Part shown: one piece after another, positions 1 through 64,000 of the stretch
Position numbering within the stretch: the first letter of the stretch is position 1
Layout of the letters: each line of letters opens with the position of its first letter
Source: the human T2T-CHM13v2.0 reference genome, Homo sapiens
Length of the DNA stretch: 64,000 nucleotides
NCBI RefSeq assembly: GCF_009914755.1
Contig: NC_060932.1
Direction: 5' to 3' (one strand)
The notes under the pieces: generated by a model
What the model was told of the DNA's origin: nothing
Database searches by the model: none
The model's input: the letters and a program-made list of their open reading frames with translations, nothing else
Program-made: the position numbers and the translations under genes

Positions 1-545
1 TAAGAAAATTCTCATGTAATTTTTCACAGAAATGGAAATAAAAGTTTAAATTCATATGGAACCACAAAAGACCCCTAATAGCCAAAACAGTCTTGAGCAA
101 AAAGAACAAAGCTGCAGTCATCACACTACTTGATTTCAAAATATGTTACAAAGCAATTAAAATCAAAATATCACGGTACTGCCATGAAACTGTACACATC
201 AAACAACGGAACAGGATAGAAAGCCCAGAATAAATCCAAGCATTTATGGTCAGTTGATTTTCAAATAAACTACCTAAAACACAATAGGGAAAGAACAATC
301 TCTTCAATCAATGGTATTGGGAAAACTGGACATCTACCTGCAGAGGAATGAAATTGCCTTCTTATCTGACATCAGATACTAAAGTCAAATCAAACTGGAT
401 TAAAGAATTCAACATAAGACTTAAAAACTGTAAAACTACTAGAAGAAAAAATAATGGAAAAGCACCTCAACATTGGCCTGAGCCACAATTTTTGGGATAT
501 GACCTCAAAAGCAGAGGCAAAGAAAGAGGAAAAATAGACAAATTA
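1..545 (+). mobile_element. Old L1 (L1M/L1MA-type) ORF2 3'-region fragment
   Basis: Degenerate L1 ORF2 motifs (ttcatatggaaccacaaaagacc..., aaaagaacaaagctg..., gggaaaactgga); many stop codons. Confidence 0.85.
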
Positions 546-619
546 CTAGAACTGACTCTTTCTATGAAAATAGTGAAACAAAACTTATACTGCATTTATG
601 AAACAATTATAGTTTATGA

Positions 620-3600
620 AACCTCTCAAGATTGAACTAGTAAGAAATAGAACTGGGCCAGGTGCGGTGGCTCACGCCTGTAATCCCAGAACTTTGGGAG
701 GCAGAGAAGGGCAGATCATGAGGTCAGGGGATCAAGACCATCCTGGCCAACGTGGTGAAACCCCGTCTCTACTAAAAATACAAACAATTAGCCAGGCGCA
801 CTGGTGGGTGCCTGTAGTCCCAGCTACTCGGGAGGCTGAGAAGGAGAATGGTGTGAACCCGGGAGGCAGAGCTTGCAGTGAGCCGAGATCGCGCCACTGC
901 ATACCAGCCTGGGTGACCGAGCAAGACTCTGTCAAAAAAAAAAAAAAAAGAAAAAGAAATAGAACCCTAAGCAGACTAATAATGAGCAATAAAATCTAAT
1001 CAGTAATAAAAAATATCCCAAGGAAAATAAGGTCCATAACTAGATGGATTCACAGCTGAAATTTGGCAGATATGCAAAAAGTAGCTGGTACCAATCTTCT
1101 TAAAACTACTCCAAAAAATTGAGGAGGAAAGATTCCTCCCTAACTCATTCTACAAGTCCAGTATCACCCAGATACAAAATCAGCTGAGAACATAACAAAA
1201 AACTGCAAGCCAATATTCCTGAAGAACATAGATGCAAAAATCTTCAACAAAATACTAGAAAATCTAATCTAACAGCACATCAAAAAGATAATTTACCATG
1301 ATTCAGTGGGCTTCATTCCAGGGATTCAAGGATTGTTAAACATATGAAATTTAATAACCTGGTCCACCGCAAAAACAGAACTAAGAGCACAAACCATATA
1401 ATCATATCAATAGATGCAGTAAAATTTTGGATTTTAAAAAAATCCAACATTCCTTCATTATAGAAACCCTCATCACACTAGGTACAGATGGAACATACCT
1501 TAAAATAATAAGAGCCATGTATGACAAACCCACAATCAACTTCATACTGAATGCAGAAAAGTAGAAAGCATTTTCTCTAAAAACTGGAAGAAGGTAAGGA
1601 TGCCCACTGTCACCACTCCTATTCAGCAAAGTACTGGAGGTCCTAGCCAGAGAAATCTGGCAAGAGAAAGAAATAAAATACATCCAAGTTGGAAACGAAA
1701 AAGTCAAATTATCTTCCTTTGCAGGTGACATTATTGTATACCTAGAAACCCGAAAGACTCCTAGACTTGATAAGCAATTTTAGTACAGTCTCAGGATACT
1801 AAATCAATGTACAAAAATCAGTACCATTTCTATACATCAATAACGTTCAAGCTGAGAACCAAATTGAGAGTTCAATTTGATTTATAATGGCTACAAAAGA
1901 ATACATATCTAGGAATATATTTAACAAAGGAGGCAAAAAAAATCTCTATAAAAATAACCGTAAAAAATTATGGGTGATATTGTAGATGACACGAACAAAT
2001 GAAAAAAAATCACATGATCATGGATTGGAAGAACCAACATTATTAAAATATCTACACTGCCCAAAACCATCTACAGATTGAATGTAACTCTTACCAAATT
2101 ACCAATGTCATTTTCCATAGAATTAGAAAAAGCAATTCTAAAGTTCTTATGGAACCAAAAACAGCCTGAATAGTCAAAGCACTTCTAAGTAAAAAGAACA
2201 AATTCGGAGGCATCATCTTACATGACTTCAAGTTATACTACATATCTATAACAACTAAAACAGCATGTTACTGGTAGAAAAATAGACACATAGATAAATA
2301 AAATAGAACAGATAACCCAGAAACAAAGCCACATGCTACACCCAACTGATCTTTGATGAAGTTGACAAAAATAAACAAGGAAGAAAGGAGATACCCTTTT
2401 CAATAAGTAGTGCTGGGAAAACTGGCTAGCCATATGCAGAATAATTAAAGTGGAATCTTATTTCTCATTCCATACAAAAATTAACTCAACATGGATTAAA
2501 TATTTAAACGTAAGATCAGAAATTATAAAAATTCTGGAAGAAAACCTAGGAAAAACTCTTCAAGACATCAGCCTAACCAAAAATTTATGACAAAGACCAC
2601 AAAAGCAAATGCAACAAAAATAAAAATAAATAAATGCGACTTAATTAAACTAAAAAGTTTGTGACTAGCAAAAGAAATAGTCAACATAATAAACAGGCAA
2701 CCTACAGAATGGGACAATATATTCACAAATTATGCCTATGACAAACAACTAATATCTGGAATCTACAAGGAACTCAACTCAACAAGAAAAAAATCAACCC
2801 AATTAAAAACTGGGCAAAGAACATGCACAGACGTTTGTCAAAAGAATAAAAATACAAGAGGCCAAAAAACATGAAAAAATTCTCAGCATCACTAATCACC
2901 ACAGAAAGGCAAATTAAAACCACACTAAGATACTACATTATACTAGTCAGAGTAGCTTTTATTAAAATGTCAAAAAGTAGCAGATGTTGGTGTGGATACG
3001 GAGAAAAAGATAAACTCATATACTGTTGGTGGGAGTGGAAATAAGTTCATCCTCTAGGAAAAACAGTATAATGAGACAGTATCATCTCAAAAAACTAAAA
3101 ATAGAACAGCCATTAGAACCAGTAATCTCATTACAGACTATATATCCAAAGGAAAAGGAATAATTATATAAAAAAGATATCTGCACTTGTACATTTATCA
3201 CAGCACTACTTTTAACAGCAAAGTCATGGAACCAACTTAATTGTCTACCAGTAGTTGATTGGATGAAGAAAATGTGGTATATAAACACCATGAAATACTA
3301 CCTAGCCATAAAAAGAATGAAGTCATGTCCTTTGCAGAAACATGGATGAAGCTGGAGGTCATTATCCTGAGTAAACTCTGAAGCACAAAATCAAATATTG
3401 CATGTTCTCACTAACATGTGGGTGCTAAATAACTGATACACAGGATATAAAGACAGAGAGAATAGACTATGGGGACTCCAAAAAGGGATTGATTTGGATG
3501 AGGGTGAGGGTTGAAAAATTACTTATTAGGTACAATGTTGGGTGATAGGTACACTAGAAGCCCAACCTCCACCATTGCATTTGTAATATCCGTGTAATAA

Positions 3601-3630
3601 ATAAGCACATGTACCCCTTTAATCTAAAAA
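620..3630 (+). mobile_element. 5'-truncated L1PB/L1MA-type element (ORF2 RT and C-terminus, 3'UTR), interrupted by an Alu
   Basis: Collinear L1 ORF2 remnants (gatggattcacagctgaatt, tttgcaggtgacat in the FADD-motif region), 3'UTR ...ggtacactagaagcccaacc...atgtacccctt, A-rich end. Confidence 0.9.
656..953 (+). mobile_element. Alu (AluY/Sc-like), full length
   Basis: GGCCAGGTGCGGTGGCTCAC start, dimer, poly(A); TSD AAGAAATAGAAC at 642-653 and 954-965. Confidence 0.97.
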
Positions 3631-4740
3631 ATGCAAGTCTGCACCAGAAATGTGTCCGCTTAGCATTTCTCTATATTTAAAAAAATTAAGCAAAACTTTG
3701 TGTGCATTTTGTTAATAAAATAAGCTTACTATATTATAAGTTGAAGAAAATTATGAGAAGTATTAATTTTACCATAAAAATGAGAACTGTGTAGGGGTAT
3801 ACATTATTTTTATTTATGAAACTTATCATTGACTCTGTTACTCTGGCTAACCAAGTCTGTCTTTGGAGTATGATGGTATTCTGAGAAGGGTGCCGTTATA
3901 CACTCACTGCTATAATCTTAGCATGATCTGCTGAGATCATTTCAATAAGACCCAGACTTAATTTTTTTCCTTCTCAGTTGTAATTTTACTGGAATAAAAA
4001 TTGATTATATTTCAAAAAAATCACAGTAATGATGCTCACAATGCAGAACTTTTCAACAATAAAGTATCATAAATATTAACGTGACAATGATGTAATTTCT
4101 ATCATTATAAAAGATGAGAGAGTACACAGTAGTTTTTCTTTCACTTGGTTATGAGCAGAAATTACTGTTGCCTAGTACTTAGGCTACTTAAAAACAATAT
4201 TTTTATTAAGTCATTTGCCTACTAATAGTTCCCTCTTTCCTCTTTCTCTGAAGGTAAAAATAAGCAGAACTATAGATAAAAAACTGAGTACCAATTCACA
4301 TTTATTGCTATATCTATTAGACCTATTTCAAATATTGATATTAAAACCAAGAGTTGGAAAATATAGAAAGTTTCATTTAAAAAAATACTGATTAATGTTA
4401 CTTGAATGACCTGTACACATTTTTTATAAAAGCGAAAAATAAGATTAAAATTATGTAACTTTTATATTAACAAAATATTTATTCTAAGTGCTTATAAGAA
4501 CATATATTTGCAATTTTACTTGACAATTCTCATGTGTAGTAAATATAGTAATTCATTATTCTAGATAGAAAAATACTGAAATAAAATATGAGCAGGTAAT
4601 AATGAGTAAGATGGTGTTGTAAATGTCCTAAATACAGATTGAAGGAGCACCCCAGCAAAAATTTTTCAGCAGCCTTGCAGAGGATTTTTCACCTCTCTCT
4701 CTCACAAACTCTATTTCTGTCTCTATAGAGAGAGGTGATG

Positions 4741-4746
4741 GATAGG

Positions 4747-4788
<42 letters not shown>

Positions 4789-4805
4789 TAGATAGATAGA
4801 TAGAT
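4741..4805. repeat. (TAGA)n/(GATA)n tetranucleotide microsatellite
   Basis: Run of gata units with one gatata interruption. Confidence 0.95.
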
Positions 4806-5138
4806 CCAGTTATCTTATAGTTAAATAATTCTCTCAGTATTAGCTGAATGCAAGCTAAGAAGAACAGAGACTTCAGAGGCCAAACATAAAAAAAAAACAT
4901 AAACTTCTCAAAAACATTAGTAAAGTCATTAAACAAATGAAGGCAGTAGCCTACAACAAGGGGAAAAATAGAAGAAAAGAGAAGAGTCTGATGTTCAGAG
5001 TTATAATATTCAAAACATCTAGTTTTTAACAAAAATAAATGGAGCATGGAAAGAAAATAGAAACTGACCTATTAAGCAGAAATAAATAAAACTTCCCTTA
5101 ATGAAAGCATTAGATTTTCTAGAGAAAGACTTTAAATG

Positions 5139-5448
5139 GGCCAGGCGCGGTGGCTCACGCCTGTAATCCCAGCACTTTGGGAGGCTGAGGCGGGTGGATC
5201 ATGAGGTCAGGAGATCGAGACCATCCTGGTTGACATGGTGAAACCCCGTCTCTACTAAAAATACAAAAAATTAGCCAGGCGTGGTGGCAGGCGCCTGTAG
5301 TCCTAGCTACTCCTGCAGCTGAAGCAGGAGAATGGCATGAACCCGGGAGGCAGAGCTTGTAGTGAGCCAAGTTAGTGCCACTGCACTCCAGCCTGGGTGA
5401 CAGAGAGAGGCTCCATCTCAAAAAAAAAAAAAAAAAGAAGAAGAAGAA
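5139..5448 (+). mobile_element. AluY-like, full length, no evident TSD
   Basis: Alu dimer, gaatggcatgaacccgggagg, poly(A)/(GAA)n tail. Confidence 0.96.
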
Positions 5449-5987
5449 TTTTAGAAAACTAGAAAACTGTGGTACATCATCAATCATACTAATATATAAG
5501 GAATGGTGATATCAAAAACAGAATTTACGGAAAAAGGATCAGGAACAATTTTCACATAGTGTCTGAATTATTCTCAAATTTAATAAAAGACATGAATCTA
5601 CACATTCAAGAATTACAGTAAACTCCAAGAAGTATAATCATAAAGAGATCCACGCTGAGACACATTATAATCAAATTGTCAAAAACTAAGGGCAAATAAA
5701 TAATCTTGAAAGTAGCAAGATAGAAGTGACTCATCACCTACACAAGCTCTTCAATAAGATTTTTTGAAGACCCACCAATAATTATATTTCTGGCAGAACT
5801 ATCCTTTAAAATGAAAAATAAATTAAGATATTCCCAGGTAAATAAAACCTGAGGTAGTCTGCTGCTAGGAGACCTTACCTGCAAGAAATGCTGTAGGGTA
5901 TCACTCAGGATGAAATGAAATGCCACTTGAGAATAATTCAAAGTCATAGGAAGAATTTTAAAATGCTGGCAAAAGTAACTACATTAG

Positions 5988-6411
5988 TATATTAGACTGT
6001 TCTTGCATTGCTATAATGAAATACCCAAGACTTAGTAATTTATAAAGGCAAGAGGTTTAATATTACTTTTTAGTTATGCTGGCTTTACAGAAAGCATGGT
6101 GCTGGCATCTGCTCAGCTTCTAGGGATGCCTCAGGAAGTCTACAATATGGTGGAAGAGGAAGTAGGCACGACATATTGTGAAAGCAAGAGCAATAGAGAG
6201 TGGGGTTGGAGGCACCACACTCTTTTAAATGATCAGAGCTCATGAGAACTCACTCACTATCATGCAAACAGCAGCAAGTGGGTAGTGGGGTAAATCATCT
6301 GTGAGAAATCCACTGCATGATCCAATCACCTCCCACCAGGCTCCACCTCCAACATTAGGGATTACAATTCAACATGAGATTCGGGCAGGAACAAATATAC
6401 AAACTATATCA
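5988..6411 (-). mobile_element. MaLR solo LTR (MSTA/MSTB-type)
   Basis: tatattag...ttcttgcattgctata...tccaatcacctcccaccagg...caaactatatca, the reverse complement of the TGATA...TAATACA LTR. Confidence 0.9.
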
Positions 6412-7538
6412 GTTGGTAAAGATATAAGCCTCTATTACCGAATTTTCAGTTGTAACTTTTTTTGGTTCCTAAAGATTTAGAAGGTGAATTCATGCAACTG
6501 TAATCATGAATCCATGTTAATGGTAGACAATACATAAAGTTGTAATCTGTGACAGTAACAACATATGTAAAATCAGATATTTGTGTGCTATAAAAACTAA
6601 GTTGCTACCAATTCAAAATAGATTATTATAAATTGAGAATTTTAATAGTAATTATCATGGAAACCAAAAGAAAATACCAAAACTATACCTATAAGGAAAT
6701 GGAAAGAGAATTAAAATGAAACAACACATAAAAACCTGTTAATTGGAAAAGAAGCTATTGATGGAGGAAATGAGAGAAAAAATGTATAGGACATACAGGA
6801 GATAACAGCACAATGGCAGAAGTATGGCTTTCCTTAATAGCAATTACTTCAAATGTAAAAGGATCAATAAAAAGAAAGATTGACAAAAGGGATATTTTTT
6901 AAATGATTCAATTATATGCTATATACTCACTTGAGATTCAAAGACACAAATAGGTTGAAAAGGAAAAAAGAAAAATATATATATATCTGATTAAAAGAGT
7001 AACCAAAGAAGAACTGAAGTCTGTATTCATAGCAGACAAAATACACTTTAAATAAAAACTTTTTCAAGAGACAATATGGTAAATTATATATTGATAAAAG
7101 ATTAATTAATCAAGAATATATAACAATTTGAATATATAGTTATCAGTTAACAAAGCACCAAAATACACAAAGAAAACATTGACAGAATTGAAGAGAAAAA
7201 TAGAAAATTAAAAAAAATAGTTAGAATCTGTACCTTCAATAATGGACCAAAAATGCAGACAGAAGACAGGTAAATGGATTATTTATAATGTTATAAACGT
7301 ACTAGACCTAACATACATTGATAGAACATTCCATCTAATATTCACCTAATAACAGCATATTACAAATTTTTGTCAAGTGCCCTTAGAACATTCATCAGGA
7401 TTGAGCATATGTGAATACCTAAAACAAATTTTAATAAATTTAGAAATATTGAGATCTTCAAAGCATCTCATCCAACTATCCTACAATGAATGTGAACATC
7501 GATAACAGAAAAACAAAAATTAGAAATAACACAAATAC

Positions 7539-9780
7539 TGTATTAGTCAATTCTTGCATTGCTATAAAGTAACACCTGAAACTGGGTAATTTATAAAGAA
7601 AACAAGTTTATTTGGCTCATGATTCTGAGGGCTGTATAGGAAGCATAGCAGCATCTGCTTCTTGTGAGGCCTCAGGAAGCTTACAATCGTGGTGGAAAGT
7701 CAAGAGGAATGGGTACTTCAATGATGAAAGTAAGAGCAAAAGAGTGAGAGAGGAGGTGCTACACACTTTTAAACAATCAGATCTCGTGATAACTTTCTCA
7801 CTATCCTGAAGGCAGTACCAAGTGGAATGGTGCTAAACCATTCATGAGATATCTACTTCCATGATCGAATCACCTCACACCAGGACCCACTTCCAACATT
7901 GGGGTTACATTTTAATATGAAATTTGGGCAGAGGAATACTATAAAGGTAGAAGCATTGGGTAAACATTCCTACTCCTAAAGGGAGAAATTGGCCAAAAGA
8001 AATGGGCCACAGACCCATGCAAGTCCAAAACCTAAGAGGGCAGCCATTAAAACTTAAAGCCCCAAAAGTATCCCTTTTGATTCTACTTTCTACATCCAGG
8101 GCACAATACTGTGTGGAGTAAACTCCGAAGGCCTTGGGCAGCTCCATCCCTGTGGCTTTGCACTGTTGGCTTTGGAGGTCACTCTCACAGGTTGTTGAGT
8201 GCTTGCAGCTTTTTCAGGTACAGGATGGAAGCTGTTCATGAATCTACTATTCTGGTGTCTGGAGGATGGTATCCCTTTTCTCACAGCTAGTAGGCAGTGC
8301 CCAGTATGGACTCTGTGTGGGGGCTTCAACTGCATATTTCCCCTCTGCACTGCTCTAGTTGAGGTTCTCTGTGAGGGCTTTGCCACTGAAGCAGGCTTCT
8401 CCCTGGACACCCAGGCTTTTTCATACATCCTCTGAAACCTAGGTGGAGGCTCTCAAGCCTCAATTCCTGCACTGTGTACCTGCAGGCTTAACACCACATG
8501 GAAGCTGTCAAGGTTTATGGCTTGCACCGTCTGGAGCTGCAGCTCAAGCTGTATCTGGGCACCCTTGAGCCATGGCTTCAGCTACAGCAGCCAGGTTGCA
8601 GGGAACAGTGTCCTGGGGCTCTACAGGGCAGTGGGGCCTTGGGCCTGGCCCATGAAACCATTCTGTCCTCCTAGGCCTCTGGGCCTGTGATGGAAGAAGC
8701 TGCCTCTTAGATCTCTTGAAATGCCTTTGAGGCCTTCTTCCCACTGGCTTGGCTATCGGCATTTGCCTCTTTTTTAGTTATGCAAATTTCTGCATACTGT
8801 TTGAATTTCTCCCCTGAAAATAGGATTTTATTTTCCATCACATGGCCAGGCTGCAAATTTTCCAAACTTATATGCTCTGCTTTGATTTTAAATATAAGTT
8901 CCAGCTTTGAGTCATTTCTTTATTCACACATGTGAGAAAGCCTGGTAGAAGCAACCACCAAATCTTGAAAACTTTGCTACTTAGAGATTTTTTCCATCAG
9001 ATATCCTAAATTAACACTCTCAAGATTAAAGTTCCACAGATTCCTAGGGCAGGGGCACAATGCCACCAAGTTCTTTGCTAAGCAAAAGTTCTTTGCATAG
9101 CAAAAATGATGTATACCTTGGTTCCAAATAATTTTCTCATTTCCATCTGTGACCTCCTCAACCTGAACATTATTGTCCATATCAGGATTTTGGTCACAAC
9201 CATTTAACTAGTCTCTAAAATGTTTCAAACATTTCCTCACCTTCCTGTATTCTCCGATCCCTCCATACTCTTCCAGCCTCTGCTCGTTACCTAATTCCAA
9301 AGCTACTTTCACATTTTTAGCTATCCTTATATCAATACCCGACTCCTAATATCAGTTTTCTGTGTTAGTTTGTTCTTGCATTGCTATAGATAAATACTTG
9401 AGACTGAGTAATTTACAAAAAAAGAGGTTTGATTAGCTCATAGTCCTGCATGCTTTACAGCATGGCGCTGACATCTGCTTGGCTTCTGGGAGGTCAAAGG
9501 AAGCTCACAATCACAATGGACAGTGAAGGGGGAGCAGGCATGTCACATGGCAAAAGCAATAGCAAGAGAGTAGGGGGGGAGTGCTACACACTGTTAAACA
9601 ATCAGATTTCATAATAACTCATTTATTATCATGAGGACAGTACCAAGGAGTATCGTGCTAAACCATTCAAGAAATATCCAACCCCATGATCCAGTTACCT
9701 CCCACCATGCCCCACTTTTAACACTGGGGATTGCATTTCAATATGAGATTTTGGCAGGAATACACATCCAAACTATTTCA
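7539..9780 (-). mobile_element. Two-LTR MaLR provirus (MST LTR - MST-int - MST LTR)
   Basis: LTRs at about 7539-7935 and 9361-9780 flank MST/THE1-int-like sequence (gggcagctccatccctgtggctttgc, aagttccacagattcctagggcagggg). Confidence 0.9.
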
Positions 9781-10694
9781 GTTACATATAATTTAAAACA
9801 CACTCTTTTAAACATGGGTCAAAGAAGAAATCAAAAGAGAAATTGAAAATACATTGAAATATATAAAAAGGAAAACACAATATACAAAAAAGTGTGGGAT
9901 ATAGTGAACATAGATCTCTGGGGGAAATTTATAGCTAAAAATGCCTACATCGAAAAGAAGAAACACCTTAAAATAATAACCTACCTATATGCCTTAAGGA
10001 AATAGAAAAATAAAACAAAGGTAAACCCAAGACTAGCAGAAAGAAGGAAACAATAAAGATTACAGTGAGTATGAATGAAATATAGAAAAGAAAATTAATA
10101 GAGAGTATTACCAAAAGAAAACTTGGTTCCTTAAAAAGATCAGCAAAACTGAGAACCTATGAGCTAGATGAACAAAGAAAAACAGAGAAAAGACTCATTA
10201 ACTAAAATCAGAAATGAAGTGGCCACATTAATGCCAACCTAAAAAAATAAAAATTGTAAGAGAATTCCATAAACAATTGTACACCAAATTAGATAACATA
10301 GATAGAATTGACAAATTTCCTAAAACACACAAATTACCAAAATTGACTAAAAAAGAAATAGGAAATCTCCATAAAACTTTTGTAATTGGAGATTGCATCA
10401 GTAATAAGAAAATCTGCTGACAAAGAAAAGTCCTGGATCAGTGGCTTCACTGATGAATTCTGCTAAACATTTAAAGAATCAACAGTAGTCCCTTTTAAAC
10501 TCTTCCCAAAAAATTGGAGAACAACCTGCTTCATTTTCTGAGTCCAGTATTATCCGGATACCAAAACCAAAGATAATGCAATAAAATTACTGACCTTATC
10601 CCTTTTGAATATGGATGCAAATTTTCTCAAAAATATATTATCAAACCAAATACAGGTGCATACTAAAAGGGAAAAATATTTAAAATAAATAATG

Positions 10695-10765
10695 CACGCA
10701 AAGTGCTTAACTTATTGACTAGCAGAGTACATGCATTTAATAATTGTCAGCAATTATTATTGCCA
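10695..10765 (+). mobile_element. MIR 3' fragment
   Basis: aaagtgcttaac...taataattgtcagcaattattatt. Confidence 0.5.
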
Positions 10766-12485
10766 TAAATGTTTGTATTGATTTTGTTGTTGCTGTGACT
10801 CTTTGTCTCCCTAACCTTCAGTATATAGCCTAGTACATATAATTTTTGTATTTATCTGATATTGCTTATAGAAATGATTTTATCTACCTTCATCTGTGTC
10901 CAATAATTGATACAATATATATAGAATGATAGTATTGTTTACTAGACTATAAACTCCTGTAATTGAAGAATATTTTTATTATTATTTAATTCCTTCAAAC
11001 TAGGAAAACTTTAGTGCATTATTTAACACAATGCATGATTGATGATACACAATACATGGTTATTTGAATAAATTAATAAATATACAGTAAAAATTGGTTA
11101 TACTGGAATATAGGTTTGAAAGCATGAAACATGCAATAGATAAGGCTAAAACATTGAGAAATAGATATTTTTTCTCCAAACTTTCAATAGTTTATTTAAT
11201 AACATGTTAAAATACCAGAAAACCTCTAGGGTATAAGTTCACAAAGATCACTGGCCATATCCTTTTCTCCTTACATTTTGCTCAATGCCTATTACAGTCT
11301 GATAAGCATAGATGCAAAATCAATGAGAATAAATGAATGGCAGTAATTCAGTAAGTCACTCACACAACACTGCATGGGAAATGCCTATCTTTGAATACAT
11401 TTTTCTCAGTTCTGTTTTTAAAGCCCAAAGGAAATGCTACCATATTGCATGCCCAGTTAATTAAAAATGGATGCAAAAACATAAATTTGCTTCAATGCAT
11501 TAAGAATTCATCACATTATATTATGAATCATTAAAACAAACATGCAATATTAAATTAATGCAGTGCCAAAGTTAACAGAATATTCTTAACTTGCCTGTAA
11601 AAACTAATATCTGGAACAAAAATAATCCATTTTTATTTTAATTCATTTAAAAAGATTAAAGACTTTAAAAATATGGTTATTACTTGGGGATAGAGAAATT
11701 TATTTCAAAAGACTATCATAAATATGTTTTATCATTTAGTTTTTTTTTTCTGTTTTTAGCATATTAGCAAAATGCTTTAAAATATTTGACACATTTTTGT
11801 ACATCGAGAAAGGATCAATTGATATCACTTGTTTTTAACTATTCCTCGGTTAGAATACATTAATAAAACATATCTAAAATGTACATGAAAAAGCCTTGTT
11901 AATGCATAGAATACAAATAAATGTACTGCATTGTTTTTATCAATATCAAAACCCCTTTACAATAGTATGGCCTGTTTTGGGGACTGTGATAATTAAAAGG
12001 AAATTAGACCTGTCCTGTTTTCACAATTACAGGCAATTTTACGTATACTAATAATGTTTTGCTGAACAATACAGTAACTAATTCGTGGTTATCTCCAAAT
12101 GAGCTCCATAACAAATAGTAGGAAATGGGTAATATAAGCTATCTCTGCCGCATTGCTACGAAATCTTTTCCCTAATTCAGAAATATTTCTTAAGAGAGAA
12201 TCCTTCCAAATTTCTCATGGCATGAATCTATATACACTGGACACATTCACTAATATCTTCTTTGTACTGGTATAAACTTTCTTTTTCACGGATATCTGAA
12301 ATTTGGATACAAAGGGACATTTTACTAATATCTCCACCCTCTCCTTTCTAAATAATGCTTTCATTACAATGAAAGTTTTAAAATTTTTAAATGTGTTTAA
12401 TGAGTTAATGTATATGTACATATAGATAAATGTATACATATATATATATACTCCTCACTCATTTTCAAAGAAATTAATTACATAA

Positions 12486-12854
<369 letters not shown>

Positions 12855-13135
12855 CTACTTATTTTTATTTCTTATACAGACAGGATCTCACTCTGTCTCA
12901 GGCTACACTGCAGTAGTGCAATCAGTGCTCACTGCAGTATCAAACTCCTAGGCTCAAGAGATCCCCCTGCTTCAGCCTCCTGAGTAGCTAGGAATACAGG
13001 CATCCCCCACCACATCTGGCTAATTGTTAAACAAAATTTTCTGTAGCAACGGGGTCTCGCTATGTTGCCCAGGCTGGTCTGGAACTCCTGGCCTCCAGAG
13101 ATTCTGATTACAGTTGTAAGCCACTGCATCCATCC
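12855..13135 (-). mobile_element. Old Alu (AluJ-type), internally deleted
   Basis: Diverged Alu: ggctcaagagatcc, ggggtctcgctatgttgcccagg. Confidence 0.85.
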
Positions 13136-14419
13136 TAGAAACTCATATTTAAATAAAAATGTATTATATTGTAAATCCTGATGCCATGCCTATGGAAATT
13201 AATATATTTCTCTTTGGCAAGTATTGTTTTATTTCTACCTTCATAAGGTATATGTTCTCTTTGTATAATAATTTTTGTGCTATTTATTTGTATTTAAATA
13301 GTGTCAAGCACAAATTATTGACTAAGTCTTCTTAAATTTTAATAAAATATAATTGCTTATAACATTTAACTTATTACAGCCACATATTTGCTTCACTTCT
13401 ACATGTTAGAAATTAGTTTGCTAATTTTGATATTAAAGCAAAATGATAAACATCTATTTGAGGCTGCTATGAGGCATTTGATCTTATCTCCCATGTAATT
13501 TTTTTCTTCCTTTTAAGTTGGAAAGCTTCACCCTTACTGATGAAGAGTATAAATAGATTAAGCACTATACTCACTGTCTTGCCTGTAATTGTGTATTTAT
13601 AATACAACTTTTATTAATGGAATTTCTCTAGTTCTTAGCTTACCCTATGAAGTACTGATTTCTTTGGTAATTTTTTAAAAATCAATTAATACTGATAATA
13701 TGTCCCCTGAATTGAAGATAAACTAATGTGTTCTAAGTAATTTCAAGTACATTAACTTCAAGGTAATTGAAAGAAGTTTTTCTTATGTATTTGATTCTTA
13801 GGAAAATGTTGTCAACACATTTTTGCATATGAATGAATATATACAAGGGGAAAGAACTGATAACATATTTATGGGAATATTACAAAGTCACATCTCATAC
13901 TTCTAGAAGTTTTATGTAATGATATCTATTTTAGTTTTTTATTGATACATTCATTTATCTAATTAATTCTGCCAGTTGAGTACCTACTAAGCATAAGGCA
14001 TTTATAACTCCAATATCTGAGAACTGTTCAATCTTTTAGAAACTTTGTAATGAAAATGTGATTTTTGTAAGAACTGTGTATAATACAGGAATATATCATG
14101 CAGCATCCTGCCCTTTAAGGAGTTAACAGTTTAAAAGTAACTATAAAACTGGATAATATGTGTAGATCATGGGTGAAATGGCTGTCTCCATTGCCTCAAA
14201 GTGAGACTTATCCTATGTTGCAATTCATGCTCCATTGTTTTTCTTGAAATCAGACTGCAGCTTTACCCCATCTGAGACTATTTCTTTGGTTAGCTTCTTT
14301 TCCTGTCCTATCTTGCTTCCCTCACTTCCTTATAGGTTTCTATTGCGTGCATTTCTTCAATAAATTACTTGCTTACTCTGGTTTTAAAAAATCTGTCTCA
14401 ATATATCCATTTTAGGCAG

Positions 14420-14930
14420 TCTTCATAGGTATTAAATAATTAAATCCTAACAATAACCCTAAAATATAGGTACTATAACTTTTCCTACTTTATAGATGAG
14501 AAAAGTGAGACAAGAAAAGTTAAATAATTTGCCCAAGAAGTGGAAGAGCTAGAAAACAATAAAAGCTGTGTTTATTGAGCATGTAGTATACTCCAAGCTT
14601 TTTACTGATTATGTTCTTATAATGATGATGTGAGATCAATTACACTATTAATTCAATTTAATCCATTCCTGATGAAGTACATATTAGTGGTTAACCACTC
14701 CAGTAACTCTGATTGCTTTTCTATTTCATAGCCGAGTAATATTGGACATGCGTTACTTACTTCAGTAACTCAGTTTTTAAAATTTGTATATGAGAATAAC
14801 AATAATATACTGTAAATCATATACAGTCATTATGATAATTAAACATGATAATACGCAAAGTGCTTATAACACTTACTAGTGTGTAGTGAATACGTAATAA
14901 GTTTTAGCTGGTATTGTTATTAATATTAGC
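14420..14930. mobile_element. Two MIR remnants (about 14420-14560 minus, about 14690-14930 plus)
   Basis: ttatagatgagaaaagtgagaca...aataatttgcccaag; ctcagtttt...aaagtgcttataaca...aataagttttagc. Confidence 0.6.
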
Positions 14931-17900
14931 ATTCTTACAATTTTTAGAGTAGTTAATTCTGAAGATCAAATAACTAATAAATGTTGAAACTGCAATTCAA
15001 GCCCAAACAATTTAGGAGACTAAATTTAAGAGTCAAATATATAGATGGTATCTCAGTAGTTGGAATGTTATATATTTTGAAAAAATGACAGATTTTTTTG
15101 CAGACCTTTTCTTTAACATGGTATCTATATGGTGAAAAACTAACTTGAAAAACTGATACAAAACTGGATAATGGAAAACATTGAGCACCATGCAAAGACT
15201 GTGAGATTTAGGACTAATTTTCTCCATGAGCAAAAGAAGCATTAAAGACCTTTTTAACAGTGGTATGACTTTGGATATTAATGTAGTTCATTTTGGATTG
15301 ATGCTATTGATGAGCAGTAAAATGTTGAAAATTGAAATGCAGAAGAACACTCAAGAAGGTATAGAAATAGGCATATGGTAGGCATATAGATGTAGTAGGC
15401 TTGGCTTTAATGTGTCAAAAAAAAAAAAAAAAGTCCTGGGATAGGAATCCATGTCCGTCTCATCACAAAACCTGGACCCTTAAATACAATCACTACCACA
15501 CACGATATGGTACAAAGACAGAATTTGTGAGAGACAGTAAGATACGGTGTTGAATAGTATTGCGTTTGCAATATACTTTATAGTTCAAAAACTTGTTCTA
15601 TTTTCAAACTTGTTAAATAAATATGCCAATTAAAAATAGTTTGTAAAGCTCATTTGGGTAATACAGCCAGAAAGAGGAAATTACTAATTCAGTGAACACA
15701 TAGAATAACTGATGTAATTTTAAAATCCAAGCAAAGATGCCCATCAGTAACAAGAAATTTTCCAAACTAAGGAACACACTGAAAGTTTAAAATTTGTATT
15801 ATGAAATTCACTTACCTAGAAGTAGCTGTTGAATTTTTGAAGCCAGCTTGATTATCAGAGAAAATTACTTCAGTGTGAACATTTTTTTTAAAAAAAGGGA
15901 AGGGAAGTAAATATGAAGTAAAGAAAGGCCTGGAAATAAAGGAAGAAGAGAATTTTTGAGAGACTGAAGGAAGAGGAAGGAAGCCATTAATGAGTCATTA
16001 CTCTTTCAACAAAAACATAACTACATAGTTGGAGCTTAGTGATCAACTTGTGTTATATGGAATCATAACATTCCATGTTCCCACCAGTAAATATAATCAC
16101 CAAAAAAATAGGAAATGGTTATTTTGGATCAATCATCTCCAGAGTAAAACATACTTATTTTATAATCAGGTCCTGTTTTAGAAGTTGAGAAAACAGAAGT
16201 GAATACCAATGGATTACTGATCTATATTATATTATAATCAAATGAGGGAGAAGGAGTAGGGAATTAAATATCAGTAGTATTTTCAATCAGTACCTAGAGA
16301 GAGCTATGGGAGGAAGTAAACATCTTCTTTGTTAAAAGCAAAAATCACATCCTTTACTCTGTAATCTCTAGCATAGACTTTCTGTGTATGGTTGTTCAAT
16401 ATATACTTGCTGAATTTAATCAGATTAATGTGATTTAGAACATGGCAATATCAATAAACTAATGTCGGGATTCAAAATTGTGGCATTCATATCTCTGAGT
16501 AAACTCCAGAAAAGAGGATACAATTTGTGTTATGGGTATCTGGTTTATTTCTGAAATTTGAGATCACATTATTGACATAATATTTACTACATAGCCATAT
16601 AGGACTGTTTTTACCCTTTTTTCATCTCCTTGCTCTCTGTATATCACTTGGCAGAATGCAGCCCCAGGAGCAGTTTTCTATAACAACTTTCAATTCAATT
16701 CTACTTTATCAACAAAATATTTTGAGTTTCAAGGCAGAACTTTGTACTATACAGTCTAACAAATGATCTCCATTTTCAAGTTTATTGGCAACTTGTAACC
16801 ACTGACTCAGCATAACTATTCATCATCCTTTCTTATGAGTGAGCTTTCTGAATGCAGTTATCAGCATATGGCAGATTCTATATGACTGCTTCAAGGGCTT
16901 TTGTAGAGGTTTGAGCTGTTCCACATTTGTGTCTCTTCTCTGGATGCATACATTAACAAATGATGCAGTGAGCTTTCAAGGGCTGGGTTGGAATCACTTA
17001 TTGCTCCACATTTTTCATTTTACCAGAAGCTTAAATGTCAAAAGAAATGTTCTCCACCATATAATCAAATTTTATTAAGGTGAAACACTTTTCTGATGAT
17101 GAGTATATTCAAGTATATTCAAGAGGGATTCTTTCCTATTAAAACTATTTGAAAAAAATTACATCAGTTATTTATTTAGATTTTAAAAGATTCATAGCTT
17201 ATGTCTTTTTAGGGACATTGTTATTTTGGGTTATAAGTTTACGGCCAATTTGACATATTTCTGCGTTTATTTTATTTTAAAGTTCCTGAGAACATAGGTG
17301 ATAATTACAAAATTGTGGTACCACTAAAAGCAAATTAGAGAGAATGACCACCTTGGAAGATAAGTAGTATGTCAATAATATTAAATAAAGCAGATATTTA
17401 AAAATCTTTGAAAATACATTGTGCATTCAGTAAACAGTTGTTGTATAACACTACAATAGTAATTTATTATTTTCTCCTGTAGTATTTCATGCCTTCTATA
17501 AACTCTAATACTATCATCATGCTAAAGGCAGTTTTTATCATGCATGCAAATGTATATCATATATATGTAATATACAAACATGTATATATTGAACATAACA
17601 TTACTTTCAGATACCTACATTTAATAATCAAATTTGATTATAGGGAACAACTTTCTACTTTTCACTACTTTGCAATATAGGGAGATTATAGGAATGAACT
17701 TGGAACAAGATTTCTGGTTACAAATTAGAAACATTTAATTTCAGCTTTACAGTAAGTCAATAGCAAATAATTTTAATATGCATGAAAAGCTCTTAGTACT
17801 GCACAGGCGCTAGATTTATACTTCCCGAGGCGTGAAAGGAAATTGGTCCCTAAATGGATTGTTTAAATTTAAAGGGTTTTTGTTCCAACAAGGACATTAG

Positions 17901-18410
17901 CTTTTCAAATAAATAATATGGATTTTAACCCTTAGAGTGAAAGTTGAAAGTTAAATAGCTCTGAGCCTAATGAGCTCCTGTATGAGTGACCCAAATATAG
18001 AAAATGGTTTGGCAGATTCGGTAGCTTATGATTGTCTTTGCGACTAGATACTAAACCAGTTTACCAGTACATGATGGTCTTATCATATCTGTTTTCAGTA
18101 ACGGGTAAAGGATTTCAATGACCATTCAAATTTTTTTGATTTTGTTTTATTTTACAAAGAATTACTTTTGATGAAATAAAATATCAAGTAATCAGTCACG
18201 TATTTTAAACACCATGTCGTATACTAAAATACATATGTTCTCAAACATGTGGGTATACGCATGAAACATCTCCAAAAAGAAAACAAAACCCTTAGAGGAA
18301 CAGAATGTGGGAACTGGAGAAATGTTTCAAAACGATGTGTTACTGTCTATTCTCATTTAAATTCCAAATTATGTACACTCTGCACTCTTAAAAGAAATAA
18401 TTATAGTTTT

Positions 18411-18592
18411 ACTATATATTTTATCTACCCTTTTCCCATTGGCATACCTAGTATGCACTTTCTCTAAAATAATTTGAAACAAGTTTTCCTATTTAAATTT
18501 CTTCAGCGAGATTTGTTCTACTTCTATGTGTTAATTCTCTTGACAGTTCAATTATGTCAAATACAACTATCTAATACTAAAGATAATACCTT
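18411..18592 (+). repeat. Donor copy of a 182-bp local duplication
   Basis: Matches 19474-19655 except for 3 substitutions. Confidence 0.97.
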
Positions 18593-19425
18593 AGTCTTGT
18601 GGCATGGTACGTATGCTAAAATCTCAAGCTCTTTCACGCCCTTATGATATATATATTCCTTATGATAGCCCCTTTAGGGAATGAGTCATATCATTGCCTG
18701 TGAAATGCTTTAAAAATCTGAGGATAATAAAAAATAGGTTTTAATTGTGTAATTGACAACAGAAAGCAAATCACATTTTTAAAATCTAATGGTACCCATA
18801 CAAAATGAGGCTAGTGAAAATTTAAGTTAGAAAGCTCAGTTGTTTGGATTAGTCAAGACACATGTATAACAAATAGTAACATTTCCAAATTAAGGAACCT
18901 ATCCTGTCAACTATTTGCACCCCCAACGGAGAAAAATATTTACAGCGGTAATAAGAGAGTGAAGAAATGTTAGGAGAAAAACAGTTCTGTTTAGGAATAA
19001 TCGAAGCACAGCCTGGAATAGCTGTGCTCCTCATTTCATGTGATACTTTCAACTTTTGTCCATAAAACACTTTACTAGGTTTTGTTTTTATTTCCTACTT
19101 TACCTGTGCTTCACTAATTTATTTGTTATATGTTCTCAGATATGTATGTATCTTTGTAAAACACATGGTTTTATTTCACATGTATGATTCATGTAAGTGT
19201 ATTTGCTATTAACTCATTCACTCCCATTTTACCTAACATTGTATTAAATTCTGTCTATGTTGCTATACACAAACTAGTTATTTGTGTTGTGTTCAATAGT
19301 GTGTATATATCACATTTCATTTGTTCATTTCCCTAATGATGAACACATAGGTTGCTTTCAGCTCTTCGTTAGTATATGTTGGAAAGAATATTCCCATACA
19401 AGCTTTTGGACTAATGTGAGTTGGT

Positions 19426-19428
19426 ATA

Positions 19429-19472
<44 letters not shown>
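19426..19472. repeat. (TA)n microsatellite, continuing at 19662-19682 after the insertion
   Basis: Direct. Confidence 0.95.
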
Positions 19473-19473
<1 letters not shown>

Positions 19474-19475
<2 letters not shown>

Positions 19476-19655
19476 TATATATTTTATCTACCCTTTTCCC
19501 ATTGGCATACCTAGTATGCACTTTCTCTAAAACAATTTGAAACAAGTTTTCCTATTTAAATTTCTTCAGTGAGATTTGTTCTACTTCTATGTGTTAATTC
19601 TCTTGACAGTTCAATTATGTCAAATACAACTACCTAATACTAAAGATAATACCTT
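19474..19655 (+). repeat. Inserted copy of 18411-18592 inside the (TA)n tract
   Basis: 182 bp, 3 mismatches, followed by a 9-bp fold-back. Confidence 0.97.
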
Positions 19656-21614
19656 TATCTTTATATATATATATGTATATATGGAATATAGAGATTACAA
19701 TATATATGAATATTGAGTATATATATGTACTAGCATATTATTGTATTATATAATTTTCTAATTGTTACCAATTTGACGGTCCTAAAAAAAGAGTTTAAAT
19801 TTTTAAAATTTGCAATTATCTAGTACTAGCAATTAAACCCATCTCAGTTATGCTTTTCTTTCCGTGAATTGAATATCCAAGTCCTTTTTGTATTTCCCAA
19901 TTAGATATCAATATATTTCTTGCTGATTTGCAGAAATTCTTATAAATTCTAGATATCAGCATATGCACTATATAAAATAAACTTTATGTATTAAAACATC
20001 TCTAAAATGCATATGTATTTTACATGCATACAATTGGCCATAGATGTTCTTACAGATATCACTTTTATATCTAAGTAATATTAAATTGATGCTTTCAATA
20101 TTTGTAAATTAAACATTCTAAAGGATAATAAAAATGTTGTACCATAATTCATTTAATATACATTTTTAAATTTTTTGATGTTACATAAAACAATGATACT
20201 TCTAAAAGGTCAAATTCATGTTAAAGCTGATAAAATATAGTTTTACTTAATGGTTTTAGTTACTGAAAGTTTTTTTTCTAAAGTGTATCATTTGTCATTT
20301 AATTGACATTTTGTATCTTTGTTAACAAAAAATACTTAATTTCAAGGTAATAAAACCCGGGTTTCATTTTCTTTTATATGCTTTTGAAATCTTTTGGGAT
20401 TCTGTTGCAAATTCTAGATCATAGATATTTTCTCCTCCTACACTTTCTTCTGTTAGTCTTATAATTTCAAATATCTAATTTAGACAATCTCCTCTAATAA
20501 ATGCTATTCAATTTTATGGTGCAAAGTAAAAACATAGCTTTATATATTTTAATGAGCTGTTTGTACAGGGATATAGGCAATGAACCAATATTAACTGCAA
20601 CATATAATGAACAGTCCTTCCCATTGAATTATTATACCGCACTTACCATTTATAATAAAATGTGTTGCTAACCTCTACAGTCTCTTTCATAGATCTGTGT
20701 TTCAAATCTTATAAATCTATCTTAATGCTGTTTTCAAAACTACTCTACATTAGAATTTGATTGTGTAATTTTCCCCCTCACTTCTTTATTCCTAGACCTC
20801 AACTTAGTTACCAGTAGGAATCCATTTCCACAAAAGTTTTAGAACCTATTTATTTCATTTTACAAAATAAATTGTAGGAATTCAGATTGGGATTCCACTA
20901 AAATTATATTAAAAACTGTTGCCCCATCTGTCATAATATTTATCTCTCAATTTTGTCATATCTTCTTTAAATGTTTTTATATAGATGATCAGAATTGATA
21001 TTTTGCTGTCTTTTTAAAGGATACCTTATTTTATATTTTATTTTCTAGCTGTGCATTTATGATACAGAAAAAAAATTGTTATCTATTTTGCAAGTGTATC
21101 TCTCCAGCAAAATTTGCTTAATCTACTATTAGTATAAATAGATTATGTTTCATTCTCTTTGGCATTCCATATTAATAATTATATCATATAAGTTAAATAG
21201 TTGTATTTCTTCCTCTCTAATTCTTAGGCATCTTTTTTGGTATGTTATTTTAACTATAATATCCACAATAATGTTACATACCAAAAGTAAATATATTGTA
21301 TTTTATTGTTTTTTTTCCTTCACCCAAATAAGGAAACACATGTGAACTTCCTTCATTAAGTATAATATTTACTGTAAATTTTTCATAGCTAGTTCATTAC
21401 ATAGAAAAGTTTGCTTGTGATTTCTAGTTCTCATTTTCTAGAAACAAGTAGATAATGAATACTTGCAGATTTTTTGAGGTATAATAAAATTGTTTTGTTA
21501 GTAAATATGATGAATCACATTGTTAAAATTTTTAATGTTATTCTTGGTAAATATAGCATACATACAAGTAAATGTATATAGCCCATATTTAATATTTAAA
21601 AATAACAAAACAAA

Positions 21615-23400
21615 GGAGGTCCTGCTTCCAATAATAGCATAGTAGATTTTATTAAACAAACTCTCTTATAGGTAAAATATGAACTATAAGCCTAACATAC
21701 AATAAAAATTGACAATGGAAAGAAAACAAAGACCAGAAACTAAAGAGTACTAGATCCTTGAAAGAAGAGAATGGAGAGAGATCTGTATTTTCAATCAGCA
21801 CAAATTCCAGTTCACTAAATATAAGATAGCTAGGATTTAAACAAAAATTTGCAACCTTTTTGGCTTGAATAGTTAAAGAATAAAGTTTGCATTTATAAGA
21901 TTGAGAGGAAACAGAAAGATAACCCAGATATAGAGAGTGAGCCCTAAATCTACATACAAACTTCACTCAAATCTTTGTTTTTCTCTTCATTTGGTATTTG
22001 CAAGGGACCCACTGATAAGCAACAGCTGGAAGGCTGAAAGAGCAGCAGTAGAGATTTCAGCACCTGCCAACCAACCAGATTTCTCAGTCTGAAGAACACA
22101 GAAAAGAATGATAGTAAACACACAAATCCAGTGATTTATGAAACAATCTGAAGCAGTCTAACATTTATCTGATTAGCATCCCAGAAAGAAATGAGAACTA
22201 GAGTGGGGAAAAGCCATTCCTTAATAAGTAATGACAAACACTTCTGATATTTGAGGAAAATTATAAAATTACAGATCCAAGTATACAAATAATAGAAAGA
22301 TAATGACACCTAAGTACAACAGTCATACAGCTGATAACCAAGGATAAAATGAAAATCTTGAAAGCTGCCAGAGAAAATGACACATCACATAAAGGGAAAC
22401 ATCTATATTTCTGTAGCTAACTTCCCATTAAAAATAATGAAGAGCTGGCCTCCATGAATCACCCTTGTAATTCCAATGTTTTGGGAGGCCAAGGCAGGAA
22501 GGTCACTTGAGGCCAAGAGTTCGAGACCAGCCTGGGCAACATAGTAAGATCCCATCTCCATGAAAAAAATTAAAAATTAGCTAGGCATGGTGGTGTGCCT
22601 GTAGTCCTAGCTATTTGAGAGGCTGGGGGCAAAGGATTGCTTGGGCCCAGGAGTTTGAGGATGCAGTGAGCTATGATTTTGCCACTGCAGTCCAGCATGG
22701 ATGACAAAGCGAGACCCTGTCTCTAAAAAAATTTTTTTAATTAAAAATGGAGACTGGAAGACAATGGAATAGCATTAAGTTTTGAATCTCTGAAAAATTC
22801 ATGTGAACCCAAAATTGTACATAACAAAATATATTTCAAAAATAAAGGTTAAAAATTTAATATTACAAAATGAAAGAATTTGTTGTCAGGAAACTTGAAC
22901 TTCAAAAATGCTGAAGAAAGCCATTCTGGATAAAGATAAATGATATTAGAATAAAATTTATATCTACAGAATACAAGGAGAAATGTCAGAAAGGATAAAT
23001 CTGGGGAAAATGTAAATATTATATATATATAGTTTCTTAATTTTGTTCAAAGCAAAACTTTTTGTGCAATAATGTGAAATTTATTATGAATGTAGATATA
23101 ATATGTGGGACAACAATAGTACAAAATATGAATGCAAATAAAATAGTATTGTTTCAAAGTTGTAACATTTTATATAAAGTCATTCAATTTTAACTCTAAA
23201 TAAACTGTGAAAAATTAAAGATAACTTTATCATAATAATCATTAATGTAATAATGCAAAAACACAAGTCTTGGCAGATTCAATATGACTGTTAGACCCAA
23301 TACTTTCTTGAAAATACAAACTTTATATGTAAAAACACAGAAGTATTGAAAGTAAAAGGATGGAAACATATGCACCATGCAAGAATTAAGCATAAGAACA
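21615..23400 (+). mobile_element. Ancient L1M 5' region/ORF1/inter-ORF fragment
   Basis: gaaaatcttgaaagctgccagagaaa, cacataaagggaaac, gaaagtaaaaggatggaaa. Confidence 0.7.
22447..22732 (+). mobile_element. AluJ
   Basis: ggtcacttgaggccaagagttcgagaccagcctgggcaacatag; ggattgcttgggcccaggag. Confidence 0.93.
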
Positions 23401-24171
23401 CTTCAGGGGCCTTATTCTTTCAATTTGTCATTCCTTCTGACTCTTCTTGCTTTTCTCTCTTCTTGTGCTCTATTTTTTCTGGTCATTTTGCCTTTCTTCC
23501 TGAAAAATTCAGAGCAGAGATACTAGATTAAATCACGTATGGCATGAGGCTATGTGTCTAGGCTGAGGCTGGGAGAGTGACCAGTAACTCAGCATGAGTT
23601 TTCAAAGGGCGAGCAGGGTGAGGAAGATCTCTACAGGAGTGGGCAACTCTAAGCAGGCACATGCTGGAGCAGGCTGAGTCGGATACTCATGTGGAGTGGT
23701 GGCAAACATCCCGTAACAAGTTTCTGATGCCAAACAAAGCAAGGATGTTTTCCAAATACTAGTGGTAGGTCACAGCAAGAACATGACTTATTATCTTCAA
23801 GTATTACCAAAAATTAAAAAAAAAAACATATGAACGGAACACACAAAAGAAGGGCACATATCTCAGTAGTTAGTAAGAAAATAGAGATAACATTTTTCAT
23901 AACTACAGAATGATGACAAAGAATAAAATGACAGTGCCAAGATGGAGGCTCCGATAATCATTTTTCTAAATTTACAGTTTTGTACGATCCTGGAAATCTC
24001 TTCAGTAATCAGATTTTTACATTGTTCATTTTTTAACTGTTTAAAGAAAAATTTCTGAAGTAAGTTTACTAACAACCAATCCCTCCACTGCATAGAGGAC
24101 ATCAAGAGATCATCACCATGCCAACCACCAGGAATACGAGTGCAAACTTCTGCTCACTGCATGCCGGGATG

Positions 24172-24670
24172 CAATGTTACCAATGCCTGAGTCCAGTGAG
24201 GCAGAAAACACTCCCATGCAAAAATTATATGAAATGGGTTTATTACTTATATAAAGGCAGCAAAGGACAAAAGAAGCCTAGGATCTATGGTGAGCCAGTC
24301 CCCCAGGGCTCAAGAAAGCTGCCCTGGGCAAATGGAGGCTTGACTGTGGCTGTCCTATTTGTAGCACAGCTGAGGGACCGCAAAAGGCAACCTGCCCTGC
24401 GTTACAGATCTCAAGCACAATGTGAATTACTGGGCAAAGCTTTCAAGGATATCCTGCTTCTAGGGGTAGGAAGAACAAACCCCAGGCGGTCCTGGGCAGT
24501 TTGTCCCAAACTTGTGATATTATATTCTGTAGGAGGGAGAGCAAAAGGTCTCAGGCTGTTTTAGGCAATTCCTTCCTATCTTAGGATAGATAATTCCCAG
24601 CACATTTATACATATTCTTGAGAACTCCAAGGAAGAAAAAGGAGAGAAATGAGTCGATCCAAAGCCACTG
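24172..24670. mobile_element. Probable old ERV solo LTR (family not assigned)
   Basis: GC-richer block starting tgttaccaatgcc with gggtttattactta and ttatattctg motifs typical of reverse-strand LTRs. Confidence 0.45.
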
Positions 24671-25449
24671 AAAGAACTGGTCTGCAAAAGTGTTTTCTCT
24701 ATTTTCCTGAAGCCCAATATTTTGTTTATTTAACTAATATCGTTTCTCTAGTTCTCAGCCAAACTTCAAAGTTTTGTGTGGCAGTAGAGAAATTAACTTC
24801 ATATGACCATATGCATAAGGTTCACTTTTTGTTCACCTGCATATCTATCCATTATCCACACAGCAAGTCAATATACATTTATGAAGTACTTACTCTAAAT
24901 AAGTCACCATGATAGGTAACAAGAAATACAAATATTACAGTTATTTTCCCTTGAAATACCAACTGTGGGAATATCCAGAATATCAATGATAAATATAATT
25001 TCTTTTTGGCTGTGGATCTCCCATCAGTACTGCCTGATGACACGGGATCCTTAAAATTAAATTAAAAGTTAAAGACATTACTCTCATTTGGTTATCTGCT
25101 GCTTTTGCGGTTGCCGTCCTTAGTCGCTTTATAACAAATAATTGCTTATATCTGGTATCATCGATTTCATTCTTTCCATTCTCTCACTCGAATCAGGCAT
25201 TCAGCTTTATCAATCTATTGGAAGATCTCTGTGAATGTTGCAAAGATGCTAACATGTTGTTATGTCCCTATAATTAGCTTTCATCTTATGAACCCTAGAA
25301 GCAACTTGTGACATTGCTGTCATGTGACTTCCATGACACTATTCCCTCTTGATTATTCTTCTATGAGGGTCTCCTTTTCAGTGCAAATATATAGAGAGAT
25401 ATATAAAACAAGAGTCCATATATATATATTTGTTTTTCGTTTTGTATTG

Positions 25450-26532
25450 TTTTTGCTAGATCCTTCTCATCCCCATATTTTCTATATGTGGAGCACATAC
25501 TTCAGATATCTTTTCTTCCTGGATGATTTCATTAAGTACCACAGCGTTAAACAATATCTAAAATTATAATCTATAAATTTACATTTCCGGCTCAGACATC
25601 TCACATGAGCTTCTAGCTTTTATTAGTCAGTTGCCTTTTCAACATCACTATTTAGATATAAGCATTTCAAATGTAATATGTCCTAAACAACTCCTAGATT
25701 TCAGTCCTGCAACCTCAGATTCATTCTTAATTCCTCTCCTTTTCTTATCTCCACATTCAATATTAGTATACCCTGTTAGGTCTACCTTCAAAATATATCC
25801 TATAACTACCTCTTCCCACTACTACTACACCAATTACCCTGGCTCTTTCCTCTGCAATGAGCTTTTGAAATGGCCTCAGTGCATTCCCCTTGTCCTGTAA
25901 CAGTCTATTAACAAGAAAGAAAACAGCAACATTTTTAAAGACATAAATAATAACCTTCTCCTGTTCACCATCTTTTAATGGTTCCCCATGTCTTTCACTC
26001 AAAGAATATAGGAAACATCTTTATTTGGATTACAAGAGTCCATGCTTTCTGTCTCTCAAATACTTTCCTAACTTCATCTATTACTACTGTCCCCCAGCTT
26101 CCACTGGACTTCATGGAGTCACTCAAATATGTTAAGCATTCTCCTTCATCAGGGTTCTCTCTCTTTGTAGATGCTCTTCTCCATATTTTCATTTTCCTCC
26201 AGGTCTTTGCTCAAAAGCCAGCTGACCAGTGAGACTATCCTTGGTCACCCTAAATAAAGTAGCACATTCCAAAATTTCAATTCTTGTCCAAGCCCTCTCT
26301 TTCCTCCATATTCTGATTTTTATTTTGTTTTGTTTCAGGCTCATAATACATATCACCACCTGACATCTATATCTGTATATATTTATTTGCCTCATATTTG
26401 CCCCATCCCCAATAGAATATAATTTCAATGTCCCTTTTTACTTTTATTTTTGTTCACTGCTTTAATTTTATTTCCTTGAACATTTCCTGCCACATAATGA
26501 ATACCCAATAAATATTTAATAAATGAATGAAA
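25450..26532 (+). mobile_element. L2 3' portion
   Basis: Pyrimidine-rich L2 body ending ttttgttcactgc...caataaatatttaataaatgaatgaa. Confidence 0.85.
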
Positions 26533-27049
26533 AAAAAATTAGTACTAACATTGGTGCTTCCTATTTCTACATTTGTCTCCATAATTGCTTGTCATTGTAA
26601 CTACTTCCTTGGCCATTTTTTTACCTCTGCCTCCTATGATCCCACATAATGTTGCCACTTTCTTCTAAATCAATCTGCCTCTTGAAGCAAGGAACAGAAT
26701 GTTCTGGAAGGATATTAGAACAACCTCTCTAGAGAGACTCTAGAAAAAAAAAATTAACCGAGTGACCCTACCCAGTACCAGCTTCAAATATGTTCATTGC
26801 ATTTGATGTGGAGGACTGGCTTTTTAATATTGGTAATGATAAATTTTTTGGTTTCCCATTTCTCCCTCAAGTCCTTGGGGGTACCTTCAAACTATGCCAT
26901 TCTTAATGGGTAGTAACTTGATATTATTGAACTCCCAGAGTGGGCATTACAGCCAAGTATCCCATGTGGAATTACACTGAATAAATCAAGGTACTTTTCC
27001 TAAAGAGGTAACTAAGATAACATAATGAAGCGAGATATGTGATAGTAGA

Positions 27050-27355
27050 TATTAATAAGATGCATTGGCAGTGCAGAAGAGACAGTAGTTAATTCTGGGT
27101 GTGGAGGCTGGATAGTTCTCATAGCAGTAGAAACTTTTGAACTTAACCTTAAAATAGGCATGATTTTTTTATAGGTGAAAATAAGGAAGAAACATCCCCA
27201 GGCTATGAAAACAACATGAGTAAAGACAAAGAGGAATGAAGTATTGATGTGGTTGAGAAATACTGAATGATTCAAGGTGATTAGACCGTAGGGTGCATGA
27301 GACAAGTTGAGGCTGATAAAGTAGGCTGAAAATTCAATTAAAAAGGTCAAATGGG
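27050..27355 (-). mobile_element. L2 fragment
   Basis: ttttgaacttaaccttaaaa, acaacatgagtaaagacaaagag, purine-rich. Confidence 0.5.
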
Positions 27356-28081
27356 AAATACAGACTAATAAGAAACACACAAAACTTTGTATTTCATATA
27401 AATGGGAACAAGTGAGTAGACATTTCCTTTACAAAAATAACTTCATGTGAGAGTTACTGGTGAATTTTGATACCTTCAAATGATACTTGTTTTTCTTTAG
27501 GTTATTTTCTCTTGGATTACCAAATCCTATTGTGTAACTGCTTGCTTGCTGCTGCTTTACTCCTTATTACCCTATTTTATCTTGCCTTTCAGTTTCATAT
27601 TTATTATATGAAGGGTTTTGGAATCTCACTACTGTCTACCTAGCACTGACCACTGTTTTTCAGCTCTCTTTCTACCACCTCCCCCGACTTTGACAAGAGT
27701 TATCCCTATTTTAGACACTAAACAGATAACAAACCAAGGAATTGGCACATTATTTTATAAACATATTTATTTTATAAAACAGACAAATATACAATCTTTC
27801 CAGGGTTGAATTATTAATTCCTTAAATCTATAACATGTGAGTGTTCTGCTTCACACCTGACAACTCTGAGTGTTATAATGCAAGCGGTGCACTATTGTTA
27901 GAAAAGATAATTTCGTTTAGAAATCACACTCACTAGCCAAATATTCCAAAAATTTGGAGAGTATTTAAATTCATGAGCTAAAGGTAAAAACAGTTGGAAT
28001 AAACTTGGTCTTTTATTGTAGCAGAGCTTCATTCCTGTAGCGCATGTTGGCTACTTCATCCCATAGGATTAAAAGGCTTTG

Positions 28082-28306
28082 CATCTCAGGGATGAAGCCA
28101 ACTTGATCGTGGTGGATAAGCTTTTTAAAGTGCTGCTGGATTCGGCTTGCCAGTGGGATTGGGGGAGGGGGGATAGCATTAAGAGAAATACCTAATATAA
28201 ATGACTAGTTAATGGGTGCAGCACACCAACATGGCACATGTATACATATGTAACAAACCTGCACGTTGTGCACATGTACCCTAGAACTTAAAGTATAATA
28301 ATTTAA
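28082..28306 (+). mobile_element. Twin-primed L1PA: 73-bp inverted ORF2 piece plus about 150-bp 3' end
   Basis: 28082-28154 is antisense ORF2 (cagggatgaagcc...tgctgctggattcgg); 28155-28306 is the L1PA 3'UTR; TSD aaaaggct(t/c)tg at 28071-28081 and 28307-28317 in a tt/aaaa site. Confidence 0.92.
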
Positions 28307-28868
28307 AAAAGGCTCTGATTCCCCCATAAGCAGTAAGTTTTCATAGTGACATATTAAGGAGATATAGTTATTTCTGGAAATTGAAGATTTATTTTGCCAA
28401 AGGACACATACTGGTTTTGATGTGACTCTTTCTAGGTCCCAAGTTTTAAAGATATAGAAGGTAATGCACTATCATACTCCCAATTAGAATAATAAAATGC
28501 TGGTTTTATTTAAGAAAATACTTAAGAGTGGGCAGTGCTAGTCCTCACACACAAACCCATAACTAAATTTGCAATATAGAATGTTGCTGCTGATGGAAGA
28601 GATGGAAAAAGCATTTATCCTTGACCTCCTTGAGTGTTGGCTGCAAAGGTCTCACAGCTGCCCAATTCTCCAGAGAAATATTTTCTTTTTTTAAAAAAAG
28701 ATCATATAATGATTTTATTTTATTTTTTTAAATTTTACTGTAATTAATTTCTCTATTGATCAGGCAGTTGGCCATGCTTGCTTAGTATAGCTCCTCTCCT
28801 TGCCTTTACATTCTCTCCTCACTTAGTCCCTCCCTCCCACTCACTTATTACATGATATATACCTCCTC

Positions 28869-28975
28869 AGATGACCAGTCATCCTGATTTTTCTGGGATT
28901 TTCCCATTTTTGATTCTGAAAGTCTCACAACCTGAGAAAACCATCAGTCCTGGGAAAACTAAGATCACTGGTGTT
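28869..28975. mobile_element. MER94-like hAT MITE
   Basis: tgaccagtcatcctg...gaaagtc...cagtcctgggaaaact...ggt with terminal inverted character. Confidence 0.6.
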
Positions 28976-29369
28976 GCAACAATGCACCTCATCCTTGATG
29001 CTGGCTCAGCTTCTTGGAAAACTGAGAAAATGTATTTAGAAATGTACTGAGATAAATTTTTAGATGAAATGAAGATAATTATCTTAGATAATATAATGTC
29101 TTTGCTTTTCTTTTGTCACCACAATGCCTCTTCTAATTTAAAGCTGTACATTCTAAGACAATGCTGAAAAAAATGATAGTCCAGATAGATAGAGCATCAA
29201 TGCAATACTTCAAGCATGGTATTCTGATAAATGTGTAATAAGTCAATGGTTGGAGAAAAGTCAGATTCCAGAGAACTTAAGAGAGAGAGATTCAAATAGC
29301 ACATGACATCAATAAATCTGGAAGATATAATGCAATCTGTAAATATTTGTTGAATAAGCTATTTTAGTA

Positions 29370-29670
29370 AAAGATAAAATGTACAAAAATACAGTTAGAA
29401 GAAATAAGATCTAGTGTTCAGTAGCACAACAGGGTGACTACAGTTAAGAATAATTTATTGTGTATTTCAAAATAGCAAAAAAGAGTAGATCTGGAATGTT
29501 TCCAACACAAAGAAATGGTAAATGTTTGAGGTGATGGATATCCAAATTTCCCAGATTTGATCAGTACACATTGCAGACTTGTGTTGAAATATCACATGTA
29601 CCCTATGTATATGTACAGCTATTGTGTGTTCATAAAATTTGAAATGAAAAATAATTTTAAAAAGAAAAAT
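29370..29670 (+). mobile_element. L1MA 3' end
   Basis: gaaataagatctagtgttc...gtttgaggtgatggatatcc...atcacatgtaccc. Confidence 0.88.
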
Positions 29671-31600
29671 AGATAAGACTAAGAGAGTAAACACCAACAC
29701 AATCAAACTTAGTAGACGGTAGTATCATTAGTTATGGAAGGTCAAGTAGAAGGATCTGTATTAATTTATATGGCACAAAAATAGAAGAAAAGAGGAAGAG
29801 ACAGTGGAAAAATAGAGTTCAGATTCTTTTAGACCCTTTTGATCAAGTTTTAAAACAGTAAGCCCTAATTTATAAATAGCATCCTGAATTTTGCTTCAGG
29901 TCAGCAAATCTATCATAGTATTTAAATCTATTTTTTAGACCCAGCCTATTCTAAGCATGAATATGTAGAACTTATAAGTAAATGAATACTTAAATAAACA
30001 ATAAATTTATGCCAGTTTTTGAATTCTACCTCCATCGTATATAATTTCTCTGAAATTGTTTAAATTACTTGGTTAGGCTCAGCTTTGTCATCTATAAAGT
30101 GGGTAAAATAATATTGCACATGAGGTCATTGAAAAGAATAAACAACATCGCATGTAAAATTCCTGGCCAGTATGTATAGCATGAGATAAGTACTCTCAGA
30201 TAATATTTGTTGTTCATGCTAGAAAGTAGAAAAACCCTTCAAGATTTCTTAGTCAATTTATTTCCTGTTTCCTGGAATGTAGCTAAATCATAGTGGGAGG
30301 GTAAATTTTTTTCTATTGAAGGAATACCAAAAAGTAATATTGCGCAAGTATGTTGTTAGGCAAATGGTCTTTATTGTATCCCCAGATTACAACCTTCCTT
30401 ATTACCAAACAAAAACTGTTTCAATGAATACTCAATTAATCACAACTCAGTTTCTTAAAAATGTGAATTCTGACTTTTAGGGGCTTTCTGCATCTTAATC
30501 TTTTCCGTAGTATTATTTTACACACATATATGCCTCATTATTTCCAGTTTCCCTTGGAGGCTTCATCCCCAGGATAATGGTTATTTGTTCTCTTACTTCT
30601 CTTGTTCATCCCTCCTCCTTTAATAAGATTCTATGAACCACTGTAGTTGCAACTTATCACATTTCCTTTCACACAATCCTTGCCAATTTTCTCCAAAAGT
30701 GCTTTGCCATGGTATGTTCAGATGTCAGGCACTGCTGCATCTCAAAATATATAAAACATCCCGTGCATTATATCCTAGGTATTAGTAATTCCTGCTCAAT
30801 AATGTATTCTCATATATAAATAGAATTCCCAAGACTTAAATTAAACTCGGTCATTATTGGAGAAAGGTGACTTTATCAAGTGAATCTACTTCTTAAAACT
30901 ATTACTATTATTTGTAAATAATCTGTTTCTATTGCTGAAGATAACCTCATAGAACGTATGTGTTCTCAACCCTTCCCTACTAGATACCTCTTTTTGAAAG
31001 TGTATACTGTAATTCTGACTCTACTATTTAAAAATTAAATTAATACATAATATAGCTTGCCAAACACAAAATTTTAAAAACAATAATAATGTCCAGAGTA
31101 GTATAATGGAGTAAAATGGGACATGAGTTATAATTGTTATGTAAATTTTAATATATAAATACTCAGACATCACCACAATGGAAGACAAAATAAAGTGGCC
31201 ACATGTTTATGCATATCTGTGCTTTATAAGAAGTAATATTAGAAGACATTTTAGTAAAAACTTTGATATCAGAATAACTACTGGTATTTCACTAAGTTAG
31301 TAGTAATAGACCAGACTTTCTTGTTATATGAGAAGAGAAAAAGTATATATTATATAGTTTTAATTGAAGCAGAAACAAAATATTACAGCAAGTTAAGGAC
31401 TTCCAAAAACGAGGAACTAAAAAATATCACGTTGTCACAAATGGCCTTATTAATAGGACAGTGTCCACATAATTCTTTCTTTATGGTATAGCATGCAAGT
31501 GCTACAGAAAATAAATCTTCTATATTGAATTACCACCACCTGACAAGACATACATTCAGACTCTAAAACTTAAAAAAAATCCAAAAGGAAATATATTTTA

Positions 31601-32095
<495 letters not shown>

Positions 32096-32469
32096 TTATA
32101 TCCTTTATGTTTCTTATTTAATGGTTATTTCTTTAAATCTATTAAAATTGTGATTTATATACAAATGGGATTCAATGGATAACTATATGAATGACTAACA
32201 CAACATTCAAAAATCATGTTAAAATCGAGAAAATTTTTTATTGTGTGAGACCATTCCACTAATTCCAGAGGTGCTCATAGTATAATCGTAGCGACAAAAA
32301 TGCTCTTCCATATTTCAAAATGCTTTTCAAAGAGGATTAGTACCTCCCATAATGAAAACACAGCTCCAACGGGTCTTCAGCTCCCTCCTGAGGTTTATGA
32401 CAACATAACATGGAAATTTCTCTTAGAGGAATAGACAATGTGAAGAAATCTATTATAAAGAGGCAAGGA

Positions 32470-32825
32470 TACATGGTTTTCTTAATCAATACGAGTAAGG
32501 TTTAAACTCAAAACTTTTTCACTTACAAGCTCTGTGATATTGAAGTTGTTATCTTCACTGATACTCTGTTCTCATCTGACCAATCATCCTGGTTTTCCTG
32601 GGAGTTTCCTGGATTTCACCTTGAATATCCCATGTCACAGGAAACTCTTTACAGACAGGCAAAACAGGATGGACAGTTGGTTGCCTTAATTTAATCACTG
32701 GAAAAATAGAATATCCTCATAAGATTTTTATTAGATTAGGACATAAATGAGGAAGTATTGGAAGATGACTTAACAGAGTCTGGCACATACATAGTAAAGT
32801 TTCCTGAATTATAAAGGTTATTATT
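32470..32825 (+). mobile_element. MIR interrupted by a MER94-like MITE (about 32575-32688)
   Basis: MIR core ctctgtgatattg...ctctgttctcatctg, insert tgaccaatcatcctggtt...gacagttggttgcct, then cagagtctggcacat. Confidence 0.6.
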
Positions 32826-33226
32826 CTAAATAACCAATGTGATAAAATAATCTGGAAGGTGAATATATAGTTTAACTTTAAAGCTAAAAATCTCAATTTA
32901 CATTTTGCTGCATATTGAGTATCTTAACACCTAGCCTAACAATAAAATCAACAAAAAATAGTAAGTCACAATTCATGAGTATTCTTGTGCATAATAGGAA
33001 CTCTGTGAAGAGTTTGAATATTTTATTTTACATTTATAATTGTCCTTTTTCATATTAAAAACAGAGATATTAATTATTGTCAAAGGTCGCACAATAAGAA
33101 AATGGCAGAAGTAGAATACTAACCGTCAAATTGATCTGACTCTCAATTCTTTGCTTTTAAGCAGCGAGCTCATGGCCTGTTTTAAGTAAGAAAGCATTAC
33201 AGGCATTGAAACAAAGGTCATATTTC

Positions 33227-33260
33227 TTAGATTATGGTTAGGATTAGGGTTAGGGTTTAG
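33227..33260 (+). repeat. Short degenerate telomere-like (TTAGGG)n tract
   Basis: TTAGA TTATGG TTAGGA TTAGGG TTAGGG TTTAG. Confidence 0.65.
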
Positions 33261-33443
33261 CCAAACACTGAAATGTTCATCTTTCACAATCACATTCCAC
33301 CAAATTATATGTTTATATTACTTGTCGTATACGTTGTCTAGTGAGCTTGAGAGAGTAGAAAGCGATATTGGTACAGATCCATGACACAGAATATGAGAAG
33401 GCATAATTGTTCTCCAATAATATTACATATCCATTAAATATAT

Positions 33444-33888
33444 GTGTCTTAGTTTACATTGCACAAGCAGCAGAGAGTATGACAGTCAGTTGAATCTGTT
33501 TAATTTATTTATATTTAATTCCAGGCTACACCAACAGAGAAGAAAGTGAGACAGGAAAAACAAGTCAGCCAATAAATAATGCAGTATTAAAACCATTATC
33601 ATGGTGTGATTGGAGCCTTATCCTTCTGGGGAATTCAAGGAATTAGTGAAGAACATGTACCTTAGAGTTGTCCAGCCAAAAGGTGAGGGAGCTGGAGTAT
33701 TAATACACCAACTAACCTGTATTCATTAGCAAAAGGTAGCTCCAGGGGACCATTATTCTCCAGAGCAGAATACGTCCAGAGCAGGCTTCAGCCACCAGAG
33801 AGAGCCCTCAGACAGTTGAAAATAGGTCAGGATGCAGTAGAGGATACAACCCAAGGAGACATGGCCAGGCCACAACAGTGTCTGCTAC
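33444..33888 (-). mobile_element. MLT1-type MaLR solo LTR
   Basis: tgtcttagtt...gggagctggagtatt...cagtgtctgctaca. Confidence 0.65.
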
Positions 33889-35439
33889 ACCATGGTACTC
33901 TACTTATCTTTTCTTAATGCTACTTCTATTTGAACATATTTAATTCTATTATATTATCTAATTTGTCAGATATACTAAGCATTTTGATCTTTCATGCCCC
34001 TGCTGAAACTGTACTCTTTATTATTAAATTATTTTCTTCCTCTACTTGGAGAATGCATATTCTAAAAAGCTTGTCTTAAATATAACCGTTCCTATACCCC
34101 TTCCCAGTTCCTCTGAGAAATATTATTTACTTTCTTCCTTGCATTCTCTTAGTATATTATCCATAAGTGTTTCTATTTTAACAAATCATTAATAGCTTTT
34201 ATCTATGCTTCTAAAATCACCCAGAAGCTGCCTAGGAATTTTATGCTTTTAAGAGGTTTCAAAGTACTATTATTCCAGCTACCTACCATACTACCCAGTA
34301 CATATCATGTATTCAACAGAAGGTGTATTATAACATAACATAATCATCTTAAAACTTTCAAATCACAAATGTTGGCTAAGAATTTAAAACACTAATATAA
34401 CTTTCTGAATAAACAGTTAATATAATATTTCACTAATTTTTAAATATTTACATGAGATTAAGTGCAGGACAGCTTACCCTCATTCCTAATAGCATACAAA
34501 AAATCATGTAATATATCTAGAATTTAATTCTCAGGTTATGTTTATGTATATTTTTACCTTTGTGTATGTTGATTTGCAAATATTCCAATCTAGGCAGACA
34601 AGTTTTAGAAATTTCCTTTGAAATTATCCAGTGTAAATATTTTTCAAAGCCTGAGGGAAACCTAGGAAAATATGTTTAATACTCTGAGATTATTTTTCCA
34701 TAACTTTCAACAAATTTTGCACAGCACATCAAAATTGCATCATATAAGTGATTCTTATGCCAACTTAATTCATTAGTGATTTTCTTCAAATCTCAAGTGT
34801 TGATCAAAGATATTAACATTACTGTGATTCTCTGTCATTAACCAAATACTCTTCTGGAAAGAAATCACTAATTCAGAAACAAAGCTACTATTAACCTCTG
34901 TAAACATTTGACAAACTATATTTCAAATGGAAAATTCTCGATGTTTGAGAATTTATATTTAGATGTACAATTGTTAGGAGTAGGTTAATATTTATCTCCT
35001 AAGTATACTCATAAGAAATAGAACCTAAGATGAAGGAGGATGGGAGGTACCATATTTTGGTATAATATAATCATTTATACAAATGGGTTTTATTTAAAAT
35101 AAAGGATAGTACAAGTGAGACCTTAATTCATCACAACATTTTTATTTTACAAGTGTATGCCCCAAGAAGAGTAATCATTCTAGTAACCAAAGTCTAGAAT
35201 GAAATAAGTTTAAATCCTTTGTTCTCTTCATAGCATGTGTTTCATGAGACGGCAATAGACAATCTCCCTTTCTCCCTTTTCTCAAGTTCAAACAATTAAG
35301 AAATCAGACACAGATAATGACAAGTGGCAGTCAAAATATGGTACAATGGATTTAACCCACTGATCTAATGACCTATCCTTCTTCCACGGGGAAGTGATAA
35401 TGAGACAAGAAGTGTTACTAGCATCATTACTCTAGGGTA

Positions 35440-36390
35440 CTGGGTCTTAAACGTTTGGTCTCAGAACTCTTTTAGATGCTTAAAATTATCAGATACCTTA
35501 AAAAACTTTTATTTATGGATGAAATTCATTGACATTGTGCTGGAAATTTAAAGCTGAGAAATATTTAACATAGTTATTGATTAATTAATCTAAAATAATA
35601 AACATATAACATGTTAAAATAAAGAATATATTTTTATAAAAATGGCATTTTAAAAAATATAAGTGTTAGAAGTGTCATTGTTCTATATTTTCCCAAATCT
35701 CTATAATGCTTTGCTTAATAGAAGACAGCTAGATGCTCAAATCTGCTTCAGCACTCAATCTGTTACCCTACCACATGCCAGCTAGCCTCTTGAAATCGCT
35801 ACTGTATTTTTGTGAGAGAAAGGGAGTTTATTGCGGCACTATTCACAATAGCAAAGACTTGCAATCAACCCAAATGTCCATCAATGATACACTGGATTAA
35901 GAAAATGTGGCACATATACACCATGGAATACTATGCAGCCATAAAAAGGGATGAGTTCATGTCCTTTGTAGGGACATGGATGAAGCTGGAAACCATCATT
36001 CTGAGCAAACTATTGCAAGGACAGAACACCAAACACCGCATGTTCTCACTCATAGGTGGGAATTGAACAATGAAACACTTGGACACAGGGTGGGGAACAT
36101 CACACACCTGGACCTGTCGTGGGATGAGGAGAGGGGGGAGGGATAGCATTAGGAGATATACCTCATGTAAATGATGAGTTAATGGGTGCAGCACACCAAC
36201 ATGGCACACGTATACATATGTAACAAACCTGCACGTCGTGCACATGTACCCTAGAACTTAAAGTATAATTAAAAAAAAAAGAAAAAGTCAAATAACAACT
36301 TAATATTTCAAAAATAATTTTGACGTTATGGACCCTGTGAAAAGGGCTCCATATCTCCAGGGGTCTTTGAACTGAACTTTGAGAACGAAT
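35440..36390. mobile_element. hAT-Charlie-type DNA element (MER119-like) interrupted by an L1PA
   Basis: tttggtctcagaactc...ttaaaattat; ttaatagaagacagctagat...; tttgagaac end. Confidence 0.6.
35826..36281 (+). mobile_element. L1PA (about PA4-5) 3' end, 5'-truncated
   Basis: tttattgcggcactattcac...taccctagaacttaaagtataat plus poly(A); explains ORF 35812-36066 (ORF2p C-terminus ...HRMFSLIGGN). Confidence 0.96.
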
Positions 36391-37749
36391 ACATTAGTGG
36401 AAATCCCTCCACATAGAAACTGGAAAGCAGGGAAATGCAAACTTCTCTAAACACGTACAACAGTACTATGTCAAAAGCTTGAGTTCTGGACTAAAATTAA
36501 GGTCCATAATCTGTATAATTTTTGTGAAACCCATAAATTTTCTAAAGTTAAGCTTCCTCGGAACGATGATACCATGAATATATAAAATACTTATTTTAAA
36601 ATCCAAATGTTATCAAAACTCTTTATGAACTACATGTTTCCTATAAGCACATTTTTTATCACTCACATTTTCAACTGATCATGGAACTTGTAGTTTTATT
36701 GCAACAAATCTTTCATAGGTTTATTTTTGGAAACATATTTTCTACATCTGTGTCATGTAGTTACAAATTATTTCCACTCCTTTATATTATCCTTGATATT
36801 ATAGAAAAAGGCTATAATAAATAGGATACTAATTTAACAATAGAAAGTCTGCTTTCCTTTTCTTGAACTAAGTAAATATTTCTTTCCATGTTCATGTTTT
36901 ATTTTCAACAAATATGTATTAGCTAGATGATTATGTTAAAGAGCATCATTGATATTTGCTTTAAACTAAGGTTGTTAGCTAAAGTGTCTTTTTCGTTGAA
37001 AGCTGCAGAAATATTTTATTAGGAAAATTTCCCAGTAACTCTGTTTTGAAAGTCAAAGAAATGGAAGTAAGAGTGAATCAGTCATCTAATTCCTTTCTAT
37101 TTCACTAATCATGAGATAAATTTCTCCAAAATAGAATGACCTCCACCTCGAAATATTATCCAGAGATCAAACCACCTAGGGACTGAAATAAGCTGATGGA
37201 TTAATGATAACAATAGGCCAAAACTGACAACAATTTACGAAACTTTAGAAGCATTAAAAAAACAGAAACAAGGTTGTAAAGAATGAAATGTGAAGGGAAG
37301 AGCCATGGTAAAAAGTGCTGAATGTAAATTTCTGTGCCAAAACAACACGTCCATGTGATAAGCAGTTGAAGCGCTGCAGGTTTTCTCAAGGCTAAGGGAA
37401 ATTTGAATATATTCATAAGATAAGTGATGATAAATATTAAAGGAAAAAGGTACAGGAGTAATTAATGAGCACGTATTTTAAAGGATCAATAACACAGACA
37501 AAATGTAGTTCACACTGGAAAGGCATTATTCCACTATCCAATGGTGAAGGAAGGAAAGAAATAATTAATTCATTTATTTAATAAAAATTTATTTAGTGTC
37601 TGCCTATTGTCATAGTTCTGTCTACACTTTTGGAGGATAGCAGTGATCAAAACAAGCAAAACTCCTTGACCTTGAGACTTACATTTTAGTTGGCAAAAGC
37701 AGTTATTTAATCATTCAGAGTAATTTTTCAATCAACTACATGATTTTAA

Positions 37750-38223
<474 letters not shown>

Positions 38224-39676
38224 TTATAGACAATAATAAAGGGAATGGGAGTCCAATTTTAAGTAAATTAGTCAGGAAAGGCTTTACTGACAAATTTAAA
38301 CCAAGACCTGAATGAAGACAAAGGTTAGCTATGTAAACATCTGAGAGAAAAGAATTTCAGAAAGGGAAAGGGTTAGTACAAAGGCCCTAAGGTAGGATCA
38401 TAGCTAAGGTGTTAGAGTAAAAGCAGAGAGAGGTCCCAGAATGAGCAAGGAAGAGAGTAACAGAGCATGAGGGCAGGGTGGCTATGAGGGTTTAGTTCAT
38501 GGAGGGTACGGTTGGTTATTTTAAGATTTTTAGATTTTACCCTGAGTTAAATGGGCAGCTGATGGAAAGATTTGAATAGATTAGTTACATGAAAATGATT
38601 ATTTCATCTGCTGTGTTGAGAAGAGATTTTAAGAGAGCAAAGAAGGCGGGGAGACCAATTTGGAGTCTTACAATACTACTGGTGATAGAAGAGTGTGGTT
38701 TACATTCAGATGGTAGCAAGGGGAATGGTCCAAAGTGGTAAGATTCAGGATATATTTTCATTCTAAAGCTCACAGGATTGGCTGAACGTTTTGATGTGAG
38801 GTGTGAAAGAAGTAGAGGAATCAGGAATGGATCATGAGCCTGAGGAAACTTGTAAAGAGGAGGAAGAAAAAGATATAATGAGTTCAAGTGCAATGGACTT
38901 AGACTCAACAGTAAAATATCTTTGCAGTCATATTCCAAAATAGAAGGCATTAGGCAATTTCAAGACAGTAGAATGTTTTGAAACAGCTGCTTGAACTTGA
39001 TCAAGTGCAGAACGTGATATGGAAACAGAAAAATACTTCTTCACTACTTTCTGAACTCTCTCAACCTCCTTACTAACTTTAGAGAGCGTGAGGACTTGAT
39101 GAGGCCCCTGACTGAAACCTCAGAATTACTTCTTACACCACAATTCTGGGTTAACTGCATCCAATACATCTAATCCTTCAACAGCTCCTGCCATCCACTA
39201 CTTCATGAAACTCATACAAAGCACTTGTTTTTATTGACACACTTAAAAGTAAATCATTGAATTTCTGGCTTTGCCTACTGCCCCAAATCAGAAACCAGTT
39301 TCACATGGATATTATTAGTAGTATTATTATTTTAAAGATACCAATCCTTTTCCCGAACTTCTTTAAGAAGTCCAGGGAATAAAAATGTTTGAGAAAACAC
39401 ATTGGCTTGAACAAAATAATTAAAACAGCCAAAAATGTTTGCTCAAATAAATGTTTACTATTATCTGTGTGCTATTTAATAGGAACTCATGGTTTTACTG
39501 TATTATACAAAAGTTTAGCCTCCCAGAGTGTTAGATATGAGGAGCTACAGTCATTATGCATAAACTTTATCAGCAATTTTGCTGTAGTTACTACTATCTA
39601 TATAGCTAAGTCATCTTACTTCTATCATGAGATGCAAGTAAACCACAGTGTGCCCAATCATGTAAAAGGAACAAAG

Positions 39677-40185
39677 ATGTTCTGGAAATATCTATTAGGG
39701 CTATTTGGTCTATAGTACAGATTAAGTCTGATGTTTCTTTGTTGGTTTTCTGATTGGATGATATGTCCAATCCTGAAAGTGGGGTGTTGAAGTCTCCAGC
39801 TATTTTGCATTGGGGTCTATCTCTCTGTCTCCTGAGTTGTAATAATATTTGCTTTATATATCTGAGTGCTCTAGCATTGGGTGCATATATATTTACAATT
39901 TTTTTTTGCAAACATTTATTTTTTTCTTAAAGTATAATATATTTACAATTGTTATACCCTCTTGCTGAATTGACCCCTTTATCATTATATAATGACCTTG
40001 TTTGTCTCTTTTAATAGTTTTTGTCTAGATATCTATTTTTTTCTGATATGCGTAGCTACTCCTCCTTGTTTTTAATTCTGTTTGCATCCAATATATTTTT
40101 CCATCCCTTTATTTTCAGTCTATGTGTATTTTTATAACATCCTGATGGCTGCAGGATGTTATAACATGTGCAGGATACACATGTT
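39677..40185 (+). repeat. Templated insertion: 460-bp copy of 42114-42570 plus a patchwork junction
   Basis: 3 substitutions and one 3-bp indel versus the donor; junction built from the donor flank; ATGTT at both ends. Confidence 0.96.
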
Positions 40186-40940
40186 TTCTTTCTATTGTCT
40201 AATTCATAGGCTAGGGGGGAAAAGAATATTATATATTGTCACTGAAATTTAAAGTGAAGAGAGAAAGAAATGGGACCTACCAGTTTCTGTACTAAGTTCC
40301 AAGCCTATGAATCTCTTTTAATTATTGACCTCAGAAATAAAACAAACCTTCGAGAATATTTTTAGTCTTGTATCTTTTCATAGGTTAATCAGAAATTAAT
40401 ACCTGGATTTTATAAAATAATGAATTTGAATACAAAAGAATCTTTGAAGATAAGTATTTTTAATTATTTTGTGATCTATGTATCTAAAGGTCATTTAATC
40501 TCAAGTAAATTAAGCATTTATTATATGCCATTTACTATGTGAGGCACTTGGATAAATAGTGACTATGACAGGCGCAAGTTCTTCCTTGAGACAGTGTTAG
40601 AACTGGTAAGGGGAGCAATAAATTAGAACCATAACAAAGCATGTAACCATAGAATCTGGAAAATGCAGATAACATGAAAAATTCTGAAGTGGTCAAGGAG
40701 GGCTTACAAAGAAGAAACTGCTGAAACCTGAGGAATATTTAAGAATTACCAAGCTGAAGTTGTGAAACAAACAAAGCACAGTATGAGTTAGAGTCTAGAT
40801 AGGAGATTTGGCAAATCTAACAGGTTCTTTTGAATCTGAAATACATTCCACGTAAGTGCATTGTAAGAAAAACAGCTGGCAAAGATTAGGAAAGGCTGGC
40901 TAGGGAAATAGGCAGACTCTAGTTCATAAAGGCATTTTTA

Positions 40941-41374
40941 TTTATTTATTTATTTATTTATTTTTTATTATACTTTAAGTCCTAGGGTACAGGTGCACAA
41001 CGTGCAGGTTTGTTACATATGTATAAATGTGCCATGTTGGTGTGCTGCACCCACTAACTCGTCATTTACATGAGGTATATCTCCTAATGCTATCCCTCCC
41101 CCCTCCCCCCACCACGACAGGCCCTAGTGTGTGATGTTCCCCACCCTGTGTCCAAGTGTTCTCATTGTTCAGTTCCCACCTATGAGTGAGAACATGCGGT
41201 GTTTGGTTTTCTGTCCTTGGGATAGTTTGCTCAGAATGATGGTTTCCAGCTTCATCCATGTCCCTACAAAGGACATGAACTCATCCTTTTTATGGCTGCA
41301 TAGTATTCCATGATGTATATGTGCCAACCTAAATGTCCATCAATGATAAACTGGATTAAGAAAATGTGGCACAT
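40941..41374 (-). mobile_element. Twin-primed L1PA 3' end with about 48-bp inversion
   Basis: Antisense L1PA 3' end 40941-41326, sense piece 41327-41374; 15-bp TSD ataaaggcattttta at 40926-40940 and 41375-41389. Confidence 0.95.
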
Positions 41375-41859
41375 ATAAAGGCATTTTTAACCTAAACTAG
41401 AGAGTCTGGACTCTTACAGAGGCAAAGTAAAACCATTTAAAATTTTTAACAAGATTAATTGCATTTTCACTTTAAAAAGGTTTTACTCTTATTTGTTAGT
41501 TTGACTTTAAGTTGTGAGCTCATTAATACATAATGTGGACTGTGCATGTTTTGGCTTCTTTTTTATTTTTAGGACCTTATCTTGCCTTCATATTGCTTTT
41601 AATAAACCAGTACAGATACAACTCAATCTTATTTGTTCTCTTTCCCAACACATTCCTAGGCCTTTCCCTCTCTCCAGAGGAAATAGTTTTATTGATGCAC
41701 ATACATGTTTATAAATTTGTTTATATGTAAGTTCCACTAATAATACTTAGCATTACTTTGTAGTTGTAAAATCTTCAGAAAAATGCTATCATCCTCTGGT
41801 CATATTCTGAAATCACCTTGTTTCAGTTTTTTTTTTTTTTCTTTCACTAAACTTTTTAA

Positions 41860-43325
41860 TTTTCTTCTTAATTTTTTCAGTGACCCACGGGTCATTCAAT
41901 AACATATTGTTTAATTTTCATGTGTTTGTATAGTTTCCAAATTACCTTTTATTATTGATTTCCAGTTATATTCCATTGTTGTCAGAGAAGATACTTGATA
42001 TAGTTTCAAATTTAAAAAAAAAATTTAAGACTTGTTTTGTGGCCTAATATATATCCTTGAGAATGGTCAATGTGCTAAGAGAAGACATGTGTATCCTGCA
42101 GCCATCAGATGAAATGTTCTGGAAATATCTATTAGGGCTATTTGGTCTATAGTACAGATTAAGTCTGATGTTTCTTTGTTGGTTTTCTGATTGGATGATA
42201 TGTCCAATCCTGAAAGTGGGGTGTTGAAGTCTCCAGCTATTTTGCATTGGGGTCTATCTCTCTGTCTCCTGAGTTGTAATATTTGCTTTATATATCTGAG
42301 TGCTCTAGCATTGGGTGCATATATATTTACAATTTTTTTTTGCAAACATCTATTTTTTTCTTAAAGTATAATATATTTACAATTGTTATACCCTCGTGCT
42401 GAATTGACCCCTTTATCATTATATAATGACCTTGTTTGTCTCTTTTAATAGTTTTTGTCTAGATATCTATTTTTTTCTGATATGCGTAGCTACTCCTCCT
42501 TGTTTTTAATTCTGTTTGCATGCAATATATTTTTCCATCCCTTTATTTTCAGTCTATGTGTATTTTTATACACATAGACTGTTTCTAGCAGGCAATAGAT
42601 AGTTGGGTCTTGTTTTCATCCATTCAACAAACCTGTCTTTTGATTGAAGAGTTTAGCCCATTCACATTCAATGTTATTGTTCATAATAAGGACTTACTAC
42701 TACCATTTTCTAAACTGTTTTTTAGCTGTTTTGTGGTCTTCTCTTTCTTCCTTTGTTTCTGTGAAAGTAGATTTTTCTGGTGTTATGTTTTATTTTCTTG
42801 CTTTTCATTTTTTGTGTATCTGTTGCAGGCATTTTGATTTGTGGTTACCATGAGGCTACATGTGGTTATCATAAATAATATCTTATAACCCATTGTAAGA
42901 ATCTGATAGGATTCTAAATTCCTTCTCTATGTTATCTTGAATTTGTCTGAACCTCCTCAAAACAGCTGTTTTGAATTCTCTGTCTGAAAGCTCACATATC
43001 TGTCACTCTGGGATTAGTCACTGGTTCCTTATTTAGTACATTTGGTGAGGTCATATTCTTATGTATAGTATTAATGCTTGTGGATGGTTTTTTGATGTTG
43101 GGCATTGAAGAGTTAGGTTATTTATTGTAATCTTTGCATACTGGGCTTGTTTGCACTTGTCTATCTTGAGAAAGATTTCCAAGCGTTCAAAGGGAATTGA
43201 ATATTGTGATCTAAGTATTTGGTCTCTGCAGCCATATCTGCATTAGGGAGCACCCCAAACCCAATAATGCTGTAAAGCTTGCAGACTATTAGAAGTATTG
43301 CCTTGGTGGTGTTTAATAAGATCCA
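41860..43325 (-). mobile_element. L1MA-type fragment (ORF2 endonuclease region, inter-ORF, ORF1/5' part)
   Basis: Minus-strand ORF 42067-42345 carries endonuclease motifs NIYAPN and AGDFNTPLS; collinear L1 sequence continues. Confidence 0.9.
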
Positions 43326-43558
43326 CTTACAACACATACATATAGGACTTCTTCAAAATACTGCAGCCCCTACGCCCACCAATGCATAATCACACACTCC
43401 AGATAAGCACACCACAAATTTAAAAAAATGTATAGTGTGAAAAATTGAACAATGTTGGGAAATTCAGAATATTAAAGAATAATTTATATTCCACATCAAT
43501 AAATAATAATCTAAATGTGTTTACAAATATTACAATTAAGATTAAAAATTGATGAAGA

Positions 43559-43848
43559 GGCTGGACACGGTGGCTCACACCTATAATCCCAGAACCTTGG
43601 GAGGCTGAGAAGGGCAGATCACCTGAGGTCAGGAGTTCTAGATCAGCCTGACCAGCATGGTGAAACCCTGTCTCTACTGAAAATACAAAAATTAGCCAGG
43701 CATGGTAGCGCATGCCTATAATCCCAGCTACTTGGGATGCTGAGGCAGGAGAATCACTGGTACCTGGGAGAGGGTGGTTGCTGTGAGCCGAGATTGTGCC
43801 ATTGGACTCCAGCCTGGACAAGAGAGAAACTCCATCTCAAAAAAAGAA
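43559..43848 (+). mobile_element. AluS
   Basis: gatcacctgaggtcaggagtt; TSD-like aaaa(t)tgatgaag on both sides. Confidence 0.95.
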
Positions 43849-43849
43849 A

Positions 43850-44440
43850 ATGATGAAGGAAGATAAAGAATGAGATGAGAACAGAACTGAATATGAACAG
43901 ATAGTTAGTTATATAACAAAACCAAATAGAAATCCTTGGAATAAAAAGCATAGTTCTTGCAATAACTGTACTCAACGGATGTGTTAAAGAGTAGTCTAAA
44001 TAAAGGAAGGTATTTCATTAATTGCAAAATAAGCTTGAGGATATTATCCAGAAATAATTACAAAATAATAAAGTGATAGAAAATTAAAAAGAGAATTTTT
44101 AGGTTATAAAAGCAAACAAGGTAAAGAATGGGAGAAAGACAACATTCCAGGTGCTGATGGTCAAATGATGTTATAATTAAAGAAATATATGTATTCAAAT
44201 TTTGAAGGAGCATATGTGATCCTGAATAAGAAAGTTTAAAAAAATCTATATGTAGACATTTTACAGTTATGCTGCAAAATAAAAAGTACCGACAAAATCT
44301 TAAAAGTACAAAAACATTGATTATTTAAATATTAATAAATAGATTTACAGCTGACTTCTCCTGAGCAACAACACACCACAGAAGACTATGGGAGAGTATC
44401 TCCAGTGGTCATGAATGGTAACTCTCAATATAAACAGGCT
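43850..44440 (+). mobile_element. Ancient L1 ORF1-like/HAL1 fragment
   Basis: aaccaaatagaaatcc, gctgacttctcctgagcaaca; A-rich. Confidence 0.5.
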
Positions 44441-44444
44441 TTTA

Positions 44445-44610
44445 AATATTAATTTAAGGGGTACAAATGCAGTTTTGTTACATGGATATATTGCATATGG
44501 GTGACACCTGGATATTTAGTGTAACCATCAGCAGAATAATGTGCATTGTGCCCATTAAGTAATTTGTCATCTCTAACCACCCTCTCACCCTTCTGAGTCT
44601 CCAGTGCAAA
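44445..44610 (-). mobile_element. L1PB/L1MA 3' terminal fragment
   Basis: gggtacaaatgcagttttgttacatggatatattgc. Confidence 0.75.
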
Positions 44611-44801
44611 TCTATATTTCAAGAGTCAAGATAAAATAATGACATTACTAATTATGCACACATCAAATTACACAAAAGTTATTCACAGAAAGAACTGCTG
44701 ACTCAAGTATGTAGAAAACACAACGCCTGATAGAAAGTATAGAGATTATATCAGTACTCACAATAAAATATTATTTTGAACAGAAGATATTATGAAAAAG
44801 A

Positions 44802-44837
44802 GGGAGGCAGCCATGCTCACCACTATGCCAACAACGC
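44802..44837 (-). pseudogene. tRNA-Gly(TCC)-like 5' half retrocopy (nt 1-36, ending at the anticodon)
   Basis: Reverse complement GCGTTGTTGGCATAGTGGTGAGCATGGCTGCCTCCC versus recalled tRNA-Gly-TCC GCGTTGGTGGTATAGTGGTGAGCATAGCTGCCTTCC, 32/36 identical. Confidence 0.88.
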
Positions 44838-44857
44838 TACACTTAAAAAATATATAT

Positions 44858-45369
44858 ATTCTACTACAAAGACACATGCACACGTATGTTTATTGCAGCA
44901 CTATTTATAATAGCAAAGACTTGGAACAACCCAAATGTCCATCAATAATAGACTGGATAAAGAACATGTGGTGCATATACACCATGGAATACTATGCAGC
45001 CATAAAAAAGAATGAGTTCATGTCTTTTGCAGGGACATGGAAAAAGCTGTAAGCCATCATTCTCAGCAAACTAACATAGGAACAGAAAACCAAACACTGC
45101 ATGTTCTCACTCATAAGTAGGAGTTGAACAATGACAATACATGGACACAGGAAGGGGAACATCACACACCTGGGCCTGTTGGGGGGGTGGGGGTTAAGGG
45201 AGGGAGAGCATTAGGACAAATACCTAATGCATGTGGGGCTTAAAACCTAGATGACGAATTGATAGGTGCAACAAACCACCATGGCACATGTATACCTATG
45301 TAACAAACCTGCATGTGCTGCATATATATCCCAGAACTTAAAGTAAAATTAAAAATAAAAAGAAAGAAA
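44858..45369 (+). mobile_element. L1PA7/8-type 3' end
   Basis: ttctactacaaagacacatgc...ggggcttaaaacctagatgac...cccagaacttaaagtaaaatt plus A tail. Confidence 0.93.
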
Positions 45370-45379
45370 GAAAAAGAGG

Positions 45380-45700
45380 AGAAGGAAGTGGAGCAAAATG
45401 GCCAAATAGAACAGTCCAGCAACTGTCCTCTCCAATAGGAGCACTAAATTGAAAAACTATCCACACAAGAAGCCACCTTCACAAAAATAAAAAAATAAGC
45501 TAAGTGACCCACATACCTGGATTTGACATCATATCAAGAAAAAAGGCATTAAAGGGGGCTGGAAAGACAGTCTTACATTCCTTGCATCACCCCTACCTAT
45601 TTCCTGGCAGTGATGCATGACATGGAGAGAATCTGTTTGCTCCGGGGAGAGAGAACAAAGTAATTTGGTGGCTTTGCACTGAAACGCAGTGCTGTCCAGT
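45380..45700 (+). mobile_element. 5'UTR start of an older L1 (L1PB/L1MA-type)
   Basis: ggagcaaaatggccaaatagaa (remnant of the YY1-like CAAGATGGC motif)...aactatccacacaa. Confidence 0.75.
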
Positions 45701-46312
45701 CCACCTGATTATCTTTCCTGGGAGACTACTGGGTTTCATGGTCCTAGATTTATTTTCATGTCAATGTCTTGGATTATATGCATTTTATTCCTATTTTCAT
45801 GAATAATCCAAATTTGACATTGCAAAATATTTATGTGACTATTTTTCTACCACAGATATCAACAAACATCAGGCTTCTTTGTAGGATACAGGCTCATATT
45901 TTTAAATTTCTATTTCATAAATAGAACATTACTTTGGCTGTTATTTATATTACTGAACCTCAGTTGCAGCTCTCTGCATCATACAGACTTGAGTCTTCAA
46001 CTTCTTTCTGCAAGCATTTTAAATACCTAATAAATGCCTATAATAACTTTCCCAATCATGTTATCCACTCAACTTCAAACATTTTTCAATATTATTTTTG
46101 AGTTCACTTTTTATTACTGATATTTGATAATTTATCATTCTTTTGTTTGAAGTTAGGTATCCATTTTAAGTTATTTTACTACATTGCATTCAAATGTAGA
46201 ATTCCTAAGTTTTAGATTCCGGTTTGAGGTAGACTGTCCCAGTCAGCACTGTCTTCAATATCAACATGTTCAAGTCTGGAGGCATGGAACTCTGGAGTGT
46301 TGTTCAAATCCT

Positions 46313-46360
46313 GTGTGTGTGTATGTGTGTGTATGTCTGTGTCTGTGTGTGTGCGTGTAC
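46313..46360. repeat. Imperfect (TG)n
   Basis: Direct. Confidence 0.9.
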
Positions 46361-46734
46361 ACATATGTGGTATTAGCAACAAATTAGTAAAGGAATCATT
46401 AGATGGCTGGATTTTTGAGAAAGAGGAAGAATGATTTTTCATGATTATGTTAATATTTCTATAAATGGTTTAACAACTATTATTAACTGAAATAGGAAAC
46501 ACATGAGAAAACTTATGGGGAGTTTAGATTACAAATCTCATTCGGGTATATTGATCTTGATATCCTTTGGAACATTTATTTAGGAAGACAGATTGACATA
46601 TGCTTTAATGCCTAGGAGGAGACTTGAACTGGATATTTTTTAAACTGTACCTTTTATTTTATAATTAAAACAAATTTAATATTTAAATGACCCAACGTCT
46701 ATATCTATGTATCTATCTTTTGATATCTATACAA

Positions 46735-46990
46735 AGTTATGTATTCAACATAATCAAAATAAAATTCCCATTAGGTTTTGCTTTCTGTGTAGAAATTAAA
46801 AAACTCAATTTATAATTTATAGTTAAATGCAAAGGACCCAAAAGAGTAAAATAGTAAAGATAAACTTGAAGATGCTGGAGGTCTCATACTCTTAGTTATC
46901 TAGTTAACAAAGCTGTAAGAATCAATACAGTATGTACTGACACAAGGATTGAGCAATAAAACAATGGAAAAAGTAGGATTTCAACATGTA
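46735..46990 (+). mobile_element. L1ME ORF2 fragment
   Basis: aaatgcaaaggacc, gctggaggtctcatact, atacagtatgtactg. Confidence 0.6.
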
Positions 46991-47032
46991 TTTATATGTA
47001 TTATTTATAACAAAAGTAACAAAGTGGTGTAG

Positions 47033-47058
47033 TCTCTCTCTCTCTCTCTCTCTCTCTC
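47033..47058. repeat. (CT)n
   Basis: Direct. Confidence 0.9.
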
Positions 47059-47059
47059 A

Positions 47060-49140
47060 AACTCCTGACCAGCCCAGAAGCTCATTTGTCATGACCCATA
47101 AATCTATATGTAGTACAACATTGGAACACTTCTTATTCTGTACACACTGGATGGCAAAGTGTGCCACCTGAAGTTCTGGAAGTTCTGCTGAGTGAGATGA
47201 TTATTCCTTACTAATGTCTTGTATGGCCACCCCTGAGTAAGGCTGTACTGCAATTACTATCCATTTTCAAACCAACCTTCTTTCTAGTTCCAGATATATG
47301 ACCCTTTGTATCTCACAGTCATTGTTTTGCCTCCAATCAGGGCCAAGTAGCATTAAGAACTGTTTCTCAAAAGGTGTATAATTTTCTGCTGAACATAACC
47401 TTGCTCCAAAACTCCAGAATTCTGTGTTATAATTATCCCATGGGACTTACTACAAACTGCTCCCAGCATCTTTTTTCATCATTGGTATCTCCAACATTAT
47501 AAAGCATGGTGCTTTGGCCTTAGTAACATGGCTTTGCTTGCAATCCTGCAACTGCTTTAGAACTATTTGTTGCTGGTACGATTTTGTGTCGCCTTATATA
47601 TAGGCCACAGCAATATTCCTAGTTTCCTTAGAAGACTGACTTCAGAAGCTGAAGTTTATGAGGCTTCGTGCTTTCCTTTTCATCACAGGAGGTGCAAGAT
47701 ATAATTATGTCTCTTTTATTTCAAACAAATTTCCTGCCATGCCCCTGACAATGGGAACCCTGAAACTTCTATAAATGTTTCAGGCCCTGAATACTTGCAT
47801 AAGTCTTACAATTACATTAACTATACCAGTAATATGTTGCTTATCTTTCCGGTTCAGTCTAATATCATTGATGTGATGAATCAATGTGATACTCTATGAC
47901 ATACTCAGATGATCAAGATCTCTGTGTTTTATATTGTGACACAGACAAGAGAACTAACATAGCATTGAGGAGAATCTTTCTACATATATTATTATTCTGT
48001 GTGGTTAAAAAGTATTTGTGATATTCTTTTCTGACAGAGATAAAAAGAATCTATTCACTAAACCAGTGGCAGTATAACATATCACTGCGATCATATTAAT
48101 CTGCTCTATCAAAGGTATATCTGGCACAGTAGCTAAGATAGGACCCAATATTTGGTTAAACCTGCAGAAGTTTAATTGCTTTCTTGGTTATATTTAATTT
48201 CTGCAGGATCCAGCATATTGAATTAAGTATAATTATATAGGATCTGTCACCATTGTATCTTTTAGGTCCTTAAAGGTAGTACTAAATACCACCATCCCCT
48301 TCCCAGGGTAAAATAAGTTTGTTTGTTTTTGTGTCTGCTTCATTGATTTACTATCCTGGCTGGGATGGAGAGTAGTTTCAGAGGCTTCTATTTGGCTTTT
48401 TCACTGTCATATTATTTACCCTGGAGACAAAAGAATCCAACGTGGAGTTTCTTCAACTGCCAACTATGTCGATCCAAATTATAATTTAGGAGACAGGGGA
48501 AATAATCATTGTGTGGGTCTTTTGACTCAGTGTACATACATTGGTCAGGACTACTCCATTTATTACCTTGCTTCCATATGTGCCCACTCAGTCTCTAGAG
48601 AGAAAAAGAGATTTTCAATACAACAAAAGATACCCTCTAGCTTTTACAGTTAGTTTCAATTGCCTGTTATTAATACATAAATTTTCCTCTTCAGTCTCTT
48701 TGAATAGAACAAGGTTTTACAACAGTAGTGCAATTTACGTTTTATACTAAGTAATTCTTTGTTATGGGTCCTGTCTTGTGAATTATAGAATATTCTCTAC
48801 CCCATATAATCCAGTAGCACCCCTCCCTCATCATGACAACTAAGATTGTCTTCACGCATTGCGTAATATTTCCTGGGTTTGGGGTACGGTGAGTAGTAAA
48901 TTTATCCCTATTTGTCCCTATTTGCCATTGCTGTCCTGCAGCAGCAATGGCAATTAGCCCTTGTATCTCTTTACCTTATTGTTACTCTTTTCTTCATGCA
49001 TATTTAACACATGATATATCTTGCCAGCTAGTACATTCTCTTCCATGGATGACATTCTTCAAATTAACTACTGGTGAATGTTTCAATAACTGGTTCATGA
49101 GCTGGTGCATGGGGTTGTTGTGTTCCACATACCACTGGTA
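47060..49140 (-). mobile_element. Ancient ERVL/MaLR internal (pol-like) remnant
   Basis: GC-richer degenerate sequence resembling reverse-strand ERVL RT/RNase H regions (gacccataaatctatatg, gatcaagatctctg...atattgtgacac), next to an MLT1-like LTR. Confidence 0.5.
48722..48935. mobile_element. MER20 DNA MITE
   Basis: taattctttgtt...ctgtc..., ccagtagcaccc, gacaactaagattgtcttca...cattgc. Confidence 0.7.
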
Positions 49141-50577
49141 ATGTTGTCTTCATAGCCAATCAGATAGTAGTGTTCTAGTTCTAAAACCCCATTTTATTAA
49201 ATACTTTTTTGGTTTCAAATATCACTGCATGGAATATCTGGAAGCAGACATGAAGACAAGGTGTTTATTAGGGAATCAGTGTCTTTTAGGGAAAGGAGAA
49301 GTTAAAGCATGATTGAGCAGAAGAACTGAACTGTAATGAAGGCATGACATAACCTCAGCAAATGCTGAGAAAGAGGTTTAATCTGGAGTGAGTATTGCTT
49401 ATCAGAGTGTCCTTTACTGGGACAAAGTATACAGGCCTTTATGCCCTTGACCTTCTACAGTAGATACAAGCTGCCCTGGAGAAAGGTGCAAGGTCTATAA
49501 AAAGGGCATCTCTGTTCGAAGTAAGGACACTTATTAGGGATAATGAGGGGCAATACATGATGATAAAAGAGTCAATTCTCCAAAGAGACATAACAATGTT
49601 TAATCTGTATTCACCTAACAACACAGCATCAAAATACAAAACTAACAGACCTCCAAGGAAAAATAAATGAATCCACAATTATAGCTGGACTTCAATTCCT
49701 TTCTATGAGAAATGGACAGGCCCAGAATGCAGAAAACCAGTAAAGACCTAACTTCTTGTTGTAGTTAAACTCAACATCACCATCATCCAACTGGATATTC
49801 ATAGACTACTTTATCTAATGACAACAGAGTACACATTCTTCTCAAGCTCACATAGAATGCTTGTAAAGATAGATCACATTCTAGGCCATAAAACACACTT
49901 TAACAAATTTTAAAGAATACATATCATTAAAGGTCTATTAAAATAGAAACCATTAATAGAAAGATAACTGAAAATCAATGAAATTCAAGAAATTGAAAAC
50001 AGGAAATTACTAAGAAAAATAAAATCCAATGCTGGTTTTTTTTGTGTGTGTTTTTTTTGCAAAGAGCAATAAAATTGATAAGTCTCTAGTTAGGATAACT
50101 AAGAAATCAGAGAACACAAATTAATAATTCTAGAAATGAAAGAGAAGACATCACTACAGATCCCATGGACATTAAAATGATAATAAAATAATATAAGGAA
50201 CTTAATGTGTATAAATTTGGTTATAGATTTATAAAAGTAATTATAGATTTATAGATTAAGATTAAATGGACAAATCCTTGAAAAACATGGTCTGCCAAAA
50301 GTAGCACAAGAAATACATTATCTGAATATGCATATAGTTATTAAAGAAATTAAATGAATAACCTCCCAAAACAGAAAGCACCAAGCCCAGATAAACTCAC
50401 TGATGAATTATATCAATCATTTAAGGAAAAAAATTATACCCATAATTTGGTATAGTGGTATACTCTCCATAATCTCTTTCAGAAGATAGAAGCAAAAGAA
50501 ATACTTTCTAATTTATTCTATGAGGCCAGCATCACCCTAATACCCTAGACAAAGATATTAAAAGAAAAAAAAACTAT

Positions 50578-50880
50578 ATCCTGGCAGAACGGCTCATGCC
50601 TGTAATCCCAGCACTTTGGGAAGCAAAGGTAGACAGAATACTTGAGCCCAGGAGTCCTAGACCAGCTAAGGCAACATGGCGAAACCCTGTCTCTACTAAA
50701 AAGACAACAAATTAGCCGAGCATGGTGACACTTGCCTGTAATCCCAGCTACTGGGGAAGCTGAGGTAGGAAAATCAACTGAGCCCAGGAAGTCAATACTG
50801 CAATGAGCTGTGATTGTGCCAGTGCACTTCAGCCTGGGTGACAGGAGTGAGAGATCCTGTCTCAAAAAAAAAAAAAAAAA
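50578..50880 (+). mobile_element. AluJ
   Basis: cttgagcccaggag, gagcccaggaagtcaa; poly(A). Confidence 0.92.
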
Positions 50881-52460
50881 TCAAAAGGAAAGGAAACTAC
50901 AGACCAATTTCTCTCATGATCATAGATGCAAAAATCTTTAACAAATTATCAGCAAGTTAAGTCCAAAAATGTATTAAAAAAGTTATACATCATGATAAAA
51001 TGCAATTTATCTTAGATATGCAAGGTTAAATCAACATTCAAAAATCATTTAATGTAACCCATAGAATAAACATGCTATTAAAAAAAACTGTATATGGGAA
51101 GATGCAGAAAAAGCATTTGACAAAATTTAATACCCATTCATGGTAAAAATTCTCAGTAAACCAAGAATGAGGGAAACTTCAACAAATTGATGAAGAATTT
51201 CTACAAAAAAAAACAACTATAGCTAACATTACACTTAATGATGAGAAACTATAAGCTTTCTCACTAAAGTCAGGAACGAGGAAGTATTGTCCCTTCTTAC
51301 CTATCCTTTTCAACATCATACTGGAAGCCCTAGATAATGCAATAAGAAAAGGCAAGGAAGTTGAAAGCATATTGATTAAGAAGGAAAAAATAAAACGTTG
51401 TAGATGATATGATCATCTTTGTGGGAAATCCAAAAGAATTCATTAAAACATCTCCTGGAATTAGTAAGTGATTATACTAAGGTTGCAGAATACAAAGTTA
51501 ACATATAAAAGTCAATCATTTTCTATATGTCAGAAATGAAAAAGTAGAATCCCCAAATTCTACGCTTCCCAAAATAAAATACTTAGTTATAAATCTAACA
51601 AGATCTGTATGAGAAAAACTGTAAAACTTTGTTGAAATAAATCAAAGAACTAAATACCTGGAGAGATAGTCCATGTTCGTTGATGAGAATACTCAATATT
51701 GTCAAGATGTCAGTTCTTCCCAACTTGATCTATAGATTCAATGCAATCTCAATCAAATTCTCAGTGAGTTATTTTGTAAATATTGACAAACTATTTCTAG
51801 AGTTTATATGGAGAGTAAAAAGAACCACAATGCCAACACAATATTGAAAAAGAAGAATAAACTCAGAGGAATGAAACCACCCTAAACCAAGAGTTACTGT
51901 AGAGCTACAGCATTCAAGACAGTGTAATATTGGTAAAAGAATAGACAAACATAAGCAATGGAACAGAATAAAGAGGCTAGAAATTGATACACTTAAATAT
52001 AGTCAACTGATCCTTGACAAAGGAGCAAACGCAATGCAAAAAAGTATAGTGTTTTTAACAAATGGTGCTGGAACAAATAGACATTCATATGCCAAATAAA
52101 AATCTAGACAAAGATATTACACACTTCACAAAAATGAACTCAAAATTGATAACAGATATAAAAGTAAAATGTAAAACTATAAAGTTCCTAGAGGATAACA
52201 GGAGAAAATCTAGATAACCTTGGATATGATTATGACTTTTTCCATACAGTGCAAAAGGCACAAAACATGAAAAAAATAATCAATAAGCTGTACTTCATTA
52301 AAATTAAATTTTTTGCTGTCTGAAAGACAGTCAAGAGAATTAAAAAACAGGCCACAGAGGGAAAAAATATTACAAAGCTGTATCTGTAAAGGACTATCAT
52401 CCAAAAAGCACTCTTGAAACTCAACAATAAGGAAAAAAACTGACTAGAAAATTGGCTAAA

Positions 52461-52910
52461 TCTAAAACAATCAAATTCAAAGAAGTAGAGTATAGAATGG
52501 TGGCTATTAGAGACTGGGCAAAGAAGGTGGAAGAATGAGGAGATGATGTTGAAAGGGTGCAAAGGTTCAATTAGACAAGCAGAATAGGTATATTTTAAGA
52601 TATATTGTAGAGTGTGGTGAATATAGTATATAATAATGCGTTGTATATTTTGAAATCACTGAGTAAATTTCAAATCTTCTCACCACAAAAAAATTACTGT
52701 ATTTGAGATTATTGATATGTTAATTCACTTGTTTTAATTATTCCGCATTATATGCATAAATCATAACATCTCTTTATACCCTATAAATATATACAACTAT
52801 TATTTGTCAATTTACAATTACAAATTAAAACTACAAGTAAATATATATGGAGTAAAATTGCCAATATTACCTAAGAGCTTTCTATATTAAATAAAATATC
52901 ATATGAATTA
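52461..52910 (+). mobile_element. L1MA 3' end nested in the L1MC, with about 80 bp of extra 3' sequence
   Basis: gaagtagagtatagaatggtgg...ttgtcaattt; degenerate TSD aaaattggctaaa / aaaatgggccaaa. Confidence 0.8.
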
Positions 52911-54489
52911 AAAATGGGCCAAAGACATCAACAGACACCTCACCAAAAAGATATACAGACAGCAAATAAGCTTATGAAAAGATGTCCCACATCATATGTC
53001 ATCAGAGAAATGAAAATTAAAACAACAATAAGGTATCACAGCACATCTATTAAAAGGATCAAAATTCAGAACATCTACTACACCAGATTTTGCCAAAGGT
53101 GTGGAGCAACAGGAACTCTTGTTCATTGTTGGTGGTAATGCAAAACGATACAACTACTTTGAAAGACAGTTTGTCAGTTTCTTATAAAACTAAACATGCT
53201 TTTACCATATGATGTAGCAAGCGTGCTCCTTGGTATTTAGCCAAATGAGTTGTAAACTCATGTCCACACAAAAAATCTGCACATTGATGTTTATAGCAGC
53301 TTTATTTATAATTGCCCAAACTTGGAGAGAACCAAGATGTTCTTCAGTAGCTTAATGGATAAATACACACTGGTACATCCAGGCAATTGAATATTATTCA
53401 GGGCTATAAAGAAATGAGCTATAAAGTCATGAAGAGACATGGAAATAACTTAAATGCATATTACTTAACTTAGTGCCAGAAGGCAGTGTGGATAGATTAC
53501 ATACTCTATGATTCCAACTATATGATAATGTGGAAAAGGCATTTGTTAAAACCCATAGACTATAAAACACTAAGCTAAATCCTAATGTGTACTATGGATT
53601 GGCGTAATAATGTATCTATGTAGGTTTGTCAGTTGCAACAAATGTACTACTCTGGTGCAGAATGTTCATAGGAGAGGAGGTCATAGATTGAGGGGCAGTG
53701 GGTGTGTGGGAACTTTCTGTATCTTCTGTACAATTTTCCTACGTACATGTGAAGGCAGATAAGATGTGGGATATCTCTGTACCTTCTGAGAAATTTTGTT
53801 GTAAACTTGAAGTGGCTCTAAGAAACTAAAGTCAATAATTAAAAAGAAAGGAAGAAAGTGGTCCTTTGCAACTCAGGTAGATCCTAAGGTGCTTAGAACT
53901 GGAAACCATCTGATACCACACTCCCTGCAGTGGACAACAAACTCACTGTAGAGGGGAGATGTAGGTGGCACATCTCCAAATCAACTACATATTTTTCACT
54001 CAATGGGACGCTATAATAGAATAATGAACAAACAGTTGCTACATGATACCTCATAAGCATACCATTTAGTGAAAGAAGTCACTCATCACCCCCTCAAAAA
54101 TGACTATACGTTGAATAATTCTAAATATATGCATTTCAAAAACAGGCATCAACCGTGTTGGAAGTAAACGTAGTGTTTACCTTCAAATGGCAAAAGCCTA
54201 CAGTTTATGTGTGGATATGTTCTGGTGTGCTATAAATGTTTTATTTCTGTATCTCAGCACAGATTACACAACTGGATTCCCTTAAGGAACTCTACATTTT
54301 TCTCTGTGTATATAATACTTTAAAGATGTATTTTTAAAGGCATTAAAATATGGCTGTGAAATGGATCATAGAAATAGAATAGTAATTGTCAGTTATTCCA
54401 TTTGAAAGGCATATTAAATATACTTCATTAAATATTGAATATGCTTTCTTGTTCTGAATTTTAGTGTTCTAAAATTTAGTAATGATAAC

Positions 54490-55390
<901 letters not shown>

Positions 55391-55999
55391 GAGTAAATTT
55401 TAACAAGTTTTTTATACCAGCTTTAAAAATAACAACGGTGAGTTTTAAAATGTCACATTCACCATAAAGAACTTTAAGGAAGAGTTAGTATGAATGATTC
55501 TTACATCATTTAGGAAAAAATTTACCACTGTGAAAGTGAGGTAAGATAACATATAACTAAGACAAAGGAATATGTCATGAATAAATTGTTCCTAATTTTT
55601 CTAAAAATATTCTGTCACCAGCTGATTGCAAACACTTTTGAGGAGAGCCAAAGTTTCAGGAAACACCAAGTAAAGTTAGAAGAAAGTAAATGTACTAACA
55701 GATATTACATTTCATTATCTTAATCATACTGGATGGTGCCCAAGAAAGTATGTTTTCTTTATAATTTGTTAAAGTGAAAGTCGTGTTCACTGAAAATTGC
55801 TCATGATTTAGCTCATCCTGAGATAAATATTCTTAAAAGCAGGAAAATATTTTACACTTCCCAGAGGTAAGTTATAGCCATATGCATTGGACACATGTAA
55901 GAAATGTAAATATTATGTAATAAAATGTATTTCAAAAATGTAGGAAACTATTTCTATTTCTATTAAATTATGTTTAAATATTCTCGCCAATCCTATGTC

Positions 56000-56750
56000 C
56001 TCCTCTAACCACAATTGTTTCTTCACATCTTCAGAGCTAAACTCTTGAAAAGATGACTTTCATTACCATTTTCATATCCTCACCTATTATTTCTTATTTC
56101 CAGCTTTCCAGTCTCATATCTTTTTTACCAATGCACTAAATTGTCTCTCACAAATTTACCTTTAGTTACCAAATCTGATACTTCTTCAGCCTTTGCAATA
56201 CATGATAACTATGTAGTTATTTGATACTATTGACCACTCCTTCTATTCATTTGTTTTTGAAATCCTGACCTCCGAAAACCTACTCATATAATCTCCATTT
56301 CATTTGATAGATACTCAGACTGAAATTCTTAGGATCATCGCAGATTGTTCTTTCTCTCATACCCTTCTTGTACGCCATCAAGAAATTCTATTGTTTCTAC
56401 CTTAACATTTCACTGTCACCACCGTAACTACCTGGTTACAGAGTAACTTGCCATAATACCTTTCACCTGATTTACTGAAGAAGTTCCAATTCAGTTTCTT
56501 TTCTTTGTTCCTTTAATTCTGATTCTTAACACTTTAAGTGATTCTTTAAAAACATAAGTCAGATCATGCCACTTCTCTTCTCAAAATCTGGAAATGGCTT
56601 CCAAATTCACTCTGAGTATAAACCAAAGTCTGTACAATGATCTATAAGGCCCTGCAACATCTGCCCCTGTTCCTACGACCTCTAACTTCACCTGAAAACA
56701 CCTTTAGCTCTTTTTCAGTAAGCCAGCAAGCATGCCTGCCATTTTTAAAA
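56000..56750 (+). mobile_element. L2 fragments
   Basis: tttgatactattgaccactcc, aaaacataagtcagatcatgccact, aaggccctgca. Confidence 0.75.
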
Positions 56751-58789
56751 CATTGTTGTAGATGAATAGATTAGAAAATCTGTTTTGATTGCCTAGGGAA
56801 AAGGAAAACTTCGTGACCAGCCAAACCACAGGAAATACAGGTGGCTTCAGGAGCAACCAGAACAAATCTTTAATGGTGTCAGTAGTCTTTCTTTCAACAT
56901 TCATTCTTTTTTAACGAAAGAATTTTAAATTCTGTTGCAAAAAGACTACCGATACCATAAGAATGTTATCTGGATAAAAGTATAATGTACTCAGAAACTC
57001 TATCAATGAGCTATGCTCAGGATGAGCATGATTTTCTGGCCCTATGAGAACTACATTGGAAATGAGAGAGGAGTAGCTCTCCAAGTTGAGAGGGTTTTCA
57101 TGTCCCCAAATTGGAAAAACTACAAGTTAAAGAAAACACATTACTATAATGAGAAAAACATTAGATATATTATATTTATAATATGACACCATGGATGTCC
57201 TGAGGTCTCATATAACCATGGTCTAAAACAAATCACATACTATATTGTGCTATTTTCAAGTTTTTAAAGCTTAATATCAGATAGTACTGGTTTATTTGTC
57301 ATATTGATAATACCAATGATTGCAAAATCTTGACTTTATTAGCATCTTTATATTGGAACCACCTGAAAACACTAAAGTCTAAATAAGTGTCTATGCAAAG
57401 GAAAACATTACCCAAATGAGCATATAATGGGCTACCACTACAGTGTCTTGGAAAGCCTGAATCCATGGAGCAAGATTAGTTAACAAAAAAATGTCTGTCC
57501 AAATATTTAAATATGTCAGCATAGCACAAAGGAGGAAGGAAATTGATGATTCTTCAGTTGTCAGAATTTATAGTTAGCTGATTGGAATGATTCAGGAGCT
57601 CTTGCTTTGCCAGCAGTGTGAGTATATTTGTACTATGCCAAAATAAGATACAACACTAAGAATAATATATGGGCTCATGAAGCTCTGCTATTTGCCAAAA
57701 ATATATCATTCTAAATTTAGAATTTGAATATTTATTGCAACTATGTAGTGTCTATTATATAGTAGTGTGTTTAAATATGCAACAGTGTGTTTAAATATAA
57801 GATTGGTTGAATTTTATTCTCTTTGTGGTTCCAAGATCAAAGGCTTATCATCAAGGGACTACATATGGTTAGAATCTGAAGTAGCCATATACCACCAAGA
57901 GATTTAATACAAATATTGTAAATGGAATTGTGGTTTCACAGCATACACCAAGTACATGTGGTTTAATATTGTTTGAAAAGAACATATAGATTTCAGCTTG
58001 CTATAAAGTTCATAAAGAAGTTCATTATGGCTTCACGAATCTCCCTTGTATCGAACACAGAAAATAAACACAGGAAAAGTAGAGTTATGAGTTGATTAGA
58101 AATATTCAGTAGCTAAGAGCTATGCTATTTTCTGATGTAACAAAAAGGTGTTCTGTATATTTTCAGTAATATTTGTGTGTGTGAACATGTGTGTGTGTGG
58201 ATGTGTGTTGTACATGTGTAACTGTGCTTTCATACCTGCTTGAGTGTGTATTTAAAACCTCAGAGGTGCTAATGATTTTCACTGAGTTAGCCATAAATAT
58301 CAATATGTCAACTGCTCATGACTCACTGAACACATTTTCAAGATGGTTGAAATGAGATATTCACTCTGGAATAGAATAAGTTTTCGTGTGAAACTTAAAA
58401 GCTTAATAACAATAACACAACCTTGTATTTATTATTTCACTGGGCAGTGCATATGTCTAATTCAAGTAACAGTGACAAACATTAAGAATGTTATTATTAT
58501 ATTTTTCATTCTGTAGAAGCTTGTTGCGTATCTAGTCCCTCTACTGAACTGTAAGCTCCACAGGATGAAGAATCAATATTGGTTTTGTTCCCTATTATAC
58601 CACAGTCTCTGACTCCATGAAATATCTGGTGATTGAATGGTCTTCCATAATATAGTTAATTAATTTATAATTCAAAAATTTAAGTAGCTTGCCGATGAAA
58701 CGACAGTTAATAAATTATGAATTTGGGCTTCAAGTTCAAATAAATCTTAACCTAGAATTAATGCCCCTCCTTACCCTACACAATCTTTG

Positions 58790-60985
58790 AAAACATTTGT
58801 TGTGGTGAAATATATAAAAATTTTATCATTTGAAACTCTACAATTCAGTGGCATTTAATACATTTACAGTGTTGTGAAAGTGTCAACATTATCTGGATCC
58901 ACAGCATTTTCATCACATGAAAAGGAAACTCCAATCTCATTAATTCCCAATTCCTTCTTCCTCCAAGCCTCTGACGACCACTAATTTGCATACTATTTCC
59001 ATGAATTTACCTATTCTGGCTCCTTCATTCATCATGACATTTATAATGCTCATTCATTTTGCAACATTTATTTATATTTCATTTAAGTGCTGAATAATAT
59101 TCCATTGCAAGAATACAAATGTTATTTACACACTCATTAGTTGATGGACATTTCATTTTTTCCATATTTAAATTATTGTGAATACAGTTGTGACAGACAT
59201 TCCTGTACAAGGTCTAGTCTGAACCCTTGCTTTCAATTCTGTTGGGTATACAACCAGAAGGAAAATTCCTGAGTCATATGGTAATTCAATGTTTAATATA
59301 TTAAGAAATCACCCAATCATTTTCAACAGTGGTGGCACAATATTTTGTTCCCATCAGTAATGTACAAGACTTGCAATTTCTTCACATTCTTGCCAACATT
59401 TATTCTCCTTTTTTAAGTTATAGCCAGCCTAGGGGTTACAAAGTGGTATTCCATTGTGGATTTGGTTTGCTTTTCCCTAATGACGAATAACTTTGAGCAT
59501 CATTTTACACATTTGTTGGATATTTGTATATCTTCTTTAGAGAAATGTCTATTCAAATTCTTTGCCCATTTTTGAATTAAGTATTCTTTTTTATTCTAGA
59601 TGTAAGAGTTATCTGTATAATCTAGAAATGAGTCTCATCAGATTTATGATTTTCAAATATATTCTCTCATTCCATGTGTTGTCTTTTTACTATATTTATA
59701 GTGTCCTTTGTGGCATATAAGTTTTAATTTTGATGAAGTTAAATTTCTCTATTTTTTCTTCATTTAGTTATGGTTTTGTACCATATCTAAGAATTGATTG
59801 GCAAACCATGAAGAAACTTGATTCATATCTGTTTCTTCTATCAAACCATATGATCCACAAGATGTGGAGATTTATGTTCATATTTTCTTCAAGATTTAAA
59901 AATCTATTAGGTTTATATAGTTTATTAAGTTTATATTCATTTAGTTTTGTATATGGTATGTGATGAGGGTCCAGCTTTATTCCTTTGCATGTGGCTATCC
60001 AGTCATCCCAGTATCATTTGTTTATGAGACTATTTTTCACAGTTGAATGGTCTTGGTACCCTGGACAAAAATCAATTTAACATAGATATATGAATTTATT
60101 TATAGATTTTTATTTGATTTGACTAAGCTGTATCTCTATTTTTATGCTGGTATTACACTTTCTATTACCAAAGACTTGTATTAAGTTTTGTAATCAGGAA
60201 GTATGAGTTCTCCCACTATGTTCTTCTTTTTCAAGATTATTTTGGCTGTTAAGGCCTCCTTGAAATTTTACAAGAATGTTAGGATCACTATCCACCTTTC
60301 TAATAAAACATAGTGTATTAATAATGAATGCATCAAATCTGTAAATGTCTTTGGAGAACATTTAAAATATTAAGCTTTCCAATCCATGGATATAGGATAT
60401 CTTTCCATTTATTTAGGTCTTTAATTTCTTTTAGCAATGTTTTCTAGTTTTCAGTGAATAAGTCTTGTCCCTCCTGGGACAAACTTCCTTCTAGGTATTT
60501 TGTTATTTTTGATGCTGTGTAAAAATAATTCTTAGGTTGGTGCAAATAATTGCTGTTTTTGCCATTAAAAGTAATGGCAATCCAATCACATCTCACCAGG
60601 TCCCTCCCTGGACACATTAAAAGTAATGGCAAGACTAGCAATTACTTTTGCACCAACCTAATATTTTATTAATTTCCTTTCAAGTGTTCATTGCCAGTAT
60701 ATATAAATACAATTAGTTTTGCTTGCTAATCTTGTATCCTGAAACTTTGCTGAATTATTGGGCTCTACTGGCTTTTTGTTTCTGTGGATTCTTCATGACT
60801 ATGAAATCATGTCAACTGCAAATAGTTTTGCTTATTCCTTTTTGATTTGGTTGCTATTAACTTACTTTTCCTGAAAAATTACATGGAGTATATTTTCTAA
60901 TATACTATTTAAAAGATATGACAGAAGTAGGCACCCTTATCTTGTCCCTGAACCTAGAGGGATGTTTTTATTTTTTCATCATTTT
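58790..60985 (-). mobile_element. L1MB-type 3' portion
   Basis: caattcagtggcattta...tctttagagaaatgtctattcaa...ggcacccttatcttgtccctga. Confidence 0.9.
60532..60661. mobile_element. MADE1 (Hsmar1-derived MITE) with a central insertion and duplication
   Basis: TIRs TTAGGTTGGTGCAAA... and ...TTTGCACCAACCTAA; 18-bp direct repeat around a 34-bp insert. Confidence 0.93.
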
Positions 60986-61637
60986 TCTTGACATCCTCTT
61001 CATCAACTTCTAATTCTATCTCTCTAACTAGAAAAAGAGACCATATCTTTGGGCTCTTTAGTTCTTCATACCTACTTATATACTGATCCAATTATGTTGG
61101 ACAATTAAAATCTATTAGTAGCAATGGATTTACAATGATTTATTGAGTAAACTATTGAGGCCCAAATAATTTTTTGAAAATGGAAAAATTGAATTGTCCA
61201 TATTTTATGCCTGAAGGATCTTATTGTTATGATATTTTATAAAACATGATAAGAGTAATAATGGAGAGGTGTTTGGGCTCCTATGCAAGATCTCTAATAA
61301 AAGAAGTCCTAACAAAATAGGACAGTTTATTGAAGATCTTTTCCTAGGTATTCAAAAAGTACAAGTCAGACTAAGTAACTACCATTCTTCTTATCCACAT
61401 TATGTCATTCATATAGCTATATTCATATAGCTCTGTGGACACTGGCAATCTCTATAGTTTCCTCTGTTCCCATCACAGAGCCCTGTGCTCAACAAGTATC
61501 AATAAATAATTGCCAATAAGTTAAAGGAATGAAAAGAAATCACGGGAACTCAAACTTCCAGCTTGAAACTGAATCACTGCTTTCCTTAGCCAGTGCAACT
61601 AATTTAGTTATTGGTCTGGTAAATAGTCCTGAATATG

Positions 61638-62407
<770 letters not shown>

Positions 62408-62409
62408 AT

Positions 62410-64000
<1,591 letters not shown>

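What the first reader, a model, noticed from the sequence alone, without database searches (positions are those of the whole stretch)
18411..19682. 182 bp of unique sequence copied into a (TA)n tract 1 kb downstream, ending in a snap-back hairpin
Seen: 19474-19655 equals 18411-18592 with 3 substitutions, and it splits a (TA)n run (19426-19472 and 19662-19682). The copy starts at an actatata-like microhomology. It ends in a 9-bp inverted repeat, taaagataa-tacct-ttatcttta (19641-19663), that is absent from the donor. Known: long (TA)n tracts form cruciforms and are breakage-prone. Inference: a break in the TA repeat was patched by copying nearby DNA followed by fold-back synthesis.
Basis: partly seen in the sequence, partly recalled or inferred. 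Interest (0 to 1): 0.7.

Follow-up and report, generated by a model that had tools for sequence, protein, structure and literature searches.

The report
Nearby DNA patch inside TA repeat
A 182-base piece of otherwise unique human DNA has a second copy about 1 kb away, splitting a TA repeat and ending in a small fold-back; it is likely an ordinary scar of an old germline break repair, a known kind, and whether TA repeats attract such scars is untested.

Summary
Observation confirmed. 19474-19655 copies 18411-18592 (offset 1063, 3 C/T differences). The donor has no other match in the genome. The copy splits a TA tract and ends in a perfect 9-bp fold-back absent from the donor (simulated P 0.003-0.006).

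Size, distance and junctions fit the published class of repair-mediated duplications (Pace 2009: 824 in human, mean 162 bp, mean distance 1.2 kb). The right junction meets the published snap-back SD-MMEJ criteria.

That the TA tract caused the break is not shown. Its pure run is 19 units (cruciform threshold above 22), it grew from a 6-nt seed at an unknown time, and a similar patch lies at 39677 with no TA tract. A pilot found one more patch of this anatomy among 90 TA tracts (chr2, 64 bp, 10-bp fold-back) and none among 90 incompletely tested CA tracts: suggestive, not significant. No ape sequence was available. New member of a known kind.

The parts
18411..18592 (+). Donor (template) segment, in single-copy DNA
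   Evidence: no other genomic match than the copy
19283..19368 (+). Best-conserved piece of an old dispersed repeat on the left of the TA tract (L1-like 3' region; family label recalled, no repeat library on hand); weaker similarity spans about 19000-19424
   Evidence: many dispersed matches at 75-84%; left flank scores above shuffles against 6 of 6 paralogues; profile match E 4e-20 (the paralogues were chosen by their match to this stretch)
19425..19472 (+). Left TA arm: 9-nt run, G at 19434, pure 38-nt run (19 units)
19425..19441 (+). First copy of the G-interrupted 17-mer (possible target-site duplication)
   Evidence: exact match to 19666-19682; doubled in 0 of 90 other TA tracts, present once in 8 of 90
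19473..19473 (+). One extra C at the left junction; readable as priming on the donor's TA, one base added, then a 2-nt slip (inferred)
19474..19655 (+). Acceptor: 182-bp direct copy of the donor, 3 transitions (1.65%)
19641..19663 (+). Perfect 9-bp inverted repeat with 5-nt loop spanning the right junction
   Evidence: P 0.0056 and 0.0028 under two nulls; 9 bp or more at 1 of 60 TA and 0 of 60 CA tract edges
19656..19661 (+). 6-nt filler, reverse complement of 19643-19648
19662..19682 (+). Right TA arm: 13-nt run, G at 19675, 7-nt run; holds the second 17-mer (19666-19682)

Best explanation
The 182 bases at 19474-19655 are a copy of 18411-18592 that was likely laid down in one germline repair event at a break in the TA tract. 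Inferred steps: (1) a 3' end ending in TA annealed weakly at the TA-like start of the donor 1063 bp upstream; (2) 182 nt were copied; (3) the released end folded back on itself (1-bp primer, 5-nt loop) and was extended 8 nt until it ended in TA; (4) that TA annealed in the tract on the far side of the break, upstream of its G interruption, so part of the tract was copied twice. The left arm probably lengthened later by slippage. The fold-back step is the kind ascribed to polymerase theta (SD-MMEJ); the enzyme is inferred, not shown. The product is a repair-mediated duplication with no sign of function. That an extruded TA cruciform caused the break is about an even bet (about 0.45).
For: Single ungapped copy with 3 differences. 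Donor flanks are single-copy, while the copy interrupts a microsatellite and carries filler at both ends. Fold-back P 0.003-0.006; it meets all three SD-MMEJ criteria of PMC5728401 (motif of 4 bp or more, within 30 bp, primer and microhomology of 1 bp or more; passages). Length 182 and spacing about 1 kb sit at the centre of the RD class (mean 162 bp, peak about 1.2 kb; microhomology + target-site duplication + filler in 2 of 39 proximal cases). No poly(A) tail. The doubled 17-mer is rare in background (0 of 90). PMC13645644 reports small duplications (<5 kb) enriched at TA-rich fragile regions after FANCM loss and nearly absent under polymerase theta inhibition alone (section 10). An independent locus with the same anatomy exists at G000:C2:210.64 Mb: a 64-bp inverted copy from 3.6 kb away between two TA runs, with a 10-bp fold-back at its junction.
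Against: No outgroup sequence, so the empty site is not seen. The fold-back needs a 1-bp primer; the donor offers a 2-bp register that would give one T fewer. 4 of the 6 filler bases also match the donor's continuation (P 0.021), so part of the hairpin pre-existed. Paralogues of the host repeat did not align significantly to the right flank (p 0.09-0.48 in 6 of 6), so continuity across the site was not shown that way. The pure TA run is 19 units, under the 'above 22' threshold, though the two inner runs joined would make about 25 units. A shorter 11-mer version of the motif is doubled in 7 of 90 TA tracts, so slippage can double such motifs. Sequence alone cannot tell break repair from a template switch at a stalled fork.
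Confidence: 0.62

Rival explanations
1. Template switching at a stalled fork without a two-ended break (FoSTeS/MMBIR type): the nascent strand slipped back 1063 bp, copied 182 nt, folded back and rejoined upstream of where it left.
For: Direct orientation and re-copying of part of the host tract (doubled 17-mer) are what a nascent-strand jump gives; same topology as a 'cycle' that re-replicates host sequence (PMC7025897, passages).
Against: The terminal fold-back that stops as soon as a TA end is made fits SD-MMEJ end-joining. The chr2 and 39677 cases include inverted pieces and several short templated bits, more like repeated end-priming.
Confidence: 0.22
2. Two separate events: a 1063-bp tandem duplication (18411-19473) followed by deletion of most of the second copy between 18593-equivalent and the TA tract.
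For: Gives the same order of pieces, including a doubled TA tract with its G.
Against: Needs two rare events with breakpoints at the same tract. Does not explain the fold-back filler. No other remnant of the second copy.
Confidence: 0.08
3. The copy is a real patch but ran 6 nt further (to 18598), and the perfect hairpin arose later, by two substitutions or by template-switch correction of the donor's imperfect palindrome; the TA tract expanded afterwards and played no causal part.
For: 18595-18598 match in register. Paralogues show only a 6-nt TATATA at the site in 3 of 6. A TA-free patch exists in the same window.
Against: Two adjacent changes in 6 nt against 3 in 182 is unlikely by plain substitution; a perfect 9-bp stem is rarer by chance (P about 0.005) than a 4-of-6 match (P 0.021).
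Confidence: 0.06
4. Assembly artefact at a hard microsatellite, or an L1-mediated retro-copy.
For: Long TA tracts are hard to assemble (own knowledge); a 17-nt target-site-like duplication is in the L1 range (class 1 TSIP features, PMC5110952 abstract).
Against: Three fixed differences from the donor and new junction bases argue against a mis-join; no poly(A) tail; in PMC2671141, 0 of 39 proximal duplications had poly(A/T).
Confidence: 0.02

Closest known systems
Repair-mediated duplication (RD), Pace, Sen, Batzer, Feschotte 2009, PMC2671141 (read: parts 1-5 of 8 of the text; Table S1 part 1 and two row searches)
   Same: Single-copy donor within 5 kb, 50-619 bp, non-tandem, filler, possible microhomology and target-site duplication, no poly(A); 182 bp and about 1 kb are close to the class means.
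   Different: That text has no occurrence of 'microsatellite', 'simple repeat', 'hairpin', 'inverted repeat' or 'dinucleotide', and it invoked SDSA. Here the acceptor is a TA tract and the filler is a fold-back. No chr8 row of the <5 kb sheet had coordinates starting 1154-1162 (the hg18 range is my estimate from recalled offsets).
Snap-back SD-MMEJ junctions (polymerase theta type), PMC5728401 (passages)
   Same: Insertion becomes part of a new inverted repeat; 1-nt primers are reported; synthesis ends on a new microhomology.
   Different: Those are few-base inserts templated within 30 bp of a cut in Drosophila; here the fold-back caps a 182-nt copy from 1 kb away.
MMEJ-dependent small duplications at TA-repeat breaks on ecDNA, PMC13645644 (section 10 and passages)
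   Same: TA repeat, duplication under 5 kb, templated insertion ascribed to polymerase theta.
   Different: Somatic, circular DNA, cell lines; 'germline' does not occur in that text. This one lies in a chromosome of the reference genome and is about 1.6% diverged.
Cycles of templated insertions / local 2-jumps, PMC7025897 (passages)
   Same: Copy-and-paste path that leaves and returns, re-replicating a piece of the host site.
   Different: Somatic, far larger, usually templates from other chromosomes.
Class 2 templated sequence insertion polymorphisms, PMC5110952 (abstract and part 1 of 4)
   Same: DNA patch at a break, similar size (experimental median 191 bp).
   Different: Donor is distant there; here it is 1 kb away, and polymorphism is untested.

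Membership tests
Repair-mediated duplication (PMC2671141) | Insert of 50 bp or more found at only one other place in the genome | tested here: met
   182 bp; 2 matches in G000
Repair-mediated duplication (PMC2671141) | Donor on the same chromosome, more than 50 bp and less than 5 kb away | tested here: met
   offset 1063, gap 881 bp
Repair-mediated duplication (PMC2671141) | Junction marks: filler, microhomology, deletion or target-site duplication; no poly(A/T) tail | tested here: met
   1-nt and 6-nt filler, TA microhomology at right, doubled 17-mer, no tail
Repair-mediated duplication (PMC2671141) | Acceptor interrupts a transposable element whose two halves join in the family consensus (how the paper found them) | tested here: inconclusive
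   left flank is a dispersed repeat; right flank not significantly similar to 6 of 6 paralogues
Repair-mediated duplication (PMC2671141) | Empty site in an outgroup primate | not testable with these tools
   no other primate genome is held (no relatives)
Snap-back SD-MMEJ junction (PMC5728401) | Repeat motif of 4 bp or more, within 30 bp of the join, with primer and microhomology of 1 bp or more | tested here: met
   9-bp motif 19641-19649, primer 1 bp, microhomology TA; these criteria are loose, and the simulation gives P 0.003-0.006
Snap-back SD-MMEJ junction (PMC5728401) | Dependence on polymerase theta | not testable with these tools
   ancient event; needs cell experiments
Cruciform-forming fragile TA repeat (PMC12972899) | More than 22 uninterrupted units at the time of the break | tested here: inconclusive
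   present pure runs 19 and 6.5 units; about 25 if joined, far fewer if the 17-mer is a target-site duplication; ancestral length unknown
L1-mediated retro-copy (class 1 TSIP) | Poly(A) tail | tested here: not met
   none at either end on either strand

The most novel reading that the evidence does not exclude
TA microsatellites are germline hot spots for locally templated patches capped by fold-backs, so primate genomes keep a datable fossil record of polymerase-theta repair at TA breaks: the heritable counterpart of what was just shown on tumour ecDNA. One in 90 sampled long TA tracts (a lower bound) carried such a patch, against 0.017 expected from the published RD density.
Probability: 0.3. 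Interest if true: 0.58.

Novelty: new member of a known kind. Interest (0 to 1): 0.32.

Why it matters
As a single locus it matters little: a neutral-looking scar in a gene desert, of a class with 824 listed human members. Its value is as a lead. If TA tracts are enriched for such patches, a somatic fragility mechanism (TA cruciform break, then MMEJ duplication) would be shown to shape inherited genomes, and the fold-back junctions would tie the 2009 RD class to polymerase theta rather than plain SDSA. That is directly testable with complete ape genomes.

Tried and rejected
Showing direction by paralogues of the host repeat: the left flank aligns (6 of 6 above shuffles), the right flank does not significantly, so this was inconclusive.

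Local self-comparison of tract flanks: the first filter found no tract-adjacent copy in 30 of 30 TA loci and only a tandem repeat in 1 of 30 CA loci. That filter was too strict (it missed L154). The rerun with masked microsatellites gave 1 of 90 TA (L154, near-tandem, period 92 or less) and 1 of 90 CA (L035, tandem). Neither is a non-tandem patch. The chr2 patch is invisible to this test because its donor is 3.6 kb off.

Spacer searches that found no non-tandem local copy: L022, L010, L154 (TA) and L042, L051 (CA). Not searched genome-wide: L111 (41 bp) and CA spacers L057, L062, L137, L179.

Hairpins within 120 nt of tracts: 9 of 90 TA and 5 of 90 CA loci. Many of the TA ones are microsatellite-derived, so this is not discriminating.

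Other sources for the filler: the only 9-mer match within 17000-22000 is the fold-back template and its donor twin.

Literature: 8 searches listed no paper on germline RDs inside TA tracts or on this locus. The library lacks most subscription papers, and structural-variant call sets in supplements were not seen, so this is not proof of absence.

Full report
Observation. The copy is real. Window 19474-19655 matches 18411-18592 on a single ungapped diagonal (offset 1063) with three differences, all C/T transitions. A search of the whole host genome found the 182 bp in two places only, and the 1.3 kb around the donor has no other match; the tool warns that it skips very common words. The copy lies between two TA arms, 19425-19472 and 19662-19682. 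Divergence is 3 of 182 = 1.65% (95% range 0.34-4.8%). That gives 3.8 My (0.8-11) at the 2.2e-9 rate used in PMC2671141 and 16.5 My (3.4-48) at 0.5e-9, a rate I recall for pedigrees. So the event is likely from the ape era, and not shown to be human-specific.

Right junction. After the copy come 6 new bases (19656-19661) that, with one donor base before and two TA-tract bases after, form a perfect 9-bp inverted repeat of 19641-19649 with a 5-nt loop. A stem this long across the junction arose in 0.56% of simulations with the donor end fixed and 0.28% with random ends, and at 1 of 60 TA and 0 of 60 CA tract edges elsewhere. The stem stops exactly where it yields a TA end. It meets the three SD-MMEJ criteria of PMC5728401, which also reports single-base primers (passages). 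Against: the donor has an imperfect form of the same palindrome, so 4 of the 6 bases also match the donor's continuation (P 0.021).

Left junction and host site. There is no perfect microhomology on the diagonal; one extra C separates the TA run from the copy. This reads as TA priming on the donor, one base added and a 2-nt slip (inference). A G-interrupted 17-mer occurs at the outer end of both arms (19425-19441 = 19666-19682). It was present once in 8 of 90 other long TA tracts and twice in 0 of 90; an 11-mer version was doubled in 7 of 90. I read it as a likely target-site duplication, not a certain one. The left flank is an old dispersed repeat (L1-like by recall). In 3 of 6 paralogues the matching position holds just a 6-nt TATATA, so the tract grew from a short seed at an unknown time. 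The right flank did not align significantly with any of the 6. Direction therefore rests on the junction marks and the split tract, not on a rejoined repeat.

Known class. PMC2671141 describes 824 human repair-mediated duplications with donor within 5 kb, mean length 162 bp, mean distance 1.2 kb, and microhomology, filler, deletion or 4-21 nt target-site duplication at the joins. This locus sits at the centre of that class. I saw no chr8 row of their <5 kb sheet with coordinates starting 1154-1162 (hg18 range estimated from recalled offsets). Their text does not mention microsatellites or hairpins. PMC13645644 links TA-repeat breaks to polymerase-theta-type small duplications on tumour ecDNA.

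Is the TA tract the cause? Not shown. PMC12972899 gives 'above 22 units' for cruciforms in vivo. The pure run here is 19 units; it would be about 25 if the insert simply split one run, and about 20 nt in all if the 17-mer was doubled by the event. A second patch in the same window needs no TA tract: 39677-40136 copies 42114-42570 (3 substitutions and a 3-bp gap in 457 columns). It ends in two inverted 16-mers taken from the donor's left flank (42093-42108, 42085-42100) and a 13-bp fold-back.

Pilot enrichment test. I listed tracts by pattern: GG+(TA)13, 349 matches, and GGTA+(CA)13, 199 matches; 100 rows of each were shown. I took 90 loci of each. For TA: rows 1-30 at 1.5 kb each side, and 60 more at about 350 bp after merging clustered rows and dropping the last 3. 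For CA: likewise, dropping the last 10. One rule for split tracts gave 5 spacers in 90 TA loci and 8 spacers in 7 of 90 CA loci. Of the TA spacers, L032 (G000:C2:210.64 Mb) holds a 64-bp, 63-of-64 identical inverted copy of DNA 3.6 kb upstream. It has a perfect 10-bp fold-back at its junction and a 13-mer found 750 bp upstream, and lies between two TA runs: the same anatomy as this finding. L154 is a near-tandem copy, L010 and L022 are unique, and L111 was too short to search. Of the CA spacers, L035 is a tandem repeat, L042 and L051 have no local copy, and four were not searched genome-wide. So non-tandem patches were 1 of 90 TA against 0 of 90 CA (Fisher p=1). One in 90 exceeds the 0.017 expected from the published density of 0.62 per Mb (P 0.017), but that density is a stated minimum, and at 5-15 per Mb P is 0.13-0.33. 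Two patches in this 64-kb window suggest the true density is higher than published. Patches not flanked by a second run, or with donors out of range, would have been missed in both sets.

Verdict. A real, well-preserved repair-mediated duplication with a snap-back filler: a new member of a known kind. Break repair of the polymerase-theta type is the likeliest route (0.62), fork template switching the main rival (0.22). The bolder idea, that TA tracts are germline hot spots for such patches, has one independent supporting case and remains open (0.3). Ape orthologues and a whole-genome count would settle both questions. Interest 0.32.

Noticed in passing
window 39677-40184 (acceptor) and 42085-42570 (donor): A second, younger-looking local copy: 457 aligned bases with 3 substitutions and a 3-bp gap, offset about 2437, direct. 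The right junction has two inverted 16-mers from the donor's left flank and a 13-bp fold-back; no TA tract. A more elaborate repair patch than the one reported. The copied DNA is L1-like by recall, so the 2009 pipeline would have excluded it.
   Followed up: partly
L032:1370-1502 (G000:C2:210642781-210642913), donor G000:C2:210639231-210639294: Independent TA tract split by a 64-bp inverted local copy with a 10-bp fold-back and further filler; the left TA run follows what looks like an Alu tail (label recalled).
   Followed up: yes
window 18640-18667: A 10-bp direct repeat (18640-18649 = 18658-18667) overlapping and flanking a 10-nt TA run, 50 bp right of the donor's end; a possible small slippage or loop-out scar.
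   Followed up: no
L154:433-568 and L035:1446-1699: Near-tandem and tandem duplications of 60-90 bp units with a TA or CA run between the copies; microsatellites seem to seed such unit duplications in both classes.
   Followed up: partly
window 61803-62124: Tandem array of period 135, 2.4 copies, Alu-like (label recalled): an Alu with an extra monomer-length piece.
   Followed up: no
L084 and L123: Compound TA arrays with short palindromic spacers that form long perfect inverted repeats (stems of 16-31 bp), candidates for strong cruciform formers.
   Followed up: no

What the first reader, a model, noticed from the sequence alone, without database searches (positions are those of the whole stretch)
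39677..42570. 460-bp local templated insertion with a multi-switch, fold-back junction
Seen: 39677-40136 copies 42114-42570 (3 substitutions plus one AAT indel) but lies outside its L1 context and has no poly(A). Its right junction is a patchwork. 40142-40157 is the reverse complement of 42093-42108. 40132-40144 and 40152-40164 form a perfect 13-bp stem (ttataacatcctg / caggatgttataa). 40169-40184 is the reverse complement of 42085-42100. ATGTT flanks both ends of the insert. Known: iterative microhomology priming and snap-back synthesis characterise polymerase theta end joining and MMBIR/FoSTeS. Inference: a germline repair event copying from 2.4 kb away, recent given under 1% substitution divergence.
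Basis: partly seen in the sequence, partly recalled or inferred. Interest (0 to 1): 0.75.

Follow-up and report, generated by a model that had tools for sequence, protein, structure and literature searches.

The report
Repair-made local duplication with donor-side scar
A 460-base piece of an old LINE-1 repeat sits copied 2.4 kb from its source in a gene-free stretch of human chromosome 8, joined on through short folded-back patches; it is likely the scar of a known kind of DNA-break repair, and the source carries a small hairpin exactly where the copy stops that possibly comes from the same event.

Summary
39677-40136 copies 42114-42570 (3 substitutions, one 3-bp indel); the 48-nt filler holds two 16-nt inverted pieces of 42085-42108 and a 13-bp stem. 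The local L1 is the only donor: 99% against at most 77% full-length elsewhere, and a private 31-mer occurs at these two places only. Both copies have mutated independently, so this is no assembly artefact. It is a new member of a known class, repair-mediated duplication (Pace et al. 2009: 824 human cases, donor under 5 kb, up to 619 bp, filler 1-68 nt).

Two additions. (1) All 44 non-shared filler bases can be templated using one donor strand, the one left single-stranded by resection of the right break end; a one-fork model using both strands scores about equally (6.5 vs 7.0). (2) The donor has a derived perfect 14-bp hairpin whose replaced 9 bases start one base after the copy's end; all 18 paralogues lack it. 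Same event or older is open without ape sequence. Polymerase theta is not shown: tract length and distance exceed its described range. Age is loosely bounded (0.14-1.9% divergence). No functional consequence is evident.

The parts
39677..40136 (+). Inserted copy (acceptor), same orientation as the donor; an antisense internal fragment of an old L1, in the ORF2 endonuclease region
   Evidence: alignment; L1 similarity ends at both edges; weak Pfam PF14529 match on the donor's minus strand, E 0.0028, below the curated cut-off
39677..39681 (+). ATGTT, candidate 5-nt microhomology at the left junction (also donor 42114-42118); blunt switch, no filler
   Evidence: whether it belongs to the flank is inferred
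40137..40184 (.). 48-nt patchwork filler at the right junction
   Evidence: no other place in the genome matches beyond the L1 part
40132..40164 (.). Perfect 13-bp stem, 7-nt loop (snap-back product); its outer 5 bases are also the last 5 bases of the long copy
40142..40157 (-). 16-nt inverted copy of donor-adjacent 42093-42108
   Evidence: (I15)
40156..40167 (.). 12-nt perfect palindrome; holds the least well explained bases of the filler
40163..40185 (.).
40169..40189 (-). Inverted copy of 42085-42100, running on into the right flank with 1 mismatch in 21 (microhomeology with 42080-42084)
   Evidence: (I4)
40181..40185 (+). Second ATGTT; with the first it suggests an insertion without loss of target DNA
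   Evidence: inferred, empty site not seen
39908..39938 (+). Private marker shared by copy and donor only (inside a 50-bp extra of the donor L1)
   Evidence: 2 matches in the genome at up to 2 mismatches
41826..43023 (-). Host L1 fragment that holds the donor (approximate extent of similarity to paralogues)
42080..42108 (+). Template zone of the two inverted filler pieces, ending 6 nt before the long tract starts
42114..42570 (+). Donor of the long tract
42550..42581 (.). Derived perfect 14-bp hairpin (4-nt loop) in the donor; the replaced 9 bases 42571-42579 begin one base after the copied tract ends

Best explanation
The 460-bp insert is a copy of the neighbouring L1 fragment with a fully templatable patchwork at its right junction, likely made in the germline when a double-strand break near 39681/40181 was mended by repeated microhomology-primed copying of one long resected strand. 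Steps. (1, inferred) The right end was resected for more than 2.9 kb in today's coordinates (about 2.4 kb before the insertion), leaving its bottom strand single-stranded across 42080-42570. (2, sequence shown, order inferred) The left end's 3' terminus primed on that strand at ATGTT (42114) and was extended about 457 nt in direct orientation, then came off at 42570; completing this would have given a deletion. (3, sequence shown, order inferred) The right end's own 3' terminus folded back on the same strand at 42080-42090 (4-6 exact bases plus 4 more behind one mismatch), which gives inverted copies; it copied to 42100, snapped back on itself (8-bp stem), made two short 3-4 nt attempts on the left end, primed again at 42093, copied to 42108 and snapped back once more (13-bp stem). 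(4, inferred) The last snap-back made a 5-nt overlap (40132-40136) with the long tract, where the ends were joined and filled. (5, inferred, about even odds) An obstacle at 42571 stopped both the first synthesis and the final fill-in, the second time leaving the 14-bp hairpin in the donor by a fold-back switch. The short steps resemble polymerase theta; the long tract likely needed a more processive polymerase. The product is likely neutral.
For: Class level (about 0.9): local donor unique (99% against at most 77% over full length among 45 places listed), L1 context continuous only at the donor, no poly(A), size, distance, microhomology and filler within the ranges of Pace et al.. One-strand detail: the long tract is direct and both donor-derived filler pieces are inverted, the pattern given for intermolecular and intramolecular priming on resected ends (PMC7165422). 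A parse made right-to-left templates 44 of 44 filler bases with the donor bottom strand only (cost 6.5, primers 4,2,1,2,2,2 as printed), whereas left-to-right with that strand only costs 14.5 and leaves 4 bases untemplated. The filler templates lie behind the start of the long tract and on the same strand, which second-end capture in a D-loop does not predict (inference). Donor hairpin: 18 of 18 paralogues match the donor's 9-mer at 4 or fewer positions and form 4-10 of the 14 pairs; donor against paralogue majority is 146/171 before, 2/9 inside, 35/41 after. Unrelated perfect stems of 12 bp or more: 2 in about 144 kb held; best stem near 1,420 random points never exceeded 11. Fold-back switches accompany repair synthesis in yeast (bioRxiv 2023.08.09.552703, abstract).
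Against: The cost comparison does not settle direction: left-to-right synthesis using both donor strands costs 7.0 against 6.5, and the first run, which scored the right-hand primer differently, favoured it 7.0 against 7.5; the scoring is my own and ad hoc. Two steps rest on 3-4 nt extensions with 1-2 nt primers, which chance can supply. Resection of 2.4 kb followed by end joining, and priming that far from the end, lie outside described theta end joining (search within about 15 nt, templates mostly within 30 bp; distal templates under 0.1% of repair). The 4 bases after the copy's end also align to the hairpin arm with one gap (alignment to 40140/42575), which fits an older hairpin. The hairpin coincidence was found after looking, and is one case. 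No empty site, ape sequence or population data could be seen.
Confidence: 0.5

Rival explanations
1. Replication-fork template switching (FoSTeS/MMBIR): one nascent top strand left its template at about 39681, copied 457 nt at 42114, then hopped between both strands of 42085-42108 and its own tail before returning to 40181.
For: A left-to-right parse templates all 44 bases at cost 7.0 in five steps, with a possible 6-nt primer for the 13-bp stem. Complex multi-template germline insertions with forward and reverse pieces are described as MMBIR-like, 33 and 26 in two people (PMC8421209).
Against: Needs both donor strands open, primers of 1, 0 and 1 nt at three of five switches, and treats the 8-bp stem as a by-product. 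Does not explain why the strand returns exactly to its origin.
Confidence: 0.25
2. Synthesis-dependent strand annealing with both ends invading duplex donor DNA (same or sister chromatid), as Pace et al. proposed for this class, finished by end joining.
For: It is the published model for proximal duplications, including chimeric two-donor cases. It accounts easily for a 457-nt tract.
Against: Only 5 nt of homology at the left junction. Both ends would have copied the same donor strand in the same direction, and the right end's templates lie behind the D-loop start, not on the displaced strand (inference).
Confidence: 0.15
3. Sub-question: the donor hairpin is an older, independent template-switch mutation that helped end the copying (about 0.45), or it coincides by chance (about 0.1), rather than arising in the same repair (about 0.45).
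For: The host L1 is old (about 15% from the paralogue majority), giving long opportunity; short template switches are common in apes (4,017 events, PMC7954356); the 4 bases after the copy's end fit the hairpin arm with one gap.
Against: A hairpin in the template should stop a polymerase at the stem base (42550), not 3 nt past the loop (inference). The stem has no mismatch in 14 pairs, which suits a young age. Those 4 bases are also part of the 13-bp stem.
Confidence: 0.45
4. RNA-templated capture: endonuclease-independent L1 insertion or reverse transcription of a local transcript.
For: The insert is an L1 fragment without poly(A) or clear target-site duplication, as in non-classical L1 insertions (PMC1920257, search listing only).
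Against: The donor is a decayed L1 with stops in all three minus-strand frames in a window without annotated genes; filler templates lie beside the donor and in opposite orientation to the long tract; closeness of 2.4 kb is not expected from an RNA route.
Confidence: 0.05
5. Assembly artefact.
For: None seen; reads were not available.
Against: Each copy carries its own derived changes: 18 of 18 paralogues side with the copy at 39962/42396, 15 of 18 with the donor at 40088/42522, and most paralogues keep the three bases that the donor lacks. The filler is structured and unique.
Confidence: 0.02

Closest known systems
Repair-mediated duplication (RD), Pace, Sen, Batzer and Feschotte 2009, PMC2671141
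   Same: Intrachromosomal, donor under 5 kb (here 1,929-1,977 bp between filler or copy end and donor start; 2,437 bp start to start), 460 bp (their maximum 619, median 147), microhomology 2-9 nt, filler 1-68 nt, no poly(A); divergence 0.66% near their human-specific mean of 0.89%.
   Different: Longer than most; the acceptor site is unique DNA and the insert is itself an L1 fragment, so their pipeline (insertions inside annotated repeats) would not be expected to list it. The words hairpin, palindrom and resection do not occur in their main text; they invoke SDSA.
Polymerase theta templated insertions (TINS), Carvajal-Garcia et al. 2020, PMC7165422; snap-back and in-trans extension, Kent et al. 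2016, PMC4912351
   Same: Iterated short syntheses, weak primers, direct copies in trans and inverted copies in cis, a new microhomology made before the final join.
   Different: TINS are 3-30 bp and mostly from within 30 bp of the break; here one tract is 457 nt and the templates lie about 2 kb off.
Complex MMBIR-type templated insertions in the germline, PMC8421209
   Same: Several templates, both orientations, microhomology and microhomeology at switches, germline.
   Different: Their search took templates within about 100 bp; this case adds a long tract from a distal donor.
Short-range template-switch mutations (Walker et al. 2021, PMC7954356; Loytynoja and Goldman 2017, PMC5453318, listing only)
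   Same: The donor's 9-base replacement that creates a perfect inverted repeat is this kind of event.
   Different: Here it coincides with the end of a duplicated tract; their set excludes repeat-masked templates.

Membership tests
Repair-mediated duplication (Pace 2009) | Insertion of at least 50 bp with a single parental copy in the genome | tested here: met
   (the genome search scores only the best 40 of 5,876 candidates; the 31-mer pattern search found 2 places)
Repair-mediated duplication (Pace 2009) | Donor on the same chromosome within 5 kb, not tandem; length up to 619 bp | tested here: met
   ranges
Repair-mediated duplication (Pace 2009) | No poly(A/T) tail; microhomology and/or filler at the junctions | tested here: met
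Repair-mediated duplication (Pace 2009) | Empty orthologous site in an outgroup; size of any target deletion | not testable with these tools
   no primate genomes held; flanks are single-copy, so no paralogue shows the empty site
Polymerase theta templated insertion | Short (3-30 bp) tracts from templates within about 30 bp of the break | tested here: not met
   457-nt tract, donor about 2 kb away against PMC7165422; the filler steps alone are of the right size
Polymerase theta templated insertion | Direct repeats in trans and inverted repeats in cis, iterated | tested here: inconclusive
   compatible parse exists, but a two-strand parse scores alike
Polymerase theta templated insertion | Dependence on POLQ | not testable with these tools
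   historical event
FoSTeS/MMBIR complex insertion | Several microhomology-primed switches by one nascent strand, both orientations | tested here: inconclusive
   cost 7.0, three switches with 0-1 nt primers
L1 retrotransposition (TPRT) | 3' end with poly(A) and a target-site duplication | tested here: not met
   internal fragment, no tail
Short-range template-switch mutation (donor hairpin) | Cluster of changes explained in full by a nearby reverse complement, creating a perfect inverted repeat | tested here: met
   ancestral state taken from 18 L1 paralogues, not from orthologues

The most novel reading that the evidence does not exclude
One repair event scarred two sites 2.4 kb apart: the insertion at the break and a hairpin at the donor, both from a single obstacle on one resected strand. 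Repair-mediated duplications would then be aborted long-range microhomology deletions copied from the break's own resected tail, not D-loop captures, and the far end of the donor would give a fossil lower bound on germline resection length.
Probability: 0.25. Interest if true: 0.55.

Novelty: new member of a known kind. Interest (0 to 1): 0.3.

Why it matters
As one more proximal duplication in gene-free DNA it matters little. Its use is as a readable record: the filler is fully parseable and the donor carries a second mark at the exact end of the tract. If ape sequence shows that both marks arose together, it gives a cheap, genome-wide test of how the 800+ known human repair-mediated duplications formed (resected tail, D-loop or fork), a point left at 'SDSA' in the paper that defined them, and it would mean that donors of templated insertions cannot be assumed unchanged.

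Tried and rejected
Closer or junction-bearing donor elsewhere: none among 40 places for the 131-nt junction (others match only its first 41 bases) or 45 places for the insert. Empty site from paralogous flanks: both flanks gave only themselves. Listing in Pace Table S1: saw 30 of 151 chr8 hits and searched prefixes 1157-1161, no chr8 row; the hg18 position (about 115.9 Mb) is estimated from recalled offsets, so this is weak. Dating the hairpin from Walker's 4,016-row table: no chr8 row at 114.7-115.1 Mb (GRCh38 position again from recall), but repeat-masked templates are filtered out there, so absence says nothing; their alignment file was too large to be read, and three short motifs were not found in the six readable files. 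Fixing the direction of synthesis by parsimony: tie. A survey for donor-end hairpins at other young duplications was not possible; 0 duplications of at least 50 bp and 95% lay in the 24 unrelated loci held (79,799 bases), and the one other duplication of the window has no such stem at its donor ends (6 and 5 bp). Literature for a donor-side scar at the end of a templated insertion: searches listed nothing of that kind, judged from titles and abstract openings only; subscription papers are mostly not covered. Retrotransposition and artefact: rejected above.

Full report
Observation. The sequence, repeat search, self-BLAST and a base-by-base alignment confirm the finding: 39677-40136 matches 42114-42570 with substitutions at 39916/42350, 39962/42396 and 40088/42522 and three extra bases in the copy near 39840. 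The right junction holds exact 16-nt inverted matches to 42093-42108 and 42085-42100 and a perfect 13-bp stem. I add an 8-bp stem (40163-40170/40178-40185) and a 12-nt palindrome (40156-40167). The junction folds far better than shuffles (z = -5.9, 0 of 200). Scanned against tiles of the whole window on both strands, the filler's only 16-nt hits are beside the donor start; the next best is 11. In 19,368 random pairs, 4 reached 16 or more; I did not inspect those.

Donor and direction. In the human genome the insert matches the local L1 at 99% and other full-length places at 71-77% (40 of 5,876 candidates scored, 45 places listed). A 31-mer inside a 50-bp extra private to this L1 occurs twice in 3.1 Gb at up to two mismatches, in donor and copy. 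L1 similarity to five paralogues continues on both sides of the donor but stops at the edges of the copy, so 42114-42570 is the parent. The stretch is antisense L1 ORF2 endonuclease region (weak Pfam match), internal and tailless, so it is not a normal retrotransposition. The junction 131-mer has no full match elsewhere. Both flanks are single-copy, so the empty site cannot be read from paralogues.

Reality and age. Using the 18 best-ranked non-local paralogues (L011-L028), the donor carries the derived base at 42396 (18 of 18 agree with the copy), the copy at 40088 (15 of 18 agree with the donor), and the donor lacks three bases that the copy and most paralogues keep. Independent change on both copies argues against an assembly artefact. 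Three substitutions give 0.66% (95% interval 0.14-1.9%), or 0.3-19 million years across three assumed rates. Pace et al. report 0.89% for human-specific cases. Human-specific or shared with African apes are both open.

Known class. Pace et al. 2009 (PMC2671141; read parts 1-3 of 8 of the text, passages, and searches of supplement 3) describe 824 human repair-mediated duplications: donor within 5 kb, up to 619 bp, microhomology 2-9 nt, filler 1-68 nt, no poly(A). This locus meets each sequence criterion. I did not find it in their table, but my hg18 position rests on recalled offsets and their pipeline sought insertions inside annotated repeats. Multi-template germline insertions are also common (33 and 26 'complex' events in two people; PMC8421209, passages and part 1 of section 10).

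Mechanism. The long tract is direct and the donor-derived filler pieces are inverted. Carvajal-Garcia et al. (PMC7165422, passages) assign direct copies to priming by one resected end on the other and inverted copies to fold-back within one end; Kent et al. (PMC4912351, passages) show one polymerase alternating between these. Read on the bottom strand from the right flank, the filler is: a primer on 42080-42090, copying to 42100, a snap-back (8-bp stem), two 3-4 nt steps on the left end, a second copy of 42093-42108, and a snap-back that creates a 5-nt overlap with the end of the long tract. All donor-derived parts, the long tract included, then use the donor's bottom strand, which is the strand left by 5'-to-3' resection of the right end. 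My parsimony script templates 44 of 44 bases this way (cost 6.5). Left-to-right synthesis costs 14.5 with that strand alone but 7.0 if both donor strands are allowed; an earlier run that scored the right-hand primer as zero gave 7.0 against 7.5 in favour of left-to-right. So the one-strand model is simpler in templates but not proven, and a fork-switching model remains a live rival. Polymerase theta alone is a poor fit for a 457-nt tract primed about 2 kb from the end.

The donor-side mark. At 42550-42581 the donor has a perfect 14-bp hairpin (z = -6.5, 0 of 200 shuffles). Its 9 bases 42571-42579 match the paralogue majority at 2 of 9, against 146 of 171 before and 35 of 41 after; no paralogue forms more than 10 of the 14 pairs. 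This is a short template-switch mutation of the kind catalogued by Walker et al. (PMC7954356, passages and supplement searches), and the switch point is the base after the copy's last matching base. Unrelated, non-microsatellite perfect stems of 12 bp or more occur twice in about 144 kb held; the best stem near 1,420 random points was at most 11. By arithmetic on that density, either end of a tract would fall inside such a hairpin about once in a thousand; the coincidence was noticed after the fact. Either the hairpin was there and ended the copying, or one obstacle stopped synthesis twice and the fill-in folded back. Against the second: BLAST extends the copy four bases into the hairpin arm with one gap. 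For it: those bases also belong to the 13-bp stem, the stem is unmutated, and a template hairpin should stall synthesis at its base. Quasi-palindrome switching during repair synthesis is shown in yeast (bioRxiv 2023.08.09.552703, abstract). I rate the two about even. Walker's list cannot date it, because repeat-masked templates are excluded.

Control inside the window. A second duplication, 18411-18598 to 19474-19661 (97%), sits in a (TA)n tract and ends in a 9-bp fold-back on the acceptor side, with no notable stem at its donor ends. Fold-back filler is thus not peculiar to the finding. A wider survey of other duplications could not be made, so whether donor-end scars recur is open.

Novelty and verdict. 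A real, well-preserved new member of a known kind, with no annotated gene or element affected. I found no paper on a donor-side scar at the end of a templated insertion in searches, judged from listings and abstract openings; the library lacks most subscription papers, and bioRxiv supplements are closed. PMC11724301 (yeast fold-back insertions) was seen as abstract and outline only. Interest 0.3; the two-scar, resected-tail reading has probability about 0.25 and would merit about 0.55.

Noticed in passing
window 18411-18598 and 19474-19661: Second proximal duplication, 188 bp, 97% identical, 1,063 bp apart, direct. The copy at 19474 lies inside a (TA)n tract and its right end forms a 9-bp fold-back stem (19641-19663); likely another repair-mediated duplication at a fragile TA repeat.
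   Followed up: partly
window 42321-42384 (and the matching stretch of the copy): The donor L1 has a 50-bp extra, absent from 16 of 18 paralogues at the column checked, bounded by a 14-nt direct repeat (42321-42334, 42371-42384) with T-runs inside; it looks like a tiny older retroposed insertion with a target-site duplication. Its end resembles an L1 3' terminus (recalled, not tested).
   Followed up: partly
window 40926-41387: Primate L1 3' fragment flanked by a 14-nt direct repeat, with an apparent 5' inversion near 41325 (self-BLAST hits in both orientations to 35866-36295); probably an ordinary twin-primed L1 lying between acceptor and donor.
   Followed up: no
window 48922-48953: Perfect 12-bp hairpin with an 8-nt loop, the only other non-microsatellite stem of this size in the window; possibly an independent template-switch mutation.
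   Followed up: no
window 61798-62242: Self-BLAST shows 61803-61988 repeated at 61938-62123 (85%), and an inverted Alu-like pair 61973-62242/62649-62916 (91%); looks like an Alu with an extra arm beside a close inverted Alu.
   Followed up: no
window 14-543/2105-2635, 5990-6414/7538-7939/9360-9783: Older local direct repeats of 400-540 bp at 67-74% identity; not examined.
   Followed up: no

What the first reader, a model, noticed from the sequence alone, without database searches (positions are those of the whole stretch)
44794..45379. Inverted tRNA-Gly 5'-half and L1PA captured within one target-site duplication
Seen: GAAAAAGAGG occurs at 44794-44803 and 45370-45379. It brackets (i) an antisense 36-nt tRNA-Gly(TCC)-like 5' half ending exactly at the anticodon, (ii) about 20 nt of AT-rich filler (tacacttaaaaaatatatat) and (iii) a sense 5'-truncated L1PA7/8 3' end with poly(A). 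The last GG of the left TSD is also the complement of anticodon CC. Known: L1 twin priming inverts a piece of the same L1 RNA; tailless tRNA retropseudogenes and same-orientation U6-L1 chimeras exist; 5' tRNA halves arise by anticodon-loop cleavage and Gly halves are abundant in sperm. Inference: the second target strand primed on a different RNA (a tRNA or tRNA half), i.e. twin priming in trans, leaving a fossil of a small RNA present at the L1 insertion site.
Basis: partly seen in the sequence, partly recalled or inferred. Interest (0 to 1): 0.8.

Follow-up and report, generated by a model that had tools for sequence, protein, structure and literature searches.

The report
Inverted tRNA-Gly half fused to L1
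A 5'-truncated L1 retrotransposon and a backwards copy of the first half of a glycine tRNA were most likely pasted into human chromosome 8 in one event, a kind of chimera that has already been described in print.

Summary
GAAAAAGAGG occurs only twice in the window (44794-44803, 45370-45379). It brackets four parts. The first is an antisense copy of tRNA-Gly(TCC) nt 1-33 (30/33 identical, 32/36 counting the anticodon). The others are a 22-nt AT-rich junction, a 486-bp sense L1 3' end, and a 24-nt A-rich tail.

A repeat this long at this position has roughly a 0.004 chance expectation. Neither the tRNA piece nor the L1 has a repeat of its own longer than 7 nt. Of 39 other Gly-TCC 5' halves examined in the same genome, 36 carry their own close-fitting repeat of 7-22 nt. 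None abuts an L1.

The best reading is one L1 integration. The L1 poly(A) was primed at the T-rich nick, and the GG-3' end of the second strand primed in the tRNA anticodon (CC).

This is not new. Doucet et al. [quoted passage not shown] Law & Burns 2026 catalogued 21 tRNA/L1 chimeras, mostly antisense halves. This locus and this isoacceptor are not in their table.

Two points stay open: whether the template was a pre-cut half or a whole tRNA, and the orthologous empty site, which I could not check.

The parts
44794..44803 (.). Left copy of the target-site duplication GAAAAAGAGG. It extends to 12 nt with one mismatch, starting at 44792. Its last GG is also the complement of tRNA nt 35-36.
44805..44837 (-). 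Antisense copy of tRNA-Gly(TCC) nt 33 down to 1, 30/33 identical to the human genes. tRNA nt 1 is at 44837. With 44802-44804 the match is 32/36, reaching the third anticodon base.
44838..44859 (.). 22-nt AT-rich junction sequence. It is not a pre-tRNA leader. It aligns weakly (17 of 24 positions, 2 gaps) to the L1 bases just 5' of the truncation point, so it may be degraded L1.
44860..45345 (+). 5'-truncated L1 3' end (end of ORF2 plus 3' UTR), sense. It differs from the majority of its 13 closest copies at 31 of 487 positions.
45346..45369 (+). A-rich tail of the L1 (19 A in 24 bases, partly decayed to AAAG units).
45370..45379 (.). Right copy of the target-site duplication GAAAAAGAGG. Its last bases may already belong to the 5' terminus of the older L1 that follows.
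45380..45701 (+). Context, not part of the insertion. This is a 5'-terminal fragment of about 320 bp from an older L1 family, and it was the target DNA.

Best explanation
This is a single L1 integration that used two RNA templates, i.e. twin priming in trans.

Proposed sequence of events:
1. The L1 endonuclease nicked the minus strand in the T run that is the complement of GAAAAAG.
2. That T-rich 3' end primed reverse transcription on the poly(A) of an L1PA-type RNA. Synthesis stopped about 490 nt in.
3. The plus strand was then cut 9-10 nt downstream.
4. Its 3' end (...GAGG) annealed by two bases (GG with C35 C36) in the anticodon of a tRNA-Gly(TCC) molecule.
5. It was extended to the very 5' end of the tRNA.
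6. The two cDNA ends were joined through a 22-nt junction, which is either filler or badly copied L1. Gap repair duplicated the 10-nt target.

Shown directly: the parts, their orientation, the shared repeat, the exact stop at tRNA nt 1, and the absence of separate repeats.

Inferred: the order of the nicks, the priming step and the joining.

Not resolved: whether the template was a pre-cut 5' tRNA half or an intact tRNA or pre-tRNA primed inside its anticodon loop. I lean about 60:40 to the latter.
For: 1. Shared repeat. A 10-nt exact repeat encloses tRNA piece, junction, L1 and tail. Of 127,982 window 10-mers, 173 occur in the 81 nt after the L1, and 72 of those are the region itself. That is about 8e-4 per position, or about 0.004 allowing five offsets.

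2. No separate repeats. The best repeat around the L1 alone or the tRNA piece alone is a 7-nt A/T-rich match.

3. Comparison with other halves. In 39 other Gly-TCC 5' halves, the upstream repeat copy sits 0-17 nt from tRNA nt 1 in the 36 halves with a repeat of 7 nt or more. Repeat lengths: 30 with 9 nt or more, 6 with 7-8 nt, 3 with 5 nt or less. These halves start their downstream repeat inside tRNA nt 33-37 and share 0-5 nt with it. That matches the window's 2-nt overlap. Only the window's half has an L1 in between.

4. Exact boundaries. The tRNA match ends exactly at nt 1 and inside the anticodon.

5. Nick sites. The nick that fits L1 endonuclease (a T run) is on the strand that primes the L1, not the tRNA (read directly).

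6. Compatible ages. L1 31/487 = 6.4%. tRNA 3/33 to 4/36, with P(4 or more of 36 at 6.4%) = 0.20.

7. Uniqueness. The chimera and its left flank are single-copy in the genome.

8. Published parallels. PMC13174262 (sections 10, 11, 17, 18 and Table S3 sheet 7 read) reports 21 tRNA/L1 chimeras, of which 16 are antisense and 9 of those end at nt 35-39 by my count of the sheet. It reports TSDs of 9-19 bp in 8 of 8 checked. PMC4476161 (passages) describes inverted U5, U1, U2 and U6/L1 chimeras with the same anatomy and the same model.
Against: - No orthologous empty site could be examined, so co-arrival of the two parts is inferred from one genome.
- The repeat is short and purine-rich, and it sits next to an A-rich tail. 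That inflates chance matches: 2 of 100 window shuffles reach two copies.
- The presumed nick (T run followed by C) is not the textbook TTTT/AA site.
- The microhomology is only 2 nt.
- tRNA nt 34 is mismatched.
- The 22-nt junction is unexplained. It is longer than the 0-17 nt seen at stand-alone halves, and its match to L1 is weak (shuffle fraction about 0.04 for the modal copies, range 0.007-0.6 across 12 copies).
- 15 of the 60 non-cluster Gly-TCC hits were not examined.
- The L1 database used held only the 3' 2 kb or so of L1.
Confidence: 0.8

Rival explanations
1. Two independent insertions. In one version a tailless tRNA-Gly half retropseudogene came first, and an L1 later landed between it and its upstream repeat copy. 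In the other the L1 came first and the tRNA half later landed at its 5' junction. The 10-nt repeat would then belong to only one of the two.
For: - Stand-alone Gly-TCC halves are common: 39 among the 45 hits examined.
- L1 3' ends are very abundant: 11,191 first-look candidates.
- An AT-rich 7-9 nt match (TTAAAAA) exists between the filler and the start of the tail.
Against: - The inner element would need its own repeat. The best is 7 nt exact in A/T-rich sequence, and it does not abut the L1 5' end.
- The nested-L1 version leaves the L1 almost without a poly(A) tail.
- The tRNA-second version needs a downstream repeat starting at tRNA nt 33-37, as in the other halves. No match to it lies upstream of nt 1.
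- 0 of 39 other halves abut an L1.
Confidence: 0.08
2. The event is the same single event, but the template was specifically a pre-formed 5' tRNA half, cut in the anticodon loop after C36. That is the first reader's 'fossil of a small RNA' and the view of Law & Burns.
For: - The copy ends at C35/C36, just before an A. From general knowledge, not tested here, this is a typical site for anticodon-loop nucleases.
- No base beyond nt 36 is present.
- In all 23 stand-alone halves, every base past nt 36 can be assigned to the target repeat. The minimum end is 33-36.
- PMC13174262 argues for halves.
Against: - Priming inside the exposed anticodon loop of an intact tRNA predicts the same product.
- Noll et al. 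2015 (PMC5322556, passages) looked for truncated RNA intermediates, found none, and concluded that priming is internal.
- Doucet et al. 2015 reached the same conclusion for U5.
- 6 of 39 stand-alone halves keep 3-7 nt identical to the end of the 5' leader of the gene in L003. Those templates were unprocessed nuclear pre-tRNAs, not halves of mature tRNA.
Confidence: 0.35
3. The 33-36 nt piece is not tRNA-derived. It would be a chance resemblance or a fragment of a tRNA-related SINE that was already at the site.
For: ARAGORN and Rfam report no tRNA here.
Against: - It is 30/33 identical to the tRNA-Gly(TCC) genes, and the reversed control pattern gives 0 genomic hits against 29 and 84.
- The match starts at tRNA nt 1 and stops in the anticodon, as in 39 other retrocopied halves.
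- No similarity continues on either side, which a SINE would show.
Confidence: 0.02

Closest known systems
tRNA/LINE-1 chimeric insertions (Law & Burns, Cell Genomics 2026, PMC13174262; preprint 10.1101/2025.02.02.635956)
   Same: A half-length tRNA (nt 1 to about 37) sits antisense to a 5'-truncated L1 and immediately 5' of it. One TSD of 9-19 bp encloses both, with an L1 endonuclease-like site in the L1 orientation. The authors propose twin priming.
   Different: - This locus is not in their Table S3 tRNA sheet of 21 rows. Its only chr8 row is an L1PB4/tRNA-Tyr pair at 122.1 Mb.
- No row there is tRNA-Gly-GGA (TCC). Both Gly rows are Gly-GGY.
- Here 22 nt separate the tRNA and the recognisable L1. 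In most of their rows the two abut.
Inverted snRNA/L1 chimeras explained by twin priming (Doucet et al., Mol Biol Evol 2015, PMC4476161)
   Same: A small RNA truncated at its 3' side in a single-stranded loop lies in inverse orientation to a 5'-truncated L1. The RNA end and the insertion site share microhomology. The cleavage site looks like an L1 site only when read in the L1 orientation.
   Different: The template is a tRNA rather than U5, U1, U2 or U6.
Tailless tRNA retropseudogenes (Schmitz et al. 2004, as cited in Noll et al., Genome Biol Evol 2015, PMC5322556)
   Same: The tRNA part is the same: nt 1 to the anticodon loop, no A tail, and an insertion site that overlaps the RNA's last bases. 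39 such Gly-TCC copies were seen in this genome.
   Different: Those have their own TSD hugging the tRNA piece. Here the upstream repeat copy lies beyond an inverted L1.
Classical L1 twin priming (Ostertag & Kazazian 2001; cited in both papers, not read here)
   Same: There are two priming events on the two ends of one staggered break, giving an inverted 5' segment next to a sense 3' segment within one TSD. An example is L053.
   Different: The inverted segment comes from a different RNA, not from the same L1 transcript.
U6/L1 chimeras formed by template switching or RNA ligation (PMC6789731 seen in search listing only; described in PMC4476161 and PMC13174262)
   Same: A small Pol III RNA is joined to a 5'-truncated L1 within one TSD.
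   Different: [quoted passage not shown] That orientation cannot arise here from ligation or template switching.

Membership tests
Antisense tRNA-half/LINE-1 chimera (twin-priming type) | A tRNA-derived segment lies directly 5' of a 5'-truncated L1, in the opposite orientation. | tested here: met
   tRNA nt 1 is at 44837 on the minus strand. Recognisable sense L1 starts at 44860. The 22-nt gap may itself be L1.
Antisense tRNA-half/LINE-1 chimera (twin-priming type) | The tRNA segment runs from nt 1 at the L1 side to the anticodon loop at the flank side. | tested here: met
   nt 1-33 match at 30/33 and nt 1-36 at 32/36. Identity beyond nt 36 is 8/36.
Antisense tRNA-half/LINE-1 chimera (twin-priming type) | One target-site duplication encloses both parts, and neither part has one of its own. 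| tested here: met
   The repeat is 10 nt exact (12 nt with 1 mismatch). The alternatives give only 7 nt. The empirical chance is about 0.004.
Antisense tRNA-half/LINE-1 chimera (twin-priming type) | [quoted passage not shown] | tested here: inconclusive
   The tail is present (19 A in 24 bases). The nick falls in a run of five T followed by C, or C then A. That is T-rich but is not the canonical TTTT/AA. No scoring matrix was applied.
Antisense tRNA-half/LINE-1 chimera (twin-priming type) | Both parts arrive in the same evolutionary interval, shown by presence or absence in other species. | not testable with these tools
   No primate genomes are held. No paralogous empty site exists in this genome. 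The divergences are merely compatible.
Stand-alone tailless tRNA retropseudogene | Its own TSD lies immediately around the tRNA fragment. | tested here: not met
   The best repeat around the tRNA piece alone is 7 nt, and one copy ends about 30 nt from the tRNA piece. In contrast, 36 of 39 other halves have a hugging repeat of 7-22 nt.
Classical (cis) L1 twin-priming inversion | The inverted 5' segment is L1 sequence from the same transcript. | tested here: not met
   The inverted segment is tRNA-Gly(TCC), not L1.
Functional tRNA gene | A full cloverleaf with both halves. | tested here: not met
   ARAGORN finds 0 genes and Rfam finds no tRNA match. The 3' half is absent.

The most novel reading that the evidence does not exclude
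The template was a genuine 5' tRNA-Gly(TCC) half cut after C36. On that reading the locus is a germline record, tens of millions of years old, of a tRNA half sitting at an active L1 integration complex. Together with the dozens of stand-alone Gly-TCC halves in the genome, it would mark this isoacceptor's 5' half as a preferred substrate of the L1 reverse transcriptase.
Probability: 0.3. Interest if true: 0.45.

Novelty: new member of a known kind. Interest (0 to 1): 0.3.

Why it matters
The locus adds one well-dissected example, and a new isoacceptor, to a class catalogued only recently. It also shows that the published catalogue of 21 loci is incomplete.

The side survey bears on an open point between published views, namely whether the template is a pre-cut tRNA half or an intact tRNA primed inside its anticodon loop:
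- All 39 retrocopied Gly-TCC halves examined end in the anticodon loop.
- In the 23 tabulated, every base past nt 36 can be assigned to the target repeat.
- Six of the 39 still carry pre-tRNA leader bases.

It changes no concept. The mechanism was proposed for snRNAs in 2015 and for tRNAs in 2025-26.

Tried and rejected
- **Pre-tRNA leader as the source of the filler.** The filler matches the leaders of 8 full-length Gly-TCC loci at 3-9 of 22 positions, which is chance level. Rejected.
- **Recovering the empty site from the older L1's own target duplication.** The older L1 is only a 5' fragment of about 320 bp. No L1 3' end or ORF follows it, and the left-flank 19-mer is unique in the window. 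Not possible.
- **A paralogous empty site in the same genome.** The chimera and the left flank 44607-44803 are single-copy. None exists.
- **Filler as a continuation of the L1.** It aligns at 17 of 24 positions with 2 gaps. The shuffle fraction is 80-85 of 2000 for the modal copies, and ranges from 14 to 1232 of 2000 across 12 copies. Left undecided.
- **Rfam and ARAGORN on the region.** Nothing relevant was found.
- **Completing the survey.** 15 of the 60 non-cluster Gly-TCC hits could not be fetched.
- **Coordinate look-ups in the paper's spreadsheets.** Phrase searches of the form 'chr8 1148' gave nothing, but neither did the positive control, so they were discarded. The digit-prefix search, whose positive control worked, was used instead.

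Full report
**What is there**

The window is CHM13 chr8:115,940,001-116,004,000. Read on the plus strand, the region contains, in order:
- unique left flank ending ...tattat;
- GAAAAAGAGG (44794-44803);
- a 33-36 nt stretch (44802/44805-44837);
- 22 nt of AT-rich sequence (44838-44859);
- 486 nt of sense L1 3' end (44860-45345);
- a 24-nt tail with 19 A (45346-45369);
- GAAAAAGAGG again (45370-45379);
- about 320 nt that belong to the 5' terminus of an older L1 family (45380-45701).

The 10-mer occurs only at these two places in the 64 kb. Shuffles give a mean of 0.21 copies, and 2 of 100 reach two copies.

**The tRNA piece is real**

- The 33-mer 44805-44837 has 28 other matches in the genome at 3 mismatches, and none for the reversed control pattern.
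- Most of those matches lie in the 7.4-kb tandem array on chromosome 1. ARAGORN calls tRNA-Gly(tcc) at L003, L004 and L025.
- Against those genes, the reverse complement of 44802-44837 is identical at 32 of 36 positions. The differences are at nt 7, 11, 26 and 34.
- tRNA nt 1 is window base 44837.
- Beyond nt 36 identity falls to 8 of 36.
- nt 35-36 (CC) are also the complement of the last GG of the left repeat, and nt 34 is mismatched. So the secure tRNA part is nt 1-33, and the end point is ambiguous between nt 33 and nt 36.
- ARAGORN and Rfam see no tRNA in the window, as expected for half a molecule.

**The L1 part and the junction**

- The L1 segment gives 11,191 first-look candidates. 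The 40 that were scored are 89-91% identical.
- It differs from the column majority of its 13 closest copies at 31 of 487 positions.
- Relatives continue 5' of the truncation point with sequence that the 22-nt junction resembles only weakly: 17 of 24 positions with two gaps. Between 14 and 1232 of 2000 shuffles reach the observed score, depending on the copy, and 80-85 of 2000 for the modal sequence.
- The junction may therefore be degraded L1 or untemplated filler.
- It is not a pre-tRNA leader. It matches the leaders of 8 full-length Gly-TCC loci at 3-9 of 22 positions.

**One event or two?**

- The longest exact repeat between the sequence left of the tRNA piece and the sequence after the L1 is the 10-mer (12 nt with one mismatch).
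- The best repeat around the L1 alone, or around the tRNA piece alone, is 7 nt of A/T-rich sequence that is not at the right place.
- As an empirical null, 173 of 127,982 window 10-mers occur in the 81 nt after the L1, and 72 of those are the region itself. That is about 8e-4 per position, or about 0.004 allowing five offsets.
- The T-rich strand that an L1 endonuclease would nick is the one whose 3' end primes the L1 poly(A). The end that must have primed the tRNA copy (...GAGG-3') is purine-rich. That fits a second-strand break rather than a first nick (read directly).
- The divergences of the two parts are compatible: P = 0.20 for 4 or more differences in 36 at 6.4%.

**Comparison with other Gly-TCC halves in the same genome**

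The canonical 33-mer has 84 matches at 3 mismatches or fewer, and 0 in the control. Setting aside 23 gene or cluster copies and the window leaves 60 hits.

I examined 45 of them. Fifteen could not be fetched.
- Six are full-length.
- Thirty-nine are 5' halves that end in the anticodon loop.

Among the 39 halves:
- 30 have their own flanking repeat of 9-22 nt, 6 have one of 7-8 nt, and 3 have none that is convincing.
- In the 23 tabulated, the upstream copy lies 0-17 nt from tRNA nt 1. The downstream copy starts within nt 33-36 and overlaps the tRNA end by 0-5 nt.
- None has an L1 between the half and its repeat.
- With a small L1 database (13 loci, roughly the 3' 2 kb of L1), only the window's half abuts L1. 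The other hits are Alu sequence in the flanks.

The window's element thus has the same tRNA boundaries and the same kind of overlap (2 nt) as the stand-alone tailless retropseudogenes. The difference is that its second repeat copy is displaced to the far side of an inverted L1.

**Mechanism**

The most economical account is one target-primed reverse transcription event with two templates:
1. The L1 RNA was primed at the first nick.
2. A tRNA-Gly(TCC) molecule was primed in its anticodon by the second-strand end and copied to its 5' end.
3. The two cDNA ends were then joined.

I put this at 0.8. Two independent insertions remain possible at about 0.08. That rival needs an inner repeat that is not there and, in one version, an L1 almost without a tail.

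**Half or whole tRNA?**

The locus cannot tell.

For a pre-cut half:
- The copy stops at C36 before an A.
- In all 23 tabulated stand-alone halves, every base past nt 36 can be assigned to the target.
- Law & Burns argue for halves.

For internal priming in the exposed loop:
- Noll et al. searched for truncated intermediates and found none.
- Doucet et al. reached the same view for U5.
- Six of 39 stand-alone halves keep 3-7 nt identical to the end of the 5' leader of the gene in L003 (gat, agat, ctagat, atcagat). Those templates were therefore unprocessed pre-tRNAs.

I lean 60:40 to internal priming.

**What is already known**

- Doucet et al. 2015 (PMC4476161, passages read) described 3'-truncated U5, U1, U2 and U6 copies inverted next to L1. 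These show junction microhomology and an endonuclease site only in the L1 orientation. [quoted passage not shown]
- Law & Burns 2026 (PMC13174262; sections 10, 11, 17, 18, 40 and Table S3 sheet 7 read) list 21 tRNA/L1 chimeras. By my count of the sheet, 16 are antisense and 9 of those end at nt 35-39. They found TSDs in 8 of 8 checked cases and an endonuclease motif in 6 of 8, and they invoke tRNA halves and twin priming.
- This locus is not in that sheet. Its only chr8 row is an L1PB4/tRNA-Tyr pair at 122.1 Mb.
- No coordinate beginning 1146, 1147, 1148 or 1150 occurs in the four spreadsheets. In the RNA-repeat file all 12 occurrences of the 1149 prefix fit one chr2 row. In the third file only the first two of 36 occurrences were shown, both chr2. 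The positive control was found.
- The hg38 position used for that look-up is my own estimate.
- No row is tRNA-Gly-GGA.
- The PDFs among the supplements could not be read.

**Verdict**

However, the kind of element and the mechanism are already in print, so this is an uncatalogued member of a known class. Interest is 0.3.

Noticed in passing
L053 (G000:C8:134146333-134149822), around locus position 1990: A classical cis twin-priming L1. Antisense L1 ORF2 sequence abuts sense L1 a few bases 5' of the same position where the window's L1 is truncated.
   Followed up: no
L071, L072, L080, L090, L091, L094 (stand-alone tRNA-Gly-TCC halves): Six of 39 halves carry 3-7 nt at tRNA nt 1 (gat, agat, ctagat, atcagat). 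These are identical to the end of the 5' leader of the tRNA-Gly(TCC) gene in L003 on chr1, so their templates were unprocessed pre-tRNAs.
   Followed up: partly
window 45380-45701: A 5'-terminal fragment of about 320 bp from an old L1 family (709 first-look candidates, 70-75% identity for the 40 scored). It ends abruptly and is followed by non-L1 sequence. A 5'-only L1 piece is unusual, because L1 copies are normally truncated at the 5' side.
   Followed up: partly
L084 (G000:C10:22508326-22508655): Two tandem copies of a tRNA-Gly-TCC half together with its target repeat. This is a local duplication of a tailless retropseudogene.
   Followed up: no
window 44838-44859: If the junction is L1, most of its differences from the L1 bases 5' of the truncation point are transitions (C to T, G to A), clustered in 24 nt (alignment). 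That would be far more change than in the rest of the element.
   Followed up: no
L004-L024 (G000:C1:160.58-160.73 Mb): 21 evenly spaced copies (about 7.4 kb apart) of an array carrying tRNA-Gly(TCC). In the one unit checked (L004) the neighbours are tRNA-Glu, tRNA-Asp and tRNA-Leu. The Gly genes are identical over the 33 nt compared.
   Followed up: no
window 46310-46360: An imperfect (GT)n microsatellite.
   Followed up: no
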